Shown in pieces: positions 1-64,000 of a stretch of 64,000 bases of DNA. The translations under genes and the position numbers were made by a program. This stretch comes from Styela clava (lineage: Eukaryota), in assembly GCF_964204865.1 (NCBI RefSeq), contig NC_135254.1:14322001-14386000 (forward strand). The letters run 5' to 3'. Position 1 is the first letter of the stretch. Every line of letters starts with the position of its first letter. The notes beneath the pieces were generated by a model that was not told where the DNA came from, did not search any database, and saw only the letters and a list, made by a program, of their open reading frames with translations.

Positions 1-1949
1 TAGAGTGACTCAATATCAACATCTGGATCCCAGATTCTGAAATTGTTGAATTAGAAATGAATATTCATTTGAGCAGCATTGGGCACTTTTTAACCAGACT
101 TCTAACTCTAAGTTTCCAATATGAACTGGCAACACGTTATTGCACCACTGCGACAACCTAATATAAGTTAGTCCAGGGTTTCCCAAACATTTTGGTTCAG
201 CTTATGGCTTTATCTGAAGATCCTGAGAGTACATAACAACCTGTTTAACTTTTCTAAAACTTCCATGACTGGAATGAATACTCACGGATGTTCTATTTAA
301 TTCAACCTAAAAGCATTACAGCCTTTATTTTCAAAATTCGACATGTGATTTCCTTAGCAGATTGCCAAATGTGTTACCTTTTCTATGCTACCATATTCGT
401 ATTTCATGCATAGGCTATACAGATATGCCACTGGTGAACATAATTTCTACTTGATTGAAGTAATGAATGGAAAGGAGATGATTTACAGTCATGCTACAAA
501 TAAACCTTCATATCATTATGTCTCACCTTTGTGTTTTCCTAAAATCATGAATGTCGAGCCTCTCTGGATCTTCAAGAAACCTTGCTTGAACTTCATCCAA
601 CAAGGAAGGATAAACAGGTGGAAGACCAGCAGGAAACAAAGTAGATGGATGAAAGATTTCATTGGAATGTTCATCCTTGATAAAAGTGACCTGTCCAGAA
701 TTGGGAGTTTCAAGAATTGCAAACTTGTATTCCAAAGAATTTTTGTCCATTTCTAAATATAATAACAATTTTACTCTTATAGTGTGAAATATTATATGAA
801 CTATGTTCAAAGGTTATTGTCAATGATGATATCTAAGAAAATAAGTCAGGGGTGATAGCGCATTGTGCTAAACATTTGAAAAACTCTTGCCATTGTAACA
901 CTAATCACTTTACGTTGTTACACACGTTTACTTTCAAGAAATGATGAGCATTGAGTTCTTATGCCCCAAGATTCTGGGATATCTTTACTTCTAGGCCAAA
1001 GCTGCTGTTTAGGATCCACTATAACAATTGGAATGTTATTTGGTTGAGTCATAACAGTTATTATTATAATTCTGTAATTAGTATCAGCGGTGTTTCACAG
1101 TTTTCCAATGAATAAAAGCATTTTAAATAGAGGGCTTAGTTATCCAACATCTTGTTCACATACCATCGCATTTAACCTTCTCCAGATCTTTTTCAATCAA
1201 TGAAAATGGTTAAAGTAGTAGGATATGATTCTACATCAATCGAAATAGAGAAAACTGTGGGCCGATAACTCAGCTTGTTTCACTTAGTTATGTAAAGGTC
1301 TGCTATAGCAGAAGTGGGCAATTGTTTTGGCTCGCGGGCGATCATGGTCACATAAGTCATCAGAGGGTCGAATTCAATGAGGCGACATGGGCGACACAAA
1401 AATTCGTCACAGGCCGCAAGTTGCCCAACCTCGGGCTTTGCGATGAAATGACAGTATGAAGGAATCTACTTTCGGACTATCATTTGGGGGCATATGACAG
1501 AACAGCGCATATGTTTGTGTATCTTGTGCTTTAAGCACCAACCATTAGGGCCCAACCTAATGACATTAATGTATACTTTCGGACTTTGAGATTTTGCTTT
1601 TCAAAGTCCATCATACCAGAAATTAGTAATGCCTAACTACCCAGAATTATCGTATTTTTTTATACTTCGAAAATGGTCAATATTCGTCAGCGTTTCTGAG
1701 GTAGAATGAGGCCAAACCTTTTTATCCAACATATACCGATATTTTGCAATTGCAAAAATGCCAATGGGTCCCAGTTATCGTACACCAATATGCCCTTTAC
1801 TCAATCTTGTTCGTTTATTATTATCTCAAGATCATCTTAATTTACAGATTCACTATTCAGCTAGTACACTTGTTCTAATATGCAGATATTTTTATTACTG
1901 CTTATAACTTATATCAAAGAGTAAAATATAATACAATAAACTTACCCAT
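1..1949 (-). CDS. SKIV2L: SKI2 RNA helicase (SKIV2L/SKIC2), 5' end only. Exons 1949-1946 (ATG G, tentative), 752-527 and 36-1; continues beyond the window
   Basis: The spliced translation ...PAGLPPVYPSLLDEVQARFLEDPERLDIHDFRKTQR|IWDPDVDIESL resembles the vertebrate SKIV2L N-terminus (PHGLPPCAPDL...LFLSSPAWLPLH). GT-AG sites keep the frame. Confidence 0.8.
1309..1433. mobile_element. Degenerate hAT-type MITE
   Basis: Imperfect inverted ends CAGAAGTGGGCAA ... TTGCCCAACCTCG. Confidence 0.45.
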
Positions 1950-2039
1950 CTCGAATCATGCACTGAAAGCAGCATCCAACTCTTCAACAATTAAAAAGTT
2001 GTAACATTTGTCCACATTCATTTCATAGTTAAATCCTTT

Positions 2040-2600
2040 CACCAAACTAAGTCAACGCTTGATGCGTGTCGACCACATCCCACACCCCGCCCACCAAGAG
2101 CCGGCCTCAGCCATTTTGCAAATTGCGGATACAATGCCAATAAAATGGTTACAAAAATCCATCTTTGTTGTGACGGAAAAGCGTAATTATTCCTGAATTC
2201 AGTGGTGTATCATTTTCCTTCCCTTCTATCTGCATGTTTAAACGTTAGGTAACCATAATCAAACACACACGCAAAACAAACGCATCGGAGATTCCACGAC
2301 TCCCATCGATCTTGCTAAATGGCCAATTGGAAGTTTTTTAAAAAAGTGTCTCACTGAGCACACTTTTGAGTCTATACTGCTAATATTTTGACCGAAACAA
2401 ATTTTAAAAACGTCTTCTCAAGATAGTCACGGGGGTAACGAGCCCATCGGCCAACAATATCAATTTGAAAAGGTTGGCAATCTATGTATAAATTTACTCC
2501 CATTGGAAGAACTTACACCAGTGAAACCATATTTCATCTAAAATCGACTCCTCCCTAATCAACTGGTGCGAACATGGTGGGAGCATCGCTCCCTCCAGTC
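2040..2600 (-). promoter_or_regulatory. CpG-rich putative SKIV2L promoter
   Basis: Local CpG/GC enrichment, GC box CCCCGCCC near 2084 and YY1-like GCCATTTTG near 2110. Confidence 0.45.
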
Positions 2601-3514
2601 CATATCGAATAAACGTTAATTATTATCATCTATTTATGTTTTTTTCTGGTTGACAAATATTAAATTTCTCTCTCCACAGCAGGCCTATATCTACCAAACA
2701 AATCAAGTTATTTCCCAAACTGGTTAATGAAAAGCCCAATTATGGTGAACATTTCAAATATTGATCAGAGCATAGAGCCTGAAAATAGGTTGCTGAACTC
2801 TGGTGCAACTCAGATATTTGTAGGCACAATTCTCTCTGGTCAAGCTCAAATGGATTATCTGCACATGCAAATCTTTGACCAAACTTTAGTCCTTATTATC
2901 AGTTGCAATGACGTCATATACAACATCGATTTGACAGTATACAGGAGATTTCATAGCTAGTTTTCATGACATCTCATTAAATGGCCACCACATTGAGAAT
3001 TGCACTACTGCAATTGATATTCTGTGAAACTCCAAATTTCTAACATTTCTCCCAACTGAAACGCATTATACAAATAAAAACGAACAAACATTTCAAATTG
3101 CTATTTACATATCAAATAACATTGCTTCCCAAACTAATTCTTCACGATGACAGCTATAAGAAATCAAAGACGATACCAACAATTAAAAACCATTGACACT
3201 ACTTACACAAAGGAGATGCTTGCCTATCTTGTGTTAAAAGATAAAACAATCACAAAAATTACATTTGAGATTGAAGGACGTTCATTGGTAAGAGAAATCA
3301 AATACAGATATTGAAATTCAACTCCGTAAAGTGGTCAATAAAATTGCAAACTACATTCAATAATGTGTTATACCAGTCAATTCAAGCCTGTCAAAACAAA
3401 AGTCAATGACGGCAATCTTCAATCAAACTAAAACTAGAAATGGGTATCTATTTCTCAAGCATGATTGAAGATAGATCGTTCCATAATTCATGCCTAGTAT
3501 CTTCGCTCCAATAT

Positions 3515-5729
3515 TTATGTCTTGCCAGCTTGTTTCCGAAGGAGAATGTAGATTTTTTCTTTGATCCACTCTTTGTTGAATGGTGCGTATGTCTGGGTAG
3601 ATTTTTGAAATACTAGGCAACAGAGATCAGCAAGTTCATCGATGAAATCAAACAGTTGACTGATGTCGTAAGTAATTGAAGGGCAATTGGGATTGATTCG
3701 CTTGAGATGTTCTTCATAGATCTTGCACACACCTAGAAATGTAAAATTATTTCAAAATAAAAATATTTTTGGAAAAACACATGCTAACATATTAGTACTA
3801 TGTGATTGATATTTTCAATCTGTTTTATGTGAGTGAAATACACGCATACAAAAATGGACAGGTAACTGAAGTGTAGATTTCCAGCGTAATGCTTTCACCT
3901 TTGATATTGAGTAATTAATTTTATATTCTCACATTTATCCTGTGTTAACAGTAAACACATATCAGTATATAGTAACAAACCATATTTAAACGAACAAGTT
4001 TTTAATTTGAATTTTGGGTTAAATCTAGTTCAATTATAATAATTTTCCCATTATAAGCTGATATGAAAAAGTTATCTATATATTTTACAATTTATTCATC
4101 AAGGACATGCTATGAAAAATTAAAATGAATTCACATATTTGACCAGACATTTGGTTCAATAAAACAAACTCTATTTGTCTCTGGGAAGAGATCGTCTGGC
4201 ATAACTGTAGTATGTAACTGTAGATGTGTCAGATCGCGCCATGCCTGTCTCAATAATACTTTTAAACCATAGCGACGTGCGCCGGCCAGCGTATGACCAA
4301 AATTGCAGTATTGTACTAAAAACTCTCAATTGCTATTTTTTTTTTTGGAGGTTATATTATTTTTTCTAAGGAAGGAATCCAATGGTGTAATTTTTTTGGT
4401 CTGCGCTTTCTATTCGTTCACTGCACAGTGGCTGTTCGTGCCAAAATGAAAGCCCAGACAGTCTAGTAAAAGAGGGGTTTGCACTCACTGGTATAATTGA
4501 TGTCTTTTAATGTGGGGGCTATTCTCGACCGTCATACTGGTTTTTTTTTTTTAAATTAAATTCTCTTCTTAAAACATTAGTTTCCTAGATGTTTTGTCCT
4601 TTCTTGATGTATCGCTGTGTTTTTTTATTTAAATATCAATGTTCATTATATATGAACATTATAAAGACGAGAAACAATTATTACAATTCTTAAGTACTGG
4701 TATTTAGGCATAAAATTGATATGGCGTTCTGGAAATTGTCGAAATGCACCGGAAACTATTTTTGAGATTTCTAATACTGATAGGCCTACTTAATTCAAAG
4801 CATGAAACCATCAAGCACCATTTTCAGAAAATATTTGCTGTCTTATATGAATTATAAGCACAGTAGTTCGTATTGTATTCTGATCTGTGACTCCTGGACA
4901 TCAATTGGACTTTGTATTGGGGCATTTATATAGGATAGGATTTACATATTTATCCCGGGGGGGGGGGGGGGAGGAAAGCCGATAAGATGGCTTATCAATA
5001 TGGCGAACCACGGCCTCTCGTCCGGTTACCATTCCAAGTCGGGTATGGGATTAGTTTTATTGTTTGTTTTCGGAAGCATGGACTTGGTGGTGGAGGAAGC
5101 CGTAACCGACCAGCGGTTACGTGAACCACCCAACGACGGCGAGGAGTCCAGCAATCCTCTCGCACATAACCATCTCTGCATGGGATTCGAACCTGCGAAC
5201 CCACGCAGAGTAATTAGAGGTGCGGTGGTGAGCGTATTCCTAACGCTTAGCCCGTTGAGCCACACCGCCGCGCAATTTGGGGCATTTATATTGGGGTCTC
5301 GTGTAGTTCCATACCTAACGTAGTTATGGCGTAGTCAGATGGCAGTTAGGATTGACATATCGAAAAATTGTTACCGGTATGCTACGCTCACTAGAAGTAT
5401 GTTAGGTACGGTAGTACCGGTACGAAACTACATGAGACCCTTATACCGGTATTGTTGGTAGTCATGGTTTTTAAGCATATTAGCATTCAATAAACAGACA
5501 CAATACAATAAAACAATTGATAATAACGACTCGTTACGAATTATTGAAACTGACAATGTATGCAGGTCACATTACGGTACCGTACCACATTCAGACATTA
5601 TGTACTGATATGATATGTACTGATATTAGGATACTCACCCTCCATGCATTCATTCACCGATTCGTAGTCTGAATATGTCCGCCCCTCAGGCTTTTTCGTT
5701 GGCTGAACAAGAAGTATTGTGTGAGACAT
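3515..5729 (-). CDS. ERH: Enhancer of rudimentary homolog. Exons 5729-5639 and 3732-3515, 102 aa
   Basis: [31 protein letters not shown]|[36 protein letters not shown] is near-identical to ERH. Phase-1 GT-AG intron. Confidence 0.97.
4170..4530. mobile_element. Truncated copy of the TcMar-like element at 17669-18983
   Basis: Shares both CTATTTGT...CGTCTGGCA...TCAGATCGC and GGTTTGCACTCACTG...GATGTCTTTTAATGTGGGGGC with the 17.7-19.0 kb copy. Confidence 0.65.
4932..5276 (-). mobile_element. Full-length tRNA-derived SINE with 15-bp target-site duplication
   Basis: A box TGGCTCAACGGG, B box GGTTCGAATCC and (ATCCT)n tail. TSD TTGGGGCATTTATAT at 4917-4931 and 5277-5291. Many copies in the window. 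Confidence 0.92.
5294..5440. mobile_element. Short PIF/Harbinger-like MITE, same family as 33779-34213
   Basis: Inverted ends GGGTCTCGTGTAGTT ... AACTACATGAGACCC, with TTG/TTA flanks. Confidence 0.7.
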
Positions 5730-6139
5730 TTTAAATTTTCTAAAATCTGCTACGAGGAGAACAAAACCGCCTATTCCAGTATTCGCACGCAAGGAATCGA
5801 CAGCAGCAGAACCCAGTCACCAGTCAGATAAGCAAGCGCCGTTTTGTCAGATTATCATATTTCAGACAAACCTAAACTACCGAATTTCATACAAATGTGT
5901 TCCGTGCGCGATGTATTTGCCCCGTAACTATGGATGTTTTCCCGAGCATCGATTTCCCTGTTATTTCCGTAACAATTACCAATCAGCAAAGAGTCAACAA
6001 TGACGTAACAATTGCAATTTATGCCGCCGCTCAGACATTTCTTTCGACTAGACTAGACATATATATTCAAGCGTAGTTGTAAACATCGCCTCTTTTTAGT
6101 ATAGTTCCAAAAAATATTTGTGAATCAAAAATAATTATT

Positions 6140-6292
6140 TAGGATAGAATAGGATTTACATATTTATCCCGGGGGAGAGGAAAGCCGATAAGACGGCTTA
6201 TCCATATGGCGAACTACGGCCTCTCGTCCGGTTACCATTCCAAGTCGGGTATGGGATTAGTTATATTGTCTTTTTTCAGAAGCATGGACTTG
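6140..6292 (-). mobile_element. 5'-truncated SINE copy
   Basis: Matches the 3' half and tail of the 4932-5276 SINE. Confidence 0.85.
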
Positions 6293-6809
6293 GATAGAAT
6301 GGATGGACTTGAAAGCATGGATATTTGTTATTATGTCTTCCCAACGACTAACATACCGTCTTTCAGGATCTTTAGTTTTATCAAAAATTGATATCGCAAG
6401 GTAGCAGTACATGTAAGCGGCACGTGGTTCAATCCCCGTTGACCCTATGTCTAATGGGATCCTATAGATAGTCCAATGATTTTCGCCATTTTGTGCGTGC
6501 AAACTAGATCACATCTTCACAATTTTGTCCCAAGTTGCTGAAAAGAACTGACAGCTAATTGAAAAAAGTCTTCGCCTTTCTCTATTTTGTCTTTATTTGG
6601 AAAGGGTCCTGTTTTGAGACAATTGAACACCTCAAAGAAGCATACAAAATTAGGTCTGGATGATCAATGTATAAATGATAATGCTGTTCTGGATTTCCAG
6701 CTATATCTTCAAATAAGTCCAAAAATAATAACATATCCCATACCAGTGTTAACATCAATGACGATTTTATTTCATTGGTTGTAAATATTGATGATTGTCA
6801 CTGTGTTAA

Positions 6810-7150
6810 TACTGGGTTAAGACTGGGTCTTATTTCAATCTTTCTCCGAAAAATAACACTAGGGCTTATTTTCATTTTCAAAAACAAAATTACAAAGTAG
6901 AGAACTACGGGATTTTCAAGTATACAAAACATGAAAACCGATATCCATTAAATCATAAATATAGCGTTTTTATTCAAAATAACTGCAAAACATAGATTAT
7001 TAATCATTTTAAACGTGTAAGCGAGATGTCTTGCTATCGACTAGGTCAAAAAAAAAATTGCGTCATTGACTAGGTCTTATTTTAAGAGTCGGGCTTATAT
7101 TAAAATCGTTTTTAAAATTCGGACTGGGTCTTATTTTCGGGGAAGTTCAG
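6810..7150. mobile_element. Tc1/mariner (Tc2/pogo-like) non-autonomous remnant
   Basis: Repeated GG(G/T)CTTAT(T/A)T subterminal motif. The right end TCTTATTTTCGGGGAAGTTCAG is followed by TA. Confidence 0.5.
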
Positions 7151-8959
7151 TAGTTCACGCTTGCAACAATCATGCTTTAAAACCAAGCAGGGGCGGTACG
7201 ATTCAGCCTCCTACTCTTAATTTGTGATTTACCGCATAAATCTTTGACGAATGTTTTCTTTGGCATGTAAAATTTTGAATAGGATAAAGATAAACTGTTC
7301 AACTTTATCAACGGTTCAACCATCTTGAACAATCAAGATTAAACTAACAAACCTTGTACAATATATCACAAGAGCAGCTAGTTGGTCAAGGCAAACGAAG
7401 AGCATTTAAACACTGCGGAATTTGAACAAAATCGGCACAATGCTCGAATTACATGCTCACTTATTTGAAAACCCAAAGCGTCCTTGTGGTTCCATTTCCA
7501 TTCCTGCCAATATTCCTATCGGGCGAACATTTTTATTAACAAATGGCGATTAAAGAGTTTTCAAGGCAGTGTTCCGTGGGAGACATTACAAAATACGCAC
7601 AATCAAAAAACTTGAAGAGGTACTGTCCTAATCTCACTGCTGCAAAAGACTTAATTATGTAGATTGCACAATATATTTCAAAAGCACATTGGTAAAACTT
7701 TGGGTAGTCCTTGATCAAGATATCTTTTAAATTGCTGAATTGAGAATTATCGGCGATTTGTACAAATACAATCAGAATAAGTACTGGTCTCTAAAAATTT
7801 GATCAGATATTAACGATGCCTTGTAACAGTTGCAACTTGGCAAAAGGAGATTTGTAGATAGAATGTACATTAATCATTATATAGAAAAATTTAATAAGAT
7901 TTTGTTTCTAGCGCATTTATTGATCATATTATAGCAGAGTGGCAAATGAAAATGAATATATTATCTGAGGCGACAGAAGCCTATGCCTAACATAAGTATG
8001 ATCACTTTCAAAATATATCAACCACCAATTCAATGAAAATGATGAAGAAAAAATTACGTTCAATTACCGGTAGGTTTTCCTCAATAAAAACTGTTCTGGA
8101 ACTGGGAGAGAATAACTGAACCAACAGGCCTGTGTTGAACAGATGATACCCAATTAACAATGTGTGTTGATTTGAAATTCATGTTGCACATTTTACATTT
8201 CATAAATCATATAATATCAACATTCAAAAATATGTCTTAAACAGTGCATGTATATGATTATCGATAATACGCAGATAATAAAAATTTCCTCACTTCACAC
8301 CTTGATAAAATTAACTTCTTCACTCAGTAATACAGAGATGCCATAAAAAGTAGAAGCAAAGATGGATATAATTTTGAATTCTGTCGGAATATTTCATACA
8401 AAATCGAGGTCTTCTATACCATTTCTATATACGAAGACAAATGTATTTATATCTTCAAGAGTACTTTCGTTGGCACATTTTAAAACAGTAAAAATAAAGC
8501 ACACCAAATAAAGCATAAGCCATTTGATACATTTCTACCTTTGGCGTGACCCAAAATGAATATTTTGATTGCACATAACACTATTCAATACGGTTTCACA
8601 ATCTCTCGAAGACGTTCAAATTCTAAGTAAAGAGTATGTTATATAGACACGATTTGGGGGGGGGTCGGTAGGTGTTTTTAGGTATGACCGAATTGCCCCT
8701 AGGGATTGTCACAAAATGACTTGCAACTACGACCTTTGCTCTTGAATATTATTCTCCTAATTGTGCTTAATATAAATAATTCAGGAAATTTTTTATTTCA
8801 AAATGGTAGAAAATCGCATGGCAAACAATCAAATCGCAACGCATGACAATGGCTAAAACATTCCCACTCGGATAATTCGGCATTTAAAATTTGAGTATTA
8901 TTGCAACTGATACTGCATACATGAAACAATGTTGACCAATACCACTCAAACGCTAAAAA

Positions 8960-11900
8960 TCATGACCAGCTTTCAACATAACCAGTCCAATCTACAGGAG
9001 GAGCAAGATAAACTCTTCTACCTCTGAAAATAGTGGTTACAATACCCATATATGCTGTCCTTGGCACCCCTTTTTTAAAATCGGACATAAGTCCAAGCTC
9101 CTTAGCAAAAGCTTTAAAAGTATGTGACATTGTGTATTCAATTCGAACTTCACGAGAGTCTGGATCTTTATTTTCTTTAAGATCGCTGATTCGAAACAGT
9201 GGAAGGTTGTATACTTTATCTTTGAAAGATCTTGAAATATAAAAAAAAAGAAATGCAAGTCTACTAATCATGAATAAAGAGAGGAAAAACTCTAAAATGA
9301 GGTAGGAAATTATTGTCAAAACACATGATTTAGAATCGTGTAGAAAAAGAGTTTTTTTTGTGAGCTATTAGTCAAGTATAACATCACACCAGTTGGGAAT
9401 TATATACAGATTAATATTCAATTCGGAGAAACCGCATATATCTAAATGCACAAAAAAAAACAAAGCCTGACCACTTAGACAACGAATTAGCGTAAGTATA
9501 TGGCTTCTGCATGTCAGAATATTGTTGCATGTTAGATTTTAATTGATGCCATTTCGGCAGAGGGTAGAACAGTACAGCTTTTAAATTATTTCACAAATAT
9601 AATATAAAGATTAGTCGGAATGTTATCAGACAAGCAAATATAAAACACATCTCCCTAACCGTTGGTTGGTAATTACTAATAGAGCGGCTTGACAAAACAT
9701 TACTTACTATCTTATACATTCATAATTAATATAAAATAGAACCTTTGAGCTTGAATAGACTTCAATAAGGTAAAAACATACTTATCATAATTATCTTTAA
9801 CGAGGTACGAGAGATCTTTTGTCGACCAGTCGACTGGAAATTCATTTAACTTGATATATTTCAAGTGAGTATCAAAGAACTGTCCAGCACTGACCTGTAC
9901 AAACATAAAGCTCAATTTACTCACAATGGAAATAAAATAAATGAATAATGAATAGGATCTTATTAGTAGAACAATACTGGCTTATAGGTACTTACAAACA
10001 CAAACTTATAAATAAACAAGGAAGCAATATTAAAATATATGGACACAAAGGCTAAATGACCTCATTGCTGTATGAATGTCCGCGAAATTCCAACAATAAC
10101 TTAAAAGTATTGAACTGAATGATATATGAAGGTGTGCCCATTAACTATAAAAATCAGCAAAAATTGGGGCAAAACATAAAGACCCAAAGGACCCAAAAAA
10201 ATACAATAAACAGTAGCGTTTTAGAACTATAATAACAACCTTAAAATAACAACCACACCAATTTAGCAAAAGACCCATGAGTTCAATATGCATTTGATAA
10301 TTACCCCTTTTCTTCCAAATGTTGAAGTTCTTGATACCTCAGGCCTTATGCACGATCTTCCTTTCCTTTGTTCAGGTTCTCTCATCCAGTCATCCCAAAA
10401 TGCCTGTGGCCATTTGGAAACCAATTCTTCTTCCCATAGACTTCTCTGAATATATAATATTTTGATTTTAATAAAATATAAAGCCATACTGTCCTTAACA
10501 GAGGCCTTTTTAGTGACCTTAATAAATTCAAAATTAGTATCAAAGTATATCACAAGATTCATATTTTTAAAAATACGACTCTTATGAGTCAAATATGACT
10601 CAGAAACAGAACCCGCGCAAACTTTCACTGATATCTCACAGTATGTAAAGAGCTAATATTTTTGAAAGGACTGAATTTTTCCGGTTCTGCATTGCCTAGC
10701 AAATTTAGTACACCCTGGGTCAGGTGTTGGGCATAGGTGTTGAGCCCAAGACGTGTAACCTGTGATGCCAGAAAATGCTAATGTTTAACCCCAGGACATC
10801 TGTATTCCACAGTAAAAAAAATGATTATCATCGGCATCACAGTGAGTGACCATGAAAATCATCTTTGGCAGAGTCAACAATGTACCAACAAGTCTAGCAA
10901 AATCTGAAATCATAAACTATTTTTATAAACTTTTTAAAATTCCTTCTATATTATGTGTAGAAAGAGTTGAAGCAAACCTGAATCGGAAAGATGATACAAT
11001 TACCCTCTCAAGCTAAATGTTTTCATCGATGACATTCATTCTCAATCAAGCCACTTACTTTTAAAAGCCAACCCAATCCAGGGAAAAAATCTGTTCTATA
11101 TAATAGTTCTGCTCCTTTTTCTGTTGCATCAACTTGTGACGTTTTACCATTATCATTCCATGCAGATGCGCACCATAATGTTTGATCCTTTTTCATAAGT
11201 TCATGCATTTCTTTAAAATAAGACAAAAAATCTGGAGCAATTTCGATGTCATCTTCTAATATTATAATTGAATCAGCAGATGGAAAATGGTGAAAAGCCT
11301 GTTTAAAATAAAACATTAAAGAAATTTTATACGCCGCTCATTCGTGCCGTCATGCTCAGAACAGAGGCCCTGTACAAGAACCCATTGATATCTGATGATA
11401 TGTAGGGAGTTACTATCTTTGTAAAGATTGGTCATTTTGACTACCCAATTTTAATTGGGTGAGGTGGTGGACACAGGATTGAAATCTCACTAGCTGGTTG
11501 TAGTAAATATGCGTAGATTTGATTTCAAGTTGTCAATAAATGATTGAATGAGAGTTTGATTTTAGAAGTAACATGAGTTTACATCAGATAGAAACTTTAA
11601 GTCTTAGGGTCATTGTCACTCATATTTATCCATTTCACTGTTGTTCTACCATGGCTCTGAGTTTCGGACTCAGATTGTCTAACTCAAACGACCAGAAGCA
11701 TGGCTTGAGACTCGAGATGGTAGTGACTCGAATTGGGACTCGAACTCAAATTTGCAGAGACTTTATTGACTCGGATGATCTATAACTGGACTTGACTCTT
11801 GAATTAGAGAGTTGTATCTGACACTATTAACTACCAGGCCATTGTGTCTAGGTGAGTACTTCATAAAATAAGACAATTTCGACTGAGGTGAAGTAAAAGT

Positions 11901-14678
11901 TTAATAAATCACCTGGTTTATAGCAAATTTGTAATGTGAAGCAATTTTATAATATCCAACCAGATTGCTTTTCACTCCCTGAGGCACAGGTTCAGGATCG
12001 TGTTTTACAAATGTTATCTGAATAGAGAAATAAATATTATAATCACACTATACTAATATTGCTTAATATTTAAAAACATGAAAATGCTTTCCTATTTATT
12101 AAAGCTCAAAAATCGGACCTCCTGAAGTATGCGCACCAAGATAGCGCACATCCTGAACTCAGGTTGTGTACAAGGTTAGGGTTCAGGTTGTGCGTCATCT
12201 TGGTGCGCATACTTCAGGAGTACCCAAAAATCATATCAACACATAAATGACCAAAGGTAAATTCGAAAAAATATTTCAAATATATTCTAAAATGGTTTAC
12301 ATTTAACAGGGAAACCGGAAGAAATCCTTCTGAATATATTCAGTCTCTGTTTATGTATATGTAATCAAGTCCAAGCATCTAGAACAAATAACTGTCTACC
12401 TAATCTCATATCTGACATAGACTGTGAACCGAGCAAGAGACTTGGTTGCCCTATGATTGAACAGTCTTATCGACTTTACTTTCTGCCAGGATAATTATGT
12501 AAATCCTATATGCACGTAAGAGGTCAGATAAACCGTTGTTTATGTACCGGTATGGATTCCCTATTGTTTACAGTGTCGAAAGTTGAAAGAAGTCCATTTT
12601 TGTATGACCACCTGATATCAAATTTTCCATTAATATTTTAGAAGAAAATATTCCAAAAATTAAGAGTTCACTATATCAAAGATAATGTACTTTAAATTGA
12701 TTTTAATGGGACAGCCCTGGTCTAACATTATTCATATTTATATCTGACTAGATTACTTCATAAATTTTTTTACCTTGTCTCCATACCCATTCAAGACATC
12801 TGCTGTTGCTTTATCACCACAATCTTGACTGACAATAATAGGAAAGTTATCGACTTGAGATCCCCGAACAGAAAATAGTTTGTCCAGGCAACGAGAGACT
12901 GAAGGACGATTGCATGCAGTAATCATAATTGGAATCATAAACTAGAAAATACATTTTATTAGATTATTTGAGATATGAATCAAAGTGATAGAACGTCCAA
13001 AATTACGAATTCCATGCAAGCATTATTGCCACTGAGACTCGATGGGACTAAATATATACAATATATTTCACAATATATTTTCACTTCCTCATGTTGAAGT
13101 AAGTTTTACAAATTTGAAAATTGCCTATTTCAAACAACATGAAATACATGAGAATATTTCATTTTGAAGATGTAGTTATACCTCATCATTATCATCTTTG
13201 ACGTTCTGAATTTTCTCCGCTACATTTTCTTGAATATCAGGGGGTTCCGTTTTCAGAGTGGAAGTTGTTTTGATTAGCGTGGGGTGAGGTGCTAAGATTT
13301 CTTGATCTGAAATAAGTTTTGAAATTTGAGTATCATAAATTTTTGTGGTTGTGATGACCAAGGGATTAACTAGGATGTAGGATTTACATATTTATCCATG
13401 AAAGGGAGAAAGCAGAAAGCTTAATTATATGGCGAGCCACGGCCTCTCATCTGGTTACCAGCTCATGTCAGGCAAGAGATCAGTTCGCCAGTTCTTTGTT
13501 TCAGATGCATGGACTTCATAGTGGAAAAAAGCGGAAAGGAGCCCAGCAACTATATCGCACATAATTTTCCCCCACAGGATTCAAAACTGTGAATCCCCTC
13601 AAGGTAATCAGAGGTGCAGTGGCAAGCATATTCCTAACGCTTAGCACTAGCCGATGATGGTTAAAATAGTGGGTTCAAATACCATGCCCATCACCTCACC
13701 AGAAAGATTCCAGCTTTCCAAATTATAGCAGCCTTTTACTTAGCATTAGTTACATAACACTAATGGTTTGTAACATAACATCACTTGGCAAGTGAAAATT
13801 CATAGGCCTACAAACTGTATGCCTACGTTTCATGTTACCTAGACTAATTTGTTTCGCTTCTAATGCATTCTGTGCCGATACTTCTGATCTCATCTTGTCA
13901 AGTAAGATGTTTTTGTGCTGCAAAATACCAACTTTCAATTTTTCCAATAATACTTGATTATCATGGACCAAATTGGTAAGCTGCCAAGAGAAAGAAGTCT
14001 GTGAATATAAACTCAATAAGATAAAATTCAACAGAAATGTTTTTCATTTGAATTCGAACACATCCAGAAGTGCTGCATGACTACAATGACATGAGTTGTA
14101 ATAAAATAGATAGGCAATGCTTAATGGGAAAATTCTGGTCCTTTAAAATAAACTAGGTCTTCACATATCATTGGGCAGTTGTGTAGAGTCTGGTTTAAAG
14201 CATAGGGCACCGCAACTCTTGAGGCCGGCCCTGAAGCTAGGTAGAAAGAAATTGAACAGAGATTGATTTTGTGGCAAAAACACCCAATAACACCTGGATC
14301 CCCGTTTTTATATAAAAATTTATTGGTCCGAGTTGGAACACAGGGGTTCAACTCGTTGGAATTTAGATGAAAATTGATTTATATCGTTTGCTGCTATAAA
14401 TATATATTTATTTCTCCTACGATAAAATCATAAGGCTTACAAGTAAGCAAGTGAAAACAAAATCCTGACCATGACAAAACATAATTTTGAATAGTAATAC
14501 AAAAAATATAAACCTTCATAATCTTTTCTTTTACTTTCAGCTTTTCTTTTACATCGGACAGCCCAGCCCGAGATAAATTTTGTACTCGTCCCACTCCAAC
14601 AAAGTAAAAGAGCAGCCAGAGTGATATGATTGCAAAACACACAAAAACCAGGTAACTTCGTATTGAAACAATCCTCAT
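8960..14678 (-). CDS. MGAT1: N-acetylglucosaminyltransferase I (GnT-I, GT13). About 9 coding exons: 14678-~14520, 13980-13839, 13369-13182, 12941-12774, 12017-11913, 11298-11059, 10445-10305, 9894-9782, 9230-8960
   Basis: Type II transmembrane anchor. Motifs [70 protein letters not shown] and C-terminal [10 protein letters not shown]. Splice phases are consistent; the exon 1 donor is ambiguous. Confidence 0.95.
12116..12225. mobile_element. About 110-bp hairpin MITE
   Basis: Inverted arms CTCCTGAAGTATGCGCACCAAGAT / ATCTTGGTGCGCATACTTCAGGAG. Second copy at 50078-50188. Confidence 0.85.
13370..13650 (-). mobile_element. SINE copy abutting a MGAT1 exon
   Basis: Homologous to 4932-5276. The tail ...AAATCCTACATCCTAG ends at the exon boundary. 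Confidence 0.85.
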
Positions 14679-15365
14679 GATTTTATTTTAGTATGGTAAT
14701 TTTCTAGATCTAAAAAAAAATTTCGCAGTTGATGGTGCTGATATGACCAACCATACAGCTCAAAATATTTACCAGTGAAAGAACTCCATTGACATTTCTA
14801 TTGCATAATGGTATAATACACAACAGTTTAGATATAGAGCATACCAATAATGCCACATCACAAGAGAAAATGATGATTTCAAATATTATCAATCACAAAT
14901 AGGATTTTTTGAACAGCACCACGGATGAAAATTCAAATTGTTAAGGATAAATCAAATACAGTTTCATTTATGCAATGTCAAAAATAGTATTCTATTCCGT
15001 TAATCTATATGATGTTTTTCAAGTTCTCTTAATACTCAAAGCAGATTGAAATTCGTAACAAATATCACAAATTTTAATACCTTCCAATTGAAAGTTTTAC
15101 GGAAATAGAGAGCGTTTTGGCCAAAATACAATATCGAAAAATTTTATATCTCAAAACAATGGATAAGACTTTGTAAGTTGTGACCAGTCCAATAATAAAA
15201 ATGTAAGCATAAGACAAATGGTCAATGCTACTATAGGCCTATAAAACGATTTTTTTAACAACACAAATTAAAGTTTCGAGTCTATTATCTATTCCGTTTA
15301 ATAGATTTATCCAAGATTTCAAGTTGTCCAGGTCAACTGCATGATGACAACGATTCTTGCACAGA

Positions 15366-17525
15366 TTATGTTCCAAATTTTTTTTGATACAGAGTAGGTG
15401 GTAAATTATCAAAAATATCATGCCATGGTCTTTCAAGAACAAAAATAGATGAACCACCATCAATGAACGAAGCATGCAACAACTGTTCAAACTTGTCACA
15501 GCATTTGACTGGATTTTCCAACATTTTTCTCCTATTTCTGAGTTCAGCTGCATATTCTTTGCTTTGCTCAACGGCATTTTCTGATCTTTCCTTTTCATGA
15601 GAAATGATCTTTTTCAAAATACCAGACGAAGTATTCAGGAAGTATAAAGCCTTTTGAGAAGACAAAAGGATAATATCAGGAGCATCCGCGTTGAACGAAA
15701 TATTTATTATCGGAGATGTATTCCATTTTCCAAGCTTTTTCGGCCTTTTGGTATATTTGCACGGAAACTCAATTAAATTGAGTGAAACAGAATTTGCTTC
15801 TCTGGACCATTTTGTGTATGATTTCATGTCAGCATCATATTCTATTACAGCATGATTCTGGTATGCAACTATAAGTTTGGTAGAGGATGGTTTAAAAGAA
15901 ATGGCAGTAGGTGAGCTATCTTGACTGGGCAACGTGCATCGAATCTCTGGTTTTTCTAAGTCATAGATTTTGATATTATCATTCAAATCTACAGCTGCAA
16001 AGAGTTCATTGGTGGCACTAAATAACACAGCGGGTACATTAAGGATACTATCGGTTTCATTTTTGAATACGTGAGCTACGTGAACGTGGCCATCAGGTTC
16101 TAGTTTTATGACAAATATTTTACCGTTCGATGCTGAAGTTATCAAATATTCAGAGGCTGGAGTGAATGCAATCGCTAATGCAGATTTAATCCACATAATA
16201 GGAATTTTATTTAGAGATATTTCAGAAGGTGTTTCTTTTCCCCATTGTAGCCTGAAAAGCCTAAATGATGATTGAGATGAATATGCAACCCAATGGCCGC
16301 ATTTTGAGATGGCAGAACATGTGATATCATCAAATTGACTTGCAGGCATTTTTATTTGAAGAACAATGGCTGGATCCTGTTCTAAATCAATTTTTTCTCC
16401 AGCTTCACCATTCACCCGACGTGGAGTTGCAATTCTCCATATATCCAAATGTTTTGGATACTGGAACAAAACCAATCTTGGGTTTTCAGCTATATGAACA
16501 ACGCTTTTATGGGGAAAATCAACCATTCTTTTAATTTTAGTAAAGTCCCCTTTTTTGATATTGCAAAGCAAAATATTAGTATCCACACCTCCCGATACTA
16601 AATAATTTCCTACGATTGCGAGTGCACGGACATCATGAGTATGTTTTTGCAAGGTTGCACCTAGAACCCAAGAGTCTACAGTTGTTGCTGAAGACGGATC
16701 ATCTTCGCCCACCATTGCAGATGAACAATTAATAGCTAAAACTCGTGAATCAACACCAGATGCATAAACAACTTTTTCATCATGAGAAACACAGAGGGAC
16801 AAAACATCAGCACGATGATTTTGAAATGACTTCAGTAATGTAGTATTTTTGCAATTCCAAAAATTTACTTTACCAGTTGAATCGCCGCTCACAATCGTAT
16901 TGTTACTTAAAATCTTGACAGCCCATACGATCGTGTTTTTACTTCTAGAACTTTCCAAGTTTATTCTCTGCATAGCATGACCGCTTTTGTAACTCCAGAT
17001 TCTTATAACACCCACAGATCCAGAGACTAAGACATCATTGTCTGGATGAAAAGCACAGGAGAGAATCCTCCCCTCTTGCTTATCAAATGATTTTTCAAAT
17101 GACAAACTGTTTTTCTCACAATTGTAGATTTTTAAACTTCCATCTTCACAGCCAGCTGCAATGACTCCTTTTTTATTTCCTACAGCAAGGCACCAAACAG
17201 CTCCACCATAACTATCTTCTGTTCGCTTGATAGTTCCTTTTACTAAATCATATTCACTGATTATTCCTTGTAGTTCTGCAGAAAATAGTCTACCATTATA
17301 CCATGCAATATCTTCTAAATGACGAGTAGAAGATGCTGGAATAACCATATACTTATAAAAACCAGTCTTCGTACATCTGATGAGGTCGATAGCTCCATTT
17401 TCTCTCCCAACTGCTAACAATTTTTGTGAAGCAGTACCTTCAGACGATTCATAACTAGCGATGCATTGTATAGTGCATGGAGTGTACTCGAACAACTGGC
17501 ATCGATGAACAGCAAATTCACCCAT
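15366..17525 (-). CDS. UTP4: U3 snoRNA-associated protein 4 (cirhin), WD40 repeats, intronless, 719 aa
   Basis: N-terminus MGEFAVHRC (compare MGEFKVHRV), WD repeats, HTHDVRAL and C-terminal VLERPW...LPP...KKFGT. Confidence 0.95.
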   Translation of the reverse strand: MGEFAVHRCQLFEYTPCTIQCIASYESSEGTASQKLLAVGRENGAIDLIRCTKTGFYKYMVIPASSTRHLEDIAWYNGRLFSAELQGIISEYDLVKGTIKRTEDSYGGAVWCLAVGNKKGVIAAGCEDGSLKIYNCEKNSLSFEKSFDKQEGRILSCAFHPDNDVLVSGSVGVIRIWSYKSGHAMQRINLESSRSKNTIVWAVKILSNNTIVSGDSTGKVNFWNCKNTTLLKSFQNHRADVLSLCVSHDEKVVYASGVDSRVLAINCSSAMVGEDDPSSATTVDSWVLGATLQKHTHDVRALAIVGNYLVSGGVDTNILLCNIKKGDFTKIKRMVDFPHKSVVHIAENPRLVLFQYPKHLDIWRIATPRRVNGEAGEKIDLEQDPAIVLQIKMPASQFDDITCSAISKCGHWVAYSSQSSFRLFRLQWGKETPSEISLNKIPIMWIKSALAIAFTPASEYLITSASNGKIFVIKLEPDGHVHVAHVFKNETDSILNVPAVLFSATNELFAAVDLNDNIKIYDLEKPEIRCTLPSQDSSPTAISFKPSSTKLIVAYQNHAVIEYDADMKSYTKWSREANSVSLNLIEFPCKYTKRPKKLGKWNTSPIINISFNADAPDIILLSSQKALYFLNTSSGILKKIISHEKERSENAVEQSKEYAAELRNRRKMLENPVKCCDKFEQLLHASFIDGGSSIFVLERPWHDIFDNLPPTLYQKKFGT

Positions 17526-17668
17526 TTATATAGACTTAATTCTAACTGAAACATAAGGAATGGGATAAGAATTATAAATTATAAACAAAAATACCTACGG
17601 TAATAATAAACTAAGCATATAATTTATGCGTTCATGTATATCCAATCCATCTATATTTCAGTGGGGCA

Positions 17669-18983
17669 CAATTCTCTGATTCTAAGATGTCGCAAAATTT
17701 GGTTACCTATTTGTGTCTGAAACGAGAGCGTCTGGCACAACGGCAGATGCGTCAGATCGCACTAAGCTTGTCTCAGTAATAATTTAAATCAATACCAATA
17801 TGAGTCTGCCGTCAAGTGACCAAAACGCTACAGTAAAATTTTTTTCCTCCTGTAAATTAGATTATGGAATCCTATGGTGACGTTTTTAGACTGCGCTTTT
17901 TTTTAGTTTATTGCGCAGTGCCAGATTGCAGTTTTGCAAGTGCAGTTTCAAGTATTTTGAGGCGTCTAGAGCTGCCGCAAAACCATGGCGGGATTTCCAA
18001 ACCATGGCCGCTATGACCAAACCTACGGCCCTGACTTTTTAGCTGCCACAAACCAATAGCGGGCTGCCGTTGTTACGGCAGCAAATCGAATACCACCAAT
18101 TTTGCTGCCGTTACCACGGCATGTCGGCTGTAAAAGCAGGGCTGCCCCTTATGGAGATAAATATTGGGTAAGTTGGAACGCTTTTCTTATGAATACAGTT
18201 TTGATGTATTTGGGGTTAGGTTTAAGTAAATATAATTCTGCATGATAAACTAAAATATTGTACATGACTTTGTAAATATACCGGTAATCGTGCGATAAAA
18301 CCATGGCAAGAGACGCCGCGGTACGTTCGTGGCAGGAGCTGTCATGAAGTGCTGAAGTGGTAAGAACTGCGCCTCCCAGCCTCCCGTTTTGAGTCCATAT
18401 GAAGGCCGACTCCAGGGGTCGGCAACCTTTTGTCGCCCGCGGGCCAAAATTAAGGGTTGCAGCTGCAAGTCATTGGCGCACCGGACATATTTCTATAAAG
18501 TTGAAAACCGAACGAATGATACTTTTTATAGTAAAAATCAAGCAGTGATACATCTCTCGAATAGAATATAGATTTTATTTCCTCTTTGCATTGCATCTCA
18601 AAAAGTTCCATTTGAATATTTTCAGCGCCATGGAACCCTTTGCGCTTAGCATCAACATTTCTGCGTTTTGTTGCCATTTGTCTAATTACAATTAAATTAT
18701 AGTTAAACGAGTAATTGTGAATTTTATACTCGTTAGATTATAATATAATTTAGTCTACACGTGTCTCACAATGAATTCTGTTACTCAAAGAATAATCGTC
18801 AAAACAGCTGTTTTGTTACTATAATTCAGTGACCAGTCGCGGATTATACTACTCCGTAGGTTGCCGACCCCTGGCCTACACCAGTACACTGTCTCGTAAA
18901 GGAGGGAGGGGTTTGCACTCACTGTTATTATTGATGTCTTTTAATGTGGGGGCGTGGGGGCTATTCTTGGAATCAGAGAACTG
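17669..18983. mobile_element. Tc1/mariner-type non-autonomous element in the UTP4 upstream region (probable 5'UTR intron), hosting a nested hAT
   Basis: TIRs CAATTCTCTGATTCTAAGA / TCTTGGAATCAGAGAACTG, the right one followed by TA. Related copy at 4170-4530. Confidence 0.7.
18413..18873 (-). mobile_element. Internally deleted hAT (SPIN/Charlie/GTF2IRD2-like) transposon
   Basis: 16-bp TIR CAGGGGTCGGCAACCT and degenerate 8-bp TSD GCCGACTC/GCCTACAC. The residual ORF joins MATKRRNVDAKRKGF to ENIQMELFEMQC...LLDFY. Confidence 0.85.
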
Positions 18984-19349
18984 TATTTGATAGTGTTGAA
19001 ATTATCACAACAGCATACAGTCAATCAATTATTAATTAAGTAGTATAATATGTAATTTAAAAAAAAACGTATTAATAGATTAATATTATGTGTATAATTC
19101 TTCATAATTTTTCTGTCTGGCATTATTTAGTTCCCTTCCAGCTGAATACTGGAATATTTCTTTCAATAAAATCAAAAACTAATCAAAATATTCACGATTC
19201 ATATATAACTTGCGTGACTGACAAATTTAGATTCTATTTCACACACGGCAATACGCATAGTTCATTTCCAGCAATACTACTTACGGTTTCATTTTACTGT
19301 TGAAAATCCCTCTCAATTTTCACTGGAAACATACTGACATACGACAATA

Positions 19350-19600
19350 CAATCTCTTACCATGCTGATTTGCCAAACAGTCGTTGAGTTACACAGTGAC
19401 ATGCAAGCTCATCGATGGAAATAAGACTGGCAAAATTAGGAATACGCTAAATATGAAAATCTTTTCCTTACTCGCCGCGCTGACTTGCTTCATCGCGGGT
19501 CCGCTGTGTAGCACAGCTCATTAGGAACAGCGGGTTGCGTTTACAAACAGCAAGGACGCATGGAATGGCGCATTATCAACGAGGTCGCATTAGGCTGACA
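19350..19600 (-). promoter_or_regulatory. Putative UTP4 promoter and non-coding first exon
   Basis: CpG-rich block with minus-strand donors GTAAG near 19360 and 19471. Acceptor TTTCAG at about 17546, just before the UTP4 ATG. Confidence 0.45.
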
Positions 19601-22319
19601 CACTATTAAGTTCATCCATAACAACAATTCATTCATCCATATTACTATTATTGGTAATGGATAGGATTTACACATTTATCCCGGGGAAGAGGAAAGCCGA
19701 TAATTTATAAAAAATCGTTCCATATAGAATTATTAGATTGAATAGGCTTACGGCTATTGTATAAGATCGGTTTCATTCCATCTTCTGATAAGGAGCTTCA
19801 CGACTTACCCGTAGCCTTTGCCCGTAGCAAAGCTCTAAACAAGTTTTGTCGCTTGATTGTGACATCGCCCAAACTTGATGAGACGTAGAATTACACTGCT
19901 GATATATTTTGCCGAGTACTTTTTTGATTTAAGGAACAGCGCATTGGGAACAATTCTGACAATTCATTCCCCCATTTTAATACACTGTTTTCGTGGTATA
20001 TATATATGACTTGATTTTTATTTGAGTAATCTGTACCAGGCTCTGAACGAGCAGTCGCTGGTATGCAGACAACTATTGTGCCTCCTGTGAAGAAAAAAAA
20101 TCTTTCATTTAGCTTAGGACTTATAAAATTGAATACAGCTGTCGGACAAGAATATTATCATCTTCTAATCGCGTGTTCAATAACTTCTCTTCGAACAAGG
20201 CTCTATCACAAACAAGGAGGTACTATGTTATAAGAAGAATCCAATTTTTTCAATTTATATATTTCATCGGTGTCAGCCTTGGTGACCTTACCGGTCTTGT
20301 ATACTGGCCCTCACAAATAATGATAACCAATTATTACTGAATTATTATTTTTTTGTTTCTGTTGCTTCAAATGTTTCAAGTGTTGACATTATTTGGGAAA
20401 TAAAATCTCTATCCATATGAACATATTTGTCATGTGAGAAGAATAGTATCACACTTTTTATGAAATTCTTTTGAAGAACAAGAAGTTTTTTCTTTTTTGT
20501 GGTTTTATTTATTTGATGAACAAAAGGACCGCGCCATTGAGCAAGAATATTACCCCATCTTCCTTTTAATTTATTGTAATTAATTGATTGTAACGGTGTG
20601 ATAACTATGACAATGACTAAAATAGTGGATACGGCAACATTAACTGAGGACAATATAGTGTGTCATAATATCTTGAAAATCTAGTCCGAGCAACATAGGC
20701 AAAGACATACTTACATTTTTGTGAAATGACAGTATTCATATATATATATGATGATCATATCCGTATATACTATTGTTTAATTTAATTATCGCCATAACCA
20801 GTGGCGTAACAAGACTCTCGTTCCCCAATATGCCATTACGTGAATATTTAAAAACGTTGCGCATGGGAATTGTCATATCTTGTTACATTACAAATTCTTA
20901 TTTAATCTTAATTCTTATTTAAGTAAAATGTATAGTAATAGCATTTGTAGCATCCGCTGACAGTTGAATATCAATTCCATATATTCTTCTTCATGCTACC
21001 TCATGTCCGTTTCGTGACTCCTTGTTGGTATTTCTTCAGTGCTGGTTCATTGCTATCAAAACAAACGAATACGGATTACAGAGTTCGAGGATACAAAACT
21101 TCATATAGGATGTAAAACATACAAAGTTAACAAATATGGAAATCCGATCCTAAGATAACTATTCTGAGTTATTCGAAAGTCTTGTTACACACTGAAACAA
21201 ATAACTCAATTTTTTTTTGTTAATTCGAAAATCTCTGCGGCAAGTCTGATGATCTTTCACGGCACACTAGTGTATAGAACCGTAAATATATACTACTAGA
21301 TAGAACCACTGATTATCACGATAACCCGCTTTTGTTTTTAGATGTTAGATGCGCAGCACTTGGAGATATTAGCTAGCTAGCGTCTTGCTGATGTCTGATA
21401 TCGACCTTGGCGTGCAGCCATGTGGGGGCACTATAGATCAGAGCGCGGCGAATTTCATCTTGTGGAGAAGCATGATGTAGCTTAGCGTTGCAGTGTGCGT
21501 AGTAGTAGGATGTTGGTATGGTCCTTGTTTTGTATGTGACGCTATTTTAATTTGCATCCACTTTATTTTAAATACGGTACATAGTTTTTTGTTTTCTCTA
21601 TTTAAATCCCATTTCCCGCAATATATATATCAATAGTAGAGTAAAAATCCAAATAAATATGAAATTCATACCATTACCATGATGTCAGTAATTTACGGTA
21701 ATATAAACCATATATGTCCAAAAATGAGTTAATCCACGTATTTAAAATAAAATTATTCGATTCCAAAATAATGATACGAAAATTCCGTTTGGCATTAGAA
21801 CTTATTTGGCAAAAAAAAAATAATAATTTGCATCTACAAAAACCGCATGCTGCAGACAAGGTACAGATATACATGGTAAATTTATGTAATATAAGTTACC
21901 CGTCATATACATGCACCAGGCCAGGGGTATTTTATGTAATTAGGCCTATTGCCCAAATTACCATACGTTACGTTGATTTGGCTGTTTGTGTCGACACACC
22001 ATCAACTTCATTGTCAATTTTTGTATTTGTAACTCACGTTTTTTACATGAAACGCCTCAGGAGGCTTTTACTGCTGCTCATTGAGTTTCTTTTTACTATT
22101 TATAAATATATAATTTGTGTTACTTTTGGTGAACGAGCATGTGCATTGCGTATTATAAACTTTGTTCTCTAGTTTTCCGAGCATATTTGTTTTGTTTGTT
22201 ACAGCCATTGCCCCACTATACAGCTATACGGCTTATCCGCCTAACCCCTATTTTTATTTTCTTACTCAGATTTATGTATTGGTGCAACTGTAGTGCAGTG
22301 CATTAGAGTAAACGAAACA

Positions 22320-22607
22320 ATGGCTGGGGTTCAGGGCATGTCTCAACTGGTTGGACCAGATCAAATGAAACAACTTAAGGAATTTTTAAACACATACAAC
22401 AAAATAACTGAACAATGTTTTGCGGACTGTGTCAATGATTTTGGCAGTAGGAATGTTTTGTCAAAAGAAAGCACATGTATTTCAAACTGTTTGCAGAAGT
22501 ATTTGAAAACAACTTCACGTATTGGACAAAGATTTGAGGAACATTTTATAGAGCAAAATGAAGCACTCGCTGCACAAGCAGGGTTTCTAAAGAAGCCTGG
22601 CACATGA
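22320..22607 (+). CDS. TIMM9: Mitochondrial import chaperone Tim9, intronless, 95 aa
   Basis: Twin CX3C motif (CFADC...CISNC), [17 protein letters not shown] and RIGQRFEEH. Confidence 0.95.
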
Positions 22608-23353
22608 TTATAGCATATATATTGCTGTTTAAATTTCAAATGTGTTAATACATTAATATGAGGTTTTAAATATAGGAAAATGACTAGCGATCGGAATAGG
22701 AAATTGTATGTGATTGGATTGAATAAAAATATAATTTTTATGAAATAATTTAAAACATTTTGGGACTAAAGTTTTCTGTTTTATATTGGTATATTTTGAG
22801 AGTATATTTCTTGAATTATACATTCATCATCAACACTATTGTTGACACTATTGTGTTCCTCTATTGATATCATGGTTGATTAGTTAAATTGTATTTCAAA
22901 CAAATCTTTCAAAGTGTCAATGCTATCTGGAGAGAAACTTTTGTGACTTCACTGTGCTCTTCTCAATTGATCAGCTAAGCTGAGTAGCAGTCGTGCTAAC
23001 AAATGTGGGAATTGCAAATTAAGTATCTATTGTTCTAATTGCTACAATCCATATGAAGTTCCACATCCATGAAATGTATTATGACATTTGTGTTAGATTA
23101 GAATGCATAAGGGAGAAAATTTATATACAAAATGTTGCATTCTTGTTGACGTTGATTTTGTGTGTGTCATATTTTGGAGTAACATGTTATATAAATAGGA
23201 TTTAAACATAGTTACCTACAAAACATTAATTACTTATTTTAGGATTTTGACTTTCTTTCAACCCATTATACTGTGTTAGAAATTATCCAGCTGATTCACA
23301 ATGCCTTCATCGTTCTGATTGGTTTTCAATTTTTTCAGAATGTTTTATTTGTC

Positions 23354-26300
23354 ATGTTTTACAAATCTTGGCTTCTAAATATCTGTAATCATAGATTTAC
23401 ATGCAAAACTTATCAACGATGTCGTAGATTTTCTATTTCATCTCACCTCTGGAATGTCCGTGTTAGATTTGCACCCTCACCAACAGGTTTCTTTATTTTT
23501 AATTGATTTAATATGAACATTACAGTAGATGAATGATGTTTTAGTGATGTTGTGGGTGACTGGAGAGGCAAAAGCTATCGAAAAAATATATGATTATGGT
23601 GGCATATTATCTATTAATAAATAACCAACCAAGTCGAGACTTAGCCTGGCGGTGGGCGCCTCGTAGCATGCATTAGGATTATGATTGCCGTTGCAACTTT
23701 GAGCCCTGTGCAGGTTTGCAATTTCGATCCCTATGTGGTATAATTATGTGAGAGAGGATTGCTTGACTCCGTAGGGTGGTTCACATGACCGCTGGTCAAT
23801 TCAATGCATCTGAAACAAAAAATAGTTGCCATTAAGCCATCGGCTTTCCTCTTCTCGAGATTAATATGAAAATCCTATCCCACTCAATATTGTATATATA
23901 AATTGTATATCAATATTGTATTATATAAATAATTATTATTCAGGTTTTCTGCATATCGGTGGACTGAGAACTGCTTTACTCAATTACTTATTTGTGAAAT
24001 CCCAAAAAGGTGAATATTTCTTAGCAATATCTTAATGATTCACCATGTTGTAAATACTAAATAGTAATACTATTTATCACTGAACTAATTGTAAATCATA
24101 TCTTTAACATTTTTCTAGGTGGTGGTCAGTTTATCATCAGGATTGAAGATACTGATCAATCAAGAATTGTGCCTGGTGTCGTAGAAAATTTATTAAATCA
24201 ATTAAAATGGGCTGGAATAACACCAGATGAAGGACCAGGAATTGGGGGAGACTTCGGACCTTATGTACAAAGTGAAAGATTGGATATATATGAAAAGTAT
24301 GTTATGCTAAGCTGAACATTTACTTTAATTGGCGACTACTGTGCTTCAAACAAATTATAATATTTTGATTCATAACAATGCACAATTTCCAGACCGGTTT
24401 ACCAGTCTTTCAAAAGTTTTGTTGAAAATGATTTGGTTTTCCATCTTCAAATGCATTCATTGCCCATGACATGTTTATGAGGAATTTCATGAATATGAAA
24501 TTTTCCCTATATCGGTCTTCATCTATAGTCAAGTTATATAGAAAATATCTTAGTAAATAATTACTATGTAACAGTTTTCATAATTGAAATTTTCTAATCT
24601 TTTCTTTCCAACATTCAGGTACGCAAATCAACTTTTAGACAATGGAATTGCGTATAAATGTTTTTGCAGTGAAAGAAGATTGGAGATATTGAGAAGGGAT
24701 CAAATGCAGAGAAAAGAACGTAGTCGGTAGTTGTATATTTATTTTAACATTAAATGTAATGGTATATAGCAGGGGTGGCCAACCTGCTTTTGACTGCGAT
24801 CGACTATAATCTTCAAAATAGCTGGCGATCGACTGATCGGTAATTAGGTCATAAACAATAAGGAATGAATACTGGATACACAGATAACTGCACACACGCA
24901 TACAAAAATTTCACCACTGCCATTAAGCTTGGCTCTGCGGCCGCATTCTCAATGAAATTGTCACAAAAATTTGCATTTTTTGTATTCCATTCAATTTGAT
25001 TATGTAATTGAACCCGGAGTAAATGTTTCATCATATTTTTTAAATTTATTCAAATCATACAATTCTGATCTAGGGCCTGTCTAATTTTTAGTCGTAAGTG
25101 TTTCCATTCCCCTCAAAAAAACCTTGAAAAGTACCCATGTATTATGTAAACAGCAAATATTGAATATTCTAAAATCATAAATATTACATGATTGCTCAAA
25201 CTTGAGTGTGAGTGTCTAATTTCAAGTCCGATTCTTTGCTCACTTGGAATTAGAAAAAAAATGGGCATTCTGATGCCCCTGCTACCGTTGCAAATAAAAA
25301 TTTATCACACTACTTTTGGATTGAGGCAATAACTTTCGCACAGTGCAGAAATTGTTGTAGGATTGTTTGTCAGTCAAGTACTGACAAACAGTGCATGTAC
25401 AGTACTGTATTATTCAGGCGTTTTTTTTTAACTGTTTTTTTTTCGGGGGGTATGTTATTATTAAATTTACTCAACATCAGACGCGATCGACTACTCGAGA
25501 CGTGGCGATCGACGTGTTGGCCACCCCTGGCATATGGGTATAAACACACTTTTATGCTGTTCAACTTTTTAAGGATTTTTTCATGGCATAATATTTTTTG
25601 ACTTTTCAGATATGACAACAGGTGTAGAAATTTGTCAGAATCCGAGATTGAAGAAAAGCTAGATCTTGGAATGCCTTATGTCTTGCGTCTGAAGCTTCAG
25701 AATGATATTAGATCTTTTGAGGATATATTAAATGGTGAGATAAAGCACGATGTTGCCAGTATTGAAGGGGATCCTGTAATATACAAATCAGACAGGTAAT
25801 TTGTTTACATTTAGTGAAACCTTACTGATATCAGGATGGGATAGGATAGCATTTAGTCCAGCAATCCTCTCACACATAACTATCCTTGCATGGGATTCGA
25901 GCAAACCCACGCAGGGTAATCAGAGGGGCAGTAGTGAGCGTATTCCCATCGTTCAGCACGATGCATCGGCAGGCCATATTACTTATTTGATCTGGAGTCC
26001 GAGAAAAGTGATTTAATGTGCTAGGCCCCAGAATCTTTCTGGTTTGGCATTGCAAACCCAATAAATTGCACACTGAGTAAGGTGGGCGGCACAGGGTTGT
26101 AACCTACGATGGATGCCATTACAAGGTGACCCATTCACATTTAGGTATCCAACATATCATCTGGCAAACATTGTTGATGATCATTTGATGAAAATAACCC
26201 ATGTATTACGGGGCCAAGAATGGATGATGTCAACTGTGAAACATGTAATGCTATATGAAGCATTCGGTTGGAAACCACCACAATATGCACATCTTCCATT

Positions 26301-28816
26301 GCTTTTGAATGAAGACGGCAGGAAATTGTCTAAAAGGCAGGTAGGTAGGTGGGTTGATTGATGATATTAGGGATGTGGAGAAAATTTGCAATCGGGTCCT
26401 GACTTTTGCCTAAAAATTTTATCTCTTTGACTTAGGGTCAGGAAAAATTTTGATTTCGACACTGGGTTGTAAAAAATTTCGGCTTCACATTCTGACGAAA
26501 TCAAATTTTGATAACAAAAAATTTTCTTATGCAAGCTGTCTTTCATAGACTTTTTATTACAATTAGTAAAGTTGATATGTTTTGAGTTTGTCTAATATTT
26601 CGACATTTTTTACTACTGTTAAAAGTCTGCTATTCTGACTTTGAGAAGTTCAAAATTTCGACTATAACCTGCCAAACTCAGACTCCATAGCTCTGAGCGT
26701 TGCAACAAATTATCTGATCAAAAATACTAGAATATTTAATTTGATTTTACTGATAATGTTCATAGGACTTGATCCAGAAATCAATTTTTTACATGTCTTG
26801 TACAAATTGAAGGATTAAACATTGTTAAAATTCACAGGGTGATGTGTATGTGGAGCAATATCGTGAGGGTGGATACCATGCCGCATCGATTTTAAATTTT
26901 TTAGCTCATTATGGTGCTGGATTCACAGAAAGTTCTGGAATAATATTCGGTGATGAAGTTGCAACTCCAACGAAAGTTTTAGATATAATGGCAAAAGAAT
27001 TTTCAATGGAAAAGGTTTGACATCATTGTGTAGTCCTTAAAATATCCTGGCTGATTATATCGACTTGGTTTTGATATTGAAGAATTAAATTCTTATCTGG
27101 CCTTATTTTCTTATGTAATTAACAACAATTCCAGAAATTGTTTGACAAACGAATAGACGAGATGTTAATTTTGCAATTACTTGAGCTCTGATCATAAATT
27201 CTTCCCAAATTGTAGCAAAATAAGGAAATGTCATTTTTTACTCTATAAATTTTAAAACTTCTATGATTTCAATGCAAAAATAGTAATTTAATAATCTGCT
27301 GTTATATTCTCTAATTAATTTATTTTTTCAACTTGTATAAAAAATGTAACAAAAAAGATGACAATGATATTATTTTGTTAGGTCGGAGTGAATAATTCAA
27401 TTGTAAGTTTCTCAAAGCTTGGTGAATACAACTCAACAATTTTAAAGCATTTACTGTCAGATGAAAGAAGCATAAATTGTATGATAGAAGAATTAAGGTA
27501 GATGGACTGTTGTTACAGAAAACTTCAAAGTCATGTCTTTGATAATCTTAGTGGGTTAGTGCTTACAGTTCTAATTGCAAACAAATATCTTGGTAGTTTT
27601 GTTGTGGATGACCCGTGTTATAATTTGAACTTTATCTTCAACCGCTCTTTTTCTTTGTTTGAAGGAAGTATGTTTTGGAGAAGTATGGAGAAAGCAATAT
27701 ATTGAATAAAATGTCTAATGATGAGCAAAAAAATGAATATATCGATAGAGTTCTCTCAATCAGAAAGGTATTACTTCGCTTATCACTGTCAGGTTCATTT
27801 TTATTTTGCAGAATTATTCTGTATGCACTCCATTTATCATACAAGTTGGGATTGTTTCATGTGCCATACTCAGCCATAGCTTAGATCAAGTTTTTGAAAA
27901 TAGATCCTATCGGTCTAAATAACTATGACTCTTACGATGAAGAATAAATTTCTTTTCGCTGACGCATTATACACATTTATAGTGTTAAATATAATGTGAA
28001 TGGTCTTCAAACTCATTGAAATTAGTATACTCTGAAGTAGGTTTTCCTTGAAATTCTCAATGACAACAGTCGAAAGCACATATATTTTCATGTAGAATCA
28101 CATAACAGTTCTCAAGGATTTAATCAGTGAAGAATATAATTATGTTTGGATTCGTCCTTCTATTCCACACGAGGAAATTCAAGAAGATATGATGAAATTT
28201 GTTCTAAATATTTGCAGGTGATTTTTATTACATTTTATTGTTTTTGAACGATCTCTTTTCTCATCCATGTATAAACATCTTGATTTTATTGAAATTTGGT
28301 CAAAATTCTATGAAAACATTGATAAATTTAAGGTGAGATAAACAGGCTTGTTAATATGGCATTTATCATTTAACTTCTACTGAGCTTTTTTCTTGCTTCA
28401 CTTAATTATTCATTTTTATAGATATGACACAATGTTTTCATAAAAGCATGTCTATAGCTAAAGTTAATCATTTGCGTTTTCAAATTTCAGTTTTCTAGAA
28501 GACATTAATGTTGACGGTTTATCTAAAGAAGTGATCACTCCAAGGATTCGTGATATTCAGGCTAAGGCGAAGTTGAAAATTGCTCCCGCCATGACATTGT
28601 TAAGATATTTATTAAGTGGACGGAAAGTAAGTTTATATTTCTATTAGCCATATGACCGAACTTTTCAATCTTCTAATGGAGAACATTTTGCTTTAATTTC
28701 AGCAAGGACCTGCAGTTGCAGAAATTATTTGCATTCTTGGAAAAACGGAATCCGTAGCACGATTGAAGAAGATACAACAGTTTCATAATAAATCACCGTC
28801 ACTGGCAAAAATGTGA
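23354..28816 (+). CDS. EARS2: Mitochondrial glutamyl-tRNA synthetase. 12 exons: 23354-23486, 23944-24009, 24119-24296, 24619-24726, 25610-25795, 26145-26340, 26838-27014, 27382-27497, 27665-27767, 28096-28217, 28491-28626, 28703-28816
   Basis: Basic presequence, [65 protein letters not shown] and KLSKR. Confidence 0.95.
23640..23882 (+). mobile_element. Degenerate SINE copy
   Basis: GAGAGGATTG...GGGTGGTTCAC core and AATCCTATCC tail. Confidence 0.7.
24770..25529. mobile_element. hAT MITE in an EARS2 intron
   Basis: TIR CAGGGGTGGCCAAC at both ends, subterminal GCGATCGAC repeats and TSD GTATATAG/GCATATGG. Confidence 0.85.
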
Positions 28817-30100
28817 CAACAACATCTCCTTTTTCTTATCAAAATTCTATTCCATTATGCATTTTTTACTATAAAAAGTACAAACCCAGAGGTTGCATTT
28901 TTATATTGAACTTACTAGAAACATAAGGGTGATGTGATAGTTAAATTCAGTTGGATCTTGGCCTACAAATGTACATGGCTATACATGATTTAGTCTTGCT
29001 GGTAGTGAAGAAATTTCAATGGTGTGATTGTGAAGTAATATTCATTCAATATGATAGCTGAAATCTGTAGTATAGAAAGTAGTTAGACCCCAGACATCCA
29101 CTTTGTTGTAGTCATGTGGATGAGGTTAAATTGCAATGTTATAAATGTGAGTGACATAGACATCTCGGTGATATATTTGTACGAGTCCCCTTGTCCGTAT
29201 ATTGACTTTTGTGGATATGGGACAGATCAGCCATTCAAGGTTTCACTGGGTTCGGAAAAAGTAGTGTAGGTAGCAAGTATGTGTGAGCAGCTGTCATAAT
29301 GGGTGCAAATGGTTATCACAGCTTACCACTAGCTTGTGAAGGACTGATACTAGAACAGGCCCATGAGAGTTGTTTATCTGATATGAAGTTAGAAGTGAGC
29401 AGCAGACTGTGTGTGTTTCCATGAGGCATGGTTAACACACTATCAGATACTTTCAAAGCAAACACCGTTCCTGCTCATTCACATTGAAGAAATCACACAA
29501 GGACTTCTCTTCCCACATACGTGTTTGTACTTAAATTATTATTTAGAGATCAAATCACAAAACATTATGGCACTACATGGTATAACTGCCTGAGTATGGA
29601 TTTCTTAATGGACTGAATCTGAGTTTATATATCTATGCATATCCACAAACTAGGCCTAATATGCCACTGAAAAAAGTACATCAAAGTGTAATATATTTAT
29701 TAAGGCACCATAATATTGCGTATAAATAATTTAACATAGAAAAGTACTATGATTTTTTACTCAGTGCAATTTCAGTATTGCAATGGGCTGATAAAATTTA
29801 AAAGCAAAACATAACCACCAACCTAAATAAACAAAAATAAATAAATATGACCACAAAACTTATTTTCCTGATAAATTCACTATATAAACAATAATTGCAC
29901 AGTGCAATTGACTTATACGACATACAGAAAAAAGAAATATCAATAACAAATGGTTGCTACAAATTTTTAAGTCCCAGGTCCAATTGCAGTATAAATGTAT
30001 TTGCTCTAATGATACATAATATGATAATTGCTTTGCAGGCACTTGTCCGATCGAACAGATTGCTAGCTATGATTCCCGCTTAAAAGAAGTCCACTGTAAT

Positions 30101-33100
30101 CTATTTTATTTCATCAGCTTCTTTGGGTTTAACTTCAATATTATCATTTGTTTCATTCACACCTGAACTTTGTGTTAAATCTGGTGATGAATTGCTGGGT
30201 TCAACTTCAACATCTTTATTATTATCGGCAGTCGATTCTGTTGAAACCTTTGAATCAGTTTGAGAACTTTCAGCTTCTACAGCTATTTCTTCAGACTCGT
30301 CCAATTCCAGCTTCTGCATTAATTCTTCCAACTTGTTAGCCTGTTATATGAGCAAAATAGAGATTAATAGTATGAAAAAGGTGGGTAGTTCCAGTTGGCA
30401 CTGCAGGCTATGCTTACAAATACTCCATCGCACCCTGCAAAGGTTCGAATCTCATGGATATAATTATGCGCAAGAGGATCGCTGGACTCCCAGCCATGGT
30501 CAGGTGGTTCACGTAACTTCTGGCTGGTTACGGCTTACTACTCAAGTCCATGCATCTTAAAATAATAAATGATTTTTTATCCCCAAACCTTACATGGACT
30601 AGTAACGGGAGAAGCCGTGTTTCGTCTTATGATTGAGCAGTATTATCAGCTTTCTATTCTCCCGGGGTGGTCAAATCATTTCTCCTATCCTTTGGTCAAA
30701 TCATAATCAATCTATCATATATTGAAGCATAGTTCAGCCTTACCTTCCTTTCCTCATTTAATTGTATTAAATGGAATAGATGTTCTGTCAATTCTTCTTT
30801 CATTTGTGTTGCCTTGTGAAGATTCATTTTTGCACTTATGTATTCCGCTTCTGCTTTATCAAAGCGTTTTCTGAAAATATACAGTTATAACTTATATTTA
30901 AAAACGCCAATCAGCTGTTTGGTAACACAGGAATCCTTAAAAATTAAACTTGAACATAGTTTGTGACAACCCTTATGTCCATTCATCAAGAAGCAGGAAG
31001 TGATTAGGAGGAATTATATGTGCACTGTTTATGATGGACTTGTCATAAAGACAATGATGACTTTATTACTTATCGATCTTGATCGGTAAGTATGTTAATA
31101 GGTATTTGTCTGTTAGATACATGCGATATCTCACGCAAGCGAGGTTGAATCTGCTCCAAATTTTGCATGTTCATTCATCATATCACAAACCAGAAGCCTA
31201 TTGATTTTGGATTATGTCGTATAACAAGAGAGTCATTAATTAATTAGTGATGAAGAGATCTAGATTTTTGAAAAGCGAGAGAACGTGAATGACCTAGATT
31301 TTTGAAGCAAGAGTGTGCATGTGCTGAGTGTGTGTGCGATGCGCAAGTTTCCATCAAAAAAGTTTCCACGCTATTGAGTCAGAGCGCAGGGCACACGCCG
31401 CTGGATCGATAAGTCAGCGGTCTCTGATCGCTATCTCCTTTACATATTGTTAGAGATTATCAAGTGGCAGCAACTGTGAGGATGAAAATAACCTCGAGAT
31501 TTTGCCCGCCTTTGTTAGTAGAATATTACCAAATATACTACAGGACATTTGAAGCAATTACAACTTGCATGACATATCAGAAATAGTAGAGTAGAAGCAA
31601 CAAAAGGATGTCTGGAAACATAGGAAGTGTAAATGAGGTCGAAAGAAACTTTACAGTTCACCCTAAATTAACATACATTATCATGTATAATTAAAAATAT
31701 AATACCATAACTTACTGTGCATGATTATAATCTACGCAAGCTTCATCAATTCTATCTCTAAGAAGTGAAACATCATAATTCAACATGCCATCAAGCTTTG
31801 TAAGTTCGGCTTGTATTTTGACAAGTTTTGTTGATTCTGCAAACGCTCTCTTTTTTCTGTAAAATTAAAATGACTTGATGTATCAAAGTTTTATCAAATA
31901 AGGATTAGCAAAAATCTTGCAAATGATAATGTAATCTAATACCAGTCTTAATTCTAAAATCTATTCCATTTCAAGTTGAAAAAAATTTGAACATGTATTA
32001 AGCTATGAGAAGAAATGTAATGAAGTTGTTACAAAAACCAGTTTGATATAAGCTGGTTACATATGCTGATGATATCATGCAGTTGCCACTTCTGAAACAA
32101 CGATCATTTTAGACCAGTGATTCTCAAACTTTTTGGGACGCGCCCCCTTTTGAGAATTTCTCAAGTCTCGCGCCCCACCTCTAAAATAACAGATAGTTGA
32201 GGCGAAATGATGTTTCATTCAAAAAACATATTAATAATATGTGGATGGGACATAAATATCCAAAGTAAAGAAATGTAAATAGCCTATTCAAAACAAGGCG
32301 GGCAAGATCAAATCTAACAAATAGTTTAATTTTTAATTAGCTCCACGCCACCTCAAAAAACTGTCTACGCCCCCCTTGTGAGGGTGCGCCCCACCGTTTG
32401 AGAACCACTGCTTCAGACAATGATATGGATAGAATCATTATCTTTTTTTTTTTTGGTTCTAATTCATTATATATAATAGACAACCAATTGGCAGGTAGAA
32501 ACCATGGCGCTAGGTGAGACCATTTATAAATACTATATACGTATATACCTAAAGTTAAAATAGCCACTTATTACAGTTTTTTTATGAGGAGGTTTCAGAC
32601 CTTTGAGGCGGCACTGAGAAGCAGTCGAACATCTATTTCTTAGAAAGTCTTTCATTACATTCAGGACATGGGGTTAAACTGAAGATCTTAAACCAACTAC
32701 ACCAAAATAGTTAGGCTGATGCCTGATGGTGTTAATTAAGGAATTTGTATGGGTTCAAAGATTTGAAGCATTTCAATGAAACATATTTATGTATATTAAG
32801 AGCTATGAAGAATAATATATGCATATTATATACAGACATTTACATCAATATATATACGAACCTCTCTGCAATTGCTTTCGTTAGCATTGTCTTCTTCCTT
32901 TTATTTTTCTCCTCCATTTGTTTTTGTCTCTGTTGGATGTCTTCAAGTTTGATTTTCTCTTTTCTGGAAGGTATGAATAAAAAAAATTATAATAAAATAT
33001 AATCCATGGCTAATCAGATAATTGTTGTTACAAACCAAGGATATTGCATTCAGTAAATGTGAGCAAGAAGCAAACTGTAAACCACATCTTGCCCAAATTG

Positions 33101-33639
33101 ATTAAAAACAAAATTTTAGGTTAGGTATGTCAGGTCACATGAAAATAGGCTATAATATGCTTACTCTTTGATGACTTCAGCATCTTCTAAAATTTCAGGC
33201 TCTTCGCTTTCAACTGTGTCATTAGCACTTTTATCTGTAGATTCTAAATTAATAGGAACATTTGGTCAGAGAGACAACTAACAGTAATAAAATTCATCAA
33301 ACCTCAAGAGAAAATACCTATTGGTGGAGTGCATGTCTTCCCATGTAATGGTGTATTATCAGTAGGAGTTGTGACTTTTGATGGTAGGTTTTTCTTGGAG
33401 GATTCTTCATTAGCAGCTTGTGATAGCATTGCTTCCGAGGGTACATCACCATGTTCCTTTTGGACTCGAGGAGTAGTTTTAGAGCTTTGCCTTTTTTGAA
33501 CCTTTTGGCCCAAGATAGATCCTTGTTTCGCTTTGGCACCGCCAGTTAAGGGTTTAGCAACTTTGGCACCAGCTGAGCGATTTCCATCGCTTTTCATTCT
33601 TCGTAAATCAGCGTCAGTAAATCCCACCCAGTCACTCAT
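30101..33639 (-). CDS. GORAB: RAB6-interacting golgin. Exons 33639-33318, 33243-33165, 32963-32862, 31856-31716, 30870-30744, 30340-30101
   Basis: N-terminal [13 protein letters not shown] (compare WAGFSEEELRRLK). Coiled coil with [46 protein letters not shown]. Confidence 0.9.
30400..30692 (+). mobile_element. Degenerate SINE copy
   Basis: GGTTCGAATC B box, GCTGGACTCC...GTGGTTCACGTAAC core and CCTATCCT tail. Confidence 0.75.
31062..31441 (+). mobile_element. Helentron-associated non-autonomous element (HINE/DINE-1-like)
   Basis: Begins TTTATTAC. 11-bp subterminal inverted repeat ACTTATCGATC (31068) / GATCGATAAGT (31404), GTCTGT motif, 3' hairpin AGCGGTC-TCT-GATCGCT, T-rich flanks and no TSD. 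Confidence 0.65.
32115..32410. mobile_element. hAT (Charlie-like) MITE
   Basis: TIR CAGTG(A/G)TTCTCAAAC and TSD TTTTAGAC/CTTCAGAC. Confidence 0.85.
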
Positions 33640-33778
33640 TTTTAGATTTTATGTTCTTTAGAAAACTTCCTGCAAAGTTTATTTTGGATATTTACTGTTA
33701 GCGATATTCATTCATATCCTTCCTAATGTGTGTTTCTAACTTGTAAGTAAAAAAGTTGGGGTCTCGTGTAGTTTCGTA

Positions 33779-34213
33779 CCCAACGTACTTCTAGTAGGCG
33801 TAGCACAACAATTTTTTGACATGCCAATCCTAACCCTCACCTGACTACGCCATCCAAAAATTACGTCACTATGTAGTCACAATTACGTCATAGAGCTTGC
33901 CAAATACTCCTACGATCGCCCGAAATGGCATCGGCGCCGCCGATATTAAGAACTGACTGACGTCAGCGATCTCTCTCCTATCGGGATCGTTGCGACGAGA
34001 AAACGAGAGAAATGGCTGTTCGATTTCGGGTTCTCGTCTGCGCGTCTTGGATGACAGTTCGCATAGTTTGAAGGGCTCTATTACGTCACTGTGATGTCGT
34101 AGTGACGTAATTTTGGGATGGTGTGGTCAGGTGGGGGTTAGGATTGACACATGAAAAAATTGTTATGCTACTGCCTACTAGAAGTACGTTAGGTACGAAA
34201 CTACATGAGACCC
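33779..34213. mobile_element. Long-TIR (foldback) Harbinger-like MITE
   Basis: Imperfect inverted arms of about 110 bp, starting GGGTCTCGTGTAGTTTCGTACC and ending GGTACGAAACTACATGAGACCC. Confidence 0.85.
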
Positions 34214-34780
34214 ACATAAGATAACATGAGCAGCTGCAAATTCCTTTCCAGTACTAGGAATTCAGCCCAAGAATCACATTTAAATGCACTTGCTAGTATA
34301 TATTTAGTTCACATGATTCCGTGATTTCTGAGTCTTTGTGGAATGAAACTACTGTAACCTGATAACTTTTTCAGTTACACGGAGTTGAACCATGGAGGGA
34401 ATTTCATTATACTAGTTGGTAAAACCAATGAACGAATCAAATTTGATTTTTTTTATATATAAACCTTAATCAGGACTAGACTAGAAACATAGATCTAGAT
34501 TCTTTTAATTTATGATCATTTTATTAATTTTTCCAGCCCTCTATAACGCATTGTGCAAACATTGGCCTTCATTCACGTATACATGTTGCTTCTTGAGCAT
34601 TATTTGCCAAACAAAGCACTCAAATAACATTGCTAAACTAGCAAGAACTGTTTTTGAATTATTCAATGTTTTGGGCCAATGGGCATGCACCATCACAGTT
34701 GAAACACGAAGAACATTCTGCTCGATCTGGTGTATTAAAGGAAGAAATATTAACATACTTTAGTATTGCTGTATTGCAAG

Positions 34781-35277
34781 TAGGGCTGGGCGTTTCGAAA
34801 CAATGTTTCGAAACGTTTCGAAACACTGATATGTCGAAACGGCGGCGTTTCGACCTTCGAAACGGATATTATGACGTCATAGCAAATGCAACCTGTAATT
34901 AGTGACCAATTCGAATTTAATATCCGAATTTATTCGAATATCGTGACTCTCAAATATCGTTTTCAGTGTTTATAAGAATATTAAATATCGCGCAAACGTC
35001 CAAGCGCCGCCGTCCACGTTTTGATCTGGCCGCTGCTTTGTCATTGAGCAGAAACATTCGTGGAATTATCATTATCGTTTTATCTTTCGAATTAGCATCC
35101 AGTGATATCCTTTTGTGGATTTAATTGTGGAAAATAGATGTCATTATACATTAAATTCCATGGGTAATAATGGTATCATATTTCACTGTTTATAACAAAC
35201 GTGTGTTTCGTTTCGTTTCGAAGGCAAAATTTCGTTTCGATTTCGAAACACCAGTGTTTCGAAAATGCCCAGCCCTA
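34781..35277. mobile_element. Young hAT MITE
   Basis: TIR TAGGGCTGGGC, perfect 8-bp TSD ATTGCAAG (34773-34780 and 35278-35285), subterminal TTTCGAAA repeats. Confidence 0.92.
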
Positions 35278-35629
35278 ATTGCAAGCGAGCATCTTGCGCT
35301 GATTACATATTCAGACCAATGATATTCAAAATATTACTCTTAACTATATATTGGTTTTATTTCGACTCTATAATCAGCACAGACGTTGAAATAATTAATA
35401 AAAATAATTAAACAATGATTATGAAATCCAGGCCCCTCACTAATGTAAAAATGTGAGATTTATGAAAAACACCTTGCCATGTGCCGCAGAGTGCGATCAC
35501 CACGTTGTAAGTACATTGGGTTCGCCAACTCTGATATCGCTATTCAGCAGTGGATTTCATCAATGAACGGCAACTGTGGGCAAAAAAATATTCGATTTGT
35601 TTAGTGACTAGCATGATCCAGTCTAGGTA

Positions 35630-35900
35630 AGAGATAACACGCCGCGGGGAGATAAAAGTTTACACCTCGTGTGCCCAGAGGCTCGAGACGCAAAAGCTCA
35701 AATACGTCACAGCGATATGGATTTTTTCTTTCGCGCGTCGTTCTTTATCTTTCTTTATTACGTCAGGAACTAGACAGGAAAAAAGGTCGTCGTCACGTGA
35801 ACCAGCAAACCAACCAATCAGCATTGGTTATTTTACAACGGCGATAAACGACATTCTGTTGTTTCGACGCCCTTCTTTGAGGTGTCCTCGTGGCGACTGT
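35630..35900 (+). promoter_or_regulatory. CpG-rich promoter of the CENP-B-HTH gene, possibly shared with GORAB
   Basis: CRE-like TACGTCA (near 35703 and 35759), E-box GTCACGTGA (near 35792) and paired CCAAT/ATTGG (about 35815-35827). Confidence 0.55.
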
Positions 35901-35970
35901 ATTCTGGATTTAGGAATTGTAAATATTTCATTAGAAAAGTTTGAGGCGAGTGTATATCTATATATCTGTT

Positions 35971-37527
35971 ATGTCTAGAACAAAGTTGGTGAAGTTAGGG
36001 CCTCAGCGGTCTCAATTAAACTGCCGAAACCGCAGGCAAGCGAAAGTGCAGAATACTAAAAAGCGTAAGAAGCGCATAGTGGTTCCGTGTAAGGGCGCCA
36101 CATGGGAAAACCTGAATCCCGAAAAGATGATTGTTATACGAGAAGAAGATAAAAAATATTTCGGTAAAGAATGGGTCGAATTTTATTACATTTTTGATAT
36201 TTGAATATTTTATTAATGTATTATTGTCTGATCTTGCTGTTTTGTTGACTGGTTCAGTACAGCAGTATTTCCAATCTTCCAGCAATACTGCTTATGTAAT
36301 ATTTTGAATTCTAATGCTGGCATATATGACTTCATTCATGAAATAGGACTTCTGTCGTGATATGTTCTCTTATCATTTGCTCTTTCATCCTTAATCCTAT
36401 TGCATGCTTTTTGCAATGATAATTCCAAGACATAATATACGAACCGTCAGACAGTGGTTTAATCAAATTGTTCTAAATGCAATTGCCATATTTTTTAAAA
36501 TTATTTACTTTCTCCTATCGTCCTAAATTGTATATTTTGTTCTGTTTCTCTATGCATAACAGGTTTAAGTGGGATTGGTTTTAGACCAACTGGTTATATT
36601 GATATTGATTATGAAGTGGCTAAATATCACCAGAAGCTTGTATGCTCTGGAAGTAGAGTCAATGCTGCTATACTTAGTAATAAGGCTGTGGAACTGTGTT
36701 TAAAAGCGGGTTTGCCACTGACTTTGTATAATGCAACGTCAGGATGGATACAGTATTTCCTAAAAAGATGTGCTTGTGTTAGAGCACATTTGCAGCAGTT
36801 ACGGTCAAATGAGGCCTCATTCACTGAAGACGAAGAAACTGTCCAGACACTAGAAACCCCGCTTTGTAAATGCTCCAAACCTAATATTGTAAGTAAAAAT
36901 GTCTATTTTGTGGGATGTCCAATCGTGTTCCCATATTCTAATAATAATCTCTTCATTTTTAGGTTCCGCAACAGCCTGCATCACTTCTCAATCTTTTTGC
37001 AACACCTGCTTCTCCAGAGGTGGGTACCAGATCGAAAACTACCGCATAACATTTTTTTTATTTTTATTATATTTAAAATATAACTCTTGTTCTAGCCTAC
37101 ACGCTGCCGGAATTGTTCCAACGACGATCTGTCATCAGACTCCGGAGTGTCTTCCATGTCTACCTCAACCACTGGTGCAAGTTTTACAGATGCTGCTGCT
37201 TCATCAGTTGAATGTGCCAAATTATTCATTCCAGAAAGTGAAGTCAAATTATATCCGGATGATTGTGGATTAGTTCGCACAGACACAGCAGTTTTTCGTA
37301 ATCCACGGACAAGATTACATAATATTCCACGCACTGACTCTTTTGGGCCAAAAAGGCTTCGTTATGATTATTTTTTACCAGAGTACTGTTTTCCAGAACT
37401 GTTGCCCTCCGGGGAAGTGAAAAATTTTGTTGAAAATTTTAATCAATCATCCATTGATCAAAACTATGACGTTGATAATGAATCATATTCTAATTTATTT
37501 GATTTGTTACAAAGTGAATTTTCATGA
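35971..37527 (+). CDS. Uncharacterised CENP-B/Tc5-type HTH protein, 335 aa. Exons 35971-36163, 36563-36888, 36963-37019, 37096-37527
   Basis: Three GT-AG introns (phases 1, 0, 0) give one open 1008-nt frame. RPTGYIDIDYEVAKY...VNAAILSNKAVEL...YNATSGWIQYFLKR fits the pogo/CENP-B HTH pattern. Confidence 0.8.
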
Positions 37528-38555
37528 CATTTATTGTTTACATTTACTTCGGATTTTATTGTTTCACTGTGATTATATTTACTTTGCCAAGTGCTTTCAC
37601 ATTTGTCTATTTAGTTTGAAGAAAGTGTGGTTGGTTTGTGGGAAAGCAATCACCATTTATGGAAATATTGGATGAGAGTTTGAATAACAAATTTTTTGTT
37701 ATTAGGTCCGTAATACTTTTACACTAAGTAAATATGTAGAAGTTATGCAACATTCAACATGAATAGAGACGAACAGGGTAGACTTTGACTGCAGGACAAA
37801 CTTGTTCCATTTGGTGACAATTTGGTATCGTTTAGTCATTTACATGCTCATTTTTTATATCCATGGGTTAGCCGTTACGCTATTGAGAGGGCTGTAAACA
37901 AGCCCAAACTAGTAAGTTTATTACAGCGTTAGCAAAAAACTGAAATCTGGTAAAGGCTTTTTTTTTTTTTTTGCCAAATTTAAATCCATAGCCAAATCGG
38001 ATTTATGAAAATGATAGTTTTGGTTTATCCAAATATATTATTATGTCAATTTAATTGCATGAATCCCAATTTCCAAATAATTTAGGTGTTATGTATACAA
38101 TACATGATAGATAAATGATCACAAATATCAAATAATCCAGATACATTTACCCATATTAGTTCAAATATCCAATTTGAATTGTGTCCACATTCATGAAATG
38201 TAATCCAGTGACCATTGTGCATACATTTTTTTTCAGTAGTTATACCATATATATTATAAATTTAACCGATATTATCATTTAATATGGAAAACAAAAATAA
38301 TTAAAGAATTAGACAAATAATCATAAAAACGCCCATCATGCTATTAGGCGTTTTCCAGATTCTCGGTCCATGCAAACTTTTTTTTTTTTTTTTCTTGGAA
38401 ATAACATTTTATTAGAGAGTCTGTGATTGCAGAAACGATAGTTGCAGGTGTTAGGAAAAAATATTAAAACATGTTTGACATGAAATAATACATTATACAC
38501 CCACAATGTTATATGATATATCATAATTTTCATTACAACCCAACAAACATACACA

Positions 38556-39018
38556 TTTTTTTTTTTTTGACTGAATTATTTCAATGTATATAAATTTCAG
38601 ATAAGTATGAAAACTATAACTACCATATTCAAAGCATTACTGATTTTCCTAAAAGAATTTCATCTTATAATATTTCCTCTTTTACAAATTCATTCATAAT
38701 TCTTAAAGATCCTATCATCACACATTTAAACATAGTTCTAAGTATGGACTGATATGTTTCCGATTCTTGAAATATTAAGCCATTTCTAAAATTCCAAATC
38801 GCTGCTTTACCACAAGCGATAATTAGATTCAGTGATTTAGTTTCAACATCTTGAGTAAAAATATTATGCTGTGTATAACTTGTTAAATTTAGCCATTTCC
38901 AAAAGGATTTTATATAAGAACAGTTGAAAAATAAATGAATACAATTTTCAATGACTCTATTACAAAAGACGCAATTGCCATTTGGTAAAGGCTTAAGTAA
39001 AAAAACGATTTGAAGCAT
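38556..39018 (-). mobile_element. 5'-truncated L1/Tx1-type LINE fragment (ORF2 C-terminus plus poly(A))
   Basis: zf-RVT motif CVFC...E...HLFFNC...FW and IWNFRN. A13 tail on the minus strand at about 38556-38568. Confidence 0.8.
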
Positions 39019-40136
39019 GTGATGGAGAAAGTACGCAGGAGCAGTCGAATAAGGTGATGGACATGGATTAGCATTACATACGGCCCGAATTCAAAACCGA
39101 TTCAGTCGATTAATCAATTGTCTTCTGTTGCCTACCTTTCGTTAATGGAGTGTATCCCAAGTGCTTCGTAGACCATTCCAATCGTCTGCCACCATTTTTC
39201 CATTTAAATGGGCACGTGCACCAGCACGTTTTAAATCTTTTTTAGATTTTGCCCACTTTCCTGATTTTCCGTACATTTGTTTGTTTTGCCCTGTATTGTC
39301 TATTTGTTTTGTTGTAACGGAAAATCGAAATAAACACTTACTTACTTACTTTCCCAGGCTTAATCACCCCTCATCAGCGGATGGCTTTCCAGATGCACCG
39401 CTGACATCACTTCGAAAACTTGTTTCGAAATGATGCTTTATGAGAAAAAAAAAATTGTTCCTCCCCATAAATTTTATACAATATGCCATTCTTTAGGGAT
39501 AAATTGCTTATTTCGCACAATATTTATAAACACTTAGAAAAAGACTAAAAATTACTACGGTAATTAGAAAATTCTTTAAATTGAATTTACATCGGCGGAA
39601 AACCCTTCTGAATTTGAAAGCAGACGCCAACCTAAAATATTCAAATCGATTGAGTTATATAACATTATATAAGATAAGAATGTTCTCGAGTACATATTTA
39701 TCGCCGCACAAACGTGTATAAGGGTGGATTTCGTGTATTTAAAGGGGAAGGAGAAGGAGAGAACCTCGTCTGTATCAATGTCATCTCATAACTAACTAAT
39801 ACGATAACTATATACACCAACAAATATAAATAAATATTTGTTATAATTCCACTGTTTGTAAAATTTAAACATCGTCCTGGAAGCGTTTTAATTTGTTACC
39901 GATTTCTTGTTAGAAGATCGTTATCACTTCCGCCTGATAACATTAACAAAACCTTATTTTTTGCGCATTTTCACCTGCAACTGTATACTTTTGCGGTCAT
40001 TTGAACCCATATCCGTCGTTGCAAACGAACGAGTGTGCGCAGTAGCCTACGTAGGTGCAAATGCACTGTAACCAGTAGTTTAGTTTTTAACCATGATGGG
40101 AAGCATTCTTGACCTACAAATTACAAGGCTCGACTA

Positions 40137-40360
40137 CGTGGCGCATCGCGCTAAACGTTAGGAACACACTTGGCATTGCACATTCGATTATCTTACGCAG
40201 GTTCAATCCAGTAGCCTGCACATGAGGATCAGTGGCCCTCATCGCCTGTAGGGTGCTTCCCCTCGTCGGTTACGGCTTTCTCAAAGTTCATGAATCTGGA
40301 ACTAATACTTGGCCAACCAATCCAATTGACTATGATTAAACCATCCTATACCTTTCCTTT
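40137..40360 (+). mobile_element. Degenerate SINE copy
   Basis: GTGGCGCATCGCGCTAAACGTTAGGAA head and GTCGGTTACGGCTT core. Confidence 0.7.
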
Positions 40361-40554
40361 CCAGAATAATTTGAAAGCTCCAACCTGATTGACCAACATC
40401 AATTGTATTTACTGTTAAAAGATCATTCAGGTATATTGTTCTGAGCTAAGCTAAAAAAAGAAGTGATGCAGTACACACATACAAACACTATCAGAGATTA
40501 TTTTCTCATTTATAATAAAAAAATTGCACCAATTTATAAATATAAATAATACAT

Positions 40555-43500
40555 TCAGCACAGTGTCGGCAATCTCAATTCTCCCCCTCTATATGATTTT
40601 CTAATTTCATATTGAACTTCATCGCATGCTTTTTTGTATGCTTTCATCCATTCCAGTCTTGGTTCGGCGGCGGCATCATTCGAAAATGTTTTCATAATCA
40701 CAGTCAGTCTTCTATGAAAACTTTGAAGAGTCAATTGAACTTTCTCCAAGTCTCTGGTATCAGTGGCAGTTCTGACGAGGAAACTGGATCAAAAGGAATT
40801 TCATTATATTCATGATACAGAAGGAAAAGCACTGCAATTCGATGGGCTTTTTAGAGAGATAGTGCTGATTAAAAATATATTCATATGGAATTCAAAACTA
40901 AGCAAAAAAATCAGGATTCAGGTTTTACTAGGAAAAAAATATTTCAGAGTACTGTTTGACATATTACAATTTACTTTTCACACAATTTTTAATCTGTAAA
41001 TATCAGTAATTTCCTCACCTTATGAAATCATTAACATCACAATCTAATGGTCCTGTTTCTCCATATGAACGAATCCATTCTGTTAAAACTTGACGAATCT
41101 CTTGTATTTCGAAAGCACCACCTAAAACTGGTAAATGATTTTCAGTTTCCTCAGGCAACACTTCGATAGATTGGTGTTCTTTTTTTGTTTCTGAAAAAGA
41201 CTTGAGTGAGCAAATAGGAAATTTCGACGAAACGCGAATAAAGAAAGATAAATTATATTGCTAAATATAGCTTTGCCATATGATTACTGTTCTGTGTCAG
41301 AAATAGTTAGCCAATTTATTGCATTCTAATGCATACATGTATTGCAAAAAGTTGAAACTAACTAGCCGTTATGTTAACCATCACCCAAATAGTTATCAAT
41401 CTCCCAACATACAGTCATCTGCCATTGATTCCAAGCTGTGTCATCCATGGTATTAATAGTGTGTTTCTAACACATAGCACAATGACCATAACCATCATGC
41501 CAGTTACTACCGTAATAAATAAACAGAAAAGAATCAACAAAAAATTGCCAAACAACAAGCACCTGTAATTTCGTCCTCATCAGAGTCAGGAATCTCAATA
41601 TAATTCTGTTCTTCTTGAATTGTCACGAGTCTCCTTTTCACTTTGGCAGCTGCAGGGGTATTTTTCCCCATTATGTTGTGCATTGGGGAAGTTTTAGGAG
41701 ACTTTTTCATGAGATTACTCTTATTTGGACTGTATGTAACAGGAAACATATCTGTAATTAATTTGTTGGGACTGGTGTCTGAATTACGTACTTTCTGTGC
41801 AGATGGTTTTGAAGTACTTGTCTTTGTAATATTAGTTTTCACTCCTGAATAAAATAAAAAGCTTCTGTTAGGCTCGAGAAAAAATAGAAAAATGTAGTAG
41901 TCAATGCCAAATTTGAAACATTTAGGTCCGTGTGACCACCAAAACCTTACACGAAAAGATTCTGTCACGACACTTAAATTCCTATTTGATATAAAATCCT
42001 ACCTTTTCGCCCCTTCACTATCCTGTGTTTTTGGGGTTGCTTTTTTACACCGCCTAACTTTCCACCCCCACAGAATAAAACATTGGGTGCTGGTGCTCCA
42101 GTAACAGGCATTTCAGAGACAACAGGCTCTACTGACGCATTGCTATCATTCGAATTTTCATTCTGAAGTAAAAATGCAATTCTGGCGGTTGACTTTTCAA
42201 ATAGAGATGTCACCATCAAAAAGTGTGGATGAAAAATGTACTTGATTTATTCAGCCATATTTGCATTCAAGAGAAAAAATAAATGAAAGAACAAAAATTG
42301 GCTCGCTGGTTGGCACATATTGCCAAGCACTAAGAATACACTAGCCATCGGAGCTAAGTTTACCCTGCGCAATTAGCAGTTTGGGATTCTTTCAGGAATA
42401 ATAATGGATTGCTGGTCTCCTCTTGTTGTAAGGTGGTTCAGGTAACTGGTCGGTCATGGCTTCCTCCACTATCAAGTCCATGCATCTGAAACAAGTAACT
42501 AGTTACCTATTCCCATACCCGATATGGATTGGCAACTGAATGATAGGCTGTGGTTCGCAATATGATTAGGCTATCTGATCGGCTTTCCTTCCCATGAAAA
42601 TATGTCGCTCCAAAAGTATGGGTACCGATATGGAGGAAACTTATTTTGTTCATCTATTTTACATCAAGTTGTGTGAAAGGACTGGAACATATGAGCAGAA
42701 GGATATGGAGGGAACTTATACTGATATGGAGGGAACTTATTTTGTTCGTCTATTTTGCATCAAGTTGTGTGAAATGGACTGGAACACATACTACAGGAGT
42801 ACCGAAAATCCTATCCTCACGATCTATATTAGTAAGAATGAACATTTTTGTAATAACCAGATCTCAATAGGGTATTTATCGAACTAAACAACCAAAAAGG
42901 GAACAGACATACTTAAACAATACAATGTTCAAGAACAAAGCTATTCCAAGGTTTGTTTGATTTGCATATACTAACTTACAATTAAAAAATTTCTTTCTAA
43001 AGCTTGACGCTGTTGCGCAAAATTATTTTCTACTTCCTTCCTGAGGTCGGGGGGTAGAGCTTCAAGGAAACTAGAGTTCAACTTCATTTCCTCATTCGAA
43101 TCAAGAGCACTAGGTTCTGAAATAGGTGGTTGGTTTTGCTGAAGAAAATCACCTGAATAAAAGATAGTTGACAGTATAAGGACAAATTGTCGAAATTAAC
43201 CCATATGTGCCCAACATCGCTACAACAGACACATAAAAAATTTTGACACTAAAAAATAGTATAGGTAGTATACATTATATTATGGAAGAAATTGATAGGT
43301 CCAGACTCAAGAGTTCTCAACCAGGGGGAAAACCTGTCTACATACAACTAAATTTTACTTTTGAAATTTGCCAAGGGGAGAATGATAAGATTAAAGGTTG
43401 ATACCCACTGGTTCAGTAATATTACTTTCAATCTTGGCTGAGGTTGACCAAACGAGTGGTATCTCAGACATTATAGTGTAAAAATGGAATTATTGAAAAA

Positions 43501-46500
43501 AATGGAACTAATAACTGTTATGTTATAATTGCATTCAATTGCTATGCACTACATACAGATAGGTAATTACCTACCTAACTAAAGCCATGCCAGACATGGA
43601 CTGGTAATCGGATAAGAGAACATGGTTCGCCATATGATTAGGTTGTCATATTGTCTTTATTTTCCCCGGGTTAAATATGTTAATCCTGTCCTATCCTAAA
43701 GCATGGTCTTCGATAACAGTATGGAAGGTACATACAAATAGCTCGAAAACCTCTTTGGTTTCGACACTAGACTCCATGCTCCGAGTGAACACCAGAGTAA
43801 TATAGCAAGAAATTTATTAAATGAAAACAGGGATACCTGATGTCGAAGGCCTATTTTGGTTATCCATATTATCAGACTCGACATTTTTAATATCGGACCT
43901 GAAAATAATATAAATAAAAAATTTTGAAACTACGAAAAACACACATAAGCAGATTCCTGTATTATAAAAAAACAACACATAGATAATCAGGGCAAACTAT
44001 CTACCTTTCAATATGGAAGAAAAATTGTTGTTAAATGTTAATATAGGAAACAATGGGGTGATAGCAAAAAATAATAATCAATAACCTTTGTAATTAACCC
44101 AGTAAAAACTTGAGGATCAGGCAGTGGTTTCTTTCACAAGAGCAAAACAAAATTTCGAAGATAAAATTGAATTGTCAAAACATCACTATATATAATTTAT
44201 CATACATCATTCCCTTTACGATGAAATAAGTTATTTTGAATCGTTGAAAGCTGATATCCATGATGATGACTAATACTCAATGCATTTACTGGATAGAAAT
44301 TTAGAATGACAATGAAATAACAGAAATGTAGTCAATAAAGTTAGCAAGGCTTGAATTAAAAAAATAAACAAAACATTTACGTACTTCCTCTTAATAAACT
44401 TTTTCAAAAATGCAGCTGATGTTGATTCTGAAGTTGATAAATTTGCAGAATCAGCAGATTGTAATTGTGTTATTTGAATACCAATGCCTCGCAGATCGGA
44501 AACATTCAGCTGCCATAGAAAATGAGCCATATTGAGTGATTATTGCCTTTCAGAATTTTATGTTGCACAGATCAACTGTAGAAGAATGACTCAATAGAAT
44601 AGATTCATTGGAAGTTCAAAAGCTTCATGACTCTGTGCAAATGGAGACTCCAACTTCAGGGCTTCTACATGCCAAGTCTTGTCAGGTGCGCCACGTAATG
44701 GCTTGAAAAACTACTGCTTTGAAAAGTTTTTAGATGTACCAAATTTGAAATGTTGGCTTTCAAAGAAGAAATAGCAATGCGCATTACTGAATCGAAATAT
44801 TTATCTGTTAAAAGATTCTGTGAATAAAAACGATGATTTGGGCTTACTTTAATATAAACGCGAGTTATTGGAATGTATCATAAATTCAATTACTTTTTAC
44901 CAAACCATTCGCGCGCCATGTTAAATTCTATGTTGTGGCATATTGGGCACTCACGCGCCATGTTCAATTTTATGTCGTGGCATATTGGGCATACGTACCA
45001 TGTGTTGTATACCCCTGGACTGAAAACCAGACGAGAGACTGTGGTTTGTTATATGAATAGGCTGACATATCGTCATTCATCCCTTGGGATAAATATGGAT
45101 TGCTTACACTATTCCTATTTATCTCAAGGCCTAATCCAAAAATGTAACAAATTGGCTAGATTATATAGATAACATACAAGGAATCGCATATCAAAAAAAT
45201 TCATAAATGAATAATGATAATTTACTTCAAATCAGAAGAAAGAGCTTCATTGAAAGCAAAATTGACAAAATTATGCCTAATTAAATATACATAAATATGT
45301 AAACCTCATAAGCAAACACAAAAGCATTTTTAAATCATTAACCTGCAATGAACTCAGTATTGACCATGCTGCTTCATTGATTGCCGCACAATCTTCTTCA
45401 TATGGGTCACCTGTTATTTGTTCATGATTATTTCAAAGAGTCGAAATATACTAAACTGAAGTACTGTTAAGTAGAATGACATGAAATGTTTTGGTATTTT
45501 TTGTCACCAACTTTGTCCTGATAACAATATACCGGTACATTATCACAATGTGTTGTGTGTTCATGTTTAAATTTATTCAACTCGTGTTTTGTTATTCCTC
45601 CTTTAATAGCTATGATTAATTATTTATAGTTAGCTTTTTTTAGTTCACTTGGTCTCATTTTTTTCATCCATCATTTGGTTCTTATTCGCTGCTCAGTTTT
45701 ATACTTGGTATTCAGCTAAAATTGAGTATATTAAAGTAAATAAGAGTAGTCTGTTTGTGCTGATCTATTGAGTTCCCCTTACCACATAAAACAGCCAAGA
45801 AGAAATTCCATGTTACCTCTGACATGCCTCAAGAGTATAGGAGAACTTCTAGACCATGAATCGCAAACACCATGACCACCAAATTTCACAGATTCCTGTG
45901 GTGCATCAGAACGTCGTACCATCAGTTTGAGAGTGATTCTACGCCCCCTCATTCCAGCAGATTTCAATCTATTTGTCACCTAAATACAGATTTAATAGAA
46001 TTCATGAATTTATGTCCTAAGGCAAAAAAAAAGAAAATTGAAAGTGATGGATTCATATTAGGAAAATTAAACACGAAATAACATCCAGGAATAAAATTTT
46101 GATAAAAGAGTCACACATGATCTTGTGACCAGTACTTAGTAAATACCAATCATGGGGACCTGTTTTGAAATCATAATTGCTCAGGCTAGAGTTTCGAAGC
46201 CTCAGTATATTCAAACTGTGGCTCCAGGTCCGGTTTCATAGTCTTTGAAATTTTTTGGTTGACAACTGCCATGAAATATCAGCGCAATGAAGTTTTGTAA
46301 AAACAGGAAACTCTTCCCATAAGTAATGGTGTTAAATTTCTAATGCCTAACTATAGTTACAGATCTCGGATTCATTTTCCATGCCTACCATCCAGCACAA
46401 AGTCTAATAAATTGAGTAAACTATTGTATGCTAAATCAACAAAGAAATCTGTTCAAAAACATTGAATTCTCATGTGTATGAAGCTAGCTGTTGGACTGTT

Positions 46501-49500
46501 GTTAAAGAAGCTAAATTTATTTAGTGAAGAATTATGAACCTCTTGTGATAAATTATGAAGAAATGTTTTCGCTTCTTCATTCCCGGAAAGTCTAATTCCA
46601 TAATTGACTTCAGCTGATACAGACTTTCTTTCCTTTTCAATTTGAACCTATATATTGAAAAAATAAATTTTCTATATCTTTGTATAAACATGACCAGAAT
46701 CGAATTCAAGCTGGCCTGAGCTGTGTAGACAGAGTTTAGCATGTTTACACTTGAGCCTGTGTCAAATTTCAAACTCGCCAGAATTGGCATCCAAGGAATT
46801 CCCTAGCAGACTTTCAGAGGTGATAACTGAAAAAACATCCCACTAAAACTTAATAATCATTTTTTTTCAACTACGTTTTCTTAACAGTCTAGCAACGAAA
46901 GTTTGCATACACCAAAGGTTTTGTTATCAAAATTTTATTTTCTCAGACTTCAAAGTTGGAAAGTATTTGAGTTGAATTACTGAGAAATTTCAGTGAACAT
47001 ATACTACTGTTATATTACAGTTTAGATTGTGGACAATCATTTTTTAGTAGTGACCAAATTATTTATACTTCTTTCTTGTCGATTCCACAACTCATATCAT
47101 GCAGTTTTTGTCCGGTTTTGCCACCAAATTCTTTTTGAAGATCAATTATTGGATGATTCTGTAAATCACCACATGTTGATAGACCCATGTCCTGAAGTCT
47201 TGAAGCTAAAAGGAACGAAGGGGTTAAAACAGGAGTGGGCAAGGTTTTGGGACCAGGGGCCAAAAAATTTTCTCACCTAGACTGGCGGGCCATGTAAGTG
47301 TGACTTAAAAAGTGACATTTTATGAACAATATTTACAGTGTTACAAAAGCAAAAGTGGAAAGCAGTAAGCTTCGTGCCAAAACTAAATTTAATTGCAATC
47401 TCAACCAATTCTTTGAGCTATTTTTGAGCCTAAACATCAAAATTTGGTTTTAGTTCGATCTTGGCCGCATCAGGCGGGCCAGATTGAAGTACCCAACGGG
47501 CCGGATTTGGCTCGCGTAGTTTGCCCATGTCAGGGTTAGAACAAAGAAAGCTGAGCTTTAAAGTTTATTTTGCTTCTATTTTGTTACCTGTAGATCTTCC
47601 TACACCAGGTAAATCCTTCACGGGCAAATTTTTCATAAATTCTTTTGCTTCACATTGGGTGACGACAAACTGCCCATCCGGTTTTGCTCGTCGAGTAGCC
47701 ATCCTAGCTAATGCTATATTTGGTCCCACTCCTGAATTCAAAAGTACATTTAAGAATGACCAACTCAATATTGGATGATTCAACATTTGATAACTTTGTG
47801 CACAAATTCTAAGAAAACATCCCTGAATGGTATACCAGTATAAAACTAATATGTTGACTGTGAAATAAATGAGATTATACTATAGATGTCTTGTTTTATC
47901 AGTACTTTTCACACACGGCCTAGTAGATTAAGCGCCAAGCGTTTGGAATACACTAACCCAGGCACCTAATTATCCTGTTCAGTTTCGCAGGTCCATACCT
48001 GTGTGGGAAAATTATGTGAAAGAGGATTGCTGGATTCCTTAGGGTGGTTAAAGTAACCGCTGGTCAATTACAGCTTCCTTCACTGGACTGGTAACCGGAT
48101 GAGGTAATGAGGTTCATCATATGATGACACAGTCTTATAGACTTTCCTCTCCCAGATTAAATAGGAAAAATTATACTTTTAGTGGAGAACTTGTTGAAGA
48201 AAAAAAAATTGAGTGAAAGTCTGAAAAATAGCTGCTGTAAAATTCTTATATAATACCTGTAGAAGCGTTACATTTTGTTGCTTCTTTCACATCGCTTCTA
48301 ATGAAAGATGCAACTTTCAATGGTGTCAGTCCAGTTTCTCTGACAATTTTTGTAATATCAACAAGAGCTTCATCACAACTAACAGCTTCTATATGCCGAG
48401 TGTACGTGGCAAGTGTGCTATACAGTTGATCTGATGTACGCCGATATGACTCAAAATCATATGGAATCACTCTGAATTTGAGAATTGGTATTTTCAAAAA
48501 TCAATTTGATATAAGAAGATGACAAATGAAAATAATAATCCCACAATGCATACTGGCACCTAAAATCCTATTTAACTACATTTAAGCTAAAAAAAACATG
48601 CTTGCCGTATGCATGATTACAAGCAAACTAAGTAACAGTGGACTAGCAGAAAATAAAAATATACATTTTTAAAATAATGCTCATTTGAAGCTTTTGCTCT
48701 GAACAAGGCGTGAAGAGGCTGTGAAGAGGTTGACTAGTATTTACGGAGCCCCACAATAAATTTATAAAAATATAAACAAAAAAACAACACATTGTTACTA
48801 AGAGATTGATGACCCTGAGTAAACTAAAATTACTCAATTTAATGACTCTGATGTATTTTCTGCTTTGTATTTAAAAACTGTTAAGTCTAGTGTTTTAACC
48901 ACTAGGCCAGGGCCATCGAATCCACATATGACCTTTTAACACATGAAAGTTACATTCGAAATATTTGAGATCACAAAACTTGTTTGCAGAATCCCAGAAT
49001 ACCTAAATACTTTATTTTGCAAGGTGTACCTTAATTCTGGACAGAGTTGTTTAGCTTTACCCATGAACATTCCATTTTTCACACCAGCAGTGCGTGCTTC
49101 ATAACTACAACTCGCAATTTCTGAGGAGGAGTAACCAGGGCCAAATGATGATGGAGGTACTCTGTAAAATGGAGCATTATTGAAATTGACAGTGCTGTGG
49201 GGTCGGAGATGTATTTTCGATCTCCCCAGAGACAGGTCAAAATTTTGAATCCCCAAGAGTCGGAATTGCAGACTTTCAACGGTGATAAAATAGTAAAATT
49301 ACTTACCAAAACTCAAAAAGCATCAATTTTTTGTTTGTAAAGGGGTTCTTAATAACGTTTTAATAAAGGCTTGAATATGGCAAAGTCTTCATAATCAACA
49401 ATTGATTTTCTCAGAGTTTGGAGCTGGACAAAATAAAAATTGATTACAACCCAAATTCAGAGTCAAAACTTTTCTTAACCAGGATTGAGAGATCCAAGCT

Positions 49501-52500
49501 GAATTTTTTTTTAATCTGGAGTCTGAGGTCGATTGTAAAATTCCTCCGACTCCACAGCCATAGTAAAAAATAGCATAGATGATTCATTCGTTCCGTTAGT
49601 TAGATCAGTTTGAATGAACATTATTAATTTGTAAATCTCACTTTGTTCGATCTGAAGATTCATCACTGCTAAATTGTCCAAATTTCTTTTCATAATATTC
49701 CTTTTCATACTCAGAATTCGTATCTGGTCGCTCACTGTAAAAAGAGAAATCAACAACTGTGAAATGAAATACAACTCTCAGTTAGTCTTCGTAATTTGAA
49801 TTTTTACAAGAAATAATAAAACAAACTGATATTTTAAAACACTAATTTAACAAGCTTGTGTGTAGGATTATCTATTTTTCTGATATTCTGTAAATAACAA
49901 CATTTCAATTATATTTTTACTCAGTAAGCGTTAGCCTAACTGTTTTGGTACAGCAGGATACCAATCTCTGATTCAAATCACCTGCCTATATATCACCCAG
50001 GGTGTAATAAATCGGGTAGGCAATGCCAAACTCAAAAAACCTGGTCAATAGTAAAATAGTAGCTCCTTACATATCTTGGACCTCCGTAAGTATGCGCACC
50101 AAGATGGCGCACAACCTGAACTCAGGTTGTGTACCAGATTAGGGTTCAGGTTAGGCGACATCTTGGTGCGCATACTTCAGGAGTACCCATACCTTTATTG
50201 TGAAGGGACTTGTTTGGAGAAAAGAGCATGAATAAGCGCCATAAATCTAGTAAGAAGCCAGATAATAATGTCATTATACGCCATATTATATGCCATTGCC
50301 CATTATACATACATTTGACATTTGAGATAAATTACATTGAGATACCTAGTGATTCCAGCACCAGTTGAGTGGGTAACTGCAACAGGCAATCCACGTAATT
50401 CGGGACGAGAGATGAGACCAACAGACACAAAGAAACAATCCATATCTATATGCATCACTACACGGTTAAAATTTGCACTGTTACCTGTTATCAGAATATA
50501 CATAATAAAATTCAAATCTTGGATCTGTTGTAGTTTACATCATTTGAAATAGAATTCCAATGAAATTCATAATAAAAATTGTTTTCACATTTCCACATTT
50601 CATTCATTTTTCAGGTTCATAGCAAAATATAATAGGCACCAGTTATTAAATTTTGATTAAATCGAAAAATCAAAAATTTGTCACTAAAATTTCTGACATT
50701 AAAAAAATTTGACATAAAAGATCTAAATTATGCATTAGCATGAGAAAAGGTCACAAACCAATTGCTCCCTCAATTTTAGCCACTCCCAGCAGTTTTTCAT
50801 AACCAGACAGTGGCAATTCTTTCAGTGATTCTTTAGTCTGAAGAGACCTGTGAAAATACATGTTTGAATCTGAAATCAAAACAGTATGATATATTATAGT
50901 TTGTATCAAAGTTGTTGGACATTCCATTAGGATAATTATTTTAAATGGAAGGATTTTTCAAAATTTGAAATACCTTACATTATACCATAATTTTAAATTT
51001 GACTGGCATAAATTATTTAATAAAAGAGTACTGATTCATTTTGGTATGTTTCTGTTTCTCCCTTAGGCATCTAGAAAGGAATCCTAATGACAGCACAAAT
51101 GCATATACATGATACTACAACAAAAGTTTTACTGAGGAATGACAGCTCAGACAAATTTTGCATGTTGAAAATGGTCCTGAGATCCTGAGAAGTTAATTAT
51201 TGTCTGCAAGGTAGCTGAGCTAACTATACCTATTATTAGAAATATATAGGTTTCAAAAAATTAAACTGTAACAAACCTCACATATTCAGTAAGCTCCATT
51301 TTCCATGTTGACAAAAAATGAAGTCGAGAATGAGAATAAAACTCGGATAAAAAATTGGAATCTGTTGTTGGGCAGATGGTTCGACTGAAATTTAATTTAA
51401 AATTATTAACTGCTTTGTCTTTTATGTTATTAAATTATACTAAAGCCAATTGCGCAAATATGTTTTTCAACTGTACAAGAACAATCTATACTTAAATAGT
51501 CAAAGTTCTGTGCTAATATAAGTAAAAAAAATTGAAGAAAGTGGCTGTGTTTAAAGAATAAAAGAGGGTTCGAAACAGCCATTTAACGTAATTCTGGTCC
51601 CCGATAAATTTTATGCAGGGCTGTGTCGGAGTTTGGCATTTTGCGCTGGAGTCCAATGGGAACTAGAATTGGATTTTCAATCTGCTCGACTCGAGGGTCG
51701 GAGATAAATTTTGAATTCTCAAGAGTCGGAATTTCATACTTTCAGTGATGATAAAAGACAAAATTTTCTTTAAAGAAACTTAAAAGGCACCAAGATTACT
51801 AAGCATTCTCGACTTTCCATTAAAGGTGGCTTGTATACACTGATGCTTTTGATTTTATCTGACTTGAAGCTGGAGTCTAAATTTATTATGATCAGGAGTC
51901 GGGTCAAATTTCACCCTAACCCAGAGTCGGGAGTCAATTTAAATTTTCCTCGAATCCACAGCCCCGGTAATATGAATTGAGTAGGTCAACTTTCATTTTA
52001 TATAGTGAGTTACAATCGAAAAAGCATAACACCACCATTAGAATAAATCACTCATATAAACCTGAACATTATGTGTATTTTTATTGTTATTCCTCATTGC
52101 ACAAAAAAGAGAATTGCATTTTAATGTGGCTAAGTAACAAACCCTCCAGACTTTGGTGTTATCGGAGCTTTATTTTCATCATTGGAAGACTCTCCGATCT
52201 TTGTTCTCTGCCCAGTGCCATCGATCAAAGTTTCGTTAGATTGTGTTTCGAATACTGTGTTAAAGAGAATCTTTGTCACTTAAGCAAGCTTGAAGCAATT
52301 TTAATTTTGGTTATAAAAGAGTACAGTAGAAACTTTGATCACACAAGTAGAATCATTCAATATTATATATGCTACATGAAATACAAAAGACAATTATTAC
52401 TTTGGCAATTCTTTTAATATGCCGACTCAATGGGTCATATTGCCTGCTAAATTTTACAACAGGAAGCACTTGAAGAGACCAAAATATCCTTTACTTAAGA

Positions 52501-53766
52501 TTGACCTCAATGTAAAATGTGGTGCATATACTTTTGTAACGAAAGAATAATCAACCTGATTCATTTGATGGTATTTTTTCCAAAATGCTGGTAATTCTAT
52601 TCTGTAATCCATTGTCTAATGGAACAACTAGATATTTTTCAATAGGTAGAAGTTCCTTAGCTGCTAAACAATCTGTGATCCATTGTGGTTTGACAACTTT
52701 TTGATTCGGTTTTAATTCTTTCCTTTTTGCATGAGGTAGATTAGATGCAATAACATGTGTAGTTTTATACCTGGAAAATAAAGTCAAATAATGTTCAGTT
52801 ATTAACATTATCAACTTACCATGATGCACAAAAATGACCTACATTCTAACTGTTGTTTTAATTCTTAGATGAATACAGACGAAAGGTCACAATTATTTTA
52901 CTTGTTTTATGCAAAATGCAATCAGCAAGACAATAATTAAAACATACCGGTACATAGGGCAAGATTTTTAATTTAGAATCATGAAAATTTGTAAACTTGA
53001 CCATACCTAAATTTTGATTTCAGTAATAACAGATTTTTTTATATTGATTTACAGGGCTGGAGAGCCAATGACGTTTTGTTGGAGGTCGAGCTTAGTGTAC
53101 CATAATAGATAGAGCTCCCAAAAATTTGAGTGTGTCCAGCTCCTAACCATCTACCATAATTCCTTTTTCACATTTAAAATTTTCTAATATTTCATACAAA
53201 TATTAAAATCTATCCCCTTGAGATTAATTTAATGAATTCAATTTCTAATATTAATTCAGAAGATTCAAGGTAAATTTGTACATTTGAGTTTATTTACGAT
53301 TTACGCTAACGTTTCGTGGTAGTGATAATACCAAAAAACCCTAAATGACTACCCGGGACCCAGTCGTGAAGTTAAAAAAATGAAATGACTATTGTGATTT
53401 CAAACCAGCTCCCCAATCACAAAACAAAAAAATTTTGTTTTGAAAAATTTCTCACAATGACTTATACCTTTTTATCATTTATGAATAAAACATCGAAATA
53501 CTGAAGAGTTACCTCGAATAGTACACATGAAATTTTCCTCCATGTTTTGACATGATTACTTTCAGTTCATCAACACTTGGTGTCGTCCAACCAGTGACAT
53601 AAATTGAAACACCACGAAAAATTGATGACAATTGACGCCCTGCAATCGCATTCTCATCAAATTGTTGCTCCAGTTTACGATATTTTGCAACCATATAACC
53701 ACCAATACTATCCCATTCTGATTCTGTAGTGTTGCCTGGCTTAATCCTAAATTCATTACGAGACAT
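40555..53766 (-). CDS. REV1: Y-family translesion DNA polymerase/deoxycytidyl transferase REV1, about 21 exons
   Basis: N-terminal GGYMVAK plus BRCT (SIFRGVSIYVTGWT...VVKPQWITDC). FYSHSRLHFLSTW, MHIDMDCFFVSV, IASCSYEAR, EAVSCDEA, RKSVSAEVNYGIR, KFGGHGVCD, UBM FLEALPPDLRKEVE and C-terminal domain. Confidence 0.96.
42300..42817 (+). mobile_element. SINE copy whose tail is interrupted by a MITE-like insert (about 42605-42803) containing a tandem duplication
   Basis: The SINE body runs to about 42604 and the tail AAATCCTATCCT resumes at about 42806. Insert ends are CTCCAAAAGTATG / CATACTACAGGAG. Confidence 0.65.
43570..43697 (+). mobile_element. 5'-truncated SINE copy
   Basis: GGACTGGTAA...TGGTTCGCCATATGATTA...ATCCTGTCCTATCCT. 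Confidence 0.75.
44910..44992. repeat. Two-copy 42-bp tandem repeat
   Basis: CGCGCCATGTT(A/C)AATT(C/T)TATGT(T/C)GTGGCATATTGGGCA occurs twice. Confidence 0.8.
47230..47533. mobile_element. hAT MITE in a REV1 intron
   Basis: Ends CAGGAGTGGGCAA / TTGCCCATGTCAG and TSD GGTTAAAA/GGTTAGAA. Confidence 0.75.
47915..48165 (+). mobile_element. Degenerate SINE copy
   Basis: GAGGATTGCTGG...GGGTGGTT...ACCGCTGGTC...TGGTAACCGGATGAG. Confidence 0.7.
49190..49563. mobile_element. hAT-like MITE with GAGTCGG subterminal repeats. Relatives at 51616-51966, about 53053-53140 and about 26368-26695
   Basis: Ends CAGTGCTGTGGGGTCGGAG / CTCCGACTCCACAGCC. Internal AAATTTTGAAT..CAAGAGTCGGAATT is shared with the 51.7 kb copy. 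Confidence 0.65.
50078..50188. mobile_element. Second copy of the 110-bp hairpin MITE
   Basis: Near-identical to 12116-12225. Confidence 0.85.
51616..51966. mobile_element. hAT-like MITE (GAGTCGG family)
   Basis: CAGGGCTGTG ... CACAGCCCCG ends, homologous to 49190-49563. Confidence 0.65.
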
Positions 53767-54472
53767 GGCTATCAAATCAGCGTTTATTTCAATCAAAGTA
53801 ACGAATGTATACAACTGAATATAAAATACTGAAAAAAAAAAATATAAGCACAGTGCTTTTTGGCACATCACTAAAAAATCATCATCAAAAAGACCCAAAA
53901 CCACTAAGGTAGCAAGTATGAACTAGGGCTGGCCTTAGGACACTTCTCCCGCAGATATCCATATTGTATATTGCTCTGCAGTAGTTAAGGTCGGCTCTGG
54001 TACCAACATAACATCAATTTGACATTAACATAATCGAATTCACGCTCATAAGATCACACTTTAATCAAATTAAGGAATAGCATCATATACCGGCAGTTGT
54101 GTTGTCTCACAACTCAATTATACATAAATTATGAATTTAGAAAGTATGATGCATTGTATGATGCATGCATTATACAGTCACTATAAATCAATTAAATTAA
54201 AACATGATTGCAATAAAAATGAAAGATTAGTTGAAACATGACAAAATGTATCATATGACAATTGATCAGCAATGATTGACGGCAAGTCGTAAGGCCCGTA
54301 ACCCATAATAATTCAGAGCAATGATTATATAAATTAACTTATATGTAAAAAAAGTTGAGAACAGTGGTATTAGCCTAGACATTTTCTGAAAATAAACTAT
54401 TTTGATAAATTTTACAGTTTCTCCAGTTCCAGTGCTTTGGGCATTGAGAGAATACACAATATCCCTAACAGA

Positions 54473-55267
54473 TTATTCCAACAGAACACTAACAACAATT
54501 TCCGGAGAAGACTCAATTGATTTTAAATTTTCCATCTCCGATGTATTTAACAAACCATGAGATTCCTTCATATGTTCACCTAATTCTGATTCATGAGCAA
54601 TATATACATCACAAAAAGGACAATGAAATGATATTTTGCTATTAGGTGAACATTCATTATTGTTATTTTCATGGGTGAACGTGATCCTCTTTTTATTATT
54701 TGTACCTGTTTTATTACCATGCTTGTTTCTCATATGCCTTCGTAAATTAGTTTTTCTATTTACTTTCAAATCACACAGCGGACATTGAAACGGTTTTGCA
54801 CCAGAGTGTATAAGAAAATGGCGTTCTAAATCTGTCTTCAAATTGAATGTTTTTTCACATACACTGCAACGATAGTGTACTGTTTTTAAGCCGTTTGATG
54901 ACAAACTAATATCTTTGAAAATAACCAAGGAATCTTTGCCTAACTCCATTGTCTCTTGTTTATGATTAAGAAGATTGTGCTCTCGGAATTCCTTTTTACG
55001 TTCAAATGTTATATCACATTCTTTGCATTCGAAGCCTTTGTTTTTCAATTTTTTATTTCTCACTTCATAATGTTTTTGCAGAAATTTTTTATGGCTATAC
55101 ATGCCAAATTCTGTATAATATTCATCTTTCTGCTTTTCAGTATGTTCCAACATATGACAAGCTAATTCAATAGTACTTGTAAACTTTTTTTCGCAGTCAA
55201 CACATCGTAATATTTTCAATAGACCACTGCTTTTATCTTCTAAATTTTTACCAATAGTTTTATCCAT
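54473..55267 (-). CDS. C2H2 zinc-finger protein, five fingers, intronless, 264 aa
   Basis: Five CX2CX12HX3-4H motifs, one linker SGAKPF, acceptor TCTTCCAG at about 55353. Confidence 0.88.
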   Translation of the reverse strand: MDKTIGKNLEDKSSGLLKILRCVDCEKKFTSTIELACHMLEHTEKQKDEYYTEFGMYSHKKFLQKHYEVRNKKLKNKGFECKECDITFERKKEFREHNLLNHKQETMELGKDSLVIFKDISLSSNGLKTVHYRCSVCEKTFNLKTDLERHFLIHSGAKPFQCPLCDLKVNRKTNLRRHMRNKHGNKTGTNNKKRITFTHENNNNECSPNSKISFHCPFCDVYIAHESELGEHMKESHGLLNTSEMENLKSIESSPEIVVSVLLE

Positions 55268-55573
55268 GAAATATGAATTATCGAAAGACTACCAAGTACC
55301 AACTGATAAATATATTACACACATAAATATTTCGTCAAAGCTAGCCTAGTAACTGGAAGAAAACAAATTTCGAATAAATAGAATCATTTCAGCAAAAACA
55401 GCTTCTTCTCTTCATGCATTTAGTCTAATACAAATCTTAAACATGTCTTTGCTCATATTACATTACATGTATGTTTATTGAAAAACAATAATAGGCTACA
55501 GTAATAGAATACAGTAATACACACAGTATATGCATGAGAAAAATGAGACACTCTTCTACAATATTTCGACAGC

Positions 55574-55577
<4 letters not shown>

Positions 55578-55614
<37 letters not shown>
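55578..55614. repeat. (TA)n microsatellite
   Basis: Uninterrupted AT dinucleotide run. Confidence 0.95.
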
Positions 55615-55618
<4 letters not shown>

Positions 55619-57601
55619 ATTATAAAACTTGTGTATCTTTAAAATGTTACAATAGAAATGACAACAAAAAGTTAATGTAGACACAAATAGAAGTATTGTC
55701 AGCATATTTGGATTACAAATATTAGAGTTGGTACATACCAGGAAACTTTATTTTCAAATCATATAATATTAAAAAATGATTTTTGATATCGTACTATCTA
55801 CGGAGCGCACTTAATTCAGACTGGTGGCTAATTTCAAGACAAAAAAGGACAGTTTTTCAAACAATTTTCATACAAAATATTCATTGCGAAATTCCTGTTA
55901 TTAGAAGATTTACAATACAGAATATTTGAGACTTGAATGAACTCGTCATCTGAATCAAATACAGATTTCAGAAAAAAAAAAGAGTTACAGTATATTGATA
56001 GTTGATATTGATGAGATTACTACTAATTCTTGCCCCAAAACAGTAATTAATTCAGTGAAAGATGCATATTTTGCCTCTCAATTAAAATATCACAAGTTTT
56101 TCGTGAGCACACCAGTCAGAATCAGGTTTAGCTAGTTAGTATTATTGCAGAAGCATGAATAACCAGTAGCGAAGAAAAAGGAGTTTTAGTAGTTCACAGA
56201 TTTAGGGCAATATAAGCTTGGAACTTCTCCGACTATAACCCACAATGAGTAAAACAGTGACCACCAGATCAAAAACACTGGAACAGATTTTGCTCTGTAT
56301 CAACATTTCAAAGGTGATAAACAGAGGGAGACATTTTAATGATTGTCTTCAATGACTGAGGAAATTCCAACTCATTGAGTACAAAAGAACTGTATCTCAG
56401 ATGAAATGAGGACTCACGATCATTTTTATTTCAAGGTATTCTTGTACTTGTTTGTGAGCTTACTAAATTGAATTATTTTATTATAAAAAACAGTACAGGA
56501 ATATCCAGAGCGTTGCTTAGAATGCCACTTATGATGATAGCGAAAAAAAATGATTTACATCCCAATTTTAAGGTTAAATTCTCTAACTATATAAAGTTTT
56601 TATATTGTCGTTGTCGACTAAAAATAACAAGGTAGTTGTTTTAACCCAGCAATGAATAATATGATAAGAATGCAAAAGACCTAAATAATTTTGCTACAAA
56701 ATTTTGTATTAAACGAGTTTAATAAAACATTGTAAATAGTACCGGTATATAACATTTGTTGATAAAATAGCAGCTTAAATACAACAAACCTGACAAGAAA
56801 TCAGGTTGAACTAAGATTTAAAATAATTTTTTCAAAATAAAGTTTTCTAATACCAAGTGTCATTTTTTTTTACAGTGTCTCTTTAGAAGTTTTGCTAGGA
56901 ATATATAAATAAACATGGATAGAGATAATGTTAATTTCAAATTCCTATGTTGTAAAATATATACTTTTAAATTACTATTATAAAGGGCCCGAATAAAACA
57001 CCAGTAAATATTCAATAAAAAAGCAAACTTTCAAAATTCCTATTAGCATGTGTACATAGCAGATAACTTTTAAACACACAAAACAAACAACCGGATTGCA
57101 GTTGCAGTCATGATAAACAGCAGACTTGACTGCTGCTTTTTAATCCGCCTCAGTATTATATTATACAATCCTCCTAAGAAAAAAATGATTCAAAGATTTG
57201 ATTAAATGATGCCAAAAACAGAATACGTTCTCAAATATTCCTATTGGAATATGCTTTAACGTTACTGCATAGTCCTGAAGCATGACCTTCATAAATCATA
57301 ATGCACAAATGTTCGGACAAATACGAATTTGATGTTTTTTTCACAGTTGAAGAAAGTGAATTGAATAGTATTACATGTTTTCTAATTTAATTAGTTTAAA
57401 TTAATATGAATATTCTATTCAATATGGAACTTTTTCCAAATGATTATACACTGCGAATTTCAGATTTCAATTTGTAGAAATGCACAGAACTAAAGTTATC
57501 ATAGCTGTATAACAAAACTGGTGGTATTGATAATTATTAACACATAATGCAAAAATATATAGGTGAGTATAAGGTTTTATATTCGTTTTGCTCCGACTAA
57601 A

Positions 57602-57979
57602 TTACTCTTCCTTTACTGATTCATCTTGTTCTTTTAAGCTTTGTCTGTATTTTACAACTCTGTAAACTTGTGATGTACCAGTAATTCCGAGCCCGACATT
57701 TACAGAAAAAAGAAGCCAGTTCTTAGGAATAATAACCAATGAATATCTCGACCATATGAATCCTGTAGCCATTAATGAAACTGATTGGTTAAGACTTAGT
57801 TTATCTGGGGGCCTAAAATAGTCAGATAGTCCAGCGATAACGAGTGCCCATTTAAATCCTGGAGCCCAGAAATGTATTGTTTTTAATCCAGCAGGGTGGT
57901 TCCATCGTTCTTTCATTTTTGCAGACATTCTACTTTGCAGTCTGTTGTCCAGTCGAACCAATGCATGGCGTATACTCAT
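57602..57979 (-). CDS. MPC2: Mitochondrial pyruvate carrier 2, intronless, 125 aa
   Basis: WNHPAGLKTIHFWAPGFKWALVIAGLSD...RPPDKLS...ATGFIWSRYSLVIIPKNWLLFSVN. Confidence 0.95.
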   Translation of the reverse strand: MSIRHALVRLDNRLQSRMSAKMKERWNHPAGLKTIHFWAPGFKWALVIAGLSDYFRPPDKLSLNQSVSLMATGFIWSRYSLVIIPKNWLLFSVNVGLGITGTSQVYRVVKYRQSLKEQDESVKEE

Positions 57980-60559
57980 ATTTTTATCAACGCCTTATAT
58001 AAAAGTATCATAGATAATAATCTTAATAATAACAATTTAATCAGTCATTAGTTAACGGCATGAAATAGAATTACAAAGATATATATATATATTATATATA
58101 ATAATACACTATAGATTTGTTAAATGACTGGTGAGAGAAGCCGGGATACCAAATTGCAACATCAATACAAAGGATGCTGATCATAAAAATGGGAATCCAG
58201 AGATATCTTGAGTCAATATGGGTATAACCAAATGATAAATGAAATATTTTATTTTAATAGGAACAGTATGATGATATGAGAATAATGGGGCTATTTCAGA
58301 CTTTCAAACTAAGTCAATTTTATGAATGGAATTTATATTATATCGTCTAGTGAAGCTGTCAAATTTATGTTTTATTAAGTAAATTTTGTTTCAGCGTAAT
58401 ATAGCACCACACTTGCATATGTACCTTAAAATAGGTTGGGATGATAACATGAACAAGATGCGTTTATTCTGTCCATTGAGAAAGCCTATTTGGTTAAGAT
58501 GGGTCAATCTATCATGACAGAATTCTAATTTCATATGCAGCTGTGGGACTGTATTACACTAAGCTACAAAATTTGATGCAAATATTCTATTTTTCAAATT
58601 CTGAATACATTTAAAAAATTTGGAAAATATGAGTATAAAGAATTAAAAAAAAATTGTTATCAATGAAAAATTGGAGCCATTTTGGCAATTTAAAACATGG
58701 GTCATAACCATAAAGAAAAAAAATGCAATCAGGTAGGAATAGAGAAACCAAAAAATCACTATGATTAGCCTTCTAAGAAACATACGATACAAGCGAAGCG
58801 AAATTTGAACATATTCGGAGCATGCTTTTAGTCATTTAAATATTTACTGAGATTCAGGAAAACTACTTTGCTTATGTTGAAGTTTGGGAAAACGAGTAGA
58901 AGCATTTATTATTTGGAATAAAATTCTGCTCTTATTGCTCTGGAGGTCCTGAATGAAGCACATGAAAGCTCCTTTGTATGTCAAGTCAAAAATTAATCTG
59001 GGATTACTGAAATCTGTGGGTTCAAATATAAATAGTTTGGCATACGACAACTCAACACAAAATCTTGCTCGGTGAATTTCTTTTTTTAAATTCATGTGAA
59101 ACGCAAAGTCAGTTTTGGCTCACTTGTTCAAAAGCTCGACACAATTGAAGTCCTAAAACACGGTGCATAAAATGCTCATTTCAAATTATGGTCCATTCAA
59201 GCCTCTTACGAAGAAACCGCATAAAATTGAAATATTATACAAATTATTATGTTTATCAAATGCAGACAAGACAAAATATATGACAATAATTGCAATTCTA
59301 TGGACAGAACCCAAATCCCAAAATTCTGTGATGCCGTTTGAATAGATAACAGATATGTAATTTTTATAACAAATACTGAGTCCAAATAAATTGAGTCAAT
59401 TTGTAAAACTAATTTCTCTGTTCAAAACTTGTATAATTTTTAACCATAGACCAAAACTTATTATCACAATTCTTTATCAAAATTTACCACATTTCAACAT
59501 ATCAATATTTAAATAATAACAATAAACAATAGCAGAAATTGAAAATGTAATAAGTTGAATGGAAGCACGAGTCTCCCTTTATGAAGTATTAGCACATATT
59601 AATATTTGAGAACACCAATGAATATGCATGTGTATGAACTATGAAAAAACAACTGGTATCTTGTTATCAGCTGGGGGAGAGTTTCTTTTTACATATTGAA
59701 ACTTTTTCTATTTCAAAATGTGGTTAAATGAACTGAAAATATTCTTAGAACAGGGGCTATTAATATAGACATTTTTTTCGAATAATGAAATAGGACAGTG
59801 TCTAGGTCAACAATGGCCAAATCCTATATTTTACGCCAAACCAAATTCCAGACAAAACAAATCAGGAGATACATGGTAACAGCTGTTTGTTTTCAATCAA
59901 AAATCGAATACAGATTATTGACAACTCCTTTAAATACATTTACAACATTAAAGAATCATTTTAGTAATTTAAAATAAATCATCGGGACCAAAATCATTAT
60001 ACACTGTGTTATTTTATCTCATATTGCACATGAATGACATAATTACAATTTTTTCCATGTTGTGATTTTCTTCGTTAAACATAAAGCTAAAATACTCAAT
60101 ACCTTTGATTGATGAGCAGATTTATATTAAATACCGAAACCTGAAATTCTGTTATTTATTAATGATGAAAAACGATCATCACCGGTAATATATTCCATGT
60201 ATCCGAATCTTTTAATATTGTTTGAAGGAGGCTTTTGAAGTTTTATACCAAATTGTTCTTAAATTTATTTTAGCTATGGTGAATTCACGAATATTCATGG
60301 AATATGAAGTATTTATAGAGATCCGGAATATCACTGCAGTAAAGTAATAGTATATTCAAACAGATAATTAATTGTTCGTTTAATCAGATTCAGAGATTAT
60401 ACACAAAAAATATCGAGATTTGACTATTTTCGCAATCACAGGGGCAATGGGAATCATACACACGATCACAAAGCAAGTTTGATGATAATCGACCTGCCAA
60501 GTAGGCTATGAAGTTTGCCTAATAAGATTGTCCGAATCACTGTACGAGTACATCTTCAT

Positions 60560-61057
60560 TCAAGCATTTCGTACCTTCCCTGGCACATAATTTTTATCAA
60601 TGGTTTCATTCTGTAGAAACATATGGAGGCAAATTTCATTTTGCGCCAAAGGATGTCCTGCTACTTTGTTAATGAATGATTCCAACTTCTTCCTTCGATC
60701 TTCAATAAAATCTTCTTCGAACAAACCTTCGTCGCTTCTAAATGGTAAAAGTCGTTTCAAGGCTTTTCCAGGAAGAGGTGGCACCACAATTTTGCTATCT
60801 CTTTCTAATTCTGAACGTAACCACTCAAAATCACTGTATCTTCGACGAACTGTCGAGTCTTTAACCTTGAAAACCGGTAAATTCGTCTTCATTTTTACTT
60901 CATAATCAGTGTATTGGCTCTTTGGCCAACCGCCACCTATATGTGTCTCCGGATTCAGCACTTCTATTTCAAGAAAATTAGCAGGTAGACTGTAAGCATC
61001 GCTAAGATCTTGACGCGGGGCATCCAACCTTTTCGTGTTTAAATCATCCGTGGCCAT
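60560..61057 (-). CDS. SNX3: Sorting nexin 3/12 (PX-only), intronless, 165 aa
   Basis: NFLEIEV, VRRRYSDFEWLRSELERDSKIVVPPLPGKA and FINKVAGHPLAQNE. Probably co-orthologous to vertebrate SNX3 and SNX12. Confidence 0.93.
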   Translation of the reverse strand: MATDDLNTKRLDAPRQDLSDAYSLPANFLEIEVLNPETHIGGGWPKSQYTDYEVKMKTNLPVFKVKDSTVRRRYSDFEWLRSELERDSKIVVPPLPGKALKRLLPFRSDEGLFEEDFIEDRRKKLESFINKVAGHPLAQNEICLHMFLQNETIDKNYVPGKVRNA

Positions 61058-61059
61058 TC

Positions 61060-61290
61060 TATTGTTAGTCTAAATATTACACACGTGAAAACCCGCGAAC
61101 TGGTCTTAAAATCCCTAGAAAAAAAGACAGTTTTAAGGATTGACCGTGCGATAGCAAGCAAATAAAAGTGAGAGCACCGTCTGTGGTGAGAAGTGAAGAG
61201 TTAACGCGACTCTCTATCGCCCTGCGGAAGACCATCGCTTGGATGATTCCTGTTACCATGGTGCTAGACGACAACTGAGATATTTTTTGA
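61060..61290 (-). promoter_or_regulatory. CpG-rich promoter/5' region of SNX3, divergent from SPEF2
   Basis: Dense CpG block directly upstream of the ATG, E-box CACGTG at about 61082. Confidence 0.5.
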
Positions 61291-61932
61291 CCAGGTAGAA
61301 CCGATTTTTAGATATTTATCCATGTTTCTATTATATACCGGTATATCCTAATTTAATAACAGTTACATACGTAGAAGATCATTCATAAATAGGAGTTATT
61401 ATCGTGTAATTGGAAAATAATGTCGCAGGGGGAGATTGAATTGCATTTAACGTTATGTCTGTACTACCGGTACAGGTATGTCTCGATTAAAGTTTGGGCA
61501 ACTTTTCTGCCGGTGTCTTTTGAATACTTCATACCATCGAGGAGTTCAAAATTAATTATCCATCTTAACTGATAATGCGATATGTAATATGGTGTCCCGT
61601 TATATATGACCCCACACAAGTAACAGATGTCTCATCAATAATTTTTTAAATGGCTTTCATAAATTTACAGTTGAGTTTGATATTAATACTCTCCATGACT
61701 TCTAAATAACTTTACCTTGCTGTTATTATTGATCTATTTTTTTTCAAGTTGAACCATTACAAAACAGTTTACTGGTAATTATGAGACGTTGCTTTCCGAC
61801 CAAATGTTAAATATTTGTCCACGTCCTCAATCAAAACTTACTTCTGAAAACTAAGGCAGCACTTATCCTCTCATTTTCAGTCAATCAATAACTTTAAACA
61901 TGTTAGCCACCTTTGTACTAAACTGTCATCAG

Positions 61933-62282
61933 GCTCGGCGGTGTGGCACATCGTGCTAAGCGTTAGGAATACGCTCGCCACCGCATCTCTGGTTACTCTT
62001 TGTGGGTTCGAATCCCATGCGGGGATGATCATGTGCGAGAGGATTGCTGTCATGTCCGAAAGGATTGCTGGACTCCTCACGCCGTAGGGTGGTTCACGGT
62101 CACGCTGGTAGATTACGGCTTCCTTGACCATCAAGTCCATGCTTCCGAAAACAAATAACTGGCTAACTAATCCCATACCCGACCTGGACTGGTAACCGGA
62201 TGAGGGGCCTTGGTTTGCCATATGATTAAGCTATCTTATGGGCTTACTTCTCCCCCAGGATAAAATGTAAATCCTATCCTAT
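61933..62282 (+). mobile_element. Full-length SINE copy
   Basis: Head GGCGGTGTGGC, B box GGTTCGAATCC, tail ATCCTATCCTAT and a small internal duplication of AGGATTGCTG. Confidence 0.92.
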
Positions 62283-62649
62283 ATTCATTGTAAATGTTTT
62301 TGTCCATGTTTAGCATTTTCTCTCTATTGCTTGCCTTATATATATTTCTGGAAAATTAAAATAATGTTTTTGCAATGTAGTGATGTCTTTAAGACCTCAT
62401 TCATTATTTATTAGATTGCATCAAATTAAAGCTAATTTTTTTGTGCATTGTGTAATAAGTGCTTAAAAAAATAAAGTAATTTAAATGCTCATGATATGTA
62501 TGCCAAAACTTATCTAACTTCCTGCTGTAAGATTTACAGTGTCTAACAATTTTACTACCGTAAAATTTATAAGTTATCTTTCTTTTATCTAATTCAGAAA
62601 TCATTTAATAATTCGGTATGTGACAGCAAGCTTCAAAAACAAAATAACA

Positions 62650-64000
62650 ATGACTGAAATATTATGCAACTGGTTGAATAATGATGTGAAACTTTCAAAA
62701 AAGATTGACAAAAGCAACATCGCTCGGGACTTCTCGACTGGGTATTTGTTTGGTGAAATCTTCAATCATTTTCTTCTTCAAGATGATTTTGGATCATTTT
62801 CTGCGGGGCAGTCATCGAACGCAAAGCTTAATAACTTCATACAGCTGGAACCAACGTTTAACTTGTTGGAAATCCCATTCGATGCCAATATTGCTTATGA
62901 TGTTATGACACAAAAGTATGGGGTCGCTACAAGACTTCTTTATCAAATGTTTATTAGTTTGCAAAGAAAAGAGAAAAATAATCTAACTGGTGCTGCGATG
63001 CAAACAATGCGACCATCAGCTCCTGTTAAATTAGAAATGATTGAAAGTGGATTATATAAAGAACGACTCAAAACACTTATTCCGAGAGAAAGTGATTTGA
63101 CTTTGCATCAAGTATCATCTAAATTCGAACGGAAAAGAAATGAAAATGAGAAGAGAGCAATTGCCCAAAAATATAAGCAACACATGGAGTATGAAGCTAT
63201 TAAACAAGAGCAACGTAAAATGGCTTTGGAAAAATCACGACTATCTCGATTGCAACAAACTGAGCTGTTAGCAAAAATACAAGCAGCTACAGTTCATATT
63301 CCTAAGCCACCTCCTTCCAAAACACTACAAGCAATAAAACACCGACAAGAAGTAAGAAGAAAAAGAGAAGCTGAGTCAACACACTTTTCTATCAGAAGCT
63401 TTGAAGACAACCTAAAAAAGTTGGTTGCTCCTGCTGCAGCAGCGCAATCTGGTGATGCAATTGATGAAGAGATTGTAGGAGGATCTGGTGGATTCGAATA
63501 TCTTGATAGAATCAAGACTCGGCTTTCTGAAGAACGTTCGGCAAGAGAAGAACGTGCAAAACGGCGACGAAAAGTTCTTGTGGATCAAATGAAAGCCCAT
63601 CATGCACAAGAGGAAGCGCATAGGCAGGAGCAAATTGTTCAAAGGCTCATGCGCCAGTCACAAATGGAACGACGTGTTGCTGTGCAGTTAATGCAAGTAC
63701 GTTCAGAGAAAGATAACATCAGGAAAAATCGTATTTTCCGAGAAAAGCAATATGAGGAAAGAAGATTAAAAGATTTTCAAGATGCTTTAGATTTGGAGGC
63801 AAAACTGGCCAAACTTGCTAGAGAGGAATATGAGGAAAATGCTGCACAAGAGAAAGAATTGCATAATAGAAACATGGCAAGGAAAAGACAAGAGCGTTAT
63901 AAAAAACATTATGATGTCTGTAAGAACATTTTGTCTGGTATAATTGATTTTTCAAGTAAAATCATAGAGTATCGAGACCTAACAGAGAAGAAAGTCCCGG
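62650..64000 (+). CDS. SPEF2: Sperm flagellar protein 2, 5' part (about 450 uninterrupted codons, continues beyond the window)
   Basis: MTEILCNWLNNDVKLSK...FSTGYLFGEI...LQDDF...AKLNNFIQLEPT...GVATRLLYQMFISLQRK matches the SPEF2 N-terminal CH domain, followed by coiled coil. Confidence 0.92.
   Translation, partial: MTEILCNWLNNDVKLSKKIDKSNIARDFSTGYLFGEIFNHFLLQDDFGSFSAGQSSNAKLNNFIQLEPTFNLLEIPFDANIAYDVMTQKYGVATRLLYQMFISLQRKEKNNLTGAAMQTMRPSAPVKLEMIESGLYKERLKTLIPRESDLTLHQVSSKFERKRNENEKRAIAQKYKQHMEYEAIKQEQRKMALEKSRLSRLQQTELLAKIQAATVHIPKPPPSKTLQAIKHRQEVRRKREAESTHFSIRSFEDNLKKLVAPAAAAQSGDAIDEEIVGGSGGFEYLDRIKTRLSEERSAREERAKRRRKVLVDQMKAHHAQEEAHRQEQIVQRLMRQSQMERRVAVQLMQVRSEKDNIRKNRIFREKQYEERRLKDFQDALDLEAKLAKLAREEYEENAAQEKELHNRNMARKRQERYKKHYDVCKNILSGIIDFSSKIIEYRDLTEKKVP

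What the first reader, a model, noticed from the sequence alone, without database searches (positions are those of the whole stretch)
35971..37527. Hidden four-exon gene: a pogo/CENP-B DNA-binding domain rebuilt as a candidate lineage-specific transcription factor
Seen: four exons with canonical GT-AG sites splice into one 335-aa frame that the ORF track shows only as unrelated pieces. Layout: basic N-terminus (KKRKKR), one HTH (RPTGYIDIDYEVAKYHQKLVCSGSRVNAAILSNKAVELCLKAGLPLTLYNATSGWIQYFLKR), an S/T/P-rich linker containing DSGVSS, a second basic patch PKRLR and an acidic-hydrophobic tail (DNESYSNLFDLLQSEFS). No DDE domain and no enclosing TIRs are visible. Known: the KA...ASxGW..F.KR pattern defines the Tc5/pogo/CENP-B HTH, DSGxxS is the SCF-betaTrCP phosphodegron, and CENP-B, JRK and TIGD are domesticated pogo transposases that mostly keep a DDE fold. 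Inference: a domesticated HTH coupled to an activation tail and degron, i.e. a short-lived regulator that may bind pogo-derived MITE ends.
Basis: partly seen in the sequence, partly recalled or inferred. Interest (0 to 1): 0.78.

Follow-up and report, generated by a model that had tools for sequence, protein, structure and literature searches.

The report
Single-copy pogo-type HTH gene, already annotated
This is a real, expressed four-exon gene of the sea squirt Styela clava whose only recognisable part is one DNA-binding helix-turn-helix of the kind found in pogo transposases and CENP-B; it is already in the public annotation as an uncharacterised protein, and it is an ordinary example of a transposase DNA-binding domain kept as a host gene.

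Summary
Four exons on the + strand (35971-36163, 36563-36888, 36963-37019, 37096-37527) join in frame to 335 aa. Contigs of three RNA-like runs from three studies skip the predicted GT..AG introns. The DNA run does not.

The gene is not hidden. A public 335-aa protein, XP_039269352.2 "uncharacterized protein LOC120344284 [Styela clava]", contains exon 2 at 100% identity at residues 66-173.

Exon 2 carries one pogo/CENP-B-type HTH:
- PF03221 scores 21.3 bits against a cut-off of 22.2.
- Profile-profile probability is 97.2%.
- The best fold match is CENP-B domain 2, Z 7.9.

No DDE domain, first HTH or enclosing TIRs were found, and the locus is single copy. Resident pogo copies are only distantly alike. 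One relative is known, an unnamed 154-aa fragment at 44% identity.

The coding sequence varies less than intron 1 and the 3'UTR.

The degron, activation tail and MITE-binding ideas remain untested. Verdict: a new member of a known kind, a DNA-binding-only pogo domesticate. Interest is modest.

The parts
35794..35827 (+). Promoter-proximal motifs: CACGTG at 35794, CCAAT at 35814 and ATTGG at 35823. They lie 30-60 nt upstream of where the transcript contigs begin.
   Evidence: Motif positions come and the contig starts (35855-35868). Function is inferred only.
35855..35970 (+). 5' untranslated part of exon 1. It holds no upstream ATG.
   Evidence: Contigs of X6, X1 and X3 start at 35855, 35858 and 35868. 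There are 0 ATG in 35855-35970. Contigs cannot fix a true start.
35971..36163 (+). Exon 1 coding part: 64 codons plus 1 base. It is strongly basic (19 K/R in aa 1-65) and includes KKRKKR at aa 30-35.
   Evidence: No Pfam hit at E <= 10. No likeness to the CENP-B_N first HTH (hhalign probability 0.1%).
36164..36562 (+). Intron 1, 399 nt, GT..AG. It is retained in some contigs, and retention would stop the frame after 77 aa.
   Evidence: The skip is seen in X1 and X3. Retained forms are seen in X1, X3 and X6.
36563..36888 (+). Exon 2. It encodes the only recognisable domain.
   Evidence: A public 335-aa protein matches it at 100% at residues 66-173.
36601..36771 (+). Tc5/pogo/CENP-B-type helix-turn-helix (aa 78-134 of the 335-aa protein). 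It corresponds to the second HTH of the CENP-B DNA-binding domain.
   Evidence: PF03221 E 2.6e-4, 21.3 bits, cut-off 22.2. hhalign probability 97.2%. The model has three helices, and 1hlv_A residues 66-131 are the best match at Z 7.9.
36889..36962 (+). Intron 2, 74 nt, GT..AG.
   Evidence: Skipped in 3 of 3 RNA-like runs and 0 of 1 DNA run.
36963..37019 (+). Exon 3, 19 codons, part of the S/T/P-rich linker.
37020..37095 (+). Intron 3, 76 nt, GT..AG.
   Evidence: Skipped in 3 of 3 RNA-like runs. X1 and X6 carry a net 3 extra letters at the joint, which reads as an in-frame allele.
37096..37527 (+). Exon 4 coding part: 143 codons plus TGA. It holds the rest of the S/T/P-rich linker with DSGVSS (aa 207-212), PKRLR, and the acidic-hydrophobic tail with LFDLL (aa 326-330).
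   Evidence: No Pfam hit at E <= 10. No relative found.
37528..37947 (+). 3' untranslated region. Contigs end at 37739 (X1) or near 37942-37947 (X3, X6). No AATAAA or ATTAAA is present.
   Evidence: The true end is not fixed, because a T-run repeat after 37947 cuts the contigs.

Best explanation
This is a single-copy host gene of Styela clava (RefSeq LOC120344284). It kept only the second helix-turn-helix of a pogo-type transposase DNA-binding domain.

The transposase body, the first HTH and the element ends are gone. Three spliceosomal introns now interrupt the gene. A basic N-terminus and a long, probably disordered S/T/P-rich and acidic C-terminus surround the HTH.

The most likely working is a nuclear protein. 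The basic N-terminus would bring it into the nucleus and may add non-specific DNA contacts. The HTH would bind DNA. The C-terminal tail would recruit partners.

Shown here: gene structure, splicing, single copy, HTH family, absence of DDE and TIR, and lower variability of the coding sequence. Inferred only: nuclear location, DNA binding, regulatory output, and derivation from a transposon rather than the reverse.
For: Structure and expression:
- The exons join in frame.
- All three introns are skipped in RNA-like contigs from three studies, and none in the DNA run.
- The public 335-aa model is XP_039269352.2.

HTH family:
- PF03221 scores E 2.6e-4 on exon 2.
- The one close relative, P0002, passes the PF03221 cut-off at 27.3 bits.
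- P0002 hits this locus alone in the genome.
- hhalign of exon 2 plus P0002 against pogo HTH segments gives probability 97.2%, E 2.9e-11.
- All 9 HTH_Tnp_Tc5 repeats of P0003-P0005 align to the same part of exon 2.
- The model built with a 9-row alignment has three helices with pLDDT about 90 over residues 11-50.
- 1hlv_A (CENP-B bound to DNA) ranks first in Foldseek (probability 0.93, E 0.7).
- 1hlv_A also ranks first in VIA-align (Z 7.9, rmsd 4.0, 66 residues aligned, chain residues 66-131).
- The Atlas's best listed clusters carry PF03221 (score 0.85, a lead only).

Not an active element:
- Exon 2, exon 4 and the 2.1-kb transcript DNA each match one place in 377 Mb.
- There is no DDE hit and no enclosing TIR.
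- The 12 best resident pogo loci give at most 10 bits against exon 2.

Constraint:
- The table lists 7 variants in 1005 coding bases against 32 in 819 bases of intron 1 plus 3'UTR (Fisher p 2e-6).
- Coding variants are 3 synonymous and 4 non-synonymous, giving pN/pS 0.39.
- The one indel in the coding part is in frame.
Against: - The Pfam score is under the curated cut-off: 21.3 bits for exon 2 and 18.2 bits for the whole protein.
- PDB sequence and Foldseek E-values are not significant (0.6, 0.7). A Z of 7.9 is in the range the tool calls middling.
- The fold model was built with pogo HTH rows in its alignment, so it leans towards that fold. The single-sequence model is uninformative (pLDDT 33).
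- Only one relative is known, it is a fragment of unknown origin, and its 'ASxGW' signature is changed.
- pN/pS rests on 7 variants seen in contigs, and says 3 further differences are not shown.
- No orthologue, synteny or dN/dS test was possible.
- A single HTH without its partner may bind DNA weakly or not at all.
- Intron 1 retention, which truncates the protein before the HTH, is common in the contigs.
Confidence: 0.6

Rival explanations
1. An expressed but functionally idle relic. An old pogo fragment was caught in a transcribed, spliced locus, and its open frame persists by chance or under weak constraint. The protein would have no specific role.
For: Outside the HTH, nothing is recognisable. 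Relatives are almost absent: 5 of 1.84 billion representatives, including the protein itself. 4 of the 7 coding variants change the protein. Intron 1 is often retained, which cuts the frame at 77 aa.
Against: A 335-codon frame stays open across four exons. Coding variants are about five times rarer than in intron 1 plus 3'UTR (p 2e-6). The one coding indel is in frame. A relative from another source keeps 44% identity over the HTH and passes the Pfam cut-off. The gene is seen in 9 RNA-like runs from 3 studies.
Confidence: 0.2
2. The HTH is not used for sequence-specific transcription control. It could serve another chromatin or protein-binding task, such as binding satellite or transposon DNA for silencing or a centromere-like role, or acting as a protein-protein adaptor.
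For: Known pogo-derived host proteins have varied roles. CENP-B binds a satellite box (title of PDB entry 1hlv). The Drosophila DNA-binding-only derivatives have no settled function (PMC13548663, sections 7 and 8 read). The genome holds at least 50 PF03221 matches, so pogo-type DNA is available as a target.
Against: Nothing here tells this apart from the best explanation. The HTH is only distantly like those of the resident elements, so a shared binding site with them is not implied.
Confidence: 0.15
3. One reading: a short-lived activator with an SCF-betaTrCP degron (DSGVSS) and an acidic activation tail, binding the ends of pogo-derived MITEs.
For: DSG..S occurs once, at aa 207, and appears in only 0.66% of composition-preserving shuffles. 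The last 100 residues are net acidic (17 D/E against 10 K/R) and end in LFDLL. A MITE-like element lies about 560 nt upstream of the transcript start.
Against: Each element is a single short-motif match picked after reading the sequence. LxxLL occurs in 22% of shuffles. Conservation cannot be tested, because the one relative does not reach these parts. The upstream element was not shown to be pogo-derived, and no link to the protein was tested.
Confidence: 0.05

Closest known systems
Drosophila cag (and CG4570): transposase-derived host genes that keep only the DNA-binding module
   Same: [quoted passage not shown] The gene here likewise has an HTH only, is single copy and is spliced.
   Different: No sequence relation between cag and this gene was tested. 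cag has orthologues, synteny and dN/dS of 0.195 according to that paper, whereas this gene has one known fragmentary relative and no dN/dS. This gene shows only the second HTH.
CENP-B DNA-binding domain (PDB 1hlv)
   Same: It is the best structural match of the exon 2 model. The model's residues 1-70 lie on chain residues 66-131, the second HTH, with Z 7.9, rmsd 4.0 and 23% identity. It is also the best, though non-significant, PDB sequence match.
   Different: CENP-B has two HTH units followed by a DDE-derived body and a dimerisation end (recalled). Here the first unit is not detectable and no DDE-like part exists. The loop before the last helix is 2 residues longer, and the helix-1 tryptophan found in 7 of the 9 aligned rows is a tyrosine.
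Vertebrate pogo-derived genes (JRK, JRKL, TIGD, POGK, POGZ)
   Same: They are host genes with a Tc5/CENP-B-type HTH of pogo origin (PMC7386202: search listing, start of the abstract and three passages seen).
   Different: I did not test that. The protein here is 335 aa with no DDE hit. That paper's main text does not mention tunicates, Ciona or ascidians (0 occurrences).
Multi-repeat CENP-B_N plus HTH_Tnp_Tc5 proteins (P0003, P0004, P0005)
   Same: They are the nearest proteins after P0002 in the 1.84-billion-protein search, at 26-27% identity over the HTH. They also lack a DDE hit among the Pfam families listed.
   Different: They carry three tandem two-HTH units with strong Pfam scores (96.9-178.5 bits). 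The gene here has one weak unit.
Resident pogo-type elements of the same genome
   Same: They share the same Pfam family. There are at least 50 matches over the cut-off in the genome.
   Different: They are many copies with near-identical scores and open frames of up to 441 aa. Exon 2 scores at most 10 bits against the 12 best loci. Exons 1 and 4 find nothing there.

Membership tests
Pfam PF03221 HTH_Tnp_Tc5 (Tc5/pogo/CENP-B-type HTH) | Score at or above Pfam's gathering cut-off of 22.2 bits | tested here: inconclusive
   Exon 2 alone scores 21.3 bits (E 2.6e-4) and the whole 335-aa protein 18.2 bits. Both are just under the cut-off. The only close relative, P0002, scores 27.3 bits, which is over it.
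Pfam PF03221 HTH_Tnp_Tc5 (Tc5/pogo/CENP-B-type HTH) | Profile-level homology to bona fide pogo HTH2 domains | tested here: met
   hhalign of exon 2 plus P0002 against an alignment of 9 repeats from P0003-P0005 plus resident element copies gives probability 97.2%, E 2.9e-11, over 47 columns.
Pfam PF03221 HTH_Tnp_Tc5 (Tc5/pogo/CENP-B-type HTH) | Three-helix fold that superposes on CENP-B domain 2 | tested here: met
   The model has helices at 9-27, 34-47 and 59-83. 1hlv_A ranks first by Foldseek (probability 0.93, E 0.7) and by VIA-align (Z 7.9). Caveats: the alignment used for folding held pogo rows, and this Z is in the middling range.
Pfam PF03221 HTH_Tnp_Tc5 (Tc5/pogo/CENP-B-type HTH) | Signature residues KA...(K)ASxGW...F.(K)R | tested here: met
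In alignment A2, A106 and W126 are invariant across the 9 rows. The protein reads KAVELC...NATSGWIQYFLKR against the consensus KAxxLA...FKASNGWxxxFKxR, with 2 extra loop residues.
Autonomous pogo element | DDE_1 catalytic domain | tested here: not met
   No Pfam family other than PF03221 appears at E <= 10 on exons 1, 2 and 4 or at E <= 1 on the whole protein. Exon 4 does not match the resident element loci.
Autonomous pogo element | First HTH (CENP-B_N / psq type) ahead of the Tc5 HTH | tested here: not met
   No Pfam hit on exon 1. hhalign of exon 1 against the upstream regions of 15 pogo-type HTH2 units gives probability 0.1%.
Autonomous pogo element | Terminal inverted repeats around the coding part, and many copies | tested here: not met
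   The best inverted pair that spans the gene has 30 nt arms at 73% and is A+T-rich low-complexity sequence. There is one copy in 377 Mb by exon 2, exon 4 and transcript DNA.
Domesticated transposase-derived host gene | Fixed single-copy locus, transcribed, with host-type gene structure | tested here: met
   Single copy. Three GT..AG introns are removed in RNA-like contigs from three studies.
Domesticated transposase-derived host gene | Orthologues in syntenic position under purifying selection | not testable with these tools
The only data are within-species variants (pN/pS 0.39 from 7 variants) and one fragment at 44% identity.
SCF-betaTrCP substrates | Phosphodegron DSGxxS that is phosphorylated and controls half-life | not testable with these tools
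   The motif is present once, at aa 207-212, and occurs in 0.66% of shuffles. Conservation, phosphorylation and turnover could not be tested. The consensus is recalled knowledge.

The most novel reading that the evidence does not exclude
A transcription factor born within ascidians. One HTH of a pogo transposase lost its partner HTH and its nuclease and gained introns, a nuclear-import stretch, a turnover signal and an activation tail. It now controls host genes through sites seeded by old transposon ends, with intron 1 retention acting as an on/off switch for making the DNA-binding form.
Probability: 0.12. Interest if true: 0.55.

Novelty: new member of a known kind. Interest (0 to 1): 0.3.

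Why it matters
If the protein binds DNA and is conserved among ascidians, it would add a chordate, intron-bearing example to the short list of host genes that keep only the DNA-binding module of a pogo transposase. That pathway has been set out for Drosophila (PMC13548663). It would also show that a single HTH of the two-part CENP-B-type domain can be kept on its own. As it stands, the gene is an annotated but unstudied orphan-like gene, useful mainly as a candidate for ascidian laboratories. It does not open a long-standing question.

Tried and rejected
Searches for relatives mostly came back empty:
- The whole public protein found only itself among 1557 candidates.
- The exon 2 plus P0002 profile found only P0002 among 81 candidates.
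- Exon 4 found nothing among 8 candidates.
- A JGI metagenome scan gave 166 pattern matches, none confirmed.

These searches have length windows and word filters, so a blank is weak evidence.

Other steps that led nowhere:
- The single-sequence AlphaFold model of the whole protein was useless (pLDDT 33), so nothing can be said about the fold of the C-terminal 200 residues.
- The idea that exon 1 is a decayed first HTH came from the non-significant PDB alignment over residues 9-133. It was rejected after hhalign gave probability 0.1%.
- The idea that the gene is a recent offshoot of a resident pogo family was rejected.
- A bacterial-type promoter and terminator scan is meaningless for an animal gene and was ignored.
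- No paper in the library names LOC120344284. Searches on pogo, domestication and tunicates listed no paper on such a gene in ascidians. Supplementary files were not opened and may hold expression tables that include this gene.
- Earlier notes of this scan showed nothing near this place.

Full report
WHAT IS THERE

The window is part of contig C5 of a 377-Mb assembly. A protein identical to the product of this locus is filed under Styela clava, a solitary ascidian.

On the + strand four exons join in one frame:
- Exon 1, 35971-36163: 64 codons plus 1 base.
- Exon 2, 36563-36888: 2 bases plus 108 codons.
- Exon 3, 36963-37019: 19 codons.
- Exon 4, 37096-37527: 143 codons and TGA.

That gives 335 aa. 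The introns are 399, 74 and 76 nt, and each has GT..AG ends. Each was translated and searched on its own.

IS IT TRANSCRIBED AND SPLICED?

Thirteen runs hold the stretch. Nine runs from three studies are guessed to be RNA and hold 0.65-0.79 of its words. That share fits the exonic fraction, since the introns make up 549 of the 1901 bases queried. Four runs of one sample hold 0.96-1.00 and look like the source DNA.

I laid X1, X3 and X6 (one from each RNA-like study) and X10 (DNA) on 35000-38400.
- The intron 1 skip appears in 2 of the 3 RNA-like runs.
- The intron 2 skip appears in 3 of 3.
- The intron 3 skip appears in 3 of 3.
- None of these joints appears in the DNA run, whose single contig covers 35253-37947 with no difference.

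The RNA-like runs have no cover at 35342-35797. Their contigs begin at 35855-35868 and end at 37739 or about 37942-37947.

These are contigs, not reads. Start, end, strand and level are therefore not fixed, and 'RNA' is the tool's guess. The intron-less contigs are the real argument.

Two details are worth noting:
- Intron 1 is also present in contigs of all three RNA-like runs. Reading through it stops the frame at 77 aa, before the HTH.
- X1 and X6 carry a net three extra letters at the exon 3/4 joint. This reads as an in-frame allele, not a different splice site.

IS IT NEW AS A GENE MODEL?

No. Searching exon 2 against 1,835,955,588 representatives gave five proteins at E <= 0.001. The first is 335 aa long and matches exon 2 at 100% at its residues 66-173. 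It is XP_039269352.2, 'uncharacterized protein LOC120344284 [Styela clava]', and its sequence contains all four exon peptides. The library of papers does not mention that locus name.

WHAT IS THE DOMAIN?

Sequence and profile evidence:
- Exon 2 hits PF03221 (HTH_Tnp_Tc5) at E 2.6e-4 and 21.3 bits. That is just under the 22.2-bit cut-off.
- The second hit, P0002, is a 154-aa fragment from an unnamed Logan contig. It is 44% identical over the HTH and passes the cut-off at 27.3 bits.
- P0002 finds only this locus in the Styela genome, so it looks like an orthologue from another organism.
- The other three hits are proteins with three tandem CENP-B_N plus HTH_Tnp_Tc5 units. All nine of their Tc5 repeats align to the same part of exon 2.
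- A profile-profile comparison of exon 2 plus P0002 with those repeats and with resident element copies gives probability 97.2%.
- The alignment shows the KA...ASxGW...F.KR pattern, with two extra loop residues and a tyrosine where 7 of the 9 aligned rows have the helix-1 tryptophan.

Structural evidence:
- Folded with a nine-row alignment, exon 2 gives three helices with pLDDT near 90 over residues 11-50.
- Its best PDB match is CENP-B bound to its DNA box, by Foldseek (probability 0.93, E 0.7).
- The same entry is best by VIA-align (Z 7.9, rmsd 4.0, 66 residues, chain residues 66-131, which is the second HTH).
- These structural scores are modest, and the alignment rows bias the model. I count them as consistent, not decisive.
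- The language-model look-alikes also carry PF03221 (score 0.85, a lead only).

WHAT IS NOT THERE?

- There is no DDE domain or any other Pfam family.
- There is no first HTH. Exon 1 against the regions upstream of 15 pogo HTH2 units gives probability 0.1%.
- No inverted repeats enclose the gene.
- There is no second copy of exon 2, exon 4 or the 2.1-kb transcript DNA in the genome.
- The genome does hold at least 50 PF03221 matches over the cut-off, many with identical scores and open frames of up to 441 aa. These are resident pogo-type elements.
- Exon 2 scores at most 10 bits against the 12 best of them, and exons 1 and 4 find nothing there.

So the gene is not cargo of, nor a recent copy of, those elements.

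IS IT CONSTRAINED?

The differences listed give 7 variants in 1005 coding bases against 32 in 819 bases of intron 1 plus 3'UTR (Fisher p 2e-6). Of the seven, three are synonymous and four are not, giving pN/pS 0.39. The counts are small, they come from contigs, and the tool left three differences unlisted. Even so, they point to a coding sequence under some constraint.

HOW IT LIKELY WORKS

The first 65 residues hold 19 K/R, including KKRKKR, a run found in 0.9% of shuffles. Residues 141-235 are 35% S/T/P. The last 100 residues are net acidic.

I read the protein as nuclear. The HTH, helped by the basic N-terminus, would bind DNA, and the tail would recruit partners. This is inference.

- The degron rests on one DSG..S match, found in 0.66% of shuffles.
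- The activation tail rests on composition and on an LxxLL that 22% of shuffles also have.
- Binding to MITE ends rests on nothing tested here.

COMPARISON WITH WHAT IS KNOWN

Keeping only the DNA-binding module of a Tc1/mariner or pogo transposase as a host gene is a described pathway. In Drosophila, cag carries a pogo-derived CENP-B-type domain and CG4570 carries an HTH only (PMC13548663, abstract and sections 7 and 8 read). This gene works like those and like the CENP-B second HTH. It fails every test for an autonomous pogo element. As a member of PF03221 it sits on the threshold by Pfam's own score, but it is supported by the profile comparison and by its relative.

I file it as a new member of a known kind.

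LIMITS

- Lineage restriction, synteny and dN/dS are therefore open.
- The blanks are weak evidence because of length and word filters.
- Paper supplements were not seen.

Noticed in passing
window 34767-35291: A MITE-like element of about 525 nt lies about 560 nt upstream of the transcript start. It has 29-nt inverted ends (83% complementary) and inner TTTCGAAAC repeats. In the DNA run, summed contig depth there is 770-1680 against 16.8 for the unique flank, so it is a high-copy repeat. Its superfamily was not determined.
   Followed up: partly
window 36164-36562: Intron 1 is retained in contigs of all three RNA-like runs, alongside the spliced form in two of them. Retention ends the frame after 77 aa, before the HTH. 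It could be pre-mRNA or a regulated switch.
   Followed up: partly
window 37019/37096 joint: Contigs of X1 and X6 carry a net three extra letters at the exon 3/exon 4 joint compared with the window and X3. This is probably an in-frame one-codon allele.
   Followed up: no
window 38665-39018 (- strand): An ORF of 117 aa has a weak reverse-transcriptase zinc-binding hit (PF13966, E 3.7e-5, under the cut-off). It is a likely retrotransposon relic just downstream of the gene.
   Followed up: no
window 5000-5323 (+) and 61877-62221 (-): Two ORFs in opposite orientation are 57% identical over 96 aa (E 3e-30). A similar peptide piece lies near 25801-26016. They belong to a dispersed repeat family of unknown kind.
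   Followed up: partly
G000, e.g. L004-L013 and C3:6506929, C10:5712644, C17:1201375: There are at least 50 PF03221 matches in the genome. Ten have the same score (61.9 bits), and several have open frames of 426-441 aa. This points to one or more young pogo-type families.
   Followed up: partly
window 35794-35827: CACGTG and a CCAAT/ATTGG pair sit 30-60 nt upstream of the first transcript contig base. No TATAAA is found in 35700-35900.
   Followed up: no
window 54473-55267 (- strand): A single open frame of 264 aa has several C2H2 zinc fingers (PF00096, E 4.2e-16). It lies next to the REV1-like exons, whose IMS domain hit is at 48936-49256.
   Followed up: no
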